Shown: positions 1 to 64,000 of the stretch, one piece after another
Position numbering within the stretch: the first letter of the stretch is position 1
Layout of the letters: each line of letters starts with the position of its first letter
NCBI GenBank assembly: GCA_904063045.1
Contig: CAJFCJ010000084.1
Span: 14,384-78,383 of the forward strand
Length of the DNA: 64,000 bases
Direction: 5' to 3'
From: Dimorphilus gyrociliatus
Lineage: Eukaryota; Animalia; Annelida
Notes under the pieces: generated by a model
Database searches by the model: none
Seen by the model: the letters and a program-made list of their open reading frames with translations, nothing else
Told to the model about the DNA's origin: nothing
Position numbers and translations under genes: made by a program

Positions 1-2
1 AC

Positions 3-2632
3 CTTGTCTGCAACTATATCAAAGATTGTTTAGATGGCTCAGATGAGAGATATTGCAGTATGATAAACAAAGACACACACACACCTATACACATTCATTC
101 ACTAAATTCTCTCTATTCTATTTTATATTTTATTTCTCTTTTATTCCAGCTTTTCCAGTTTGCAGTGCAAATGAAAGGTAAATTCATATTTTCTTTCTTT
201 AAACCTCTTTTAAGGATTTTTGTTTTAAACAGAAAATGTATCAGTGAACAGTGTGTACACGTGAATCAGGTGTGCAATAATGAAGTTAATTGCTTTTGTG
301 AAAGTGATGAATTATGCCTCAGCAGTGATTCAATACACAGGGACTACATATCCAGTTAGTATATGAGTTTGGTTAGAAAAAAAAAATACATTTTAGGCCT
401 AGTTTTCTTATCTTGATTCTATATCCAGCATGTAACAAAAATTTTCAACTGGAGTTTGAGAATACTTGCTATCCTTCAAATTCCATTTTTATTAGATTCA
501 ATGAATTTTGTGAAGAAAAATGCCTTTTGAAAAAATTCTCTTCCAATCATCCTATACCTAACCTTTTCTGTTGTGAAATCATTGATAATAGAGACTCTTG
601 TCCAAGAGGATTCTACCTATGCCATAGACAGAACTATTGTATTTCAATAAATTTCATTTGCGATGGTTTTCATCAGTGTTTTCATGGTGATGATGAAAGA
701 AATTGTGGTAAGTATTTCTTTGAATGAATGAATGAGTTTTGAATTGAAAATGTTTGCAATGTTTGAATTATAGGTGATAAAGCTATCATAAAAGGCTACT
801 TTCTTTGTTTAAAAGAATGGAAATTCTTATCAAGATATCAAATCTGTGACAAAATTGTTGATTGTTTAGATGGAAGCGATGAAATCTTATGCAATATTCC
901 TAAAATTAATCATAGAGATTGCAAAAGTAAGCAATCAGCTCCCCATATCATTTCTTGTAATTTTAAAAATAGTCAAAAAGACCCAAAAGAACAATTTCAA
1001 ATTTCAAATATAACCTATGCAAAACAAATTACAATCATTGGTGAAATGTTTAAAAACTTTCAATTAGACAATTCAACTGATTTAGTCATTTTAAATATTA
1101 CTGAAAGTTCAAGATATTTACAAAATTTTCATCTAAATTTTCCAAATTTAATATCATTATCTTTAATAAAAAATGAAATTCAAGAAAATCATTACATTTT
1201 AAATAATGAATTGAGACTTTTAAATAAATTATCAATTTCAAAAAACCCAATAGGCTCATTAAACTTTTTGAAAAATTTGAAATGTTTATATCTAAGAAAA
1301 TTGGATATATCTTTTACAAAAGTTACAAATTTTTCCAAAAATATTTTTTATAAATTGCATTTTCTAGAAATTTTAAATATTCAAAATTGTCTTATTAATA
1401 TAATTGATAGAATGACATTTATTTATATAAAACAATTGAAAGTTTTAGATCTTAGTAATACTAGAATATCACAAAACCATTATTTAGCTATTGTCAGTAA
1501 ATTAGAACAATTAGAGGTAGTCTATGGTGGAAATTCTAGACTTTGTTGCCTATTCTGGAAGTATATTAATGATGATATTGAATGTCGAGCATCACTCTAT
1601 AAATATCCATTGTGTTTGACAATGTTCAAGTCTACCCAAGAGAGAGTTCTCTATTGGATTCTAGGAATATTTGGTACTATTGTTAACAGTCTTTCCAATG
1701 TTTTATTGCTTAGATCAAAGAGCTTTTCAAAATATTTCCGTTTCTTATCAAATCTAAGCAGTTTTTTTATTTCTCTCTATTTTCTGCTTCTGTCTTTGGC
1801 CGACGCCTACTACAAAGAATCATTTATTGAATACTCTTACAAATGGTTTAATGGTGCATTTTGCCAGTTTCTGGGAACTGTTGCAACATATTCATTACTG
1901 TTATCAGTAGCTTCTATGCTAATGATAACACTTGAAAGATATTTAGCAGTTGTTAACCCTATGAAAAAGTCAGTGATAACTATTCATCAAAATATATGGA
2001 GTGTGTGTACTGTTATTTTATGTATTTTGGCATCACTAAGTTATTTTTTGAGCAATAAAGTAAATTCTATTCTTTAAGGTATATCAACTTTTCAAATTCT
2101 CAAACCTTTTTTCACTATTACAGCATTATCATGGACAGTCTCTCTATTGTTTTTCAATATATATTCAAAGTAAAAAAATCAATGGTTGGATATTTTCATT
2201 TGTCCTCTTTGGAATTTTGAATCCTCTAATAAGCTTGATCATATTTTTTATGTATACTCGTATAATTACTATTGTGAGAGGATCATCAAAGGAACTAGGA
2301 CAATCAAGAGGAAAAGGTAGTGGTGAAAGAAATGTAAAAATGAGTATTCTTGTCCTATCTGTTTCAAACTTGTTGGCATGGTTGCCCATTACACTCTTAA
2401 GTTTGTTAAAAAAATTTCACACAATTAAAGCTGGATAAAAAATATTTTGACTTTCACACTGGCAGCTTTTATAGCTCAGATTACAGAGGTATCCTTTAGC
2501 AATAGCATGTATAGTTGGATAGTATTTTGCATACTATTCTCAAATATGACATTGAATCCAATCATTTTGACATTTGGTGAAATTTTACAAAGAATTGAAA
2601 ATTATAAGCAAAGATTGATTGTAAAAAGGTAA
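3..2632 (+). CDS. GRL101-like LDLa-LRR rhodopsin-class GPCR, 3' part (5' end outside window), multi-exon
   Basis: LDLa repeats (VCNYIKDCLDGSDERYC; QVCNNEVNC; ICDGFHQCFHGDDERNC; ICDKIVDCLDGSDEILC), LRRs in ORF 1046-2077, TM3 MITLERY, TM6 SNLLAWLP, TM7 NPII. Phase-compatible GT-AG introns at 58-149, 178-232, 708-773, about 2059-2123 and about 2402-2465; stop at 2630-2632. Confidence 0.9.
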
Positions 2633-3783
2633 AATATTAAAAGTTTTCCAATGTAGGCTTAATTTTTTCAACTTTTGAATATTTTTTTAAAAAACAATGC
2701 AGGATACACTTGATTGAAGAAAATACTATTGATAGTATTAAAAAATGTAATTTCCTATTTCTTTTTAAGTTTATGAGTAGTTTTGAAAAACTGTTATTCT
2801 TTCAGTTAGCTCACTGTTAGAGCATCAGTATACTAACTGCTTGACATTTGGTGATCATAATCAATATTTCAATTCCCTTCATACAGGACAAACGTTTTAT
2901 GCAAATATGATATATTTGCAATGTTGTATATCTATTTCAAAAGCTGTAAAATATATTCAGAGCCTAAACTTTTCACTTTTTTTTTCATAACAAAAAAAAT
3001 TCTTCAAAGAAGGCAGCAATTTGTTTAATTTTCTGAAAAAAATTTTCTTTTGTGAGGAAACAATAAAATATCATAAAAGAAGTCAATTTGTAATTATTCC
3101 ATATCTCTCTCTCTCTCTCTTTCTACCTATACCTCAAACAAACAAAACCTCCATCGCTTCTTCTATCATATAGGGCAACACTTTGTTGTTCATTCTATTG
3201 TATCGGACTATCTTACTGTAGCTGCTTAGCTAAGCTATATTTGCTTGACAACCATTAAACAACAAAATGTTTAATCATCTTTTCTCTAGGTAGAGAGATA
3301 GAATTTTGGTTGAGGTTTAGGTAAGGGTTGCCACCCACTAATAAGAGCTGATTCATAGAACTTTTTCAAATAATCTTTGCTGAAAGACAAGGATGTTAAT
3401 TATTGACATGTGCAGTCAGTTAGTAGGTGTTATAGTGTAAAGCAAATAAACATCCTGTCCAGTTCACTTTCGGAGTGACTGTATTCATAATGGGTAATTA
3501 CATCTGATCAGTTTTACAAATAACCAACTACAAGAACAACTACAACTGTTCCCATCAACAACTAACAGAATAGCTCTTTCTGCACTATAACTATGCCAAA
3601 ATTTATTTCTAAAACCACCTATTTGAGTTTTACATCACATTTAACCAAAGTATTGTCACAATGGCAAATGTGTACACATTTAGGCTGTTATTGTGCAATA
3701 ATGTTCTAATGCTATTTCCAACATCAATCACTATCTTTTCTGTCTCTTCAAATGATTGAATTATCAATTAGATAACTATTTTA

Positions 3784-3784
<1 letters not shown>

Positions 3785-3813
<29 letters not shown>
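3785..3813. repeat. (TA)n microsatellite
   Basis: Directly visible; similar tracts at about 28548-28570 and 33888-33912. Confidence 0.95.
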
Positions 3814-3815
<2 letters not shown>

Positions 3816-3829
3816 TCTGTAACTCTCAC

Positions 3830-4350
3830 GAGACATTGGCAACTGTCCTCATCTGGCATCCTACAACAAATGTTCAATAATGGAAATATGGTTCAATCAA
3901 AGCCAACAAACCCTTTGATATTTTTTGACAAACTACTTTGTTTGTTTTCTCAATATTCCATAAATCTTTAGTGCACTTGCCCTAATATTTTGAATGTTTG
4001 TAACACGTACAAATGTTCCTGTTCTATGTTTTAAAACAAACAAAAACTACTGCTTGCCTTAGAAAGTCCTGATTATGCTTTTGTTGGAAATAGTGAATTT
4101 TATAATTGATGCTGATCAAACAGCAACAGCGCCAGTTTCTTTAGCATCTTTGAAAGCTGATTATAACAATTGTGAGATACATTTGGTTATTGGTGATGAA
4201 CTCATCAACGTAATATATCTGTAGGCAAGAGTTAAAGTTGTCATATGACCTTTTTGCCTTTTCTCTCACATAATTCTTGTAGATCAGTAGGAAAGTAGCA
4301 CATTGAAGAAGAGACTATTCTGCTGCTAAACAATTATTTAGCTTATGTTG
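3830..4350 (-). mobile_element. Highly degenerate LTR-retrotransposon integrase-like remnant
   Basis: Frameshifted minus-strand fragments such as DEFITNNQMYLTIVII and QLSK resemble the integrase core D-F-I-T...V-D-x-F-S-K; many stops. Confidence 0.3.
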
Positions 4351-5134
4351 TTGGTCTGATGGCAAACACTTGATTTCTCGCTTTTCAATATTTTTTTTTC
4401 TCTATGATATCCCCTAATCAAAACTCTTTAATAATTTAAAATTGTCTTGTTGACTACATTCTACCAATGAATTCTAGTGTAGCTTTCTAACATCTGCCTC
4501 ATCCTTCTGAGGCGAAACAAAGAGCTCTGGTTTCACCTTGGATAAAGTTTCACTTTACAGAATGTTCTAAAGAGTCTACCAAAAAAATGGGCATGCAGAC
4601 TGAACTCTTTTTTTTTTCTATTCAATTAATCAATTTTGAATTTATTGAAATAAGTTATAAAAGAGTTGATCTTCTCTGTAAAATTTTCCTTACAAAACAT
4701 CCAAAGGAGAAAATGTCTACTTTATCTTCTCCATCTTCAAGAATTTTACTGTTTAGAAAGGAAAATAAAAATTTTCCATCATCATTCTAAAGATTGATAG
4801 TTTCAATTTTAGATAAATAAAAAAAATGAGAATTAGATTGAGAAACCTGATAGATGTGTTCTTGTAGTATTTCTTGACAATTAATAGCAATAGAATGTCT
4901 ATGGGCCGTAACGTATTCTTTACAAAGGTAGTATATGCAGTAAAAATATAGATTTTTTTTAAACATATTTCTATTAATTTGAAATGATCTAAACCCTAGA
5001 AACATGAATGTATTTATAGTTTTCTCTCTTTCAAATCTAAGGAAATGAATGTCTATGTTAAAAAAAAGAAAATTTATGAAAACAAAAGAAAAAAAAATTC
5101 CAACTATTTGAAAAATGTTTTTCAACAATTGCAT

Positions 5135-8100
5135 TCAAATTTGATTTTCTAAAAATAGAAAAAAAAGAAAAAATTCAAATATAGTTAATTGTAATTTGTG
5201 AGATTTAAAAAAAAAAAAACCAAACAAAACATACTTTAATTCAAATTTTTTAATTTTTAAAATTTTTACATATTTAGTAATTTCATTTAGAGAATAAAGA
5301 ATTGGATTTATTATTGAATTAATAAATAATAAGTAGGAAATGAGTGAAATATATATTTCATTAGTCATCTTTATTGTTATGAAAAATGAAAGAATAGCTA
5401 AAATGACAACAACAACAAAAAAACACTTTGAAATGTTGTTTATATTTTTTGTCAAAATTACTATTACACTCACCTAACAACAATATTGGTGTCCAACTAA
5501 TTAAATATGTATAAGCAATTAGATAATTTGTCCAATGAATTTCAATTTCTTTTCTATTTAACAACTTGCCAAATTTTTTGATATGACTGAATGTCATGTG
5601 ATAAATTAAACAGTTTAGGAAGCTTAAAACAAATGTAAAACAACCAAATACTAAAAATGAAAAAATCCAACCTTCACCTTTAACATTAGATATTTCTAAT
5701 GTGAAACAAATTGTTGATTTAGAATAGAAATTCTAGAAAAGAAATTGTCGTTATTAGATCGTTGATTGCCAACGAAAGATTATATAATTTTAACGAAGTT
5801 TCATTCGTTAAACAAAGAATAATGTATATTGAAATTCCATTGGCAGCAAAACCAAATAATCCAATTATCCATAGAGATACTTTAACAATTGTAATTGGTA
5901 TGATTCTTTCACACGATTCCAAATTTTTTGCTATTGGTTTACAATTGACGCCATTAGAAAAGATTTTTTCAACTAGACAACAAATTTGAAATTGTTCACT
6001 TTCAATTATTTTGATTTTTAAAATAAATTTTAAAAAATTTTTAAAATATTTAACAGGAAATGACGTTTTTCTCATGAGTATTATTTCCAATTTGCTAAGA
6101 CTTTTAAAAGCATCTTTTTCAAAATTATTTAGAGTAGTTATAAAATTCAAATTTAAATATTTCAATTGTTTAAAATCTTTAAAATCATCTTTAAAGATAG
6201 TTTGAATTTTTGTATAAGAAATATCTAAAGATAATAGATTTGAACATTTGATATTATTCAGAAACTGTAAATCTGTAAAGTGATTGTAAGATAAATTTAA
6301 ATTTTGTAATAAATTGAAAATAGTTTTTTGGGTTAAAAAGTTTAAATTCTCCAATCTACATTCAGACAACTTTAAATAAACTATATTGTTTATATTTGTT
6401 ATTTTCCATTTATTTAAATATCTATTTTTAGAAATTTCCAAAGTGATTAGAAAATTTGAATCAATATATGAATTTAATAGAAAATTTCCCAAAATTGATA
6501 TATTTTTGAAATTTGAATCAATAGATTTGATATTTTCAACAGAAATATCACCATCATTCAAACTTTTATAACATTCTAAACAATAAATAAGTTTTGAGGT
6601 ACAAAACTTTGAGAGGTTTGCAACTCGGGGAAAAACGCAAAATAAGTCGTCGCTAGCCAATTCACAATCGACAATTGAATTGCAGATTTTCTCAAAGGAT
6701 AAAAATAAATTTTCATTTTTGCATTTATAAAATCCAGATGGTTTAAAATTTTCTATCAATCAAAAAAAAAAAAAAAACCAATTCAAATTCGTAATTTTCA
6801 CATAAGTTTCTTCCTTTTACCGCAATCTAATTCGTCATCTCCGTATAAACAGTGATTTATTCCGTCGCAAACAAGTTCAATACCAATGCAGTATCCTTCG
6901 TAAAAGCATTTATACTGCTCTTTCTGACAAGATCTATCTAAACATAATTTCTTCAACAGTATTGGAAATCCTGTTCCATTGCTAAGAAAGCCTGTTGAAC
7001 TGTATTGAATATTACAATAATGTGGATTTTCTTTGCGACAATGCAACGTTGAACAGTCCAATTCATCTTCGTAGCCTTGACAATCTTTCTTCAAGTTACA
7101 CTGTAAACCTTTTTGAAGGCATTGTTTTTCTGTACTTTGATAATTACAAAGGAATTGAGTTTTTGAATTACAAGCTGCAAATGATAATATCATTTAGTTT
7201 TATAGATAAATTAGAAAAAAAAAAACAACCAACTTATTTTATAAATATCTTCAATTGCAGATTCGTCAAAGCAGATTTCGTCACTTCCATCAAAACAATT
7301 AAATTCATTATCACAAACATTTTCAAAAGGTATAAATTGTCCATTTTTACATTGAGACCTATTTTTTTTTATTTAATTAGTGTTACAACCAATAAGAAAG
7401 TAGTAGTAGTAGTTCAACAACAGACAGACAGACAGACAGACAGACAGTTTGAGCCTTATACCTATATTTTGTGTCTGGTACTCTTCTAACTAAAAATTAA
7501 ATTGCTGTACAAAAAAACAAAAGATGAAATATACGAATTGATTATTACTGCAATTGCTTTCGTCAGATCCGTCAGAACAGTCTACTATATTGTTGCATAC
7601 AAGTTTATAATTAATTTCCTCAGTTGTTGTAAAACATGAAAATTTTCCTTCTGAGCATTCAAATTCATCTTCTCCAGATTTACAATCCATAAATCCATCA
7701 CATTTATAAATAATATTAATGCAGATATTATCCGTTTTACATTGAAAATAATTCTCCCTACACTCTTCCAACGATTCTGGCCTTTTATTCCTCAAACCTT
7801 GTCCGTCTGTTGTTTGTCAAAAATGTTTTTTTTTTTTTTATATAAAGTCGGTGTACTTTTGCATTAACCAAAAAACAATATATTCATGATGGCGGCTAAG
7901 ATAAAGAGAGGATGTCAGGACGATGAAACTTGCAAACTGTTTATGAGCATGGATAGCTTTGGGATGCAATGGAAAACATCCTCAAATATATGATTTTATC
8001 CTAATTCTAACCTAGCTCTTTAGATGGCAAGAACAAATCTAGTATACAAACCCTCTAGTTGATGGCAAATTGTGTAAAATATAGAAGATTGCATAAATGG

Positions 8101-10997
8101 CTTTAGTTCTAAACTGTACATATTATATAACTTATCAGCTGTATCAACAAATACACTGCAATATAAATCATTAATATTGTAAATATCACGTGACTCGAAT
8201 ACAAACTTTTCTGTGCTAATATTCATCATAGAAAATCCTGGTTGAATTAAAAATTTGTTTTGAATATCATATAATTCCCATCTCTTCCTATATGAGCCTA
8301 CATTCATTTCATTGTTATATTTTTTGCAGGCATCATCAATTTCTTCAGTATCAGGTGAATTGCCAACTATTCCATGTGCATTAATAAGATCTGCTGCATA
8401 ATTATTAAATAATAAGAGATAATTTTTGTTATGTTTTTTAAAGTTTTTAAATCCTGAAAAAGAAGAAATGTTTTTTTTCTGCTCTTAATATTTTTAAAAT
8501 AAGAGAAAGAGAGGCTAACTGATGTTTAAATGAAGAAAACTAGTCCATTTCTGTTGTGTTTTTGAATAAATTTTATCAGCTGCCAAAATATATTTTGCAA
8601 TTGTAACTTTATGAATAGTTGGTAGGTGAGTCAAAGTTAAATTATGCTGATGACACGTTTCCATAGAATTTTCACCATATTGCGGTTTATCAAAGAAAAA
8701 TAAGTAATAGCAAACATGTTCAAAATGAATTGAAGGATTTCCACTGCAACTAATAACTGTTGTTGTTGTTGTTTATATTTATTCATTGATAGTTTATTTG
8801 AGAAAGAAGAAGAAGAAGAAATCTATTTAAATTTTTTTTAACCTCTTTTTGAACATTTTAATGAAGGTAAATAATCTATTCTTTGTTCTCTATTATTTCT
8901 ATATTGAAGACTGCAATTTTGGATATTATTTGAAATGTTTTTACATTTCAAATGTGTAAATAGCAAAGATGCTGTTGACCATACACCCTCATCATTTATT
9001 CTTCTAAATACACTCTGAAATTGTTCATTCGAATCTTCTGTATCAACTGGATGTTTTGTAAGAAATTCAACATTGTAATCAGTCACTTTGGCAGCATCTT
9101 GTACTTGTTTATCTAGACTTGAAAGTGTTCCAGAAGTAAAATTGAAGTGCTTACAAATTATTTGCATTTGTTGAAATGTCAAGAAAGTTACATAGTAATA
9201 AACGTCATTGTAAAATATTACAGGTCTACCAGTTAAACTTGTTATATTTTCTCCAACTGTTTTCGGAGTAATATAACCATTTGGATTTTCTAATAGTATA
9301 TTCTCATCTGTTGAGCCACAACACAGTTGCTATAGTAATAAAAGAGAGAAAAAAAAAGAAAACTGTTAAAACAAACTTGAAATTGGCACACATTTAGGAA
9401 GGAGAATTATCAATTGGGAATGCTGTCTTTTGACAAAACAATCAATGACCTTTCCATACTTTAGACTACAATTTGTAAAGTAAAAAGATTTTGTTTCTAT
9501 CATTTTATAATGAATAATTGGGAGTTGTATTAAAGATAATTTTTTACAAATGAGAAAACTAGCAGCTTTAAAATTAATTTCGAAATTAAATATCAACAAA
9601 TTAAAACCATAAATCTTGGAATTTATGAAATAAAAGTTTGATTTTATTGTTAGATATTCAATAATTCTTTGATAGCTATCAAAATATTTTGCATTGTATT
9701 TCATTATCTTAAAATCTTTTAAAAATTAAAAATATGAGAAATCAATAAATATTTTTACAATTTTCAATCAGATAAAATGGATGCTGGACAAAATATCTTT
9801 TAAAGTTTCCCTAAGCTTTTCTGTTGGAATGAACATTCTGTTTCAATAGGTTTCAGGCTTTGGTCTTAAAATAGATGATAATAATAATTCATAAGATTTC
9901 AGTTTCTCTAATCCTTTAGCTTAGCCCTTTAACAGACATTTTGTCTCTTTTCCAGTCAGAATATATTAAATGGCATTAAATACATATGCGTATATACCTT
10001 TTAATTCCATATATGAACAAAGATATTTGCTTTTCTTCATTGATTTATCAAAAGTTACTGAGCTCACAGAACCAATTTTATCAAGCAATGATATAACAGC
10101 AGTGCTATTTTCAAATTCTACCTGAAATTTGATTCTTACTTTTTGTTGACTACACAAAACACTTGAATTATATTCTGAAGAAATCTTGTACACTTTTCCT
10201 ATGTGTCTATACAAAAGTTCAAACAGATTGTTATTCAATTCCCGGACAAATAGATCTGTTATTTTATTGTTTTTTTTATTTTGCATCAATAAAAAGAGTT
10301 TAGTTTGCTAAAAGATTTTTTAGAAAGAAAAAATTTCCACTCGACTAAAAAAAATGATTATGATGGTTACTTTTGAAAATTGGAAGATAAATCAAGACTG
10401 AAGATTGCTTTTAGAACTGCTCAAAATAATAGATAAAGTCTTTTCTTATTTTGATAGACAGCTAGCAATGTTATGTAAGAGAGGAAATATTTTCTTTATT
10501 TGCATAAATTTTAGGCCTAATGAATAATAACAAAAAAGAAAATCTCATACAAGATGAATTTCTTTTAAAGCAGGTTAAAATAATCCTTTCGTAAATCAAT
10601 TCACCAAAATTTCTTTTTTGAAATTTCATATATCAATGAATGAAGTAGATTATTAATGAAATGGTATGCTTACTTACATCATCCATGTGCTTTCATCAAA
10701 TGTTAAATGTACAGATTTCATTAGTTTTTTATCCAGAAAGTACTCAATATTGGCATAATTTTGATCGAAGCCCCTATTTTTACACATCGTATTCTTTGCT
10801 TTCTTGAATATTTCAAATGTTTTTGAATAAATAACAATAGAATAACTTTCATTAAGTTGAGTACTTTTATAGAAAATATATGTTTTTAAAAAAGCTTTGT
10901 TATCTTCATAATTAATAAAATTTAAATGATCATAGACTGAACAAAATATAGATTTTGACCAAAAGATTTGTAAATAATAAAGCAAATGTATTATCAT
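5135..10997 (-). pseudogene. Large-ectodomain GRL101-like GPCR (signal peptide, SRCR-like, C-type-lectin-like, LDLa repeats, LRR, 7TM) with TM2-TM4 deleted
   Basis: Signal-peptide-like start MIIHLLYYLQIFWS at 10997; SRCR-like QIICKHFNFTSG; lectin-like HFEHVCYYLFF; LDLa ORFs 7490-7795 and 6798-7193; LRR+TM1 ORF 5719-6759. TM5-TM7 exons survive (GWIFSFLVFG, SWTPILL, NSIINPILY). TM2 (LAINDLITT) runs directly into the acceptor of the ECL2 exon at 5733-5734. Confidence 0.8.
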
Positions 10998-11775
10998 AAT
11001 ATTTTTTGGTTTTTTTTGAAATTCTTAAAAAAAAATTCAAGTATAAAAGAGAAAGCAAAACAAAAGATATAAAAAAGGAAAAAAAACTGTCCAGCATGTG
11101 AATTAAACATTAATAATATCCATCCATTGAAAAATATAGCATTAAAAAATAGATTGAGTTGTAATTTGATTTTAAACTATACTTTTTTTCCCTTTTGTAT
11201 TTATTTATTGTGTTTACTGACTGAAATAATTCAAAACTATCTACATAAAAATCCTTAAGACTGACAATAATTGGGTCAAGCAAAGAACTGGAATGTACAA
11301 ATATTTTTTACACTGCTGTTGTACAAAAATGGAAAATGGTCGCATGAGATAAAGGAACATCTGATTCTGAAGCTGTTTTACTAAAGATCATTCAAAAAAC
11401 CATTTCCAACAATTGTTTTTCCCAAATATGTTGATATACATCAACTTTAAACTGTAGCTTTTAAGAAAATACAAGTAAGATCTGAATTGATTGATTGATT
11501 GATGACAATTTTAAAAATTGAAAAACCTTTTTACTACAAAACCTTGGACAGACAAATGAATGATTCTGAAGGGGCAAAATGCTAAGAAAAAGAGTGAGTG
11601 CAACACCTTAAACCATCAAGTATGTTGCATTCTTCACGTGTAGTTAATACACAACATCTGATGCATGAACTTGACAAAAGTAACAATTCTTGATGATGTA
11701 CTCTTTGTAATCATTGCATGTTAAAAGCATGTATACAAAACAGTACATAAACAGGCCCCAACCCAAATCCAATAT

Positions 11776-12356
11776 TTGGACTTTTACTCAATGACACAAC
11801 TCAACAACAGTATAAATAGGCAGAGGGTGAAAAGATCTTCCCATGTAGCAAATATGCCTGCAAATAAATGTAACACCAAAAATTGCAAATTCTGCAACTA
11901 CTTTGAGGAATCTACTAAATGGACCAGCACTACATTCACTCAGGAGGATGTACATGTCTCTATTGAAGAAACTAAGGGACAAGAAAGGGACTGGTGGCCC
12001 CATGCTGGCACATATGTAAGAATGTGGGGTGAAGGGAATGAAATTCCTCCCACTACTATAGATCCCAGGTCAACAACTTAGCTAAGATTCTCAATGAAGT
12101 ACTAGCAGCTAACTGGTTAGAAGTGAAAGAATTCATTGAAAAAGTAAATGAGTTTCATTGTTTTATCCCTGATGAATTCACAAGTATTTACAAACCCATA
12201 GTCCTGGAATTTGGTAATATTTCAATCGAGTTGAATGAGGATTTTACAATCCCTCTACCAAGGGAAGTAGGAGGGGGTCAAGTAGTACCCACATCTCAAT
12301 CAAATATTTTTCGCCCTGGAGAAACTAAAGGAGGATTACCAAAGATAAATATATAA
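11776..12356 (+). other. Unassigned, probably retroelement-derived ORF fragments
   Basis: Two short ORFs in GC-richer sequence. CNTKNCKFC..TKWTSTTF and KEFIEKVNEFH loosely resemble Penelope-type motifs, but their order and spacing do not fit. Confidence 0.25.
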
Positions 12357-12619
12357 AAAGTTATCTGTTCATAGATGGAGCCACCCTTTAGGTATTATAT
12401 AAAGTGGAAAAACATATATTGTTTCAATACCTGATGAAGCTTGGACAGGGCGAAAAGTATTGTGTTCTATTTACAATAAATTTTACTTTTAAAACAAATA
12501 CTTGTATGTTTTCTTTACTTACCTACAAGAAAACAAGATTGTCTTCACTCTCTTCTTTATACTTTATCTCTCATCAGTAACGGGAATACATATACAACTG
12601 TACATTGAAACACAATGGT

Positions 12620-13050
12620 TGAAATTTGAAAACTTAGACAGTTATATTTGAATTTCACTGTTTGGGTAAACACACACTTGTGGAACTATCTGTTCACCTT
12701 CAATTTCTTTGGAATTTACCCCTGGTGAAGTTATGATAACTGTGTACAGTGCTGTTACAGTTTGTTGGCTGATTTGATTTATCACTGACAAATACATTCA
12801 TTTCGTATTGTCCTGGTTTTAATGGAGATTTAACAACTGCAACGTCGTTCAGTTCCTTCAACCCCAAAAATTGTCCAATTCCAAAATAATCGAAAGATAT
12901 ACCATCCAATTTTTGAAGGTTAGGATCTCCAAAATTGACATTTGCATCTCTTTCATTACACGATTGACCTATCCACCCTCGAAAACATTCACATTCGGAG
13001 TTACAACCAATACGCTTTACGCATATGCCATTTAAACAACCATTTTCTTT
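12620..13050 (-). pseudogene. EGF-like domain joined to a cadherin-like repeat, frameshifted
   Basis: CLNGICVKRIGCNSECECFRGWIGQSCNE (about 12952-13050), then DANVNFGDP and GQYEMNVFVSDKSNQPTNC..TALYTVIIT across two frameshifts. Confidence 0.6.
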
Positions 13051-13197
13051 AGCTTAAAATTTACTTGTCGCTGGCCATTTAAATGATACTGGAATTCGAT
13101 ACAACACTCGAACTGTCATATTGCGCAATGTCCAACTGTTGAGATACATCGACCAAATCTATTAGTTCAATAATTTTCCACCTATTTGCATTCAATT

Positions 13198-13852
13198 NNN
13201 NNNNNNNNNNNNNNNNNNNNNNNNNNNNNNNNNNNNNNNNNNNNNNNNNNNNNNNNNNNNNNNNNNNNNNNNNNNNNNNNNNNNNNNNNNNNNNNNNNNN
13301 NNNNNNNNNNNNNNNNNNNNNNNNNNNNNNNNNNNNNNNNNNNNNNNNNNNNNNNNNNNNNNNNNNNNNNNNNNNNNNNNNNNNNNNNNNNNNNNNNNNN
13401 NNNNNNNNNNNNNNNNNNNNNNNNNNNNNNNNNNNNNNNNNNNNNNNNNNNNNNNNNNNNNNNNNNNNNNNNNNNNNNNNNNNNNNNNNNNNNNNNNNNN
13501 NNNNNNNNNNNNNNNNNNNNNNNNNNNNNNNNNNNNNNNNNNNNNNNNNNNNNNNNNNNNNNNNNNNNNNNNNNNNNNNNNNNNNNNNNNNNNNNNNNNN
13601 NNNNNNNNNNNNNNNNNNNNNNNNNNNNNNNNNNNNNNNNNNNNNNNNNNNNNNNNNNNNNNNNNNNNNNNNNNNNNNNNNNNNNNNNNNNNNNNNNNNN
13701 NNNNNNNNNNNNNNNNNNNNNNNNNNNNNNNNNNNNNNNNNNNNNNNNNNNNNNNNNNNNNNNNNNNNNNNNNNNNNNNNNNNNNNNNNNNNNNNNNNNN
13801 NNNNNNNNNNNNNNNNNNNNNNNNNNNNNNNNNNNNNNNNNNNNNNNNNNNN
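13198..13852. other. Assembly gap (655 N)
   Basis: Continuous N run. Confidence 1.
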
Positions 13853-14230
13853 AATTCCAAATGTTACAGTATTCTCCCTGGCAACATTTCTTACAAATTC
13901 CTACTTTTCTAGATTCTTCACAATATTCATCTTTATGGTCAGACTGCCACATTTCATTTGAGCATCCTCTCTCAAAGGAAAGTGATTTATTATCTTTTTT
14001 CTCTTACAACCCAACAACTAGCTTGAGGACATTATGTTTTTTTTTATGTGGACCTGTCATTGTTATTTCACCACCACATGCTATTTCATTTCCTTTGCAG
14101 AATAAACAATACATTTCGCATTGAAATCAGTGAAGAATGTTTCCAGGTTTACATTTAGTATGGATTGTAGAATATTCGCAGGATAGACAATAATCTAATT
14201 GAACATTTACAGCATTTAGAACCAGATAGA
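13853..14230 (-). pseudogene. Ly6/uPAR (three-finger, quiver-like) domain with a stop and frameshifts
   Basis: YCLFCKGNEIAC...CPQASCWVV...SFERGCS...YCEE...CKKCCQGEYCN, ending in the CCxxxxCN motif; frameshifts at poly-A runs near 14040 and 13990; TGA in the N-terminal part. Confidence 0.7.
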
Positions 14231-14793
14231 TAATATCCAGTTAAAATAATATTATTTTCTATAGAAATTGTAATAGAATATTGATTCAAGGAGAAGTGGG
14301 AATAGGTAAAAAATAAATATTTAAAGAATCAGTGTGGGCCTATCTATGTTGGAAATTTATTTAGTTTTTGCTGAAAACTTGGTATAATTGACTTGTCAGA
14401 TAATTACAAATGTTGGAATGATTCTTTAGAATTTTTTTTTTAACGGATTGGAAGAATTATCCAATTGAAATTATCTATGAAATAATAACAAATTCTTTGT
14501 TTATATTATTATTTTTCACTTCATTTTCATCTTTTTTTTTCATCACAGGAGACGTTCTCTCCACTGAAACCAATCCCACAATCCTCTAGAGTACGCAGGC
14601 TTATTCAGGTTCCATTCTAATCTAGGCTAAACTTGGTCTCAGCCTTTGCGCTAACTTTTCCAATGATTGGGACTCAATCAATCAATCATTACTGTATTTT
14701 TATTTTCCTTCCAAAATCAGCCTTATTCCCAATCTTCTGTGCTCTTAGTCTAGATTTGTCAAACCATCAATCATTAATTATGTTGAAAAATCT

Positions 14794-16320
14794 TCACTCG
14801 CTATAGATTTTTATTTTGTCAGTGAATTTTAGCCATTGGGTAGTTTCTGAAAATTTGTGTTCAGTTAGATAACAATTGTCAAAACTAACATATCTTAATC
14901 TATCATATGATTGAAAAAGTCCATTGCAAATATAAGAAAATCCATTTCCCATGCTATTATTATTCAGTAAATGTACAATTTCAATTTTAGAACATGCTTT
15001 AAAGAAATTTCCAACACTTTTACTTTGCTCCTCATTTAGGCCACATTCAGTGAAATCAACTTCTGCCAAAGTATTTGATGATTGAATTAATCCGTTGCAA
15101 ATATCTATTAATCCATTTCCCATTTCATTGTTTTTAGAAAAATTGACTACTTCTATCTGAGAGCAATGTTTAAGCAAATTTCCAATGGAATTAGCTTGTT
15201 TAGCAGTTAGTTCACAATTTCCAAAATCAATGCTTTTCAATGTATTTGATGAATTTAAAAGACCATTACAAATGTTCAATAAACCATTTCCCATTTCACT
15301 ATTAAAGTTAAAATTGATCAACTCCAATTTGGAACAATTTTTAAGCATACTTTCAATAGACACACATTGATCTTCACCTATTTCACAATAGCTGATATCA
15401 ATACATCTTAAGGTATTTGATGAACGAACTAGCCTGTGGCAAATGTGTTGTAACAAATTTTTCAAAATTTTGTTTCCACACATATATAAGATTTCAACTT
15501 TAGAACATTTATCCAACACATTTTCAATATTTAAAACTTGACTTTCAGTTAGAAAACACCATTTAAAATAAATACATTTCAGAGTATTTGATGAATGAAT
15601 AAGCCCATCACAAATATTTGATAATCCATTGCCCATTTCTTTGTTACCACTCATAGAAATCTGTTCAATTTTAGAACAGACCTTCAATAGATTTCCAATA
15701 CTGAAAGCTTGACTCTCAGATAGAAAACACCAGCTAAAATCAATATTTTTTAAAGTATTTGAAGACAGTAAGAGTGCATCACAAACTTTCAACAATCCAT
15801 CTCCCATATTTCTGTTCATGCTTAAGTTTATTGTTTCTAATTTAGTACAATTACTTATTATATAACCAATATCTGCAGTTTGAATAACTGTTAGTTTGCA
15901 ATGACAGAAATACAAGTGTCTTAAAGTGTTCATTGAATGAACAAGCCCCTCACAAATCCTAGACAATCCATCACCCATATTTTCATTGGAGCTTAAATTT
16001 ATTGTTTCTATTCCATAACAATTTTCAAGAAATTCTCCAATATCCTTACAATAACTCTTTGTTAGACGGCATTTATAGAAATGGATACACTTTAAAGTAG
16101 TCAAAGATTGACGAAGCGCATTGCAAACTTTAGTGAATTCATTCTTTCTGACCATAGTCCTACTACACATGGAGCAGGTATATATATTATCAATATTGGC
16201 CAGTTGTTGAAAGCATCTGACACAGTGTACATGTTCACAAGACAGTATCTTAACATCTCTTCCTAGAAATGACTCAAGACAAATGGAACATTCCAGAATT
16301 TTCTCCTTATCTATAGACAT
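14794..16320 (-). CDS. Intronless RING-HC finger plus ribonuclease-inhibitor/NLR-type LRR protein (508 aa)
   Basis: CSIC...CEHVHCVRC...CSMC RING at the N-terminus, then about 7.5 copies of a 56-aa (28+28) LRR unit (SNTLKxIDFxxCxL...CSKIExINxSxNxEMGNGL); 168-nt periodicity visible in the DNA; uninterrupted ORF. Confidence 0.92.
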   Translation of the reverse strand: MSIDKEKILECSICLESFLGRDVKILSCEHVHCVRCFQQLANIDNIYTCSMCSRTMVRKNEFTKVCNALRQSLTTLKCIHFYKCRLTKSYCKDIGEFLENCYGIETINLSSNENMGDGLSRICEGLVHSMNTLRHLYFCHCKLTVIQTADIGYIISNCTKLETINLSMNRNMGDGLLKVCDALLLSSNTLKNIDFSWCFLSESQAFSIGNLLKVCSKIEQISMSGNKEMGNGLSNICDGLIHSSNTLKCIYFKWCFLTESQVLNIENVLDKCSKVEILYMCGNKILKNLLQHICHRLVRSSNTLRCIDISYCEIGEDQCVSIESMLKNCSKLELINFNFNSEMGNGLLNICNGLLNSSNTLKSIDFGNCELTAKQANSIGNLLKHCSQIEVVNFSKNNEMGNGLIDICNGLIQSSNTLAEVDFTECGLNEEQSKSVGNFFKACSKIEIVHLLNNNSMGNGFSYICNGLFQSYDRLRYVSFDNCYLTEHKFSETTQWLKFTDKIKIYSE

Positions 16321-16586
16321 TCTTTGCGTTTCTTATAAATGTTTCAAATTTATTGGAGAAGGTTATATTGCAACTGTAACCACGACATGAAGCTTATTGA
16401 GAAGATTATAACCACATTCACCATGTTTACACTGAAGAATAGGTCTAAAATCTCGAGTATTATTTAAGCTCATTGAAAGAGAATTTATGCAAATTGTGTG
16501 AAAAAAAAACATAGTTTTTTTGTTTTTCAAAATAGGGTTATGAAATTGTAATTTCTAACCCTTTATTTATTAAATGTACAGGTTTA

Positions 16587-16760
16587 GGAGACAATACTTG
16601 TATAGCTGTAACAGTAGAAATAGAATTCAATTTAAGAATACCTTGGCCAACAGCTAGTCAGGATCAAATTGAAATTAATGAAGGAAATTTTGGAGAATGT
16701 ATCAATGTGTAAAATTCATTTATCAACTGTTGGAACTATTGTATATGTATCAATAGAATA
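16587..16760 (+). pseudogene. Remnant of the Cys-rich C-terminal domain family found at 25545-26162 and 44477-45547
   Basis: GDNTCIAVTVEIEFNLRIPWPT matches AGTCISIEIGRIFNLRIPWPT of the 25.5-kb ORF; stops follow. Confidence 0.6.
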
Positions 16761-17204
16761 TCAAAGTCATGTAATTGCATAACATTTTTCAGACTTTTGA
16801 TAATTGTATTGATGATAGATTATAATAGGACTGCAGAAATGTTGTGTTTACATACTAGAACTTAATTTCACTCAGGCTATTCTTATCACACATGGTCTTC
16901 AGGTGTTGCTGTCACTGTATTCAGGATAATTATCTGAAGAAGGGGGCAAACGAATACTGAAAGATAGTGAAATTGTCTGCAAGCCAATCCTCTAATCTAT
17001 TAGGCTCTTTATTGTTTAATTGGCACACAGAATATGAATCTTGCTAGCGTCCAATGCTCTACCAGAGTAGAGAAATCCAATAAAGACTGGACAGACTATC
17101 TTATCTCATGCAATGCTACAACAATCCTAAACATTGAAATTTATGATATTATCTTCCTTACCTGAAGAATAACTTGTTAACGCTGTCTTCTCTAAAGACA
17201 ATAA

Positions 17205-18010
17205 TAAATGAAATTTTGCTGAAAATTTACCAACAAAATACAAGTATTTCGTTCAAAGAAAATGTATTGAGTAAATGAGTTTCTAGTTCTAAACAAGCAA
17301 GTTTTAACACCAAGCTAGCAGTTAGAAAACTGAACTGACTACTGGTAAATTCATAGGGTTTATATAGTCTTCCAATAGTTGACAATTCACAGATAAAAAT
17401 ATTCACACAAACAAATATATCATTTTTCCATATTTGTTACTTTTCCATTGTTGTGGAAAGCCCTTGTTAGTAGGTCAGAGAACTGCATAAGATGTAACAA
17501 TTTTTGGTAGAAGTTGGACTGATTCCAACATACAAAAATAGACCTTTGTCAACATAATGCTGTTCTAATATACCACATGTTATTAATAATAATTGTTTGT
17601 CAAATGTACTTTGTTTCAGTGTAAGACAGTGATAGAGTAAAGCTAAGACACTTGATAATCTAAAATAGTATTGTGCATACAATACTGTTCAAAAGTGACA
17701 ATAAGTTACACACTGCAAATATAAGTAGAATAGCATAAAATACAACTGCAATTCATGAAATATTGTGTGTATAATAAATAACTTTAATATTCAAGTTAAG
17801 TTGTAAAAGTATTTTACAACTAACTTTTAAAATAGTGTAAAGAATAGTGTAATGTTGTACGTTAGGCGTTTAAAGCACTGTATAATACTATTCCAACATT
17901 GCTGTCCATTGATGAGTGGAATGTAACAATTTTGGGCGTGCGCTATGAAAAGTGTGTACTCGTTGGTAAGCATATGCATACAGTGCATGATAACAACCTA
18001 CAAGTGTGCA
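17205..18010. repeat. About 800-bp non-coding retroelement-associated module, inverted relative to 27200-28030
   Basis: Long blocks match the reverse complement of 27200-28030 (e.g. gaaagcccttgttagtagg; agtattgtgcatacaatactgtt). An internal ~210-bp tandem duplication runs to about 18220. Confidence 0.85.
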
Positions 18011-18139
18011 TATAAGTTAATTAGGCTTAATATTCAAATTAATTGTAAATTAGTATAGACGATGGTGTATGTTGTACATTAGGTGTTTAGAGTACTGTAT
18101 AATACTATTCCAATACTGCTTTTCCATTGATGAACAATT

Positions 18140-19502
18140 TTGGGTGCACACTATGAAGTGTGCGTACTCCTTGGAAAGTATTTATGCATGGTGCATGGAA
18201 ACTGCCTAAATGTGTACAACATTAAATTGGCAAAAAGAGCTGAAATATATTTTGAGAATGCTAGAAGAGAAGATGAAAGTGAATTCAAGCAATTCAAAAA
18301 GAGCTTTGATAACAGCAACAGTTATAGAAATGAAAATGAACATAAATTTACACCTTTTTCTCAAAAGAGGACTAATCTACACTAAAGATTTGGATATGGA
18401 GGAAATAATGAAAAAGGTACCTTCAACAGATTAATTCATGTTGAAGCTGATCAACCAATGATAGAGAAACATCAAAAGGTACAATGGCAATATATGAATT
18501 GCGCATTTTCAGTGTACATCTTAAATAAAAGGCAGAGATGATTTGCAATTTCATTTGAAAAATCATAATGGAAGAGAAGTGATTGCCTTGTGTGATACAG
18601 GAGCATTAATGTCATTTATCACTGAAAAAGAAATTAAGTTATTGGACGAAAGATTAGTGAAGATAGAAACTACCGCATTGCCAAAAATAACGTCAGGTGA
18701 TGGAAATGCACTCAAAACTAAAGGTAAAGTAACACACAATTTGCTGAAAGAATTATGGAATGGGAATTCTGCATAATGGAAAAACTGGATATGGCAATAA
18801 TATTAGGATGTGCTAAGAAAGTCTGTAGCCATAATTAACTTTGCAATTAAACAAGTTTCACTTCCTTTCTTTATCAGAAGGGGAGAACCTGTTAAAACTT
18901 TTCTACAAAAAAGACAAAATGATCAATTGCAGGAAAGAAATCAAAGAAAACCTAACAAACTAACTGTTGGAATGATTGGACAATATTTGCAAGAACCACC
19001 TGAAGACCCACCTGAAGTATCAGATAGCAAAGATTCAGATATGGAAATTGCTGATTCAGATACAGGTTATGAAACAAGCCAAATTTTTAATACAAACATA
19101 ACCTATGAATCATACCAAGGTTATGTAACAGACAACAGTTATCATACAGATCAAAGTCAGAATTCTTCAGAATATTATGAGACAGCAACAAGTTCTGAAT
19201 CTGATGAAAATCATTATTCAGATTGTGATACAGTTATTGTTATCAATTCATCTGAAGAAGAGACTAGTACCACAGCTGATGATATGAATATGGAACTTCA
19301 ACATATAGAGTTGGAAGATGGAGTAACAATGAAGGTTACTAAAAAACCAAAAGCTGATATAAATATGGAACCTCAACATATAGAGTTGAAAGTTGGAGTA
19401 ACAATGAAGGTTACTAAAGAACCTGTGCTCTGTTCTTGGCCAACTGAGAAGGTTATGGTATCCTTTCCATTTATATCATCCATTCTGCTCATGTTCAAGT
19501 AG
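18140..19502 (+). mobile_element. Degenerate Gypsy-like gag-protease followed by an acidic low-complexity tail; no RT
   Basis: Retropepsin motif VIALCDTGALMSFI and C-terminal IILG..VLRKSVAIINF across frameshifts; gag-like fragments upstream; E/D/S/T-rich ORF 18810-19502 with a 75-bp tandem duplication at 19281-19424. Confidence 0.7.
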
Positions 19503-20055
19503 AACAAAGATTCTTTTCCACAATTTTCTCTACACAATGTAAATTCACCAAAGAGTAAGGATGAAATACCAGTATTCTGTCAATAAAGTGTATTGCATAA
19601 ACTTTAGTACAACAACCAAAGGAATAGTGTCTAAGTTGTGAACAGTTTGTTACCACTCAGGTTACTACTGCTGAGTACGAAAAGCTAGAGCTTTATATAC
19701 ATTTTAGTTAACAAAGAAAGCTTATCTTATTTGAACATTGATACATTAATGTCTTTTGTTGGTAAGAATCACATCTTATTTGACCAGTGATCCATTAGGG
19801 TGTTTATTGGTGTGCAGACAACTTGAGTAGGCTGCTTGATGTGTGGAGATATCTTATCTTGTTTGAGCTTCTGCATATTGATGTCTTTATTGGTAGCACC
19901 TATCTTGTTGACTGTACACCAAGCTGTTTACCTATGTACACATTTGTTGATGAGGCTAATTAGTGTACATTAGTCAGCTTATCTTGTTTACACAACTGGA
20001 CATTGATGTCTTGACTGATAATACCATATCTTCCTTAGCCATTGCCCATTAATGT

Positions 20056-20678
20056 TGTACTGCTCTTGCTGGCAAAATCTATGCGTTTGTAAGTTATAAC
20101 AGTACTGGTTCTACTCAAACCTTTAAATTAAAACGGTTTATTCGCAATAATAATACTTAAGCAAGTAACAATATGAGAGTTCGATAGCAGAGTAGATAGT
20201 TCGTAAAAGCAGGTTGCCAAATTACCAAACTGTCTTCCAATGTTGAGGAGTAGATGGATGGTTCCAGTGGAGGTTGTTTCCAGATGATTTTCCCAGGTCC
20301 TTGGGTCCAGATGGAAGCTGCATGCCAAATGAGAATAGTGAGGATTTATATACTTTGAGGTTTGCCTCTGACATCCAATCATCACTTTACAGTTGCCGAA
20401 ATGTGTAGTTCATATTTATGTTTAGTAAGAGGATGTTAGAAGGTTGAACATTTAGGAAGGTTAATTGAATGATAACTTGGCCACACCCTAGGCAAGTTAA
20501 TTAAATTATAACTTGGCCAAACCTTTATTGGTAATTAAAGATGAGCCTTCAAGCTGACTAATCAGACTTATGTTTGGCCAATGTTATAGCATTTTCTTGC
20601 GTAGGTTTTAAGATGTACATGTATATGTTGCATCAAATAATACAGTTCAAGCATGTAAAATATAACCAAAGTTGTACA
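20056..20678 (-). mobile_element. 3' LTR (623 bp, TGTAC...GTACA) of an LTR retrotransposon, preceded by a PPT and an env-like tail
   Basis: On the minus strand AAGAAGGGGGAAG (20680-20692) lies directly before TGTACAAC; internal TATATAAA and AATAAA; both ends match the copy at 63598-63855. Confidence 0.8.
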
Positions 20679-20709
20679 ACTTCCCCCTTCTTTGTGAAGA
20701 TGAGTCCTT

Positions 20710-20936
20710 TCATCTTGATTTAATGAGAATTACAGGTGGTTGTTCTTCTTCATTAGTTTGATGTTGACTAAAGCTACAACTTTGTTTTATTAGTTTTGGG
20801 TTTTCAGGAGAGTTATCTGTGCCCTCACTTGGGGTAGCAGTTTCTTCTCTTTGTTTTCTTCTTCCAATAATATAGTTGAAAATGATGATACATACCATTG
20901 ACACTACAATACTCAAACAAATATTTCGTATGATAA
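20710..20936 (-). mobile_element. env-like C-terminus (TM helix plus cytoplasmic tail)
   Basis: NICLSIVVSMVCIIIFNYII followed by GRRKQR and a polar tail; the stop lies about 17 nt before the PPT. Confidence 0.55.
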
Positions 20937-21628
20937 TGTACAACTTTGGTTATATTTTACATGCTTGAACTCTATTTGAAGTCATCCCATAGATCAATAA
21001 TTTTCTTCTCTGAACCATAGTCATCTGGTAAGACATAACAATTTTGATCTGCATCTTTTTAAGTTCTTTATTCTCTAGATAAGCCTATAGGTTAAATATT
21101 ACTCAAGTGTTAACTTGTGTCTCTTGAAATGTGATAACTTAGCTGACAAACTAGTTTTCTCTAATTTTGACAGTGTCAAACTTAAATTGAAAAACCCTAA
21201 GCTAACCCTAAAATTCATCTAGAACACAAGCCAAGCTACCTTGCCAAGTTATCAGATACTTTGAACCAGAAAGAGTAAGAGTCTTGATCTTCAGCTTGTT
21301 TTAGGTGATCTCAAATCGAGAGACAGAGATAGAAGATAGATATTGAGAGAGATGATTTGGATAAAACTATAAGAGTTTATATACTCTTTGGTTTGTCACT
21401 GATATCCAATCATCAGTTTGCAATTGATGAATGCTCTAGTTTATGTTTATCATTAGTAACAGGACATCACAAAGTCCAATAGACATAATCTTTGTCCTTT
21501 AGGAAAGTTAATTAAATTATAACTTGTTGAAAGGTTGTAGTGTTTTCTTAAGTAGTTTGGGAGTCAAATAAGTGTTAGGCTTATTATAATAGTTTGAAGC
21601 ATAATAAAATATATGTGTAAGTTGTACA
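20937..21628 (-). mobile_element. Related LTR-like sequence (second subfamily) plus an inverted 35-bp copy of the LTR start
   Basis: Starts TGTACAAC at 21628 on the minus strand and shares gatgattggat.tcag.g.caaacc...gtatataaa with the 20056-20678 LTR; further pieces at 47835-47935 and 63030-63195. Confidence 0.6.
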
Positions 21629-21766
21629 ATAGTCTTAAGAGATACTATAAGAAAGAGGAGTTACAATTCATAATTTGTCTAGAACACAACCATTCAAGCC
21701 AACTCCAGTTGGCAAAACACAATTTTGTCACAATAATCAATCTAAACAGTTGACAATTATATACTA

Positions 21767-23703
21767 TTACAAACACTTAACCAACAGCAAATAACCTAAG
21801 TTTTCCAAATGAAATGTATTCAGTAATGTTGGAGCACTATTCAAGAGCTGATGATTACAGGAAACCTCCAACTTATTTCTATTTAATAAACAATAACTGA
21901 GATGGAATTGATAGGAAATATCACTTTCATCATTCAAATGTAATGAGAATTTTAAAGAAATAACAATTTTCTTAGGAAATTTCACCATTTCTAAGTTTAT
22001 CACATTTAAATCATTTAAGCCCTTCTAATAATCAATTCTATTATTTTAATAACTTATAATTGAATGTTTATGATTCATAATAAGTAATTGTCCAAATCCC
22101 CTTTTATTTTAAAAGTCTTGATGTAAGATACTTCAAAGTGCAGTCTAGTTCAAATAGACAAATACCTTAAATGTGTACAATGAGTAATATACCCATTCAA
22201 TTTTATTCTTCAATCAGATTTTAATTTATATAAAGAATCCTACTCTTTTTTGGGAAGATTTGTACTTGTAAGGGTTTTACAAAAGAATAAATTTTCTTTC
22301 AGTACAATAATGAAATTGTTTATAATGGAAACAAGAGTAAATAACAGTAAAATAACTAAACTTACTACAACAGTTGTGATCAAATGAATAATGCTTTGGT
22401 ATTACTGAGCAATATTGCTTTTATTACATCCTGAAGCTATTTTTTCTGTTGATTTTAAAGATTCGCACAGATTTAGCCTTTTTTTATGTATAATTCTCTT
22501 AAGATGTTTTTAGAGCAACTCTTCCAATTTATCTTGATCCAGAGCGATTACTGGAGTTTTATCTGAAATGAAATAATTTGGGAAACTTTTTCTTGGGAAA
22601 AGAACAATAATGGTAAAAACACTTACAAGACGTATAGCCCTGTGGTACAGAAGTTGTGTCAACTATTGCCTTCATTGTTGTTGTTGTTGTTTGTTTTGCT
22701 TTAAGAATTTCACAGGCAAATTTTACTTTTAAATATTTAAAAACTCCTTTACATGTATTACCAAATACAGAATTTTTTTCAAACACTTGCTTCTGTACTT
22801 TCCAAAGATTTTTGCGTTTACAAGTTGTCAAATCATTCTTGAGTCTTCCATATAAAGCTGATTTAATTGTAATATATAATCCAGATGGACATGCCAATTT
22901 TAAGTTTTTGTGTTCGCAGGCAATTTTTATTGCTAAAACATAAAAAGTTTATTTTCTCAGGTAAAATCTTACCATAAAATTCAATTCTTTACTTTTAACA
23001 CATTCGTGATTTATCGTCTCCTTTTTCTCCTTTTACGCTGTTTATAAAAATTACTTGGTTAGCACTACAAATAACATGTAGAGAGTGATTTTCACAGACT
23101 GTTTGTGAAGCATTAGTTGGATCTGAGGAGGAGGATGAAGAGGAAGATAATGAAAGAAGACAAGAAGTTAATATAGTTAACTGTATCTTTTTTTGTAAAA
23201 AGAAAAACTTACTTTTAAACAGAAAATTGATGAAAGAAACCAAAACTATTGAAATTTTTAGAAATTCAACGGAAATAGGAAACTGAAAATTAAGAGAATT
23301 AAAAAATCCTCTCTCTCTCTCTCTCTCTCTCTCACAAGTATTTAACTTGGCCAAAGGTTGGTGTTTTTGCTTAAAGTGGTTTGCATGTGACCTAGGCAAT
23401 GGGCCTATAATGATTTGAAGCGTAATAAAATATATTATGTGTAAATTGTACAGTCTAATAAGTTCACATAGGGGTTGTTTAAACCAGGACACTCAGGTGG
23501 CTCAAACAAACAAACAAACAATATCTTCAAATATTAAATTCTCATGCAGTTTCATTTAACAGCATTCTAAAGCTAAAATGCTGAAGCATTGTCAAGTGTA
23601 AATAGTTTCCATGAACTACCAAACTGGTAACTTTTTGATCTAGTAAACAGAATTGACAAACAATTGAGAACAATACCAATGTTGAAGGGTTCAAACGTCA
23701 ACA

Positions 23704-23734
<31 letters not shown>

Positions 23735-23990
23735 TAGCTTGTTAACATAAAGGACGTTATTTTTCAAAATGGATTGCTACAGGTGTCATTTAAAAGCTGA
23801 TTGCAATTTTGTTGAAGATGAAATCGATGTCAACTTTCGTTGTGATCTATCATTAAGAAGTTTTTTCGTTATTTTTTGTATAGTTTCTCTAAATTGTAAA
23901 TGACTTTTATACAGAAAGTATAGATTATTTAAAAATGGAAAATGGTAAAGATCCTTGCGTGGCAAAATATACATCTACTGGAAAATTGCA
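21767..23990 (-). pseudogene. Decayed gene with two SUEL/rhamnose-binding lectin domains, possible VWA upstream and possible GAIN/GPS downstream
   Basis: IACEHKNLKLACPSGLYITIKSALYGR...NSVFGNTCKGVFKYLKVKFAC (middle of the domain missing); second start TVCENHSLHVICSANQVIFINS; Ser- and Thr-rich linkers; weak DVYFATQGS and CLLNRNKLEVSCNH motifs; many stops. Confidence 0.6.
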
Positions 23991-24926
23991 TGTATGTTTT
24001 TTAGAAGCTCTTGGAAATTTTCTACCAATTTTCCTTTCCATAAGAAGAAACAATGATGGAAAAAATTATTATTGACACTCTTCAATATGTTACTCACTTC
24101 ACATAAGAAGTGAAAGAGCTAGTGGATGGTTATAAATCATTAAGGTCATAGGTACTATGGCTATTGATGATTCTTCTGATGGTAATTAAGATCAAAAGAA
24201 TTGCTAAAACCCTGCAATAAATGTGTCAGATGAAAGTTCATAATCTTTATTTTGGAAACAACAAGTTTTTTGACTTTATGTTTAGGGTTCTATACATGAA
24301 GTTTTTCTCATTTTTTTGTTAGCCTGTTTATGAATATAAAACCATCAGGCAAAATATATCCAGTAATGTAGCGCTATATCCAACAACTGTAACAATTTGG
24401 AATTGTTGAAGAATGAATAGATTCAGTTACATGGTGTCTACATTTTGCATAGTTACCTTTGACAGAGCTAAAAAGAAAGACAAATTTTTAGTATGATTAT
24501 TTTTCTAGGAAAAAATCTTAACTGTGACAAGAATGACCTTGAAGAAAATAACCATGAGAACATTTCAAAACATTTTGCCTTATGTGTTAAAGTATCTTTT
24601 GTGCCTTTTCCTATTCCAATAATTTAAGTGCATTTTCTTCATATCAAATAATTGTTTGAGTATTTTCTATAGGCATTCTGAATTACTCTGATGATTTAGC
24701 TTGAATAATTCAAGATATTGATATTGGATATTGGTTATGAATCTTTAATTTGTACTATTTATCAGTAATAAGCTCTTATTACCTTCATAAAGAGTTTGAA
24801 GAGGAAAGGGAAACTTTGAATATGCGTGCAGAGACACAGCATAAAATTCAGGATAGGAGAGTGATAGAGAGAGAGAGAGGAGAGAAATGGAGGAAAGTAG
24901 CTATTGACAAAAGTGTTGGAAAAAAA

Positions 24927-26162
24927 ATGAAAGTTGCGGAAAAGTTGAAATTAACATTGAATGCATTATTAGTATCAATTGTAGTACAACAGCAATTTGG
25001 AGTTGTATCATCACGAACAGACAGTAAGAATTTTCCATTATTCATTCATCTTGTTTTTTAAAAATCATTCAACAATTTTTTTCAGTGTGTTTTACTGAAG
25101 AAATTCCTAATCGTGGTATCCATTTCAGTAATTTGGATAGGTTCACAGTCAGTCTGGAAGAATGCAAATTTAAATGTCTACAAAATCCTCTTTGCAGGTG
25201 AAAACATTGATTTGATGACAATCTGTTCTTTATCTAATATTCATTGTACACGCATAAAACATCTCTGCTTTTAGGTCTCTTGAATTTAATTATCAGCTTG
25301 ATGAGTGTTTCTTAAATAATGAGGACAAATACTCAAAACCTGATCTATTCAGAACATTTAATGGTTATGTTTACCTTGGTAGAATGAATGGGGTTTTGTG
25401 GTAAGTAAAAAGATCTATACAATTAAGCAATAGATAACTAATTTGCATAAATTATTCATCAAATAGATGCCATTGTTGATACAGTACAATGTTCAAATAT
25501 CTCTAATATATTATGTGGTTCACCTTTAACCAATCAGGATAATTGTGAAGGAAATGGATGTTGTTATAAAAATGGCAAATGTTACTATGATGACACATTC
25601 ATTCCTATGCAATAATGAGTCAAACTGTGATATGTACATGTACATTCCTGACAATAGACAAAAAGAATGCTCTACATTTACTGCTACAGCTTCCACCTGC
25701 AATTATAATTCAGAAGAGAATCCTCAGACTATTTTATCTCAATCCTGCACAAATTCACCAATTTTTGATGATGAAAAAAGTTCCAAGAGCCTTAAAATTC
25801 AAAATATAAGTGATGAAGAAACAGCTGGAACATGCATTAGTATTGAAATTGGTCGAATATTCAATTTAAGAATTCCTTGGCCTACAATTGATTCTCCATT
25901 CAAAAATTTCCATATTCTAATCAAAGGTCAGAATCTGCAAAAGTGTGGTTTATTAAATTCTGGAGTTTTGGCTTATGTTGAAATGGAAATCAATTTTTAT
26001 TGGGGCTTTTTAGGCTGTGAGTTGATTGACAGAGATGATAATGAATATTGTAGCTATTCTTGTACTTGTGGGCCTGATTACTGTCAGGCTGTGTACATTA
26101 AAGGTTTTGGTAAAAGCGAAGAAAATATGAAAATATGCTATTATGAAATAACAAATGTATGA
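24927..26162 (+). CDS. Secreted PAN/Apple + trefoil + Cys-rich C-terminal domain protein, frameshifted near 25590
   Basis: ATG at 24927; intron 25024-25085; PAN SLEECKFKCLQNPLCR/SLEFNYQLDECFLN; trefoil CSNISNILCGSPLTNQDNCEGNGCCYKNGKCYY; the frame then shifts into ORF 25545-26162. Confidence 0.75.
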
Positions 26163-27199
26163 CTTTGGAATGTGGAAAGAGAATACTCTAGCCAACATTC
26201 CTTCTTTTTCACAATTATGAGCTAGAATACACCCTTATCTATTACAAAACACTCATTTTGTGCTCATTTTGGTCATTTCTGCACATTATATATATATATA
26301 TTATTGAAGTATTTTGTTTGGCAAATTAAGATCAAAATTATCATATTTATAAATGGTTTATGTAAAGCTACCTGATAACTTAGCAAGTGCTACAAACTAT
26401 CTACTCTGCTATTGAACAATTTTTGTTGAATGGTTCAAGTAGAAGCAGTACTGTTAGAATTCTCAAATGCATAACTTGGCTAAGCAGAAGCAGTACAAGG
26501 CTAAGAACATGATTTCTACCATATATCATTGTTCAAAGCACCATCAATATTGGATGTTACATTTACTAATTTAGTTTAATTATTCATTAAATTTCCTATG
26601 AAGAAACTACTGAAGAGACAAAAATAAATACATATTGATTTACGCAATCAATTTCTCTCTTCTGTTCTAATACCTACAAATGCACAAAGGATTTTTTTCT
26701 AATGCTTCCGAGTACAAAAGTACACAATCTTAAATATCTCTCTTCATAACTTTGTCAATTAGACCTAACCTTTAGATGAGATCTCCCTTATGTATGAATC
26801 AATAGTTATCTTTTTCTGGCTAACTAGCCTTCTAATTTCTTATTGAGCAGATTTTCTGCCAATCCCAATTGAAATCCTACCTGCTGATACAAAATACTAT
26901 AGAATTTAGAATGAGAGAGTTGAAGCAAGGTCCTAAATGTTTTCAGTAGGGACCATTGTTAAAGTATAAAGTAGTTTAAATGTGACACTGTTCAGTGTAT
27001 ATATGTAAATTTTAGATTTTCAAGAGAAGTTTAACACTAAATTTGAATTAAACAGATGTATTGTGGCTACTAGCAAAACTATTGAACTTTTAACTGTATA
27101 ATAAAACTTATGATTTAAATTGTTATCTTTTCTAAAAAGAAAATTCCTAAAAGTGTGAAATACAGTCTAATTGGACTGAAGCATAAGACATAAAAAAGG

Positions 27200-28030
27200 A
27201 TAATGCCTGTACATGTTTACACTGTAATCATGTACTGTACGCCTATGCTTACCAACGAGTACACACATTCTATAGAGTATGCTCAAATTCATTCATCAAT
27301 GGAAAGGCAATATTTAGCAGTATTTAAACAGTGCTCTACACACCTAACATACAACGTTTACTATTCTTTACACCATTTTAAAAGTTAGTTGTAAAATACT
27401 TTTACATCTTAACTTGATTATTAAACCTATTTATTAAAAACATAATATTTAATGGGTACTAGGCGTATTTTACACTATTCTACGTATATTTCAAGTTTAA
27501 AGTTTATAATCAATTTTCAACAGTATTGTATGCACAATACTATTCTAGATGATCAAGTCTATTAGTTTTTACTCTATCATTGTCTTGTACTAGAATATTT
27601 TACTTTTGAAAAACAATTATTATCAATAATTTGTGGTATATATGAACAGCATTATGCTGACAAAACATCTATTTTTGTGAGTTGGAATCAATCCAACTTT
27701 TACCAAAATTCTTACATCTTATGCAATTTTCTCACCTACTAACAAGGGCTTTCCACAACAGTGTATAAGTAACAATTATGGAACAATATTTTATCCAAAG
27801 TGATATATTTGTTTGTGTGAATATTTATGAGCTGTGAACTGTCAATTGTTGGAAAAGTGTATAAAGCCTATGAATTTACCAGTAGGCAGTTCAGTTTTCT
27901 AACCACCAGCTTGGTGTTAAAATCTGCTTGTTTAAAACTAGAAACTCATTTACTCGATAAATATTCTTTGAATGAAATACTGGTGTTTTGTTGATAAATT
28001 TCTCACCAAATTTCATTTAATTGAGACTAC
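27200..28030. repeat. Second copy of the ~800-bp module (inverted relative to 17205-18010)
   Basis: Direct reverse-complement match; partial further copies at 29478-29670, about 38540-38640 and about 3660-3710. Confidence 0.85.
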
Positions 28031-28632
28031 TTGTGGATGAAGTTGAAAGGTTCTATTTGTTTGAGTACTTTGATAAACTGATAAATGATTGGAGAGGATG
28101 AATTTGATTTTAACGAGCAATTTGAAAAAATGGAAAACGCTTACTATATCTGCCTTGATGAATTCATTGCAAAGGAAATTGGAGGAAAATGTTTTCTGTG
28201 CTTCAAAACATGTCAAATTAAATGCATTCAAGGTCTATAATATTTTAACTCAGTAATTTTTGGTAGATTAAGAGCAAATAAGCTTCATGTTAGACTATGT
28301 TAGTCTTTGTTGTGATTCTACCTTACAAAGAGCTTCATAAGCTAAATCAAATGCTTGATTAGTTAACTGTTTGGATGTAACATATTAATTGAATGCTAAT
28401 TAAAATTAGTACATGGGTGTATTTAATTAATTATTTTAATTAGTCTACTTTGCACTCAAAGATCAGAGTGATGCTCATATACATCCATCCATCAATCATT
28501 TACTAAATGTTAACTTACTATTGCATATAATATATAAATATATCTTTATATATATATATATATATATATACTGTATCTTGGTTAAATTTTGAAAAGGTAC
28601 TGATTTCAATATTTTTCAATCTCAGAGAAAAT

Positions 28633-29408
28633 ATGAACTCAACTATGAATTCTACTTCTACATATTCTGCTTATGACCCTTCTGACATTATAAATATTAT
28701 GATAGTTACTGTATCGCCTAGCATTTTACTTTCTTTGGGAATATTGATTGGAATACCATTTAATACTTTGTCATTAATTACAATTTTAAAAAGTAATCTA
28801 TTCAATACTACTTTTTTTAGATATATGGTAATGGTTTCATTTTCTGATCTTTTGATAACTCTATTCAATGTACTGAGGTCCTTGTATCTCTTAAACATAA
28901 AGATAGTAACTCTTAAACTGGCTTTGATATTTAATTGCAAACTCTATCGATTTGTTTTTACTTGTTTTTCCCAAATTTCATCATGGGTTCTAATAGCTGT
29001 AACAATTGATCGATTTGTATGCATTGCATTCCCAACAAAGGCAAAAGTTTGGTCGACTCTTCGAACTTGTAACATAATTATTCTAGCAGCAGTTATCTAT
29101 GGATAACTCTAACTCTTTTATTATCCTCAACATTTATTATAACAACATTTCCAGTTAATTTGGTTAATATTTATTTAACTAAATTTGCATTGAATAAAGT
29201 TCTATCAATCGAAGTTAGATTTTCTTATGAGGTGTTAATGATTGTTAATAGTCTAAATCATATGATCAATTTTGTATTCTATTGTGTTTGTGGTGGAACA
29301 TTTAAAAATGAAATGTTTAAGATGTTAGGCTTGTCAAAATTCATCAGAGAAGTTAGCTATTCGAAAAGTTCACACTCACAAGAAATGACAAGAAATGACA
29401 AGAAATGA
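28633..29408 (+). pseudogene. Intronless peptide-receptor-type rhodopsin GPCR with an internal deletion (end of TM4 to TM5/ICL3)
   Basis: TM1 GIPFNTLS, TM2 SFSDLL, TM3 VTIDRFVCIAFP; at 29102/29103 the sequence jumps out of frame to TM6 ITLTLLLSSTFIITTFP and TM7 NHMINFVFYC. Confidence 0.85.
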
Positions 29409-29669
29409 ATGAACTAATAAAAAGGGTTAGTTTAGGGTTAGGGTTTGTAAATTAATTTATGAATATTTGTGATGTGCACACTGTCAACTATTGAAAAAGT
29501 ATATAAACCCCACGATTTTAACAATAGACAGTTCAGTTTTCTACCTCAGTTTGTTGTTAAAACTTGCTGGTTGAAAACTAGAAAGTCATTTATTCAATAA
29601 ATATTCTTTGAATGAAATACCAGTGTTTTGTTGATAAATTTCTCAAGAAAATTTCATTTATTGAGACTA

Positions 29670-30760
29670 TTTGTGTATTGTTATGCTTAGCTTAGTTACT
29701 GCAAGATGCAGTTTTCTACACAGGTGGCATCTCAACTGAGAAAGCTTTTTCAGCTTTAAAACCATGGATTGGAGATTATTAAAAATATAATTTGGGTGAT
29801 TTAATAGGTGGAGCTGTTATTCATTCTAATTAGTTGTATAAAATCTCCACCAACTCAATTACATTCCCCAATGCATCAAAAGTTGATTGGATTAAACCTA
29901 CAGAAAGAATACTAGAAATCATATCCAACATACAAACATCTATTAAATCTGCTTTTAAAATGGGAAACAACAAATTCATCGATGCAAATTTGAAATATAG
30001 AGGACATAACACCTGTTGGTTTGTCATCTGTTCATGATATCATACTTGCGAAGATACTCTCTGACTATATTTTTTAGATGAAACCATGGTAGGTTAATAA
30101 TATTTGGTAGCCACTCAACACATTGTTTACAATGTTATAATCACCTCCTCCCATCTCTACATCCCTTCCAAGTGGCTATCCTAACTTGGGTTCTATTGGA
30201 CCAGTACTTTATCACTGGGATTCATTTGTATCCCATTACTAACTGGATACCTTGTGGTAAAAGTACAATGATTATTGTACTTATTCTTGTTCACTGTGTC
30301 TTGAACAGTGATTACCTTTCTTTAGCAATGTATAGAATAGTACTGGTTCAAATAGAACCAAATTATATAACAGCAAGTATGGTAGAATAAAGTGAATATT
30401 ACAACAATATGTTTGAGTAAGGTTTATAATAAGTAAAACTAGCTCTACTCACACTTAAGGGTCAACAAATAATGCTGAATGCTATGTTCAATCACTCTCC
30501 TTTTATAAGGACTGCAATGGGACCCTGGGGGGTTTCCCGATCTGGTGTCCCTTAACAAATGTTCAGCAATGCAAATGAAGTTCAATCAGAACTGGCACAT
30601 TACTTTGAGTTAGTTCATGCCAAATTTGCTGTTCAGTACTCCATAAATCCAAAGATCATCATGGCCAAGGGTTTTAATTGCCCATTGATCATGAAGTTTG
30701 TCATTGCAGATGTCTAATGTCTATTTGTGTGAAGTTACTCAAAGACAGAGGATCTAATGT
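29670..30760 (+). mobile_element. Degenerate Cys-rich env/glycoprotein-like retroelement ORF
   Basis: Signal-like ICVLLCL directly after a module copy; Cys-rich fragments such as CNGTLGGFPIWCP; sub-segments repeated at 28040-28090 and 39000-39150; many stops. Confidence 0.3.
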
Positions 30761-31420
30761 TCCTAGTACTAACAAATTTTCCTTACTTTACTACAAAGGT
30801 ACTGTTCTACGTATAAACCAACACAATTACAATACAACAAAAATACAACAAAGTACATACAGGTTAGTTGTAAATTTCTGGAAAAAAAAATCTATAATAG
30901 GTATGGATGTTTTCTTACACGCAATCAGCATTATTCTCATATGGGTGTTTTCTTACAGCCCTGCTGTCTAGAAATGGAAATATAGATCAATTAAAAATTT
31001 TTAAAATCTTTTGTGTTGATCCACTTTGATTGGATGTCCAGTGTTCCACAAATCTTCAATCCATTTGGCTAAATGTCAAATGTTCCAATGACCCATAGGA
31101 CAACTGTTTCTTTGTTTATAGCCACCCAAAAGCAATAAATGAAATGTTTGTAACTCTAGATGACAATGTTTCTCAGGTTACAATGTAATGTTTTTTAGAT
31201 ACTGTCCTACATGATAAAAAAAAATGAGTGCTATTTAAAACTTGTAAATGGACAACAATTATTCTTCTAATATTTGTAAGTACACATTAGTAATAAGCTA
31301 GAATAGTAATTACTTTTTCTAGTAGTTCTCTCAAATTTCTTCTGTTCAACAAAGATCATAGGTTTTGTTTAAAGCATTAATACAGATCAGAAATTGCAAG
31401 GTGTTAGAAAATTTTTGAAT

Positions 31421-34400
31421 ATGAAGCAGCCATTGTTCAAAATTAATAGATTAATTACTGTGATTATTTGGAAATATCTACAAATTCAAATTTCTTGTAT
31501 AAATATTTCACAGCAAATTTTGTAAGAGAATGAACTATATGTAAAAGGCTTAGTCTTTCTCCAGGTAAATCAGTCTTTGGAGTATGCAATCATGATAAAT
31601 AGGCCAATTTTTAAATGGTTCAATGTTGAAAGAGTGGAAATTTGTAAAAGACTTGGTTATAATTCAGACTATTCAAGAGTTGAGTACAGTTTGAATGAAT
31701 CAAAGAAGGAATCTGTTCAATTAATTATAAATCCCTGTTGTGAATAGTTCGTAGAAAATGAAGTAAACATCAATAATAAATATTGAAATTTCTTTCATTT
31801 TAAGTAAAATTAAGAATGAGAAGATTCACGAAAGAATTATATTAACATGCTTCAAAAAGAACTCTTCATGTATGTATAAGAGGATAAGAGGCGGGAAGAG
31901 GACTATACTTGTCCATCTTTCTTTTATCATAATTGATCATTTTATCTGATTTTAGATTTACTAGTTATGAAATTGGAGGATAATTTATTTCAAATTCTTT
32001 ATAAGCAACAAAGTAGAATCTATACAGTTTCATTATCTGAAAACAGAGAATTAATTTGTAAAAATCACATGATTGTGATTAAAGATTCTCTTCAAATTGA
32101 AAATCAAACTGCTGTTATCACTTTTGATAAAAATAATAACATGAATGTAACAATTAAAGATTTCAAAAATTCTAAAACTCCAACATGCACTTACCTTGAA
32201 CTGGATGGTTGTTGATATTTTCATAAGCATATTATTTTCAATAAGGGCATATTTAAAGTTTAGATCAACCAATAGGCTATTGTTTTCAACTTTCTCTCAC
32301 CATTTTCAAACTATTCATTCCACTCTGTCATTATCCATTTTAGTCTAGTTGATTCACTTTAGATAATGTGTCCTTTTATTTTAAAAATCCAAAAGAATTC
32401 ATTAATCTCATATTTTCTATTTTATGCAGAATTCTTGATTGAAACATACAAAAGGAAATTTTCAAAGAGTTATGACAGGATTTTGATAAAAGAGAAATAT
32501 ATATATACAAGATATCTCACAAGAAATTCGAAAACGTATGGGTTTTCTTTCCTTGTATTTTCGCCCAACATACCTGATTCAGTTAAAAATTTATTTTTAT
32601 GCAAGAAATTTAATTATTCCGCATTTGGACCAGAAATCCCTTTCCCTCATATCATTAAAAACAATGTGAGTAGTACAACTTTGTTTGATAAACTACTAAT
32701 CTAGTTTTAAAAGCCTAATAGATTAATAATAAAAGGTTGTAAAATAGAGAAAAATGAAATAATTGGATGCTATTTTACTACTGAATATAAAAGTGGATAT
32801 TATGATTCTTATGAAGAAATACTATGCCAAACTGAACTTAATTGTAGGGCTATTTAATTTTCATAATTGTAAATTTACTTTTTATGAATTGTCTTATAGT
32901 TTCAGGAATGAGTTTAATTAATAAACATGAGAATCTCACTTTTCAAAGTGGTGTGTCAAGAGATAGTTTTGAAGGAAAATTGATTATTAACTATAATAGC
33001 ATATTCTATTATGTTAAATTTTTGAAGTTTTCTCATATTCAATTAATATGCAAATTTTTTGGATTTAAATCAGGTTCAATTTCAAAGAGGACACATGTGC
33101 TTTATTTTCATAATTATGGATATGTTATGTTTCTTTCTCATTTTGAATGTGAGAATAATGCTACAGATATAAACCAATGCAAAGGGATTGAGAAAGAGTG
33201 AGTTTTGAGGGGTGTAGTGATATTTGAGCCCAGGACAATTAAGCCCTTTATAGACATTTATGAAGCCCTTTTTTATTATTTCACTGAAATATCTGTCTTA
33301 AAATGAGCCATAATGTCCTAGCCCTGATTTTAGGATTTCAACAAACAAGAAAACTTATATTAAATAGTCTTACTTTTTTTTCCTTTACTACATTAAGTTT
33401 TCACATCGGAAGAGAAATTCTAATTCTAGTTTGTCATAATAAAGGTAAGTCTGTAATTAACAATAGTCTATCTAAGTGACATCAAACTTTCAGCTGTAAA
33501 TTGTAATGAAAAGGCAACAATTCACTTTGAAAATGTTTGTTATTACATATTTTGGTTTAATAAATCCCTTAGTATTGATGACATGGAAAAAAAGTGTTTG
33601 ATGTTAAATTTATCTTTGACTGATTTACCAACCTCTCATAAATATTTCCTTACAACATATATTTTTCATTATGTAAGAATAATTCCTGGTGCTAATGAGA
33701 ATTTTCTTTATGAACCATATTTAGTTATAGGTAAACCTTAATGAGATTATGTAATAATATATTTGTCATGGGTAAAACCATAGGGGGATTAAGTTGCATT
33801 CTTAAAAGTACTGATGTACTATCTCTCTTTCTAAGTGTTTAATAAATTTCACAGACTGAATTATTTATTGGATACTTCAGCATTTGATATATATATATAT
33901 ATATATATATATTAAATTCCTTTTCTAGGTATTTTCATGTTTGAAAGCTAAACCTGAATGATATTTTTTGATGAGCTATTACTAAAATTTCAGCTTCATC
34001 TCTATCCGAAGCTGCCTTAGTAATCTATTATAACTTGTTTATCAAAATTTCTCATTCTAGGTACAAAGAGAACTGAGAAAAATGGTCAAACTTATTTGTT
34101 AACATCCAATAATTATGTAGTGGATCTCCTAAACGTGTTCTATAGTCCTGCAGAGGAAGGTCTTGTGGAAAAAAAAGACTGCTATCGATATGTTCATAAC
34201 ACATCAGCATATTATAACTATTTAATGAGAGATCCATTTGAAAAATTAATAGGGAAAACTATATCCTATAAGTAAATATTCTGTAATTTTGTTTATTGTA
34301 AATAAAGAGATTCATTTGTATTTGTGATGTTTTCAGGAATTATGGAAATTCAGAATTTGAAATTGTAAATATTGCAAGTTTTTATAGAAGTAATGTACTT

Positions 34401-37400
34401 GTATGTCAAAAATTTGAGGGTTTGTATCACAGTTTTATAAGCTATCATAGATCCAATATTTGTCTATCAGATAACAAACCACTGTTTAATTCTCCACCAA
34501 CTTCAAACTCTACTTTCAAAGATAATTATTTTTTCTGTGTTATAAACGAGATTTATATTAATTCAGCTTATGTTTGTGATGGTTATAATGACTGTCCATC
34601 AAATGAAGATGAATTAAAATGTGGGGAAAATGAGAAAATTCATTTCTATTGTTCAGAAACTAATGAGATAATTAGTTATAGTTTGGTTTGTGACTTTGTA
34701 TATGATTGCAAAGATCATTCAGATGAACTACTCTGTGGTTTGTAAGTTTTTGATAGTCATAATTAAATCATAATTTTGAAATCTATTTTTCAGAGAGGAT
34801 AAAGTGTGAAAATAATACTCAGTAATTAAATATAAATACTCAATGTTGAAAATGCACACAATTCTGTCATTATATCATAATATCAAAGACAAACCTTAAC
34901 CCTATCATCATTAACCGCAATGTCTTCACCCTTAAATCATTTCACTAACATTAACCTAAAATTCAATCCAAAGCTTACATCCCAAAATTTCCTCACAATG
35001 AGCAATTTCAACAATCTTCCATCTGCTGAAGTCTTTACAAAACAGATAAACTTTCCTTTTGTTTCAGAGCAACATGTAGTAATAAGCAGTGCATAGCTTT
35101 GGAAAAAGTTTGCAATAATGAATACAACTGCTTTGATTACACAGATGAATTATGTCAGGATGAGGAATCAATTTCAACTCATTTCATAAAAAGTAAGTTT
35201 CTTGATTTGTCTTTTTATTAATTATATACAAATAAAGAAAAATTAACTAGATTGTAACAGTAAATACCAGTTGTTATGTGATGGGAAATGTATAACTAAT
35301 GAGGTCAAGTGTGATTTCAAGTCAGATTGCTATGATAAATCAGACGAATTATATTGTTCTGAAACTGAAAGATTTAGCAAGTGTAGAGAGATGTACAACG
35401 AAGATTTTTGCTATATACAGTATGATTCAAAGGGATTTATGAATAGTAAACCTGGTTATCCATTGAAAAATTTTCACATGTGCCTAAATCACACATGTTT
35501 AGCTCAACAATATAAATGCTACTATGAAGGATTTTGTATAAATATAGAACAAGTTTGCGATGGAATGAGCCAATGCCTTTATGGAGATGATGAAGCTAAT
35601 TGTGGTTGGTTGATTCTTTTCTAAATGAAAATAAAATGGTTAAAGAGCAAATTTTAAATAGGAGAGTTTATGCCAAAAGGTTTTTTTAAATGTAGAAGAG
35701 AGAAACTTTACCTCTCAACCACCAAACTCTGTAATGGTATACTTGATTGCAAGTTTGGGAGTGATGAACTAAACTGTATAAGTGAATTTGCTCAAAACAT
35801 ATCAAAATTTTGTGCTCAGTCATATGTGTTTGAATGGAGATGTAGTACAACATCTTCTTCATATTTGTCATCAATTGATGACAGAATTAAAATGATTGTT
35901 ATAAATGGAATGTTTCTGTTGGAAAAAAATGTGATAAATTCATTCCACCTAATTGTTTTGAAAGTATCAAATAATGAAGATATAAAAAACTGGAGAATTC
36001 AAAATATACCTAACATAATTCACATGGATATATCAAAGAATAGTATAAAAGACTTTAATTTCATAGAAAATAATCAAACACTGACATTACTTCAATATTT
36101 AAATGTTACACAAAATTTCATTAAAAATTTAAGCTTTTTCCAAAAAATCATCTGTGAAAATCTTTTAGTTTTAGATGTATCTTTTACAAAGCTTGGAACA
36201 ATTTACAAGAATTCTTTTCAAAATCTAAAAAAGCTTAAAATATTGAATTTACAGTATGTCCAAGTAAACTCTGTTGAAAAAGGGTCTTTTCAAATATTTC
36301 AGTCACTTGAAGAGTTAAATATAAAGGGTTTAAAAATATCTATTGATATGATGACTAACTTTGCTATCAGAAACAGAAAATTAAGAAAGGTTTTAAGTGA
36401 CCAGTTTCAAATATGCTGCATCATATCTAAATATCATAATGAATCAACCTATTGTAAACCAAAACATACTGCTTTTCTAACATGTGATCACATTCTGCCT
36501 ACAAATACTTTAAGAATTGTTTTTTGGTTGTATGGAATATCTGGCGTACTGGGCAACATATTTGTATTGTGTCGATCAACACTTTCTAAAAAACAGACAT
36601 TAAAATACTACCGGATGTTTTTGTCAGTAAGTGATATGTTAACAGCCCTTTACATGATATTTGTTTGTATAGCTGATGTATATTTTGGTGAGGACTACTT
36701 GGAAAGTGAAGAAAAGTGGAGAAGTGGATCACTTTGCCAAGGTCTTGGCACAATAATGTCATTTTCGCAACTCTATTCAATGATAAACATTTTTCTTATG
36801 GCACTGGAACGCTTTCAAGCAATACAATCACCTCTTAGACAACCATTTATATCAATTCATAGAGTTTCAATGCTAACAATATCATTATTCATGTGTCTGT
36901 GTGTTGTAGTAATTCCAATAATTCAATTTCAGGTATTTTGTTGTCGCTGTTGTCAATCAATTATTAGAATGATACTAAAGAAATTGTAAAAATTTTAAAG
37001 GAATATTATTCAAAGTCAACAATTTGTTTTAATATGCCTATTGGAGGAGATGATACTAGTGGCTGGATATATTCAATGATAATCTTTGGTTTCTTCATTT
37101 TGATTATAGCCCTAGCAATATCTATACTGAACATTATATTATTTATTACAATACATAAGAAATCCATTAATCCACAGTTAATTCATTTCAAAAATGCAAA
37201 AATTGCTACCAGCCTCTCTGCTTCCATATACATCTTATCATTTTCAAACATACTTTGTTGGATTCCTATTTCCATCTTGGGACTACTGTCCAAATTTTTT
37301 GATGTAGTCATAAAAAATAACCTATACGTTTTCATTTTTGGCCTTTTAGTTCCCCTTAATTCGATTTTAAATCCATTGATATACTCTTCAGATGAAATAA

Positions 37401-37447
37401 AATCCTATTTTAAGAGGTCAAGGAAAAGCAAAGAAAATATAAGGTGA
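31421..37447 (+). CDS. Large-ectodomain GRL101-like GPCR (SRCR-like, C-type-lectin-like, about 6 LDLa, LRR, complete 7TM); in-frame TAA at codon 35
   Basis: Collinear paralogue of 5135-10997 (ICKRLGY vs MCKNRGF; KLEDNLFQILY vs ELNNNLFELLY; HFENVCYY vs HFEHVCYY). LDLa ORFs 34422-34745 and 35271-35624; LRR-TM4 ORF 35670-36932 with ALERFQAI; last exon 37001-37447 with CWIP and NPLIY. Confidence 0.85.
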
Positions 37448-39895
37448 ACTATATTTCTGATTGATTGTTTAGCAAAATAAAACATATTTTGAACTGAAAA
37501 CAAATAGAAAATTAGAATTACAAGAACAATTTCAAAATCATATAACAAAATGTTGGTAGTCATCAGAATTTCTATTCTATCAACTTTTTTTAATAGCAAA
37601 GAACATTTTCCAGTGTTGCAGTTTGTAAATACAGATTTTTGTCAACATTTTACAAGAGCTGTAAATTTAGAGGAAAATAAAAAGTTGGCTATTGATGAAA
37701 TATTTTTTGCTAAAAAATATTATGCAAATTGTATTCGACAAATTGTTAAGGCAATAGATATAGCTCATTCTTACTCTTTATCATTTGTTAATTTAGACAT
37801 AAAAAATACTATTGCAGTGAATATAAGTGATATTTTCCTTACAATTTTTTTTTTAACTCTGCTGTAAATCACAATAATCTGTTTTTTTTTAAAGCATAAA
37901 CATGATAAATATTACTTGATTGTTAAGCAATTTAAGGTTAGTGGAGAAATTTAAAAAAAAAAAAAAATTATTTTCATCCGTATCATGTTTATGAATATTT
38001 TTTTTTTTTTTTGTATCAAGATGTCAAGTTTTGCTGATGAAAAAAATGTTATCCTATGTTTTGGAAAGTTTGTTAAATTTATTCTGCAAAGAAAAGCAAA
38101 ATTTCAACTTATCACAAAATCTTCTACACAAAAAGCTATAAGCTAAATACTTAATGAAATCAGAAATTGCATCCACTTTCAAAGGACTTTTTTTGTATTT
38201 TATCTCATTCAATTACTGCAATTGTTCTAAATTAGTAGTTCTTACCAGTAATACACTCAATTCCTTTCTTTCACTCTCTATTTTTATTGGATCTATCAAA
38301 AAATCCTTCACAATAGGACTTTGATGAACAGTGTTAGGTTGTTAGGGTTTTGGGTTAGGGTATAGGGTTCAAGACCACTCACAAAGCCTAGTATTTCCTC
38401 TTACTGAAGTACCAAGACAGTTTCTTTCAAAACATGCTATGCTCCTTAACAGATGTGTTGTTTCCAGGGGATTTAGTCACAAGTTCAGGGTTAAGGTTAG
38501 AGGATTTGTGTTGGGTCCGTGTAAACACTTAGGCTGTTATCGTACACTGTCGGCCTACATTTACCTCCGAGTACGCACCAAATTGTTACATTCCATTGAC
38601 AAATGGAAAGCAATGTTGGTATTGTGCATATTATTAATGTAACACATTTTCATTTTTGCAATAATCTTCTACCAATATACAAATTTTTCTTCATAAAATA
38701 AAAAAAGGGTCCAATTTAAACTGGGTCAGATTTCAACTGGGTCTGATTTGCTTATTGTCTTTGATAGTAATACATAGACCCTATAAATAATGTGCTTCTA
38801 TGTTCATTTTTCTAATCTAACCCAAACAACTTTCACATCTTTCCATATAAACATGGTAAAAGGACACATGCAATATTCATTAAAATATCAATGTATACAG
38901 GAGGGTTCAATTACAGAATTGGTCCTCTCCATCCACTTCCAGATGGTATCATAGTGATACTATCTTCTAAAATAACCCTGATAAGTCTCTGCAAAGGAAG
39001 AGATGAAACCATCGTAGGTTAACAATGTTTGGTGCTTGAAAGAGTTCTATGTTGTGTGAGTACTTTGTTCAATTGGTAAATGATTGGAGAGGACGAATTT
39101 AATTAGGATGATCCAGAAGTTCCTACAATTACAATACAACAAAGTACATACTCAAAAAGAGAGAAACACTTATATTACCATTTTCATATGCAAAAGTTAA
39201 AATTGTTTGAAAACCAGTATTTATATTGCCAGATTGAAATTCTTTAACTTGAGCTTTGAGTTTAGGTGAATTTATCACCAATCCGTTCTTCAAGTAGAAT
39301 TCAAGTTTCAAAGGAATTCAATTTGACAACATTATTGCTATTATTGATTATTTTAATTGAATAAAAGTAAAAGGAATCCTTGAAAATGATTTCTAAAGAA
39401 TAGGAAGATTTACATCTTTAAAATGTTTTCATATTCTCAGCCTAAACCCCATCTAAATGTAGAAAAATTCATTTAAAGTCATATTACCAACTCTGAAAGC
39501 ATGCATATAACAAAAAAAGCACTCATTGGAGCTTTCTGTATTGAATATAGTCCCTTTTTCTACCTCTATATTGTTTCAGTTTGTTTGAGTGTTCATTTTG
39601 AGTATTGAAAAGAAAATAACAGTATTATCTAGGGATTTGGAAAATCCTGGGATAAAGCCACCAATTCATTGATAAATTTGAACAGTTTCTATTGTAGTTT
39701 GTTGTCTCGTAATTGTTGAATTTAGTATGTTAAAATGTAGGAAAAAATCTATGGTTCTAACATTTTTACGAAGTCTTGACTCATTTTTTCCCAAAATTTT
39801 TGCAAGTTAGCCCTAGGACAGTCTGAAAGTAATGAAATTTCCGTCTGACTAACCTAAAAAAACTACTTCCGTTTATTTTACCCCATGATCTAGAC

Positions 39896-40934
39896 TTACC
39901 TAAAACCAAATCCTAATTTCAAGTCCAATATTTGAATTGAATTTTTTAAAAGAAAATATTGTTGTGTTAATTTTGTTGATAAATTGAAAAATACAATTAT
40001 AATACAAAGTGGATGTTTACAAAATTCTCTTAGATCATTACTACTTTTAAATAGTAATAGAAATTTTGTTTTTAAAAGTTTAACATAACTTTCATTATAT
40101 CCTTTACATCTACAAATTTCTTGTAAACATGATAAATTCTCCATTGGTGTTATACCATCAATTTTAAATATATAATCCAGACATAATTTTAGAAATGGAA
40201 ATTTTAAATTTCTAACAAATATTAATTTTTTAACATTTCCATTTCTAAAATTATTGAGTAGTATATGAAATTTAGAATTAGGATTTTCCATTAATTCATT
40301 TAATTTCATTTTTTGAATACTGCATTTTTAAAATGATATATGCATCCTTGAATTAAAGTGTTTGGGAATGACTTTTGAATAGCTTTCCACAATGCAGCCT
40401 CAAAATCAATCACAACTTTAAAAAACATTCACCAAATTTGTTGAATTTTCTTCAGAAGAATCATCAAGTTCCATCAAACTTTCATTTCGAAATTCCAATG
40501 AAAGTTCAAGCTAAATGTCAAAATAAAATTTTAAAATAATAAAAAATTGAACAAGTGCTATACCTCTTTATTTCCAAATTGATGAACTGTTTTATCATTA
40601 ACAAATGCCTTGACTGTTAAATGTTCAGATCCATGATGATCATCATTTTGCTGAAAATCCATTGCAGTTTCATTTTCATTGTTCTGTTCATTTTCATTTG
40701 CAAGTTCTTTATTATTGACCTGTTCAGTCTCACTGATAAGATCAGTTTCACTGTCCAATTGATTTTCAGTTTTTCAGTTTCAGTAATTAGCTTATTCATT
40801 ACAGGCTGATTTTGTATTTTAAAATTTGATTGCAGTTCAAATAACTGAACCTGACATTTTCTTGTTTTAATATCTTTGCATAAATTGCAGTAACCTTGTC
40901 CTTTAGTTAAATAATAATATATTGAATAAAACAA
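39896..40934 (-). mobile_element. MULE (Mutator-like) transposase-derived remnant
   Basis: VVIDFEAALWKAIQKSFPNTLIQGCIYH (about 40330-40420) is the MULE D-x-E...GC-x-H segment; the first catalytic DGTF block is not seen; frameshifted. Confidence 0.6.
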
Positions 40935-41299
40935 ACCTTTGAGGTAAAATGTGTTACCGTAAATTGAGTGATATTTAAGAAGATTAGATTAGATTTTTAC
41001 TTCCTTCCTCTCTGAAGATTTCATTTCAATTTAAAGAAAGTGGAGGGAATAGAGAAAATTTAAAAATCTCAAAGTTTCATTTTTAGATTAATCTATAATT
41101 TGATAAGCGAATTTTTTTTATATTCAAATAGTATTTTTACTTTTTGTTAATTTCCATTTGGGAAAATGTTTCAATTTTCGTATTCAAACTCTCAGCAATA
41201 GAAATAATATGTTTATTCAAGTTTATAAAATAGATACATCTATCATTTGCAAGTAGGTATCTTCAATTCATTTTTGCCTTTCTCTTTTTTTTTTGAATT

Positions 41300-41447
41300 G
41301 ATAATAAATATACATGCAGTTTGAGCATTCCATCAATTTGGCCAAATAAAGTCTTAACACGTGGTGTTATAAGTTATGGACTCATAATCTATCCTAAAGA
41401 CCTTGGAGAATTACCTACATATAAAGATGTTATAGCATATCTGTTAT

Positions 41448-41486
<39 letters not shown>

Positions 41487-42626
41487 TTGTTTGTGTTTAG
41501 ATTATCCTAGATGTCCTGCATTTCATCTTCTCTATTCAATTTTTACCATAACTAATAGTTTTTATAAAAGAGAAGTAGAGTTTTCTATTACCTATGAAAC
41601 TGGTTTGGATCACCATCTTCATCTGTATTGCGAGTAAAATAACTAATTTATTAAACTTGTTAAAATAAATTATAATCATACTTACTCAATTATAGAGTCT
41701 CTCTTCAACAAGAATTTCCACATGTAACTGTTGAAGGTGCCAATAGTACATTTATGACTTATGGTTCTAGTAAGTGAAAATAATGGAGAAGTTTTTGTTT
41801 TTTTTTTATCATTTGCTTGAAAAAATCTTTTAATTCTCTACAGAAAGAGAATACAAAATGTTTGCTGATGACTCAACACCACTTAATTATGAAGTCATCT
41901 TCATTTTTAACTGCACAGAAACCAATCTTGGGTTAAACTATGTTACTCCATATTCATTTATTTTTCAAAGAACTTCCTATACTCCAAGTTCAGCGAATGG
42001 TGACCCACATTTTGCTCAACTTGTCTATGATCAGTTAAATGAAAGGGACAGGTTGATTTGTTATGATATTGTTGGCAAATCTGGTCAATAAATTCAAATT
42101 GTCAACTTTAAAAAGCAGGATATTGAAGTTTATGGAAAATTATTAGATGATTACTAAATGCATGAAATGAATGTTTAGTCCAACATAGCAAATATGACAA
42201 CTACTAGCAAAGGATTATTCTATTCAAATAAAGAATTGTTGTTCTCTTGGAAGAGTAATTCTCTCCCAAACGAGCATCACCTTAAAAAGTTTATTGTAAA
42301 ATGCACACAAGATAAAATTGTTCTAACTGATGAAAAGACTTTCACTCTCATTATTGAAAAGGCTAGAAATCTATTCAATAAAGAGTATCTAAATATAGAC
42401 ATTCAAAGACATCAGAATGATTATTCAACAATTGGAGGAATTATTGGAGAAGTTGGAAATGCAAAGTTTGAGATTTATGAACAAATTCAGAGTGGAGAAA
42501 ATCGGTATGAAGATCAATGATGTCCTAAAGGTGGGACAATACAAGAAAAGGAAAAATCAGCAATGTTTACTTGTTGATATAAGAGATATATTAAGCACTA
42601 ATAAACTTTCCCAAATGATCAAATGA
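41300..42626 (+). pseudogene. Cadherin-like repeats fused to an ITIH C-terminal (ITI_HC_C)-like domain, with in-frame stops
   Basis: SANGDPHFAQ...LICYDIVGKSG...YLNIDI...GGIIGEVG matches the ITIH C-terminal pattern; upstream spliced exons include PLNYEVIFIFNCTE; stops at 42089, 42155 and 42176 in one frame. Confidence 0.65.
41447..41482. repeat. (TG)n microsatellite, intronic
   Basis: Directly visible; other SSRs include (GACA)n about 7420-7445, (TC)n about 23310-23332, (CAA)n about 23707-23732 and (GA)n about 44177-44208. Confidence 0.95.
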
Positions 42627-43304
42627 GATAATTTAACAAAAATTGATCATGTTATAAACAAATAAACAAAATCCATAGATTAATTTGAGTAGTTTCAAGT
42701 AAATTCTTATGAGAAATCTCTGGAAGAGAAGCTTAAATAGATAGTGGAAATGTAAATGCAAGTAAAGACACTTGATAAGAGTTTCCTGAAAAAAGTTCTC
42801 TTTCCCAATACATTGCTCTCTCTCATTACTCCTAACCTTTAGATATGACCCTTCTACGTGCAAATCAGCAATTGTCTTATTCTTACTAAACAGTTCATAA
42901 ATGGGTACATCCCTTTGTGAATGATTTCTGTCTGTATTTTGTGAGTCTTAAAATGAAAAGAAAAACCAGATGTCACTACTGTATAATTGTGTAGACAAAT
43001 CTTAGGATTGAAACTGCATCTTTTACTTAATTTGATACGCGATGATGAAAGGTTGTAAGTATCAATTGTTGGAAGACTCTTGACCTATTTTACGGACACA
43101 ATACAGACAAAGACATTTGGAGTAGTGTCTATGTTTGTTTTAGCAATACCCATAGACCTTCCATTTCCAAAGACATTGTTTAAGTAATACCTAGTTAAGA
43201 TTAATGGATGAACTATAAAAGCAATGTAAGCTAATGGTAAATTTTTAATGAAATGAACCTTTAGCATTCATTAGATGTATAATGATTAGTGACTTTTCTT
43301 CAGA

Positions 43305-44055
43305 ATGGCATGGAAGAATGATGTATTTTTCCTTATAATCTCTTGTTTGTATTTTTTGTTAGGAGTGTCTTCAAATCTATTAATTTTGTTCTTGTATTCT
43401 TTTCATGGAAAAACAACAACTTTGTCTAATTACTTTATTAAGGTTTTAGCTTGCATTGACCTATTTACATGTTCCATGCTAGTTCCATGTGTTACTGCAG
43501 TTGAACTGTTTTCTCTGCATAATGTGATATTTTGCAAAATAACCCTTTCTCTGTGTTTTGGTACACTGACCTATTCTTTTTTGACTTCCATTTCAATAGC
43601 AGTGGAGAGATGGTTTCCTATTCATAAACCTTATCTTCTCAAAAGAAAGCAAGTAATTATCTTGAATATGATCAACCTATCTCAATGTTTCCTAGTTGGA
43701 TCTTTATCTGCTAATAATTACACAATAATAAAAGTAACAGACGACAAAGAAACAACATTTGAATATTTATGAAGATCACCAGATATACATAAGAAAAATA
43801 ACAACTTATTTAACAACCACTGGATCATCATTGGCATTGAACATAGCAATGGTATTGTATGTTAGCATATTTCGAGTTGTTTCAAGAAGAATGAAAGCAC
43901 CTTTAGGTAGTCAATCACTAAACAAATTACCTGATTCTAAAGTTCAACTCAAATCAGCATCTATGCTATTTGGTGTAACATTGTTATTTATTATCTGTTG
44001 GATACCAGTATATGTCTCATTTTATAATTTTAATGTAGAAGATTTCGGATTCTAA
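43305..44055 (+). pseudogene. Intronless rhodopsin GPCR with a frameshift in ECL2 and no recognisable TM7
   Basis: GVSSNLL, LACIDL, AVERW; frame change near 43760; TM6 FIICWIP followed by a stop. Confidence 0.8.
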
Positions 44056-44311
44056 GAGCAATACAGTTCAGGTTGCCATAGTACTCGATACTTTAACAAA
44101 GTTTGAATAAAATACAAAAAACCTATTACTTATACTATGAAATTAGAAATTTCTAAGGAAATAAAAGATGATCAGACAGAGAGAGAGAGAGAAAGAGAGA
44201 AAGAGAGAGTATGACAGTTGTAATTGATGAGTAAATTTTTAGAAATTAGGGAATAGAAAAATCTTTAATTCTTGCTATTTTTTCAACTACTTTTTGGACT
44301 ATTCTAACAAC

Positions 44312-45962
44312 ACTAGCTACTTGATCATAGCCTCTAAACTTTTCAGAGCGTAGATGAGTTTTAATACAATAAATTTCATCACAAAGATGGGGGTGTTTGA
44401 ACCCTAATTTTGCCCCTCAAAATTGAACTTTTAACATCTCTGATTGACAAATATGCTTTTTATTGATAAGAAAAACTTATGCAAAAGAAATTTCACAGAG
44501 TTGAGAATTTTGTAGAAAAGCTACAATATATACACCTTCGCAGTGTCTCCCATTGCAATTGCAACTATATTGGCAAGTTTCCAAATTGGAAAATAACAAT
44601 TTGCAAACTTTGAATTTACCTTCAAATTTTATTTCAAATTGCTCTTCAATTGGTATATAAACCAATAAGTTATTAAATTCTCCATTTGAACAAGACAAAT
44701 TCTTTCCATACACACTCAATAGAATTGGGGAAAGTGGCTTATTTACTCCTGGAAATGGATACCTTGACATGAATGGTAAAGATTTTGATTCTATACAAGT
44801 TGAATTATTTAAGTCACTGAGTGCATTAGCAATATTTTTCTCACAAGTAGATGATGGAGGATGGAGTGCTGGTACAGACTTTGTGCATAAAAGCTTATTA
44901 AGAACATTAGGATTTCTATGGCAATCAGACTGAGAATGGCATTTATCCATACCAACTGTAAAATATTTGCAGGACGAGTCAGTATTGCAGGCTGCTTTGC
45001 AAGTATTATAACTTGGATTTGTTGAGACACTTGGAGTGTTTGGCTCAGTAGTGCAAGAACCAATTGTACAAGTAGAATCTGGAAAAGCATATCTATTATA
45101 GGAGAGGTAATTTGTATGTGTTGTAGATTGTGTTATTAGCTTATTCTTAAGAAAGCAGTATCGTCCTGAATGTATATTTTTCGACAAAACAAAACTCATA
45201 CAATTTGGCAGTTCAAGGCAATATTTTGCACATATTCTGGGATCTTTGGCCAAAGGGTCTGATGAAGCTGTTGAAGATATGTCAAAACCCCCTAAACTAC
45301 CAGTTTTCACAGTAAAGCCAGGAACTTGTTGTTTTGATATAAAACATCCATAACTGGGATCGTAACATGCATATCTTTTTCTAAAATCATTTGAGCAATT
45401 ATCAGCATGAATATCTGTGTCACCAATACGAATTCTTTCACTCTCATTAATTTCACATGCTGTCACTAAATTAAAGTCGCAATTGCATATCATTGGTAAA
45501 AGAAGAAGAATGCTCAAACTCGTAAATATAATTCTTTTACAATCCATGCCAAAGTTTAAGTTAATGGTTTATTCTTGTAAACTGAGAAAAACCAGATGTT
45601 CAACTGGCATACAAAATATCAAAAATATCTCCTTATTAACATAGTATAATCATATGCTGTCTCCAGGGTTACATTGGGAAAACATCATCGTTTGCATATT
45701 TCACTTTTATCCCTTCTGAAAAAACTATGAGAATGATTGAAATGATAGTTTTTTAATTATTTAAATAGTTCAACATGATAAATAGATTAATTTCCAAACT
45801 AGTACAATATTCACTTCACAATAGAATTGAAACAACAATGCCCATAACACTTTAATATTCTGCCAAATATTAACAATTTAAATATACATTTTTGGCTGAT
45901 AAAAGAATGGGAAAATGCATCTACACTCTGAAAAGTTTAGAGGCTATGTTCAAGTAGCTAGT
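44312..45962. repeat. 45-bp inverted repeat pair (44312-44356 and 45918-45962) flanking an intronless gene
   Basis: actagctacttgatcatagcctctaaacttttcagagcgtagatg versus the reverse complement of catctacactctgaaaagtttagaggctatgttcaagtagctagt; about 2 mismatches. Confidence 0.8.
44477..45547 (-). CDS. Intronless secreted protein: signal peptide, trefoil-like, 2 PAN/Apple domains, Cys-rich C-terminal domain (356 aa)
   Basis: Hydrophobic N-terminus; ICAKYCLELPNCMSF...YCFLK and TCKAACNTDSSCKYF PAN motifs; C-terminus TCI..RYPFP..GKNLSC..CQYSCNCNGRHCEGVYI..LCEI. Confidence 0.85.
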   Translation of the reverse strand: MDCKRIIFTSLSILLLLPMICNCDFNLVTACEINESERIRIGDTDIHADNCSNDFRKRYACYDPSYGCFISKQQVPGFTVKTGSLGGFDISSTASSDPLAKDPRICAKYCLELPNCMSFVLSKNIHSGRYCFLKNKLITQSTTHTNYLSYNRYAFPDSTCTIGSCTTEPNTPSVSTNPSYNTCKAACNTDSSCKYFTVGMDKCHSQSDCHRNPNVLNKLLCTKSVPALHPPSSTCEKNIANALSDLNNSTCIESKSLPFMSRYPFPGVNKPLSPILLSVYGKNLSCSNGEFNNLLVYIPIEEQFEIKFEGKFKVCKLLFSNLETCQYSCNCNGRHCEGVYIVAFLQNSQLCEISFA

Positions 45963-47595
45963 TGTTGATTGCCTCAATTTTTCACCAGTATACTTTCTCA
46001 TTGTCTCAACGAATTCATTAATTTTTTAGCATATTGTGGAAAATTTTTAATATATTCAATTATTTTTCTCTTATACATAGCTCTCAGTTCATTTTGACAA
46101 TCTCTATAAACGAAAATTAGGATTCGTTAGAAATGGGAATATATATGAAATTATAAAATATTAATTTGAATAGTAATAGTAGACAATACTTTATTCACAC
46201 TGTACAGAATGAATTCTTCTGATAGGACTACATCTATTCGATTGCTCAAAATCTAAACAGACATTAACTGATTGAAAAGAATAGTGAGTTTTTGAATTTG
46301 TTCAATATTTTTGAATAAAAGCATTTGTGTCGTATTGCATTAGGTAATTTCATTACAACAGCAAATTCTATTGAAATATTAGTACACAGTTTATGGCTAT
46401 AACGGAGGTTATTGGTGGGAAGGGAAGGGATGTCCTCCTAGTCTGTCCCCTCAGTTTCTCTCTCTCTCTCTCTCTGTCTCTTAGACAATACTAACATGAA
46501 ATATTTCAGCTTAATTCTACTTTGCAGTTGTTTTAAACAGACTGAGGAATATTTAAAAAAAATACAAAACATTCCAATAGAAGTTGATATATTTTTAAAT
46601 TTAATTGAAAATGAAAAGATTGTCTGCTAATTCAACAAATCAGTGTCGATACATTTTCAATCAAAATACTATTACAATGAATTTTAAAAAACACCATAGT
46701 TCATATTGCAGAAATTTCAAAGGTTTTCTCAGTTGTATGTTCAAAAATTGCCTTTTCAAACAGAGTAGTACAGTTCAAGAAGACCTTATAACAGAACTAT
46801 GTAACAAAGATAAGGATATATTTTTGTGTAAGAGTAGGCCTACATTTTATAGGACTAATCACTAATCTTTGAAAATAAACCCTAAATAGCAATAGTGAAA
46901 GAAATTTAGAGTCAATTAATCTCACATAAAGAACTGTTTTTGTGATTTATCAGCAACACAAGTGACATCCACACAGGATTCTTGTAAAAAAAAATTCATG
47001 TTTAATCTCTAATTTCATTTATTTTTTAGACAATCTGTAGCACTGATAGTCAAGATACCAAACCAGCTACCAACCAGAAAGAACAGGAGTCTTCCTCTAA
47101 CACTTTCACTATGCTAGAATATTTAGGTTTCAGGCGAAGCTTGAGAGGCAGTGACTGAAAATGATTCAACAGAAGTTTCATTTTCCACATCATCCTCATC
47201 CTCTATACCACTTTCCAATGGGAAAACTTTTCTTTCACAGGAGTCAGTATTCGTCTTATAAATAACACTTCCCTTTTTTCCTTAAAAAGAAAATTCCTGA
47301 ATTTGTAATACCAAAATCCTTATCATCTTCATGACATTTAAAACTATTAATTTTTCCAAGTGGCCATTCTTACTTAGGTTCTATTTGGACCAGTACTCTA
47401 CCATTAGGTTTCATTCTAGCGGATGTACTAAGTACCCTACAAGCTATGTAGGTGTGCACTACTTTGAATTTAATTTGTGGTAGAAGTGCATCAGTTTGAC
47501 ATTTTGCATTGTCTATCTGCAAAATAACTTCTTTTTCATATCTCACCTATCTTATTCTGTTCCTGGGTCAAAGATAACGATTGCTAATAATTTAT

Positions 47596-47860
47596 TCAAC
47601 GTAGGGGACAGTTTAACTTTTTATCAATATGATCATACTGTATGGATTTCCTCCTAATTTTATGATCAAAGTGATAGACCAAGGTCTCATCGCCTTTCGC
47701 AATTTTCTGGAAAAAGGCTTTTCCCTCATTTTTAAATCTTGAAATGAGGCCGTGACAAGTCTCTACCTTGTATTCTTTCTGTTTTGATGCCAAGTCATAT
47801 GGAATACACCAAGCAGAAATTTTGTGAATCTTTAGATTATAGACTATTAGACTTTGTGAC
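47596..47860 (-). mobile_element. mariner transposase fragment
   Basis: KISAWCIPYDL..KQKEYKVETC..LISRFKNEGKAFFQKIAKGDETLVYHFD resembles the mariner WVP...TGDETW segment. Confidence 0.8.
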
Positions 47861-48279
47861 ATCCTGTTACTGAAGATAAACGCCAACTAGACTATTCACC
47901 AAATGCAAACAGATGATTGGATATCAGCGACAAACAGTCCCCTAAAGAGGTTGGACTGTTTCATAATGGAACATCAAATTTTGTCGACAACTATTTAGAA
48001 TAGAATGAATTTTATTCAATTTGTGTGAAATACAAATATGAAGGAGCCACTACTAGGTTGCAAGCAAACCAAAGATTTAGTATAATATATCAAAACTGAT
48101 CTGTTCGCTGTTAATTTCACAGAATTTAAAGTATATACTTTTCCTAACAGATAATGAGCTTTAGCACAAACTATGTTAGTTTACAAGAAAGTTTAGCAAA
48201 GTTATGGTCCTTCAGGTGCTTAAACCCTAGTGAATATGTTTGGGTCAAATAAGAACACTATAGAAAAGTAATTTTTACC

Positions 48280-51200
48280 TCAGTCTACACAGTGCTGATC
48301 TCTTTCTACAGTCTCTTTTATCCATTGAAAATTAGGTCCAATCTGTGTAAGAGCCGTGTTCTCAGCTTTACAATTTTCAGGAGAGGAGGTAAAAGCAGTA
48401 ACAGTTGGTCTTGAATTGATATTACAGTTTAGCGGAGTACCAGCAGTTTGCTTTTAGAGAAAAAAAAAGTTTATTCTATTTACCCATAGCTATCAAAAAA
48501 CCTTGCAATACACGTCATTCTTGCTCAAAACGCCTTCACCACATAAAGTGTTTGGAGGTTTAATCTTAAGTGCAGGACTACAATTGTTTGGATTGACAAT
48601 TTCCATTTTCTTTGGGAAAAGCATATAAAGATTCTCTCCATAAGCTGTGGGAAATTTAGGGTTTTATGTGTAAGTGGAGGAATAAGCTAGTAAAAAATTT
48701 GTTTGTTGTATACCGTTTGCAAATCCAGAAAGTGTACATCCTTTTAAGTTTTGGTTAGTGTAATTATATGATGTTTCAGAGATGCATGCTGTCCTAAGTT
48801 TACTTGTACTATAATGTCTTATTTCCAATTTCAGTAATGCAATATCATAATCTGCAGGATTTTTCTCATATTTTGGATGAATAGATGTTTTTATCACAAT
48901 ACCAATGCTTTTCCCACTACTCCTTTCTGGACCATAAAATACTTTCAATTCCTTTTGGCTAAAAAACATTAGTAGAAAAAATACAAAATTTTCTTATTTT
49001 GGAAGGACAGCTGTAGGGTTTTATGTAATAATGTTAAAATTATTGGTATGGATAGCTTTGTAATCCTATGCATAACCCCCAGACAAGTGGCATAAAACCC
49101 TTTATAGTTTTCTTTGCCATATCCAAAATTAATAAACAGCCTCAAAATAGGATCAACTGTCCAAGCAAAAAAAAAATAAACATACTTACCGAAATTTTTT
49201 CACACATGTAGCAGATGAAAGAACAAATCTCTCATGAATCAGTATTCCTGCACAACGGTTATAAGAAACTGAAATTGTTACCTATATTTTGAAGAATTTT
49301 TAAGTCAAATAAACTGGTTTGATATCTATGATACAAACAAGCCAAGGGAAATTATTAGTAAGTGTTATATTATCCTTCTCCCAAATGATTTCAGTGTTGT
49401 CCGTCTTACCACAAGATGGATGATTTAGGCCAATAAGTGGTGGACTGGATTTAACTAAACAAAATTCTCTGTATTTAAAGTTATTTGTATAGTTTCTAAA
49501 TATGTAAAATACCTGACTCAACTGGACATTTAGAATATGTAGACATATGAAAATCATATAGTTTCAATAATTTTACATGGCCTATTTGTTTTACACTTGC
49601 AATCAGTTGGACATAATAGAAAGGAACATCAACATTAGTATAGTGCTTTATTATTTCCTTTCTACATTGAGTCCTAATTCTAATTTGTACATAAGGATTT
49701 CTATAACAAAGAAAAACATAATTTTGAAAGAATAAATAAAACCTTTTTCAAATGATTAGGAAATAAAGTCCAATTCTCCTTGTAAATTTCTGCTTACCTA
49801 AAAACTTGCTTTTTTCCCCTAATGTATAGATCTATATCTGGTGATATTGCATTAGATTGTCCATCCAATGTTCTTATTATTACTTTGAAACTTATACAAT
49901 TTTTTTCTGTTTCATATATTGCAGCTCTGAATGAGGTAATTGTTGTTGGAAAAGGTATTTTTGTTAGATATACACCGCCAACTCCAATAACTTCCGCTGT
50001 AAAGATTAATATAAAAAATAATATTTCTGTAGAGTATTTTTTAAAAGAATAATAATATATTTTGGTTCTGAAGTGAGCTTCAGAGAGCAATGTTTAAGAG
50101 ACATAGTGTGTGTGTGGTGTGAAGTGATTTATGACTAGAAAATAATGCCTATAGGAATGTTTGCAGCTCAAGAAAATACTTACAAGAATATCTCACAAAT
50201 GTAAATGGAGTTGTATCTTGAGTCTTTACAACAGCCCTCCAATCATTATGTTGATAAACTAATAGTAAATTAAATTAATTCTAATTAAGAAGCAGAAATA
50301 TTTTCTATATTGTCAATAATACTGTACAAGTAGGGTTTGAATTATATTCTGACAAACTAATATCATAATTGCAGTTGCTCACTACAGTTATATTGTCAAT
50401 ACCAACATTAATTCTTTCATCATATCCTCTAACATATTTAAATATTAGCTGGAAAAAAAAACAAGCAAAATATGGAAAATGATTAGAATTTAAAAAAAAT
50501 TAATTTATTACTCTAAATTTCTGGATATTATACAATTTCATTGGCAGACAAATCTTTTTCCAGTAGGGATCTTTTGAAGTTTTATCACGACCTTCATAAG
50601 CACCAGCACCAAATATTTCATCATCATGCTCAACTAAGAACATTAGAGGAGAAGTACTATATTCAGAAAATTTTTCTAAAAATACATCAAATTGAATATA
50701 ATTCCTGTCCTTTGCATTGTAAAAAGGTGTTATGAGTAGTGAAACTGTTGATTGTGGAGCAAATTTTGAAATTACGCCAGGGTTAGAAGAAATAACTTAT
50801 TTGGAATTTTATAAAATCTTTGACACTAATTTGCAAAGTATTGGAGTTGAAGGACAATTCGGTATGGGGAAATCTTTCCAAGCGAGTCATCTTTAAAAAA
50901 GCCCTTTTGGAAGATTATCACGAAAATTCAAATCATTCCAAGGTTATGCTCAAATATATTCAAAGACGTTCGTATATCGAAGATATGACTTTAAGGAGCT
51001 TTAATATGGAATCCGTTGTGGAATGTTTAAAAGATGTGTTTACTAGGGAAAGCAACAAACTGCAAATTATACACTTTCAAGATATCATTCTGGAAGAGAT
51101 CACCTGCAAAAAGTTGAATGAGTACTTACCTTATTTGAAACGGTTGAAATCGTTCAAAATGACAAATGTAAAATTGATTGGAAAAGGATTCACTGAACAA

Positions 51201-54095
51201 TGGTTTGGTTTTCAAACTGTAAATAAAACTATTGAACATTTATCAATTGAGAATTGTCCACTGAAGAAGAGCGATTGTGTTGCACTCACCGAAATTTGTA
51301 AAACTTTTACAAACCTCAAATCGTTACATCTGTCCGAAAATGTTTGTCTGAACGACGAAATTGTTCATATTTTGGAACATTTCTATATTCAAAATCATTC
51401 AAAATTTAAAAGTATAAATCTATCGAAGTGTCTGTTGAATTTTCAACATTTCAACATTTTAGACAAACTACTAGCAATCTCCACAAATCTAAATGAATTG
51501 GATTTATCCTATAACACCGATCCTGGAGGAAAGTTTTCCTCCTTATGCAATAGTTTGAATTTAGCCAATAGCGCGTTGAGTATTGTCAAATTGATTGATT
51601 GTCACCTAACCGAAACTAGCTTGGAAAAATTATCAAACCTATTTGAACATTGTAACAATTTAACGGAAGTCAATCTAACCGGAAATAGAATTTTAAAATC
51701 AACTTCCGAGTTAATATTCTCATCGTTAAAAGCTTCTTGTAGATCGTTAAAAGCTTCTTGTAGATCGTTAAAAAAGTTGATATTTTCAAATTGTTCATTA
51801 GAATTGGATAGGAGAACAAACAGTATTGCGAAATTATTGAAAGAATGTTGCAAACTTTAGCTATAACGAAAAGTATAGCAGAGAGGTAATTAAAGGTTTA
51901 AAATCATCATCTATCTTCCTATCAGTGCTTAAACTCAGATCTTGTAACCTCAATCAAGATGATATAAAACTCTTGAATGGTCTATTCATGTACTGTAAAT
52001 ACTTGACTCATCTGGATTTGAGCGAAAATAGGCAACTTGGTGGAAAAATTGCAAATATTTTCCATTCGTTGCATCTCTCTTATTCAAGTTTAAAGATACT
52101 GAAAATTGATTCTTGTAATTTAACAATAAAAAAATGGACAAGATTTGGCGAAATTATTTAACGAGTGCATGAATTTAACGGAAATTAACATTGCTGACAA
52201 TGAAGATTTGCACAAATGCCTTGAAATGATATCCGAATCTTTGGAGAATTGTTCTCATACCATTAAAATATTAAACTTTTCAAACTGTATGATTGATCAA
52301 GAAAATGGAGTAGCGTTGGCGAAACTACTCTACAAATGCGAATATTTGGAAGAGATTAATCCAAGTTTCTCCAGAGAATTGGATCATCGTTACTCGGGAA
52401 TTACAAGTGAAATATTCAAGCGACTTGAAAGTTCAGTTCTGAATTTGAAAGCTATCCAAATTTCTTTCCAACATTTAGACACTGCCGGAAAGAATCAATT
52501 TATTCACTTGTTGGCGAAATGCCTATATCTACGAAAACTGGTAGTAAAAGCGGACGCAAATCAAGAAATAGAGATTAAGTGTAGAACTATTGAAAAGGTG
52601 AAGGCGAAAGAGGAAAGTTATTGGAATATGAAACTTTCTCCATGGATTTTTGATACTCGTAAAGATATCTTTCTCGGCAATTCTCGCGTTATCTTGAACC
52701 ACCAACAAAATCTGACTAGAAACGATAGTCTTTTAGAAACGATACAAGAATTTCATAAAATTCAACTCAGCCAAATCAACTTTCTACCAGTTATCGATGT
52801 GGGTGATGTACCAATATGCTCATCGTTCGATTCGTTTTAAATGCCATTGCTGTTGAGCGAACTCTATCCTCAATCAAACGCCAACTGCCCAAACGAATTA
52901 TGCAACATTCAAAGTTTTGACACTGTGTTTAGAACAAACCACACTACATGCATCATTGGATCAGCTCAGAAAGGTAAGACAACCCACCTAAACAGACTGA
53001 TCTATCTATGGTCCGTTAAAAAATCAATCTTACAAGATATTTTAGTATTGAAAGTTCCCTTTTACGCAATCAATAAGAATAAATCATTTATAGACGATAT
53101 CATAGATTTCAATTATCCAAATAAGGATAAAACTCTATCTTCTTCAATAGAGTCATTTTTGAAAAATACACAAAAAAGGGTGATTTTCTTCATTGATGAC
53201 GGTGATGATTATTTTCAAAATCCTAATTCTATCTTGAACGATTGGTTCAATAAATCAGAAATAGGAAATCATCCAAAATTAATTTGGGTTAGAAATCTTC
53301 ATCGTTTAAATAATTCGTTAAATTCAATTTTTCGTATTAACGGTATTTCTCCAAAAGCAATTTTAAGATTTTTGAGTAATTTTTTAAAACCCAATTTTAC
53401 ACCAAGACAAATTGTGAAATATGAAGAGAAATTCTATAATTGGATTTCAACAGCAAAACAACTTTACAGATTTTGCAGTCATCCTCTCCGAATACTCATT
53501 TGTTATATTCTATTACCAAAGAAATTTAATCAAGAACTCTTCATCTTGGATACATCTGTTGTTTATTTTGTTAAAATATTGGCTGTCGGCTGTTGAAGAT
53601 TATTATTTACAAAAGATCACTTCAAAGTGTTGCCAACAGTTGAAAGTGTTGGTTACGAATAATTTCAAACTATTGTAAATTACTGCTATGTTTTGTGAAA
53701 ACAAAAATTCAAGCCATTCAAAAAATTTCGATATTTTACGAAAAAATGAATACAATTTCTATACAATTTTCATGCCACAATTCCCACTTCCGGTTTATAT
53801 TTGGAGAAGATTACGCCAACTTTTCAATATTTAATACAAAATTTCTATCCCAAATGAAAGAGGTGATGAATGATAAAAGATATCCAACAAGGAAAACAAT
53901 TTCCTTCAACCTATCCAATTTGGATATGACCAATTACAATCTAAAGGAGATTTTACAGAATTTACAATGTGTCCAACTCTCTTGTACGTATGTAATTGTA
54001 ATAGTAAGCAGTAGTTGATGTGGTTGTGTGAAATGGAACACCTGGATTAGGGTTCACCATTCTTATTCTCATATTCAATTTTTCTAACAATGTTT
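48280..54095 (-). CDS. MAM-MAM-trypsin-fold serine protease homologue (catalytically inactive), multi-exon
   Basis: MAM motifs LLITP...QF, VGIDNITV..C and DWRAVV...CISF; protease CGK...FPWLV, RCAGILIHERFVLSSATCV (His to Thr), DYDIALL, QTAGTPLNC (Ser to Ala); most splice phases consistent; stop at 48280-48282; 5' end unresolved. Confidence 0.75.
50796..53987 (+). pseudogene. Degenerate NLR-like segment with LRRs N-terminal to a NACHT NTPase
   Basis: RI-type LRRs 50820-52560; Walker A IIGSAQKGKTT and Walker B VIFFIDDGDD in 52841-53596; helical region to about 53987; several frameshifts and stops; 21-bp tandem duplication near 51727-51768; no introns. Confidence 0.8.
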
Positions 54096-54165
54096 ACAAT
54101 TAAAGTAAATACTAAAAGAAGAAATTTCAATAAATGAGTTATTGGTACAATGCTTAAAACACAGC

Positions 54166-54402
54166 TTAGTTGTCTATTCTACAATAGGTGAAATGTGTCT
54201 TTTTCTCAATTTCGCCGCGTTCTTTAAAGACACTTTCATCAACCGAATTAACTATAATAGCCATAACTGGATTATTTATCGCTTGAACGAATATTGAATA
54301 GCTATAGATACTTGAAAAGTTTAATAACAATGGATCAGTTGTGTGCTTTGAAAGATAGAAAAGGAGTGAGGAAAATACAAAAGCTAGCATCATTATGCAC
54401 AA
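54166..54402 (-). pseudogene. TM6-TM7 fragment of a GPCR related to 58409-59341
   Basis: FVQAINNPVMAIIVN versus LLQATNNPIITILGN. Confidence 0.6.
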
Positions 54403-55159
54403 TTGAAAAAGAGAATCAATCAGCTAGGTTGTTTGTATTCATAGTTGTTTAGTTGTCAAAGTATATACAACAACAAAGTAAACAAACAAATTGAGAAGGC
54501 ATAAATCAGAATACCCTAATCCCAATCTAGCTTTATCTTAATGCTCCTTATGATAAAAGTAGTGGGAGACTACTAGCGCCATCTGTTACTTTAATAATAG
54601 TGCTATTATTCAAGTTATTTTGGTAGAAACTCAGCTTCTCATAAATATTTCTCTTTTTTTGTATTACATTCTTTAGAAATGAACTTTCTTGTATTGTAAT
54701 TGTAGGAGAAAATGTCCTAACAGGGTAAAGTTTTGGGTTAGCTTAAATGCTCTTTTAAGGTTATGGATATTGAGTAGGGCTACACACTGAAGGTTAGGAT
54801 AATCAAAATGGTTACAAGTTCACTGACCAATGGGTTAGGAGTAAAACACAAATATTAGAACATTTTCTCCCTCACCTAATTTTAATCAATATTGAACAGG
54901 AGAATAGAAGAAGGTTAGATTCATATTAAACTCAAAACAAGCTTTAAAATACTTAAAGGGTATTTACTCCTGTCAAAACATTCAATACACTGAATGAAAT
55001 TGTTGTCATATAATTTCCTTGTTTTATGAGGCAAGAAAGAATACCGGTTAGTAACCTGGAGATCAAAGTCATAATCCGTCTTCTTGCTCTAGAGCAGCCA
55101 TGTTTGGTAGTACAATCAATAATTTTTTTCCCATTATTAAAATAAAAGACTGGAAATAT

Positions 55160-56356
55160 AATGTCTGCTAAAGTTTTGTGATTATCCTTTCTACTCTTGT
55201 CTATGACTTCACTTCAATCAACAATGGGCAATGGCAATCTTTGTATCATAGACTTTTCCGATAAAATTTTGGTGAAAAAGGGGGTTATTGATTGTTTACA
55301 ATGTGGTGCAGTTTTGGAAAATCGTTCAATGACGGAAGAAATGAACACGTTTAATGCTGAAAAGCTTTGAGGAAATTATAAAAAGTTTATGGAATGTCTG
55401 AAAATGAAGCCCTTTTGCCTTGAAAATGAAAGCGACAAGATACGATTTATTGCAGATTTCTGTCAAAAAGGTATGTTGTTTTTATTGTTGAGCTTCTTCT
55501 TTTTTTTTAAACTCCAAATTCGAATTGTTTCTTGCAAAGAAATATAAAACAAAAACATCATTTAGATTGCCAATATAAATTAAAAGACTGTGAAAAATAG
55601 AGTGGTTTGAAGATTGTGACTTATGGTTCTGCTTGAGAGAAAAGCTATTGAAATGTGGAGCCTTTAGAGGCTCCAATTTTCAAATCGTTTCAATCATTGG
55701 ACAATAAATGTCTGTGACACTTTGAATATACATTACAGATTTATTTAAATCTTTCACATTTGTAACAGGTTCTGGTGAGTGTAATTTTCTTCAGAGAATG
55801 TTCAATGTAAGATCTATCCCAAAATGTTTTGAAACACTTAAAATTGATAATGAAATGATATCAAAGTGGATTAGAGAAAGTTATCAAGCAGATACAATAG
55901 TTGACAATCTAATCCAAAAGTTGGATAAAACTGATCTTGATGTCGCGGTGGAATGTGTGAGAGAGTTTTTTGAAAATCAACCATCTGGAAATGTTAGAGC
56001 AATAGCTAAACTCTATCATGAATTTATTGATTCTTCGCCTGACAGAAGATGTCTACCTAAAATATACACTTGCTTGTCTCAATACAATGGATAAAATGAA
56101 AATAAAGAAACTTGTAGGCATTACTTTTCGTCACATGAGCCAAGTTATGAGCAAAGTGATTAATAAATACAAAAATAATCTGGATCCTAAAATGTTCAGC
56201 AAGATATATCTAGAAATGCATCAAAATATTCCACAAGCAACAGATTTCGTTGAGGAATTTAGGAAAGAAGTTCCACCTTGCAATGAAAAATTTTTGGACT
56301 ATGAAGATGGAAAAACTATGTTCATTTTGGATAAATATATCAAAGTTGAACTGTAG
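55160..56356 (+). pseudogene. Unassigned multi-exon coding remnant with a CxxC zinc-binding motif
   Basis: GVIDCLQCGAVLEN, splice-like signals (aaaag/gtatgt, gagtgtaat...ttcag) and helical ORFs 55798-56094 and 56018-56356; stops and frameshifts. Confidence 0.3.
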
Positions 56357-56699
56357 TGTACACATTTATGTCATTATCACGCACTAAACACAAAATTGTC
56401 TATGACTTGTGGTATATAAAAAATGAAAAAAAATCCAACATTCTATTCTGTTTTCTATAATTCAGTAAAATCTACCAAATGTCTCATTTTGAATATATAC
56501 AAAACAAGAAACAAATGAATTTTCCATACTCCAAATATTTTTAGAAAGACGAATAAATTCAATTTGAAGACTTTTCAAATTTTTGGGAGGTCAGAAATGC
56601 TTACAAAATTTAAACATTAAATACTATGGAAATTGATTGTGATCTATTGCATGGCTTGGAAAAAAATGATCCAACAAATTTTATATTCATTAATTGCAT

Positions 56700-57100
56700 T
56701 ATTTCTTCTCATTTATGTTGGTTTATTTCCTGTAAAACTAAATTTACAATGATTATTCTACTGGATTATTACATGTGTGAAAAAGTTCTATGCTTATATA
56801 GGAGAGGGAATTCAACAGCTCTCTTTGATAAATTGAAATCAAATTCACAAATAAGTGTAATGAGTCTTGATCGTAAAAGTTGGAAGTCTGCATTATTTGA
56901 AAATCGACTATCTGATGGTTGTTGGATACGCACATGTTTTACCAGAACTATTTGTATTATTTGAGAATTTTGTGCAGGTTGTGGACACTACTAATGAAAT
57001 TTTAACCTGCAAAGTGGTATGTTTTATGATTTCCTACCATCTGGCTTTAAGTGCATTTGAAGCTTAAAATATAGTGCTGCTGCCTACTGCAAAGGATTGC
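56700..57100 (+). pseudogene. Probable degraded GPCR TM1-TM3 fragment
   Basis: GNSTAL, YLMVVGYAHVLPEL and LTCKVVCFMISY in shifting frames. Confidence 0.35.
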
Positions 57101-57384
57101 AAGATTGAACTTCCCAAATCGGCAAAATAGCACTTTTTCAATAGCCTCTCTTATGATTCAATTCTGTTGAAAAAACAAGTCTGTACAGCAAATACTTGAT
57201 TTTTGCTTCTAGATAAAGGAAAAGCTAGGAAATAATTGAAAAGTGTTTGTAATAATGATGTCAAGTCTTCTGATAGAAAAATTACTTTTGGGCTTCTAAG
57301 AAATGAATTTCAGTCAGGCTGTTACTGTTAAAAAATAGCTAAGAGGCCTTTTATAGTTAGTTAAAGAGCTGCAAACTCTAATAG

Positions 57385-57790
57385 ACCTTATTCTTAGACT
57401 GTTTACCGAATCGTGGGGCTTATTCAGTGGAGAAGGCTGTTCCTGAGTATTTCCCTGTTTAGCCTGACAAAAGGGGAACACTCCCCGAAACATCACCTTT
57501 AGAAGTAAGAGAGTGTTTTAATTGCAGTCAACCATCCAGATATTCCTCTGGAGAAGTTGACATCCCTTACAGAGAAAGGTACAAGAAGGGGAAAAGACTA
57601 GGAATGAGTTGTTCTAGATAACTATTCTTGCATATCGACCTAACCCACTCCATGAAGGTCTTAGTGAGAGTGCATTCCTCCAGGATGTTATTCCATTACT
57701 TAGTGGATTAAAGGTACTCTCATCTAACCCTTGGATTGAACCTCTGCCTAACATACAGTTTGGTAGGGTTATTCTTACAATTAGGTGAAA
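57385..57790 (+). mobile_element. LINE apurinic-endonuclease-like remnant
   Basis: DLILRLFTESW, YRERYKKGKRLG and ITILAYRPNP..F resemble APE motifs (TETW, YRxDR..GG, YRPP); GC-richer patch. Confidence 0.45.
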
Positions 57791-58408
57791 CCCTGTCTAA
57801 TATACACAAGTCAATTATATTTTTATTGCTATTTTTGTTAGAATTCCTGTGTTTCCTGTGCTTTTGTGCAAGTTTTTTCTGTTGAGGAGATTTTCTGTTG
57901 ATTATAAAATTTCATTTATTGAGAATATTTATAGAAAAAATTTAAAGGATCTATTTCCGTGAGGACTTTGTGACAAGCCAATATTACTTACAATAGCAAT
58001 ACAATAAGAGTACTCTCTATACATTCTTCCTCTCTGCCAATCCATTACTTTGACTGAAAATTTGTTACTTTACTTGATTTTTCCTGTTCACATTGTAGAA
58101 ATCATTTCTGCAAGAAAGCTTCTACTTTAATCAGTTAAAATCTAATCTAAGAGTGAATTTGTTGGTATCATGTCACATATTAAAATATGTTTATCACTTT
58201 ACATAAAACATCAGAGTTCTGACAACTTTCCAACTGTTTCTATTTAAGGTTCTGACCTTTAGAAATTTTATTTTCTTTCTGCCTGTCTCCAAATAGTTAA
58301 TGATGAGATATAAGAGATAAGAATATTAATGATCACGTGAACAATATTGGAGTCAGATTTGAAGACAATAGAACTCAGCTCCAAAGTAAGACTCTATGGT
58401 TTTGTTTA

Positions 58409-59341
58409 TTATTGTTCTGAAGGTGAGATAATATGTCTAGATTTCATTAGCTTCTTTAATGACAATTTTATGCTTGTATTACCAAGAATAGTTATAATTG
58501 GATTATTTGTAGCTTGCAGTAAGGTCAAATAATCTGCCAGACTTGCTAGTTTTATTAATAGTTTGCTAGAACTAATCATTGTGGTACATTTGATAATTGT
58601 TAAGATTGTCCATAGGAAGATCATCAAGCTTAATTGTAGTAGAGTTGCTTTAGAAGATTTTGAAGTATTTTGAATTTGATGTGTTTGTAATTTTAAATTA
58701 ATGGCATGTAATTTAGCAATTTTAACAGTTTTAATATGTAATAATAAAGCTCCAGAAACAACTGGTGAAAGTAGTGCAACATAGAAAAAATAATATTGAT
58801 ATCCAACAACCATATATCCTTGGCAAACAGTATCTTTAACCTTTGTTATGAATGATATATAATATGGAAATAGGCAGATGATAACTGGTAATAGAAAAAC
58901 ACATAGCATAATGAATATTACTCTTCTACGAGTAAAATATCTTCGATAGTGAAATGGATATTTTACAACTGTATATCTATAGATGAAAACAGAAAAAAGG
59001 AAATACTGAGCTTCAGTATAAATTATTACATCAGTCAAATTTATAATCACACAAAGAAATGGGTATAAATGATCAGTATTCGATACTTGTCTAAAAATTA
59101 TTCCTATGGATTGCCATATTACTAATGTTAAATCACATGATGCTCCTGCAGGTATAAATATTACAACTGTCTCCCTAACATTTTTAAATCTTCCATAAGA
59201 AAACAACACAAGACTATTTAAAATTGTTCCTGCTATGAAAAGTAAGCAAGCTGTTCCTGACAGAATAAACACTTCCCATGTTCTATATTCAATGTTAAAA
59301 TGTAAAGGTAAAGAAGTAAAATTTTCAGTTGGGTAGTTCAT
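58409..59341 (-). CDS. Intact intronless rhodopsin-class orphan GPCR (310 aa)
   Basis: N-glycosylation sites, seven hydrophobic segments, TM1 GTILNSLV, TM2 ASCDL, Cys at the TM3 start, IYRY in place of DRY, TM7 NNPII. Confidence 0.9.
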   Translation of the reverse strand: MNYPTENFTSLPLHFNIEYRTWEVFILSGTACLLFIAGTILNSLVLFSYGRFKNVRETVVIFIPAGASCDLTLVIWQSIGIIFRQVSNTDHLYPFLCVIINLTDVIIYTEAQYFLFSVFIYRYTVVKYPFHYRRYFTRRRVIFIMLCVFLLPVIICLFPYYISFITKVKDTVCQGYMVVGYQYYFFYVALLSPVVSGALLLHIKTVKIAKLHAINLKLQTHQIQNTSKSSKATLLQLSLMIFLWTILTIIKCTTMISSSKLLIKLASLADYLTLLQATNNPIITILGNTSIKLSLKKLMKSRHIISPSEQ

Positions 59342-60095
59342 GTCAAGGTAATGCTTTTATTAAGTATGATTCAAAAAACTTGATTATTTCTTTTTTATAA
59401 ATAGTTAAAGTCACTGACATCATTCTCTAATTACTTAAAAAGTAACAATAAATGAAAAATGAGTTGTTAATGCCTTAATGGCATTTTTAACCTAAAATAA
59501 ATGTACATTTATAAAGAGTTCAAAGTTACTTTACATACTTAGTTCTCATTCCATAGAGAATATTTCCTTTTTGAATGGATTTAGAAAATATCCAATTTGA
59601 CAGCAATACTGCAATGATATCCATATTCCTTTTGATCTTTATCAAAAGAATTGAATATTTGCCATCTAATATTCTCTATTAAGGTATACAAATGTTAACA
59701 TTAGACTAACAGTACTTCTTAGTTTAATTCATAAACTATTTATTGAATAATCACCAAGATATTATAATTCAAATATGGGAGAGGGTTTCTATGAAGTTTG
59801 TAATTGACTTTCTCATTTGTGGAATATCATAAAACATGCTAACAAAACATTTATACTTCATGGGGCAAATTCTAAAAGATAAAGCTTTGAAATTTGTTAA
59901 ATGGCTGCATATCAGCCATTTTTATATTTAACTGTCACTCTTAATTGCTAGTCATGTCATTAAAAAGTTTTATTAAAATCTCAGTTTTAACAAGTTTGAG
60001 TTAGGTTGGGCCTGCAGAGGACTACATTTTATAATGTAGGCAAAAATAAGTCAGTAAAGGCCAGTTTAATTGATGTTCCAGGATAAGCTTTAAAA

Positions 60096-62150
60096 GGGGT
60101 CGACAGAAAACATCCATGAAAGAAAATGTCCATTAAAATAAATTTCATTTAAATATAAATATATGTTGAAAAAGTAAACCTTTGGTAAAAGAATATGTTA
60201 AACATATACTTAATAAATGAAATATTCACAAAAAAAATCACTTAACTTTTCCTATTAGCTTAATTTTTTAGGAATTATATTTCCTTATGGAGCGAAAGAA
60301 AACGTCCATAAAGTGAAAGAAAACATCCATACAGTAAAAGAAAATGTCTATAAACTAAAAGTAAATATCCATGAACTAAAAGAAAACATAAATAAAAATA
60401 AATTTCATTTAAATGTAAATCTATATTGAAAAACAAGTTAATAGAAAACTTTTTATATATGCAACTTTAGGTTTACCATATAAATTGTGTATTGATTATT
60501 TGTAAACAACTTTAAAACAAAGACAAACTATTATTTTCAATAATATAATTCTGAGGAAAGCTGCAGAAGCTGGTTTGCATTAATTTCACCTGTTTTAAAA
60601 TTTTCCCAAATTAAGAAAAGATCTTTTTGCTATAAGTCTTCCTTTGAAGTCTAATTATCTTTCTCTCACTTAAAAGCTTTTTGTACAGATTTATCATGTC
60701 TGCTTCCCTCTTTAACTTATCAATCACTAAATAAAAAGAAACATTTTCTCCAACAATTTTATTCAGCCTTTGATGATAACCTTCCAGATCATTATTTGTC
60801 CTTATGCTTTGATCAAAAACAGACCAAGTCTCTGGAGACCAAAATGTATTTTTTATCCAAGTATTAGACACATAGTCCAACAAATCAGCCATTTTATTTC
60901 CTTTTGTCAGTTGATTTTGAATTTTAGTGAATTGATTTTCAATCATACCATGAGGCAAATATGGCAAAGACATAATCATTCTCATGGATTCCCAAGCTCC
61001 CTGTTTTTTTCTAAATTCCCTGCTATAACCGAGTTCCTTAAACAAAACAAATATTAATTGGATTGTTAAAAATTTTAGAAATTAATAAACCTGAATTTTT
61101 CTAAATATTACCTGAGACCAGTGAAATGAACATCCAGTCAAGACAGCATCAGGCCATATATTTTGTAAAGTTTTCCAAACAGCCTTTTCATAGTCTAAGA
61201 CTATTTTCTTAAGAGCACAATTTTCAGCTAAATCCTTCACAGCCTTAAAAATTTAACATGATTGCTTATTAGTAAGTATATTTATGAAATGTAATTCCTA
61301 CCTGGAAAAGTAGTTTATATGCTCTCTTTTTTTTAGAAGACAGAAAAGAAAAAAGCAATGGAACTTGCTTAAGCTGTCCATTTTTTTTCAAAAATACATG
61401 AATAGAGTACATTTGAATGAAAGGTTCATTGGCAATCTTAAAAGTACCATCAAGGTACCAAATTTTCCCCTTTGACAATAGCTCCAATTGATGATTTGTT
61501 GCAAAGATAACGATCCTCTCATTATTCATATTTATATCCTTCTTTAAAAATTCAGGAGGAATGAATGTCATATTCAGCTCAAAGTTTTTATCATTGGGTA
61601 CAATAGGCCTGTTCTTCCTTCTATTCCAATTTGCCACTTCTTTACAATTAGTTATATTTGGTAAGTTTGAAATACTAGAATACTTGACAAGAACATTTTC
61701 AGCAATTCTTTTACCTGAAGAATTTATATCACCAGAACAATTGTCTTTGATTTCATTTCTTATACGAATCCTGGTTTCTAAATTTTTTATTGGTGAATGA
61801 CAATGAATGTTTGTCCCAATTGCAAAATTGCTTCCTTTTTGATTGATGCTTGCTTTACATTTTCTTTTTTTGCTTCTGACAGAACAAGTCCATACAGTAG
61901 TTGTTTTTGTTTTTAATTTGATAGTATATGAAAAACCTTTGTGAAAAAGTAAGTCTTTGCCTTTTTGACTTCCATTTGGCAGAATTTTAAAATGAAATTG
62001 TCAGAAGAATTTTCTTTGGCAGATGTTTCACTTTCAAAAGATTCTTCCTCAATTTTTTCAGATTCTATATATGCATTTTGAATTGTTTCAAAATTTTCAA
62101 CTTCAATTTCATAATAATTATAATTTTTTTATGGAATTCAGGTGGTAAAT
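60096..62150 (-). mobile_element. MULE DNA transposon: FLYWCH-like finger plus DDE transposase with two introns; one terminus at 60096
   Basis: WTCSVR..CKA..HCH; WYLDGTF; VLDYEKAVW...GCSFHWSQ; RTNNDLEGYH. Phase-0 introns at 61301-61244 and 61090-61037; one N-terminal frameshift near 61990; TIR-like GGGGTCGACAGAAAACATCC at 60096; 21-bp subterminal repeats at 60295-60395. Confidence 0.88.
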
Positions 62151-62804
62151 ATATAAAGTATATGTTGTTATTGTATATCCAGAGTACAGGGTTTTCGATT
62201 AGGGAAATGAGTTAGGACCATTCACAAAACCTAGTTTTTCCTGTTGTTAAAGGATCAAATAAGTTTTCTTTTCTCGATTTGGAAAGTTGATGTGAGAGAT
62301 GTCTTGTTTCAAGAGTAATTTGAAGGATTTTCCCCAGAGTTAGGAGATTTTGAATTTTTAATAAATCAAAATATTATGTGTTGATCAGCATATAGATTTT
62401 CTTGTTGTTAATGAGAGATTTTAGATAATATTATTATCTCCCAATTAAATCTTTGTTAAATTTTTAACAAATGCACAAGCAGTTGTTTTTAGGTTAAAAT
62501 TTTTTGTAAATTTGGACATTTCACCCTGTTCCAGTTTTGTAGGTGTACAACTTGTGCATATATTTTAGTACAATTTAAATCATTCTAGGCCAAACACCTA
62601 TTTGACTCACAAACCATTTAAGTTATGTTTAATTGCACATGGGATGGCTCTTATTTAGATGGTTGCAACCCAAAAAAAGATCAACAGCCAAATATTTTAC
62701 ATTTCATATATATTGTCTTAGAATCAGAGAAAAGTATTCAAGTATGAGATAAAACTTTTTAATACTACTGAAAAGTATTCTCTTTCCTGTCTAAACTTAT
62801 TTTA

Positions 62805-63010
62805 GGGGATGACAGAAAACGTCCCCAAGTGATATTTTTGAAAGCAAGATTTCAGATTGAAAAATGGTTAGCAGGAGTAAAGTAGCTTTTGATTTGTAGT
62901 TAGGGGGTTCCATCTAAGGGTTAGGGGTAATCAAAAAGGTTAGAGAGAGACAAGGGCTAGGTTAGGGTTAGGGTTAAACCATGAATTTGGGGACGTTTTC
63001 TGTCGTATCC
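62805..63010. mobile_element. 206-bp MULE-type MITE with 24-bp TIRs and a perfect 9-bp TSD
   Basis: Ends GGGGATGACAGAAAACGTCCCCAA and TTGGGGACGTTTTCTGTCGTATCC; CTTATTTTA at both 62796-62804 and 63011-63019; TTAGGG-like repeats inside. Confidence 0.9.
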
Positions 63011-63597
63011 CTTATTTTAGATTATGACACTAACCTTTGGCCAAGTTATAATTTAATTAGCTTTCATAAAGCTCAAGAATTATGTCTACAGGACTTTGTG
63101 ATATCCTGTTACTAAACATAAACATAAACTAGAACTTCCTCCAACTGCAAACTGTTGATTATGTACAACTTTGGTTATATTTTACATGCTTGAATTTTTT
63201 CTCCTATAACTGATAGTATTGACTACACTATAATATAATAACACCTTCTCTCTTTCTCATGTTTATACAAGATTTATTTTGTTACTTTCTTTTACTTGTT
63301 TTCATTTTTTTTCATGTCAGTTAAAATCATTTCTTTAATCCAGTCCATATAGGCTGAAACCTATAAAATAAATAAGAAAAGACATAAATGACTTGAACAG
63401 TTTTTTGGTTTTATGGAAAAAAATAACCCACTCTTGTATAAACGCTCATAGTCTTAGTGCAGCCCTTCACTCCCCAACATTTGTTGTTCTACCCTATATA
63501 AATAATTGGTATTGGCTGGAAAAGGTACAATTTCTCTAACTGTCAAACAAGTAAAATGAGTTTTAGAAGCAAACCCTGATTGGCCAAACGTCCATAG

Positions 63598-63855
63598 TGT
63601 ACTGCTCTTGCTGGCAAAATCTATGCGTTTGCAAGTTATAACAATACTGGTTCTACTCGAACCTTTAAACAAATGTTTAAATTAAAATAATTTGGCAACC
63701 TTTATTGGTAATTAAAGATGAGCCTTGAAGCTGACTAATCAGACTTATGTTTGGCCAATGTTTTAGCATTTTCTTGCATAGGTTTTAAGATGTACATGTA
63801 TATGTTGCATCAAATAATACAGTTCAAGCATGTAAAATATAACCAAAGTTGTACA
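63598..63855 (-). mobile_element. Internally deleted solo LTR of the 20056-20678 family
   Basis: Near-identical to both ends of the 20-kb LTR but lacking about 370 bp of its middle; flanks ATAG and ATAT. Confidence 0.8.
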
Positions 63856-64000
63856 ATATTTAAGAAATGCTACTACCATCATCATATTTTGTGTTGATTT
63901 TTATGGCATTAATAAATAGAAAGCTTTTTTTGTTGCTATCTTCTAGAAAAGATTACTTGGCTATTTAACTCCATTTTGAAAAGAAAAAATATATAAATAA

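Follow-up and report, generated by a model that had tools for sequence, protein, structure and literature searches.

The host gene and its upstream frames

The window, the whole 64,000-nt stretch of Dimorphilus gyrociliatus DNA analysed here, carries on its minus strand the gene DgyrCDS14837, which encodes a MAM-like and inactive trypsin-like protein, and upstream of its annotated start a 3.2-kb block of NLR-type sequence on the opposite strand. The host-strand features are as follows (positions are those of the window).

48283–50643, minus strand: public gene model DgyrCDS14837 (protein P0001), 459 aa, 10 exons
50328–50448, minus strand: exon C, with the MAM C-terminal motif LIFKYVRGYDERINVGIDNITVVSNC, ending at a GTACAG donor
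50512–50795, minus strand: exon B, two split-codon bases, then ISSNPG...SLLITPFYN...WKKICLPMKLYNIQKFR
50796–53987, minus (host) strand: interval of 3,192 nt, GTACAAG...AATAAG, phase 1
53988–54083, minus strand: putative exon A, reading ..NPNPGVPFHTTTSTTAYYYNYI, its last base being one base of a split codon
54084–54233, minus strand: putative intron between the first exon and exon A, 150 nt, GTGTCT...TTGTTAG, predicted from sequence
54234–54393, minus strand: putative first exon, ATG at 54393, then a hydrophobic, signal-peptide-like stretch

The public protein contains the last part of MAM-like domain 1, another MAM-like region and a trypsin-like domain (Pfam Trypsin, E = 1.9e-13) that lacks the catalytic His and Ser. 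It begins at Met 50643 inside exon B, that is, downstream of the NLR block, at Pfam MAM position ~110, and has neither a signal peptide nor the first part of the MAM-like domain; coding sequence upstream of 50643 is, or was, therefore needed. The trypsin exon of the public model also stops 31 residues short of the Pfam alignment end, so that the model is imperfect and its downstream start is weak evidence against splicing. All nine annotated introns are GT–AG and 57–231 nt long, and the ~1.6 kb of host coding sequence (12 putative exons) contains no stops or frameshifts, as against at least five lesions in the 3.2-kb block. No orthologue or close paralogue of the gene was found in protein collections or in the genome, nor any transcript-derived protein in the collections searched.

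Because P0001 lacks a signal peptide, we infer a signal-peptide exon at 54234–54393, which would be closed by a donor after 54234 (A/GTGTCT, phase 1; slashes mark splice junctions). This putative exon gave no Pfam match and no MAM signal in the own-genome profile, and the 150-nt intron that would follow it fits the size range of the host gene's introns. Downstream of it, putative exon A (GVPFHTT...AYYYNYI) reads by eye as collinear with this genome's MAM domains (tGP..D.T...GYYIYVE), and ISSNPG of exon B continues where these domains read ASNSKKG, with zero gap at the junction. Exon B is collinear with positions 61–130 of a MAM profile built from this genome (shuffle p = 0.011), the collinearity reaching 50 residues upstream of the public start in a frame that closes at 50797–50799, and exon C matches positions 135–163 (E = 0.008). 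The match of P0001 to Pfam MAM (PF00629, positions 110–157) scores 14.8 bits, under the 26.4 cut-off, and a genome scan with PF00629 returned no match anywhere on the contig. The N-terminal C.FE..C motif is absent (the putative corresponding stretch, LNFSSIYSY, has no Cys), and the C-terminal Cys is kept, in SNC. A preliminary description of this DNA had taken the host for MAM-like on both sides of the interval. None of the exon pieces matches Pfam MAM; exons B and C agree with this description in the own-genome profile and exon A does not: 53988–54095, which was expected to be recognizable as MAM by HMM, gave no Pfam match and a shuffle p of 0.29 against the own-genome profile, which formally refutes that part of the description, in a test that has little power at 31–35 residues. 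The best placement of exon A, at profile positions 45–49, is the one expected for collinearity but is non-significant.

An antisense NLR fragment

The plus strand of 50796–53987 carries a degraded internal piece of a double NLR, antisense to the host gene, whose identity and extent are read from the following parts (profile positions are those of the full-length paralogues).

50796–50894, plus strand: unmatched left end, 33 codons open in the NLR frame, no similarity to any paralogue
50895–51857, plus strand: LRR part 1, profile 919–1226, 135 bits, TAG at 51858–51860
51722–51763, plus strand: in-frame, perfect tandem duplication of 21 nt (7 codons) within the LRR part
51868–52134, plus strand: LRR piece in a second frame, profile 1549–1637, 47.9 bits
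52133–52840, plus strand: LRR and linker piece in a third frame, profile 1580–1814, 76.5 bits
52841–53593, plus strand: NACHT NTPase module, PF05729, E = 6e-10, profile 1829–2077, 141.6 bits
53583–53997, plus strand: decayed remains of the post-NACHT region, split over two more frames, hhalign E = 0.008 and 0.003

The NACHT module (39.6 bits against a cut-off of 26.7; Walker A GSAQKGKTT, Walker B FFIDDGDD) is the counterpart of the second NACHT in the double-NLR paralogues. Pfam LRR_6 and LRR_1 matches are sub-threshold, and the paralogues' LRR blocks align strongly with the fragment. About 320 profile positions are missing between the first two LRR pieces, and the in-frame stop at 52838–52840 has no equivalent in the paralogues. 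With this stop, four frame changes, the 21-nt duplication, internal deletions and both parental ends lost (the first ~900 residues and the C-terminal LRRs of relatives), the fragment is, by its sequence, dead.

The parent family is an intronless double NLR of ~2,450 residues in the order NACHT-LRR-NACHT-LRR, which explains why the LRRs precede the NACHT in the block. Three intronless paralogues of 2,447–2,491 aa have two NACHT modules, and the block is collinear to their residues ~920–2080. Its relatives in the genome include intact genes, one frameshifted full-length pseudogene and partial copies, and its protein-level identity to any of them is 27–36%. The donor locus that had been suggested as a search target did not emerge at the DNA level: the assembly holds no other copy of the block, no donor locus and no empty allele, and what it does hold is the protein-level family. 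Public proteins of 138–439 aa include none that matches the block. Other scattered gene fragments are present in the region and the genome, and MULE-type transposase remnants occur in the window, one adjoining another NACHT fragment and none at the block.

The block had been described as foreign NLR-like sequence running edge to edge, with a frame open from exactly 50796. Its foreignness to the host gene is supported by the antisense, truncated and degraded sequence, with a NACHT match over threshold and collinear paralogue similarity, and the left edge of the frame is as described, a plus-strand TAA at 50793–50795 directly preceding it. The edge-to-edge extent holds in part: paralogue similarity is solid over 50895–53584, weak from 53585 to ~53997 and absent from the left 99 bases. 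At 7% stops per codon, the 33 unmatched codons would stay open by chance with a probability of ~0.09; counted up to the hhalign start at 50919, the stretch is 41 codons long and the probability ~0.05. The unmatched 50796–50894 may derive from a variable NLR linker or be what is left of an older intron. At the right end the similarity (shuffle p = 0.034 and 0.029) is robust only to ~53961, and LSAVEDYYLQK resembles the paralogues' LSSIERYYLKK, as NYNLKEILQNL..SCT resembles FYNLK..TNM..NCT. The Cys-Thr codons at this end, TGT ACG (53983–53988), are the antisense of the proposed donor GTACA.

Boundaries, phase and position of the interval

Read on the host strand, the interval runs from a G-T at 53987–53986 (tac/GTACAAG) to an A-G at 50797–50796 (AATAAG/tta). 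The upstream frame (codons from 54030) leaves one base, 53988, and the downstream frame opens with two, 50795–50794, so that the join is phase 1 and in frame. GT...AG ends and a stop-free phase-1 join are those of a U2-type intron, the identity of the upstream exon being putative. Five stop-free in-frame GT–AG pairs exist within ~50 nt, and only 50796–53987 keeps all flanking residues. The preliminary reading of a GTACAA start, an AATAAG end, in-frame rejoining on removal and a similar weak GTACAG donor elsewhere in the host was thus accurate throughout, the last being used in the public model at 50327.

Both splice sites lie at the weak end of the host gene's nine introns: the donor agrees with the consensus only at −2, +1, +2 and +3, with no G at +5, and the acceptor, AAG, is preceded by a tract poor in pyrimidines (9/20). 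Weak sites also occur in accepted host introns, which include the GTACAG donor at 50327 and an AAG acceptor. The interval is 14–56 times as long as the host gene's other introns and 48 times as long as the median intron of the species (66 bp); short introns are reported to be those on which splicing in this species performs best (PMC7854359). In simulated random antisense NLR inserts, in-frame GT–AG ends arose by chance flush with the insert in 0.1%, within 3 nt in 3%, within 6 nt in 9% and within 9 nt in 16%, which at the resolution reached here amounts to 3–16% of simulated inserts.

The block's two junctions show no target-site duplication, terminal inverted repeats, short direct repeats or microhomology, in agreement with the earlier reading on duplications and inverted repeats. 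The only near-terminal inverted pair (50805–50819 and 53948–53962) lies inside coding-like sequence, and pairing of the block ends is not stronger than chance. No Ns lie near the junctions; the contig is 78 kb long, rich in NLR pieces, and contains a 655-N gap.

The interval sits at own-profile MAM position ~55. None of the related MAM units compared is interrupted there; the comparison covered distant units (the C14 gene, host domain 2 and ten intronless units) among which intron positions vary (~45, 105 and 134). The suggested search of paralogues for an uninterrupted exon was thus answered in part, by distant units intronless at this position, no close paralogue having been found. At the acceptor end up to 99 nt, and at the donor end ~26–40 nt, are not explained by NLR similarity; together these flanks would make a normal host intron (57–231 nt).

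Readings of the interval and known systems

In the reading we prefer, a 3.2-kb internal piece of a double NLR, comprising the LRR block, the second NACHT and some of the post-NACHT region, would have been inserted antisense where DgyrCDS14837 codes for its first MAM-like domain, a degenerate one, most likely by DNA-fragment capture during end-joining repair in an NLR-rich, fragment-rich region, and would now be an oversized, weak-site, phase-1 intron. We give an even chance to 50796–53987 being spliced today between putative exon A and exon B, and divide that chance about equally between a newly created intron and an older small intron that was enlarged. If new, the splice sites would have arrived with the insertion, the 5′ splice site coming from the TGT-AC of the NLR Cys-Thr codons (GTACA); such a birth of a spliceosomal intron by antisense NLR-fragment capture in a coding exon is possible but doubtful. 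If old, a small intron was already there and the insertion enlarged it. The earlier proposal of insertion into an exon, tolerated as a spliced intron, therefore stands as to the foreign block, its phase-compatible GT...AG ends and a position free of introns in the related units compared, while the public model, starting at 50643, counts weakly against splicing, and the flanks would equally fit an older small intron. Against splicing altogether are the public start, the lack of any transcript-derived or orthologous protein in the collections, an exon A and a first exon not recognizable as MAM, the length, the weak sites and the frequency with which such ends arise by chance in the simulation.

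It is also conceivable, though we hold it rather improbable, that the insertion simply broke the gene: the NLR piece would lie in a coding exon without being removed, the GT...AG ends would be coincidental, the signal-peptide and exon A pieces would be stranded relics, and the annotated DgyrCDS14837 would be a 5′-truncated remnant that is still undecayed. In favour of a break are a public model that opens at an internal Met, lacks a signal peptide and keeps only the domain tail, the lack of transcript-derived protein in the collections, the weak splice sites, the length of the interval and the other scattered gene fragments in the region and the genome; the simulated frequency of chance ends allows it. 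DgyrCDS14837, moreover, may be dispensable, because it is lineage-specific, with no orthologue found, and retains neither the catalytic His and Ser nor the N-terminal MAM cysteines. Against a break, the host coding sequence has no lesions and its nine introns are all GT–AG, whereas the block has at least five lesions (under equal neutral decay, zero host lesions have p ~0.07, only if the block's lesions post-date the insertion), and the observed pair of ends is alone among the possible ones in preserving every domain-like residue. An unlikely reading is that there is no split exon at all, exon A and the signal-peptide-like ORF being chance frames and the NLR fragment a flanking pseudogene, with the host's 5′ part lost in the rearrangement that brought the NLR or with a gene that starts downstream. 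Both frames are short, of 35 and 77 codons, in a genome with 70% A+T, are omitted from the public annotation and carry no significant MAM or Pfam signal; yet exon A adjoins the end of NLR similarity with the strand and phase that a split exon requires, reads with exon B collinearly and gaplessly against the genome's MAM domains, has its best, albeit non-significant, HMM placement where expected, and is followed ~150 nt further upstream by a hydrophobic N-terminal ORF.

Far less probable still is an assembly artefact in which the piece came to lie in the gene through a chimeric long read or through the collapse of an NLR repeat. The short, gap-containing, NLR-piece-rich contig and the spread of the assembly's NLR regions over many small contigs would suit it, but a chimeric join would not place its two junctions in a single codon of one gene, as they are here, no second copy exists in the assembly from which the block could have been misplaced, and Ns are absent near the junctions. 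Least probable of all, and highly so, is a functional NLR-type gene nested antisense in a host intron: the open frames of 354, 231 and 251 codons are far beyond chance at 7% stops per codon, but reading through them takes four frame changes and one stop, the N-terminal and C-terminal parts of the relatives are missing, and the public proteins of 138–439 aa include no match.

Were splicing from 53988 to 50795 and an uninterrupted exon in a relative both found, the intron proposed here would be a readable case of intron birth from a fragment of a host gene, and a new 3.2-kb intron in a compact genome that is otherwise losing introns. If not, the block would be an ordinary pseudogene fragment in an intron, or the gene would be recently broken, and only the annotation of DgyrCDS14837 would be affected. 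New introns whose source can still be read are rare, and most of those known either come from transposons or are short introns of Daphnia that have been ascribed to break repair.

The block would be a single case of an already known kind. Daphnia pulex has gained introns, one of them from mitochondrial 16S DNA (PMC3443670; PMC4202315; PMC3020277). As in those cases, foreign DNA without transposon features lies in coding sequence, is bounded by GT...AG and restores the frame on removal. The Daphnia introns, however, are short, often have flanking short direct repeats, are polymorphic and were shown to be spliced, whereas the block here is a 3.2-kb nuclear gene fragment with no flanking repeat, known from sequence alone, with no empty allele in the assembly and no orthologue found for comparison. 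Introner elements and spliced DNA transposons share with it an insertion tolerated through splice signals at or near the ends; unlike them, the block has no terminal inverted repeats or target-site duplication, is single-copy and consists of host NLR coding sequence edge to near-edge. Enlargement of an intron by a pseudogene fragment would likewise give a large intron that consists largely of dead gene sequence in antisense, and the non-NLR flanks would add up to a normal host intron, but the related MAM units examined are all uninterrupted at this position, the NLR frame is open to the left edge, and weak NLR similarity reaches the donor at the right. The source resembles NLR clusters under birth-and-death evolution in its NACHT with Walker A and B motifs, its ribonuclease-inhibitor-type LRRs and its relatives, from intact genes through a frameshifted full-length pseudogene to partial copies; it differs from them in that the parent family is an intronless tandem double NLR, and the copy is an internal piece, no more than 27–36% identical to any relative, lying inside another gene.

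The NLR fragment and its relatives

The block at 50796–53987 (3,192 nt) carries NLR-like coding sequence on its plus strand, antisense to the host gene. A NACHT domain lies at 52841–53593 on this strand (above the Pfam threshold, E = 6e-10), and the LRRs on the plus strand of the interval are sub-threshold in Pfam. Within the genome it is most closely related to three intact, intronless genes (2,447–2,491 codons) on contigs C128, C103 and C54, which encode proteins with a tandem NACHT, a long LRR block, a second NACHT and terminal LRRs (NACHT modules at residues ~110–330 and ~1830–2080; pairwise identity 47–59%). Two further relatives are degraded.

Double-NLR loci in the D. gyrociliatus assembly
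C128:50500-60499 (L037): intact double NLR
C103:28000-37999 (L038): intact double NLR, open frame at L038:2533-9873, minus strand
C54:33200-43199 (L039): intact double NLR
C54:62000-70641 (L040): degraded relative, full-length, in about 12 frames, reaching the contig end
C36:180000-189999 (L041): degraded relative, partial (profile positions 497–2160)

Against a profile of the three intact relatives, the fragment matches positions 919–1226, 1549–1637, 1580–1814 and 1829–2077 in this order, indicating that it is an internal fragment that starts within the LRR block and continues into the second NACHT. An 'inverted NLR architecture' was rejected, as LRRs precede the NACHT here because the piece is internal to a NACHT–LRR–NACHT–LRR protein. 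Identity to any relative is only 27–36%, with L041 the closest in the LRR part (36%). The donor NLR locus, which the preliminary description proposed to look for, did not emerge at the DNA level: a search of the whole assembly with 50596–54187 matched only itself, and returned no second copy, donor locus or empty allele. The rest of the same NLR gene is absent from the window; a single further NACHT fragment there, at 39929–40300, is unrelated.

Judged from its sequence, the piece is dead. It contains a TAG at 51858, an in-frame stop codon at 52838–52840, frame changes near 51860, 52130, 53590 and 53640 and a perfect 21-nt duplication (51722–51763), and profile segments are missing. At 354, 231 and 251 codons, its open frames greatly exceed chance expectation at 7% stops per codon, suggesting that the decay is recent or stems mostly from few events.

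The host gene and its putative split MAM exon

The elements that flank the block on the minus strand are as follows.

53988-54083, minus: exon A, putative, upstream of the block
50512-50795, minus: exon B, downstream of the block
50328-50448, minus: exon C

In this assembly of 78 Mb (30% G+C), in which the window is C84:14384-78383, the host gene is DgyrCDS14837. When exon B was compared with 1.8 billion representatives by phmmer, the single true relative was the public protein of the gene itself (P0001; CAD5126796.1), the other matches being spurious bacterial repeat proteins. Mapped back to the minus strand, P0001 comprises ten exons (50643–48283) and nine GT–AG introns of 57–231 nt. SSATC and QTAGTP replace the catalytic His and Ser in its trypsin domain (E = 1.9e-13; 48283–49454, minus strand), which identifies DgyrCDS14837 as a serine-protease homologue. 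P0001 has no signal peptide and starts with a sub-threshold MAM match to the last third of the domain (positions 110–157, 14.8 bits). The public model exits the trypsin exon at 48804, whereas Pfam aligns the open frame to trypsin for 31 residues more (..ACISETSY..GCTLSGFANG), so the model is probably mis-spliced there. Searches for close paralogues of the host exons gave self-matches only, and a search with P0001 recovered isolated copies of the last exon on contig C64, distant MAM/trypsin genes and nothing else. Word-indexed searches with exon B, P0001 and the NACHT frame added nothing new, neither an orthologue nor a transcript-derived protein.

Pfam detects no MAM domain in the host exons, and a genome-wide MAM scan placed none on the contig of the window (116 matches elsewhere). 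We therefore compared the exons one by one with a profile built from ten MAM domains of the D. gyrociliatus genome. Exon C matched the C-terminal motif (E = 0.008) and exon B was collinear with positions 61–130 (shuffle p = 0.011); exon A was not significant (p = 0.29), its best placement at positions 45–49 being the one that collinearity predicts. By eye, GVPFHTT...AYYYNYI / ISSNPG aligns with tGP..D.T...GYYIYVE-ASNSKKG, and the junction introduces no gap. Of the split MAM exon proposed earlier, the part downstream of the block is collinear with the own-genome profile; 53988–54095 was not detected as MAM. Given that exon B is MAM-collinear 50 residues 5′ of the public start and that its frame closes at 50797–50799, a splice or break must lie at ~50796. 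Further upstream, a hydrophobic ORF that resembles a signal peptide starts at 54393 and may be separated from exon A by an intron of 150 nt.

The interval as a predicted intron

On the host strand, the interval begins at 53987 (tac/GTACAAG) and ends at 50796 (AATAAG/tta). One base (53988) is left over from the upstream frame and the downstream frame lacks one, so removal of the interval gives a phase 1, in-frame join, as originally described. Five stop-free, in-frame GT–AG pairs occur within ~50 nt, and only 50796/53987 keeps all flanking residues. The weak GTACAG donor, said to recur in the host gene, is indeed used by one intron of the public model (50327), and one annotated host intron uses an AAG acceptor. 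A U12-type intron was rejected because the donor, inspected by eye, does not fit; pairing of one end of the interval with the other in RNA was rejected as well (duplex −16.7 kcal/mol, with 19–29% of controls as good).

The NLR frame is open from exactly 50796, as had been claimed, given the plus-strand TAA at 50793–50795 directly before it. That NLR sequence fills the interval edge to edge held only in part: it makes up 84% of the interval certainly and about 97% possibly. On the right, two further frames are collinear with the post-NACHT region of the paralogues (hhalign E = 0.003 and 0.008; shuffle p = 0.029 and 0.034); LSAVEDYYLQK (53583–53621) aligns with paralogue LSSIERYYLKK, and a 106-column alignment includes NYNLK and closes on a Cys–Thr pair at 53983–53988, although the robust part stops near 53961. 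Should this terminal match be genuine, GTACA, the proposed donor, would be the antisense of NLR codons TGT-AC. On the left, similarity begins at 50895–50919, and the first 33–41 codons are open in the NLR frame with no resemblance to paralogues (p = 0.58). The flanks without firm NLR similarity thus reach at most 99 nt at the acceptor end and about 26–40 nt at the donor end; base composition did not discriminate between an old intron and an NLR-derived flank.

Intron positions bear on whether such an intron is new. The nearest detectable relative of the host gene, a multi-MAM, trypsin-like gene on contig C14, has MAM-unit introns at profile ~44–46 and ~131–137, or none. The host gene has the second of these (between exons B and C), and the first recurs in its second MAM-like region, together with an intron near 105 that is private to it. 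Exon A is continuous across 44–46, and the block lies at ~55, which is intron-free in every MAM unit examined; this favours insertion into an exon. As a counterpoint, intron positions vary in the MAM family, and the flanks together would have the length of an intron typical of the host gene, consistent with an old, small intron. When random 3,192-nt antisense pieces of NLR paralogues were placed in intronless MAM exons in a simulation, GT...AG ends that were in frame and free of stops lay flush in 0.1% of cases and within 3, 6 and 9 nt in 3%, 9% and 16%, making the boundary match suggestive rather than compelling at the available resolution. The earlier interpretation, intron gain by fragment insertion, is supported in part.

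We consider the chances about even that the interval is an intron spliced today, shared equally between a newly created intron and an enlarged old one. Against splicing, the public model begins at 50643, downstream of the block, the protein searches gave no transcript-derived product, and the interval is 48 times the median intron of a species in which short introns are reported to be spliced most efficiently (PMC7854359). For splicing, the public model is demonstrably imperfect, the host coding exons contain no lesion compared with at least five in the block, and a protein that starts inside a domain and lacks a signal peptide is hard to make sense of. A gene broken by the insertion would agree with the downstream start but leaves the lesion-free exons to be accounted for; we regard it as possible, with clearly lower odds than a spliced intron. 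That the upstream 'exons' are spurious would suit the exon A result, but not its collinear placement, and is unlikely. A mis-assembly, named in the preliminary description as the alternative, seems very improbable, and a functional nested gene, which the long frames might suggest and the lesions oppose, is the least probable of all.

Fragment-rich neighbourhood and proposed route of arrival

The surroundings of the block form a mosaic of fragments.

39929-40300, minus: isolated NACHT C-terminal fragment (profile 1950–2071, 92 bits)
40309-40428, minus: MULE transposase remnant of 40 residues adjoining the NACHT fragment (PF10551, E = 2.6e-5, just under threshold)
61272-61637, minus: second MULE-like piece

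This arrangement hints at possible transport of gene fragments by Mutator-like elements in the region. A long open frame at 14797–16332 (minus strand) also matches the LRR portion of the double-NLR profile, in four overlapping stretches and with no NACHT match, and a run of 655 Ns, a possible assembly gap, occupies 13198–13852. On C64, two inverted copies (L052 and L053; C64:52000-71999) carry the last exon of the host gene and its 3′ flank at 82% nucleotide identity (window counterpart 48131–48446), each fusing the last-exon piece directly to 57 nt of an upstream intron–exon edge (window counterpart 49271–49327; 89%). The copies are duplicates of gene fragments at the DNA level, from which an internal 0.8 kb has been deleted.

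At the block itself, no transposon ends, target-site duplication, terminal repeat or poly-A were found, in agreement with the preliminary description. The block may have arrived as a DNA fragment captured by end joining rather than by transposition, a route that fits because it is single-copy and lacks a target-site duplication, terminal repeats and poly-A. End-joining capture of DNA fragments has been proposed for intron gains in Daphnia (PMC3443670), and the D. gyrociliatus block fits the same route.
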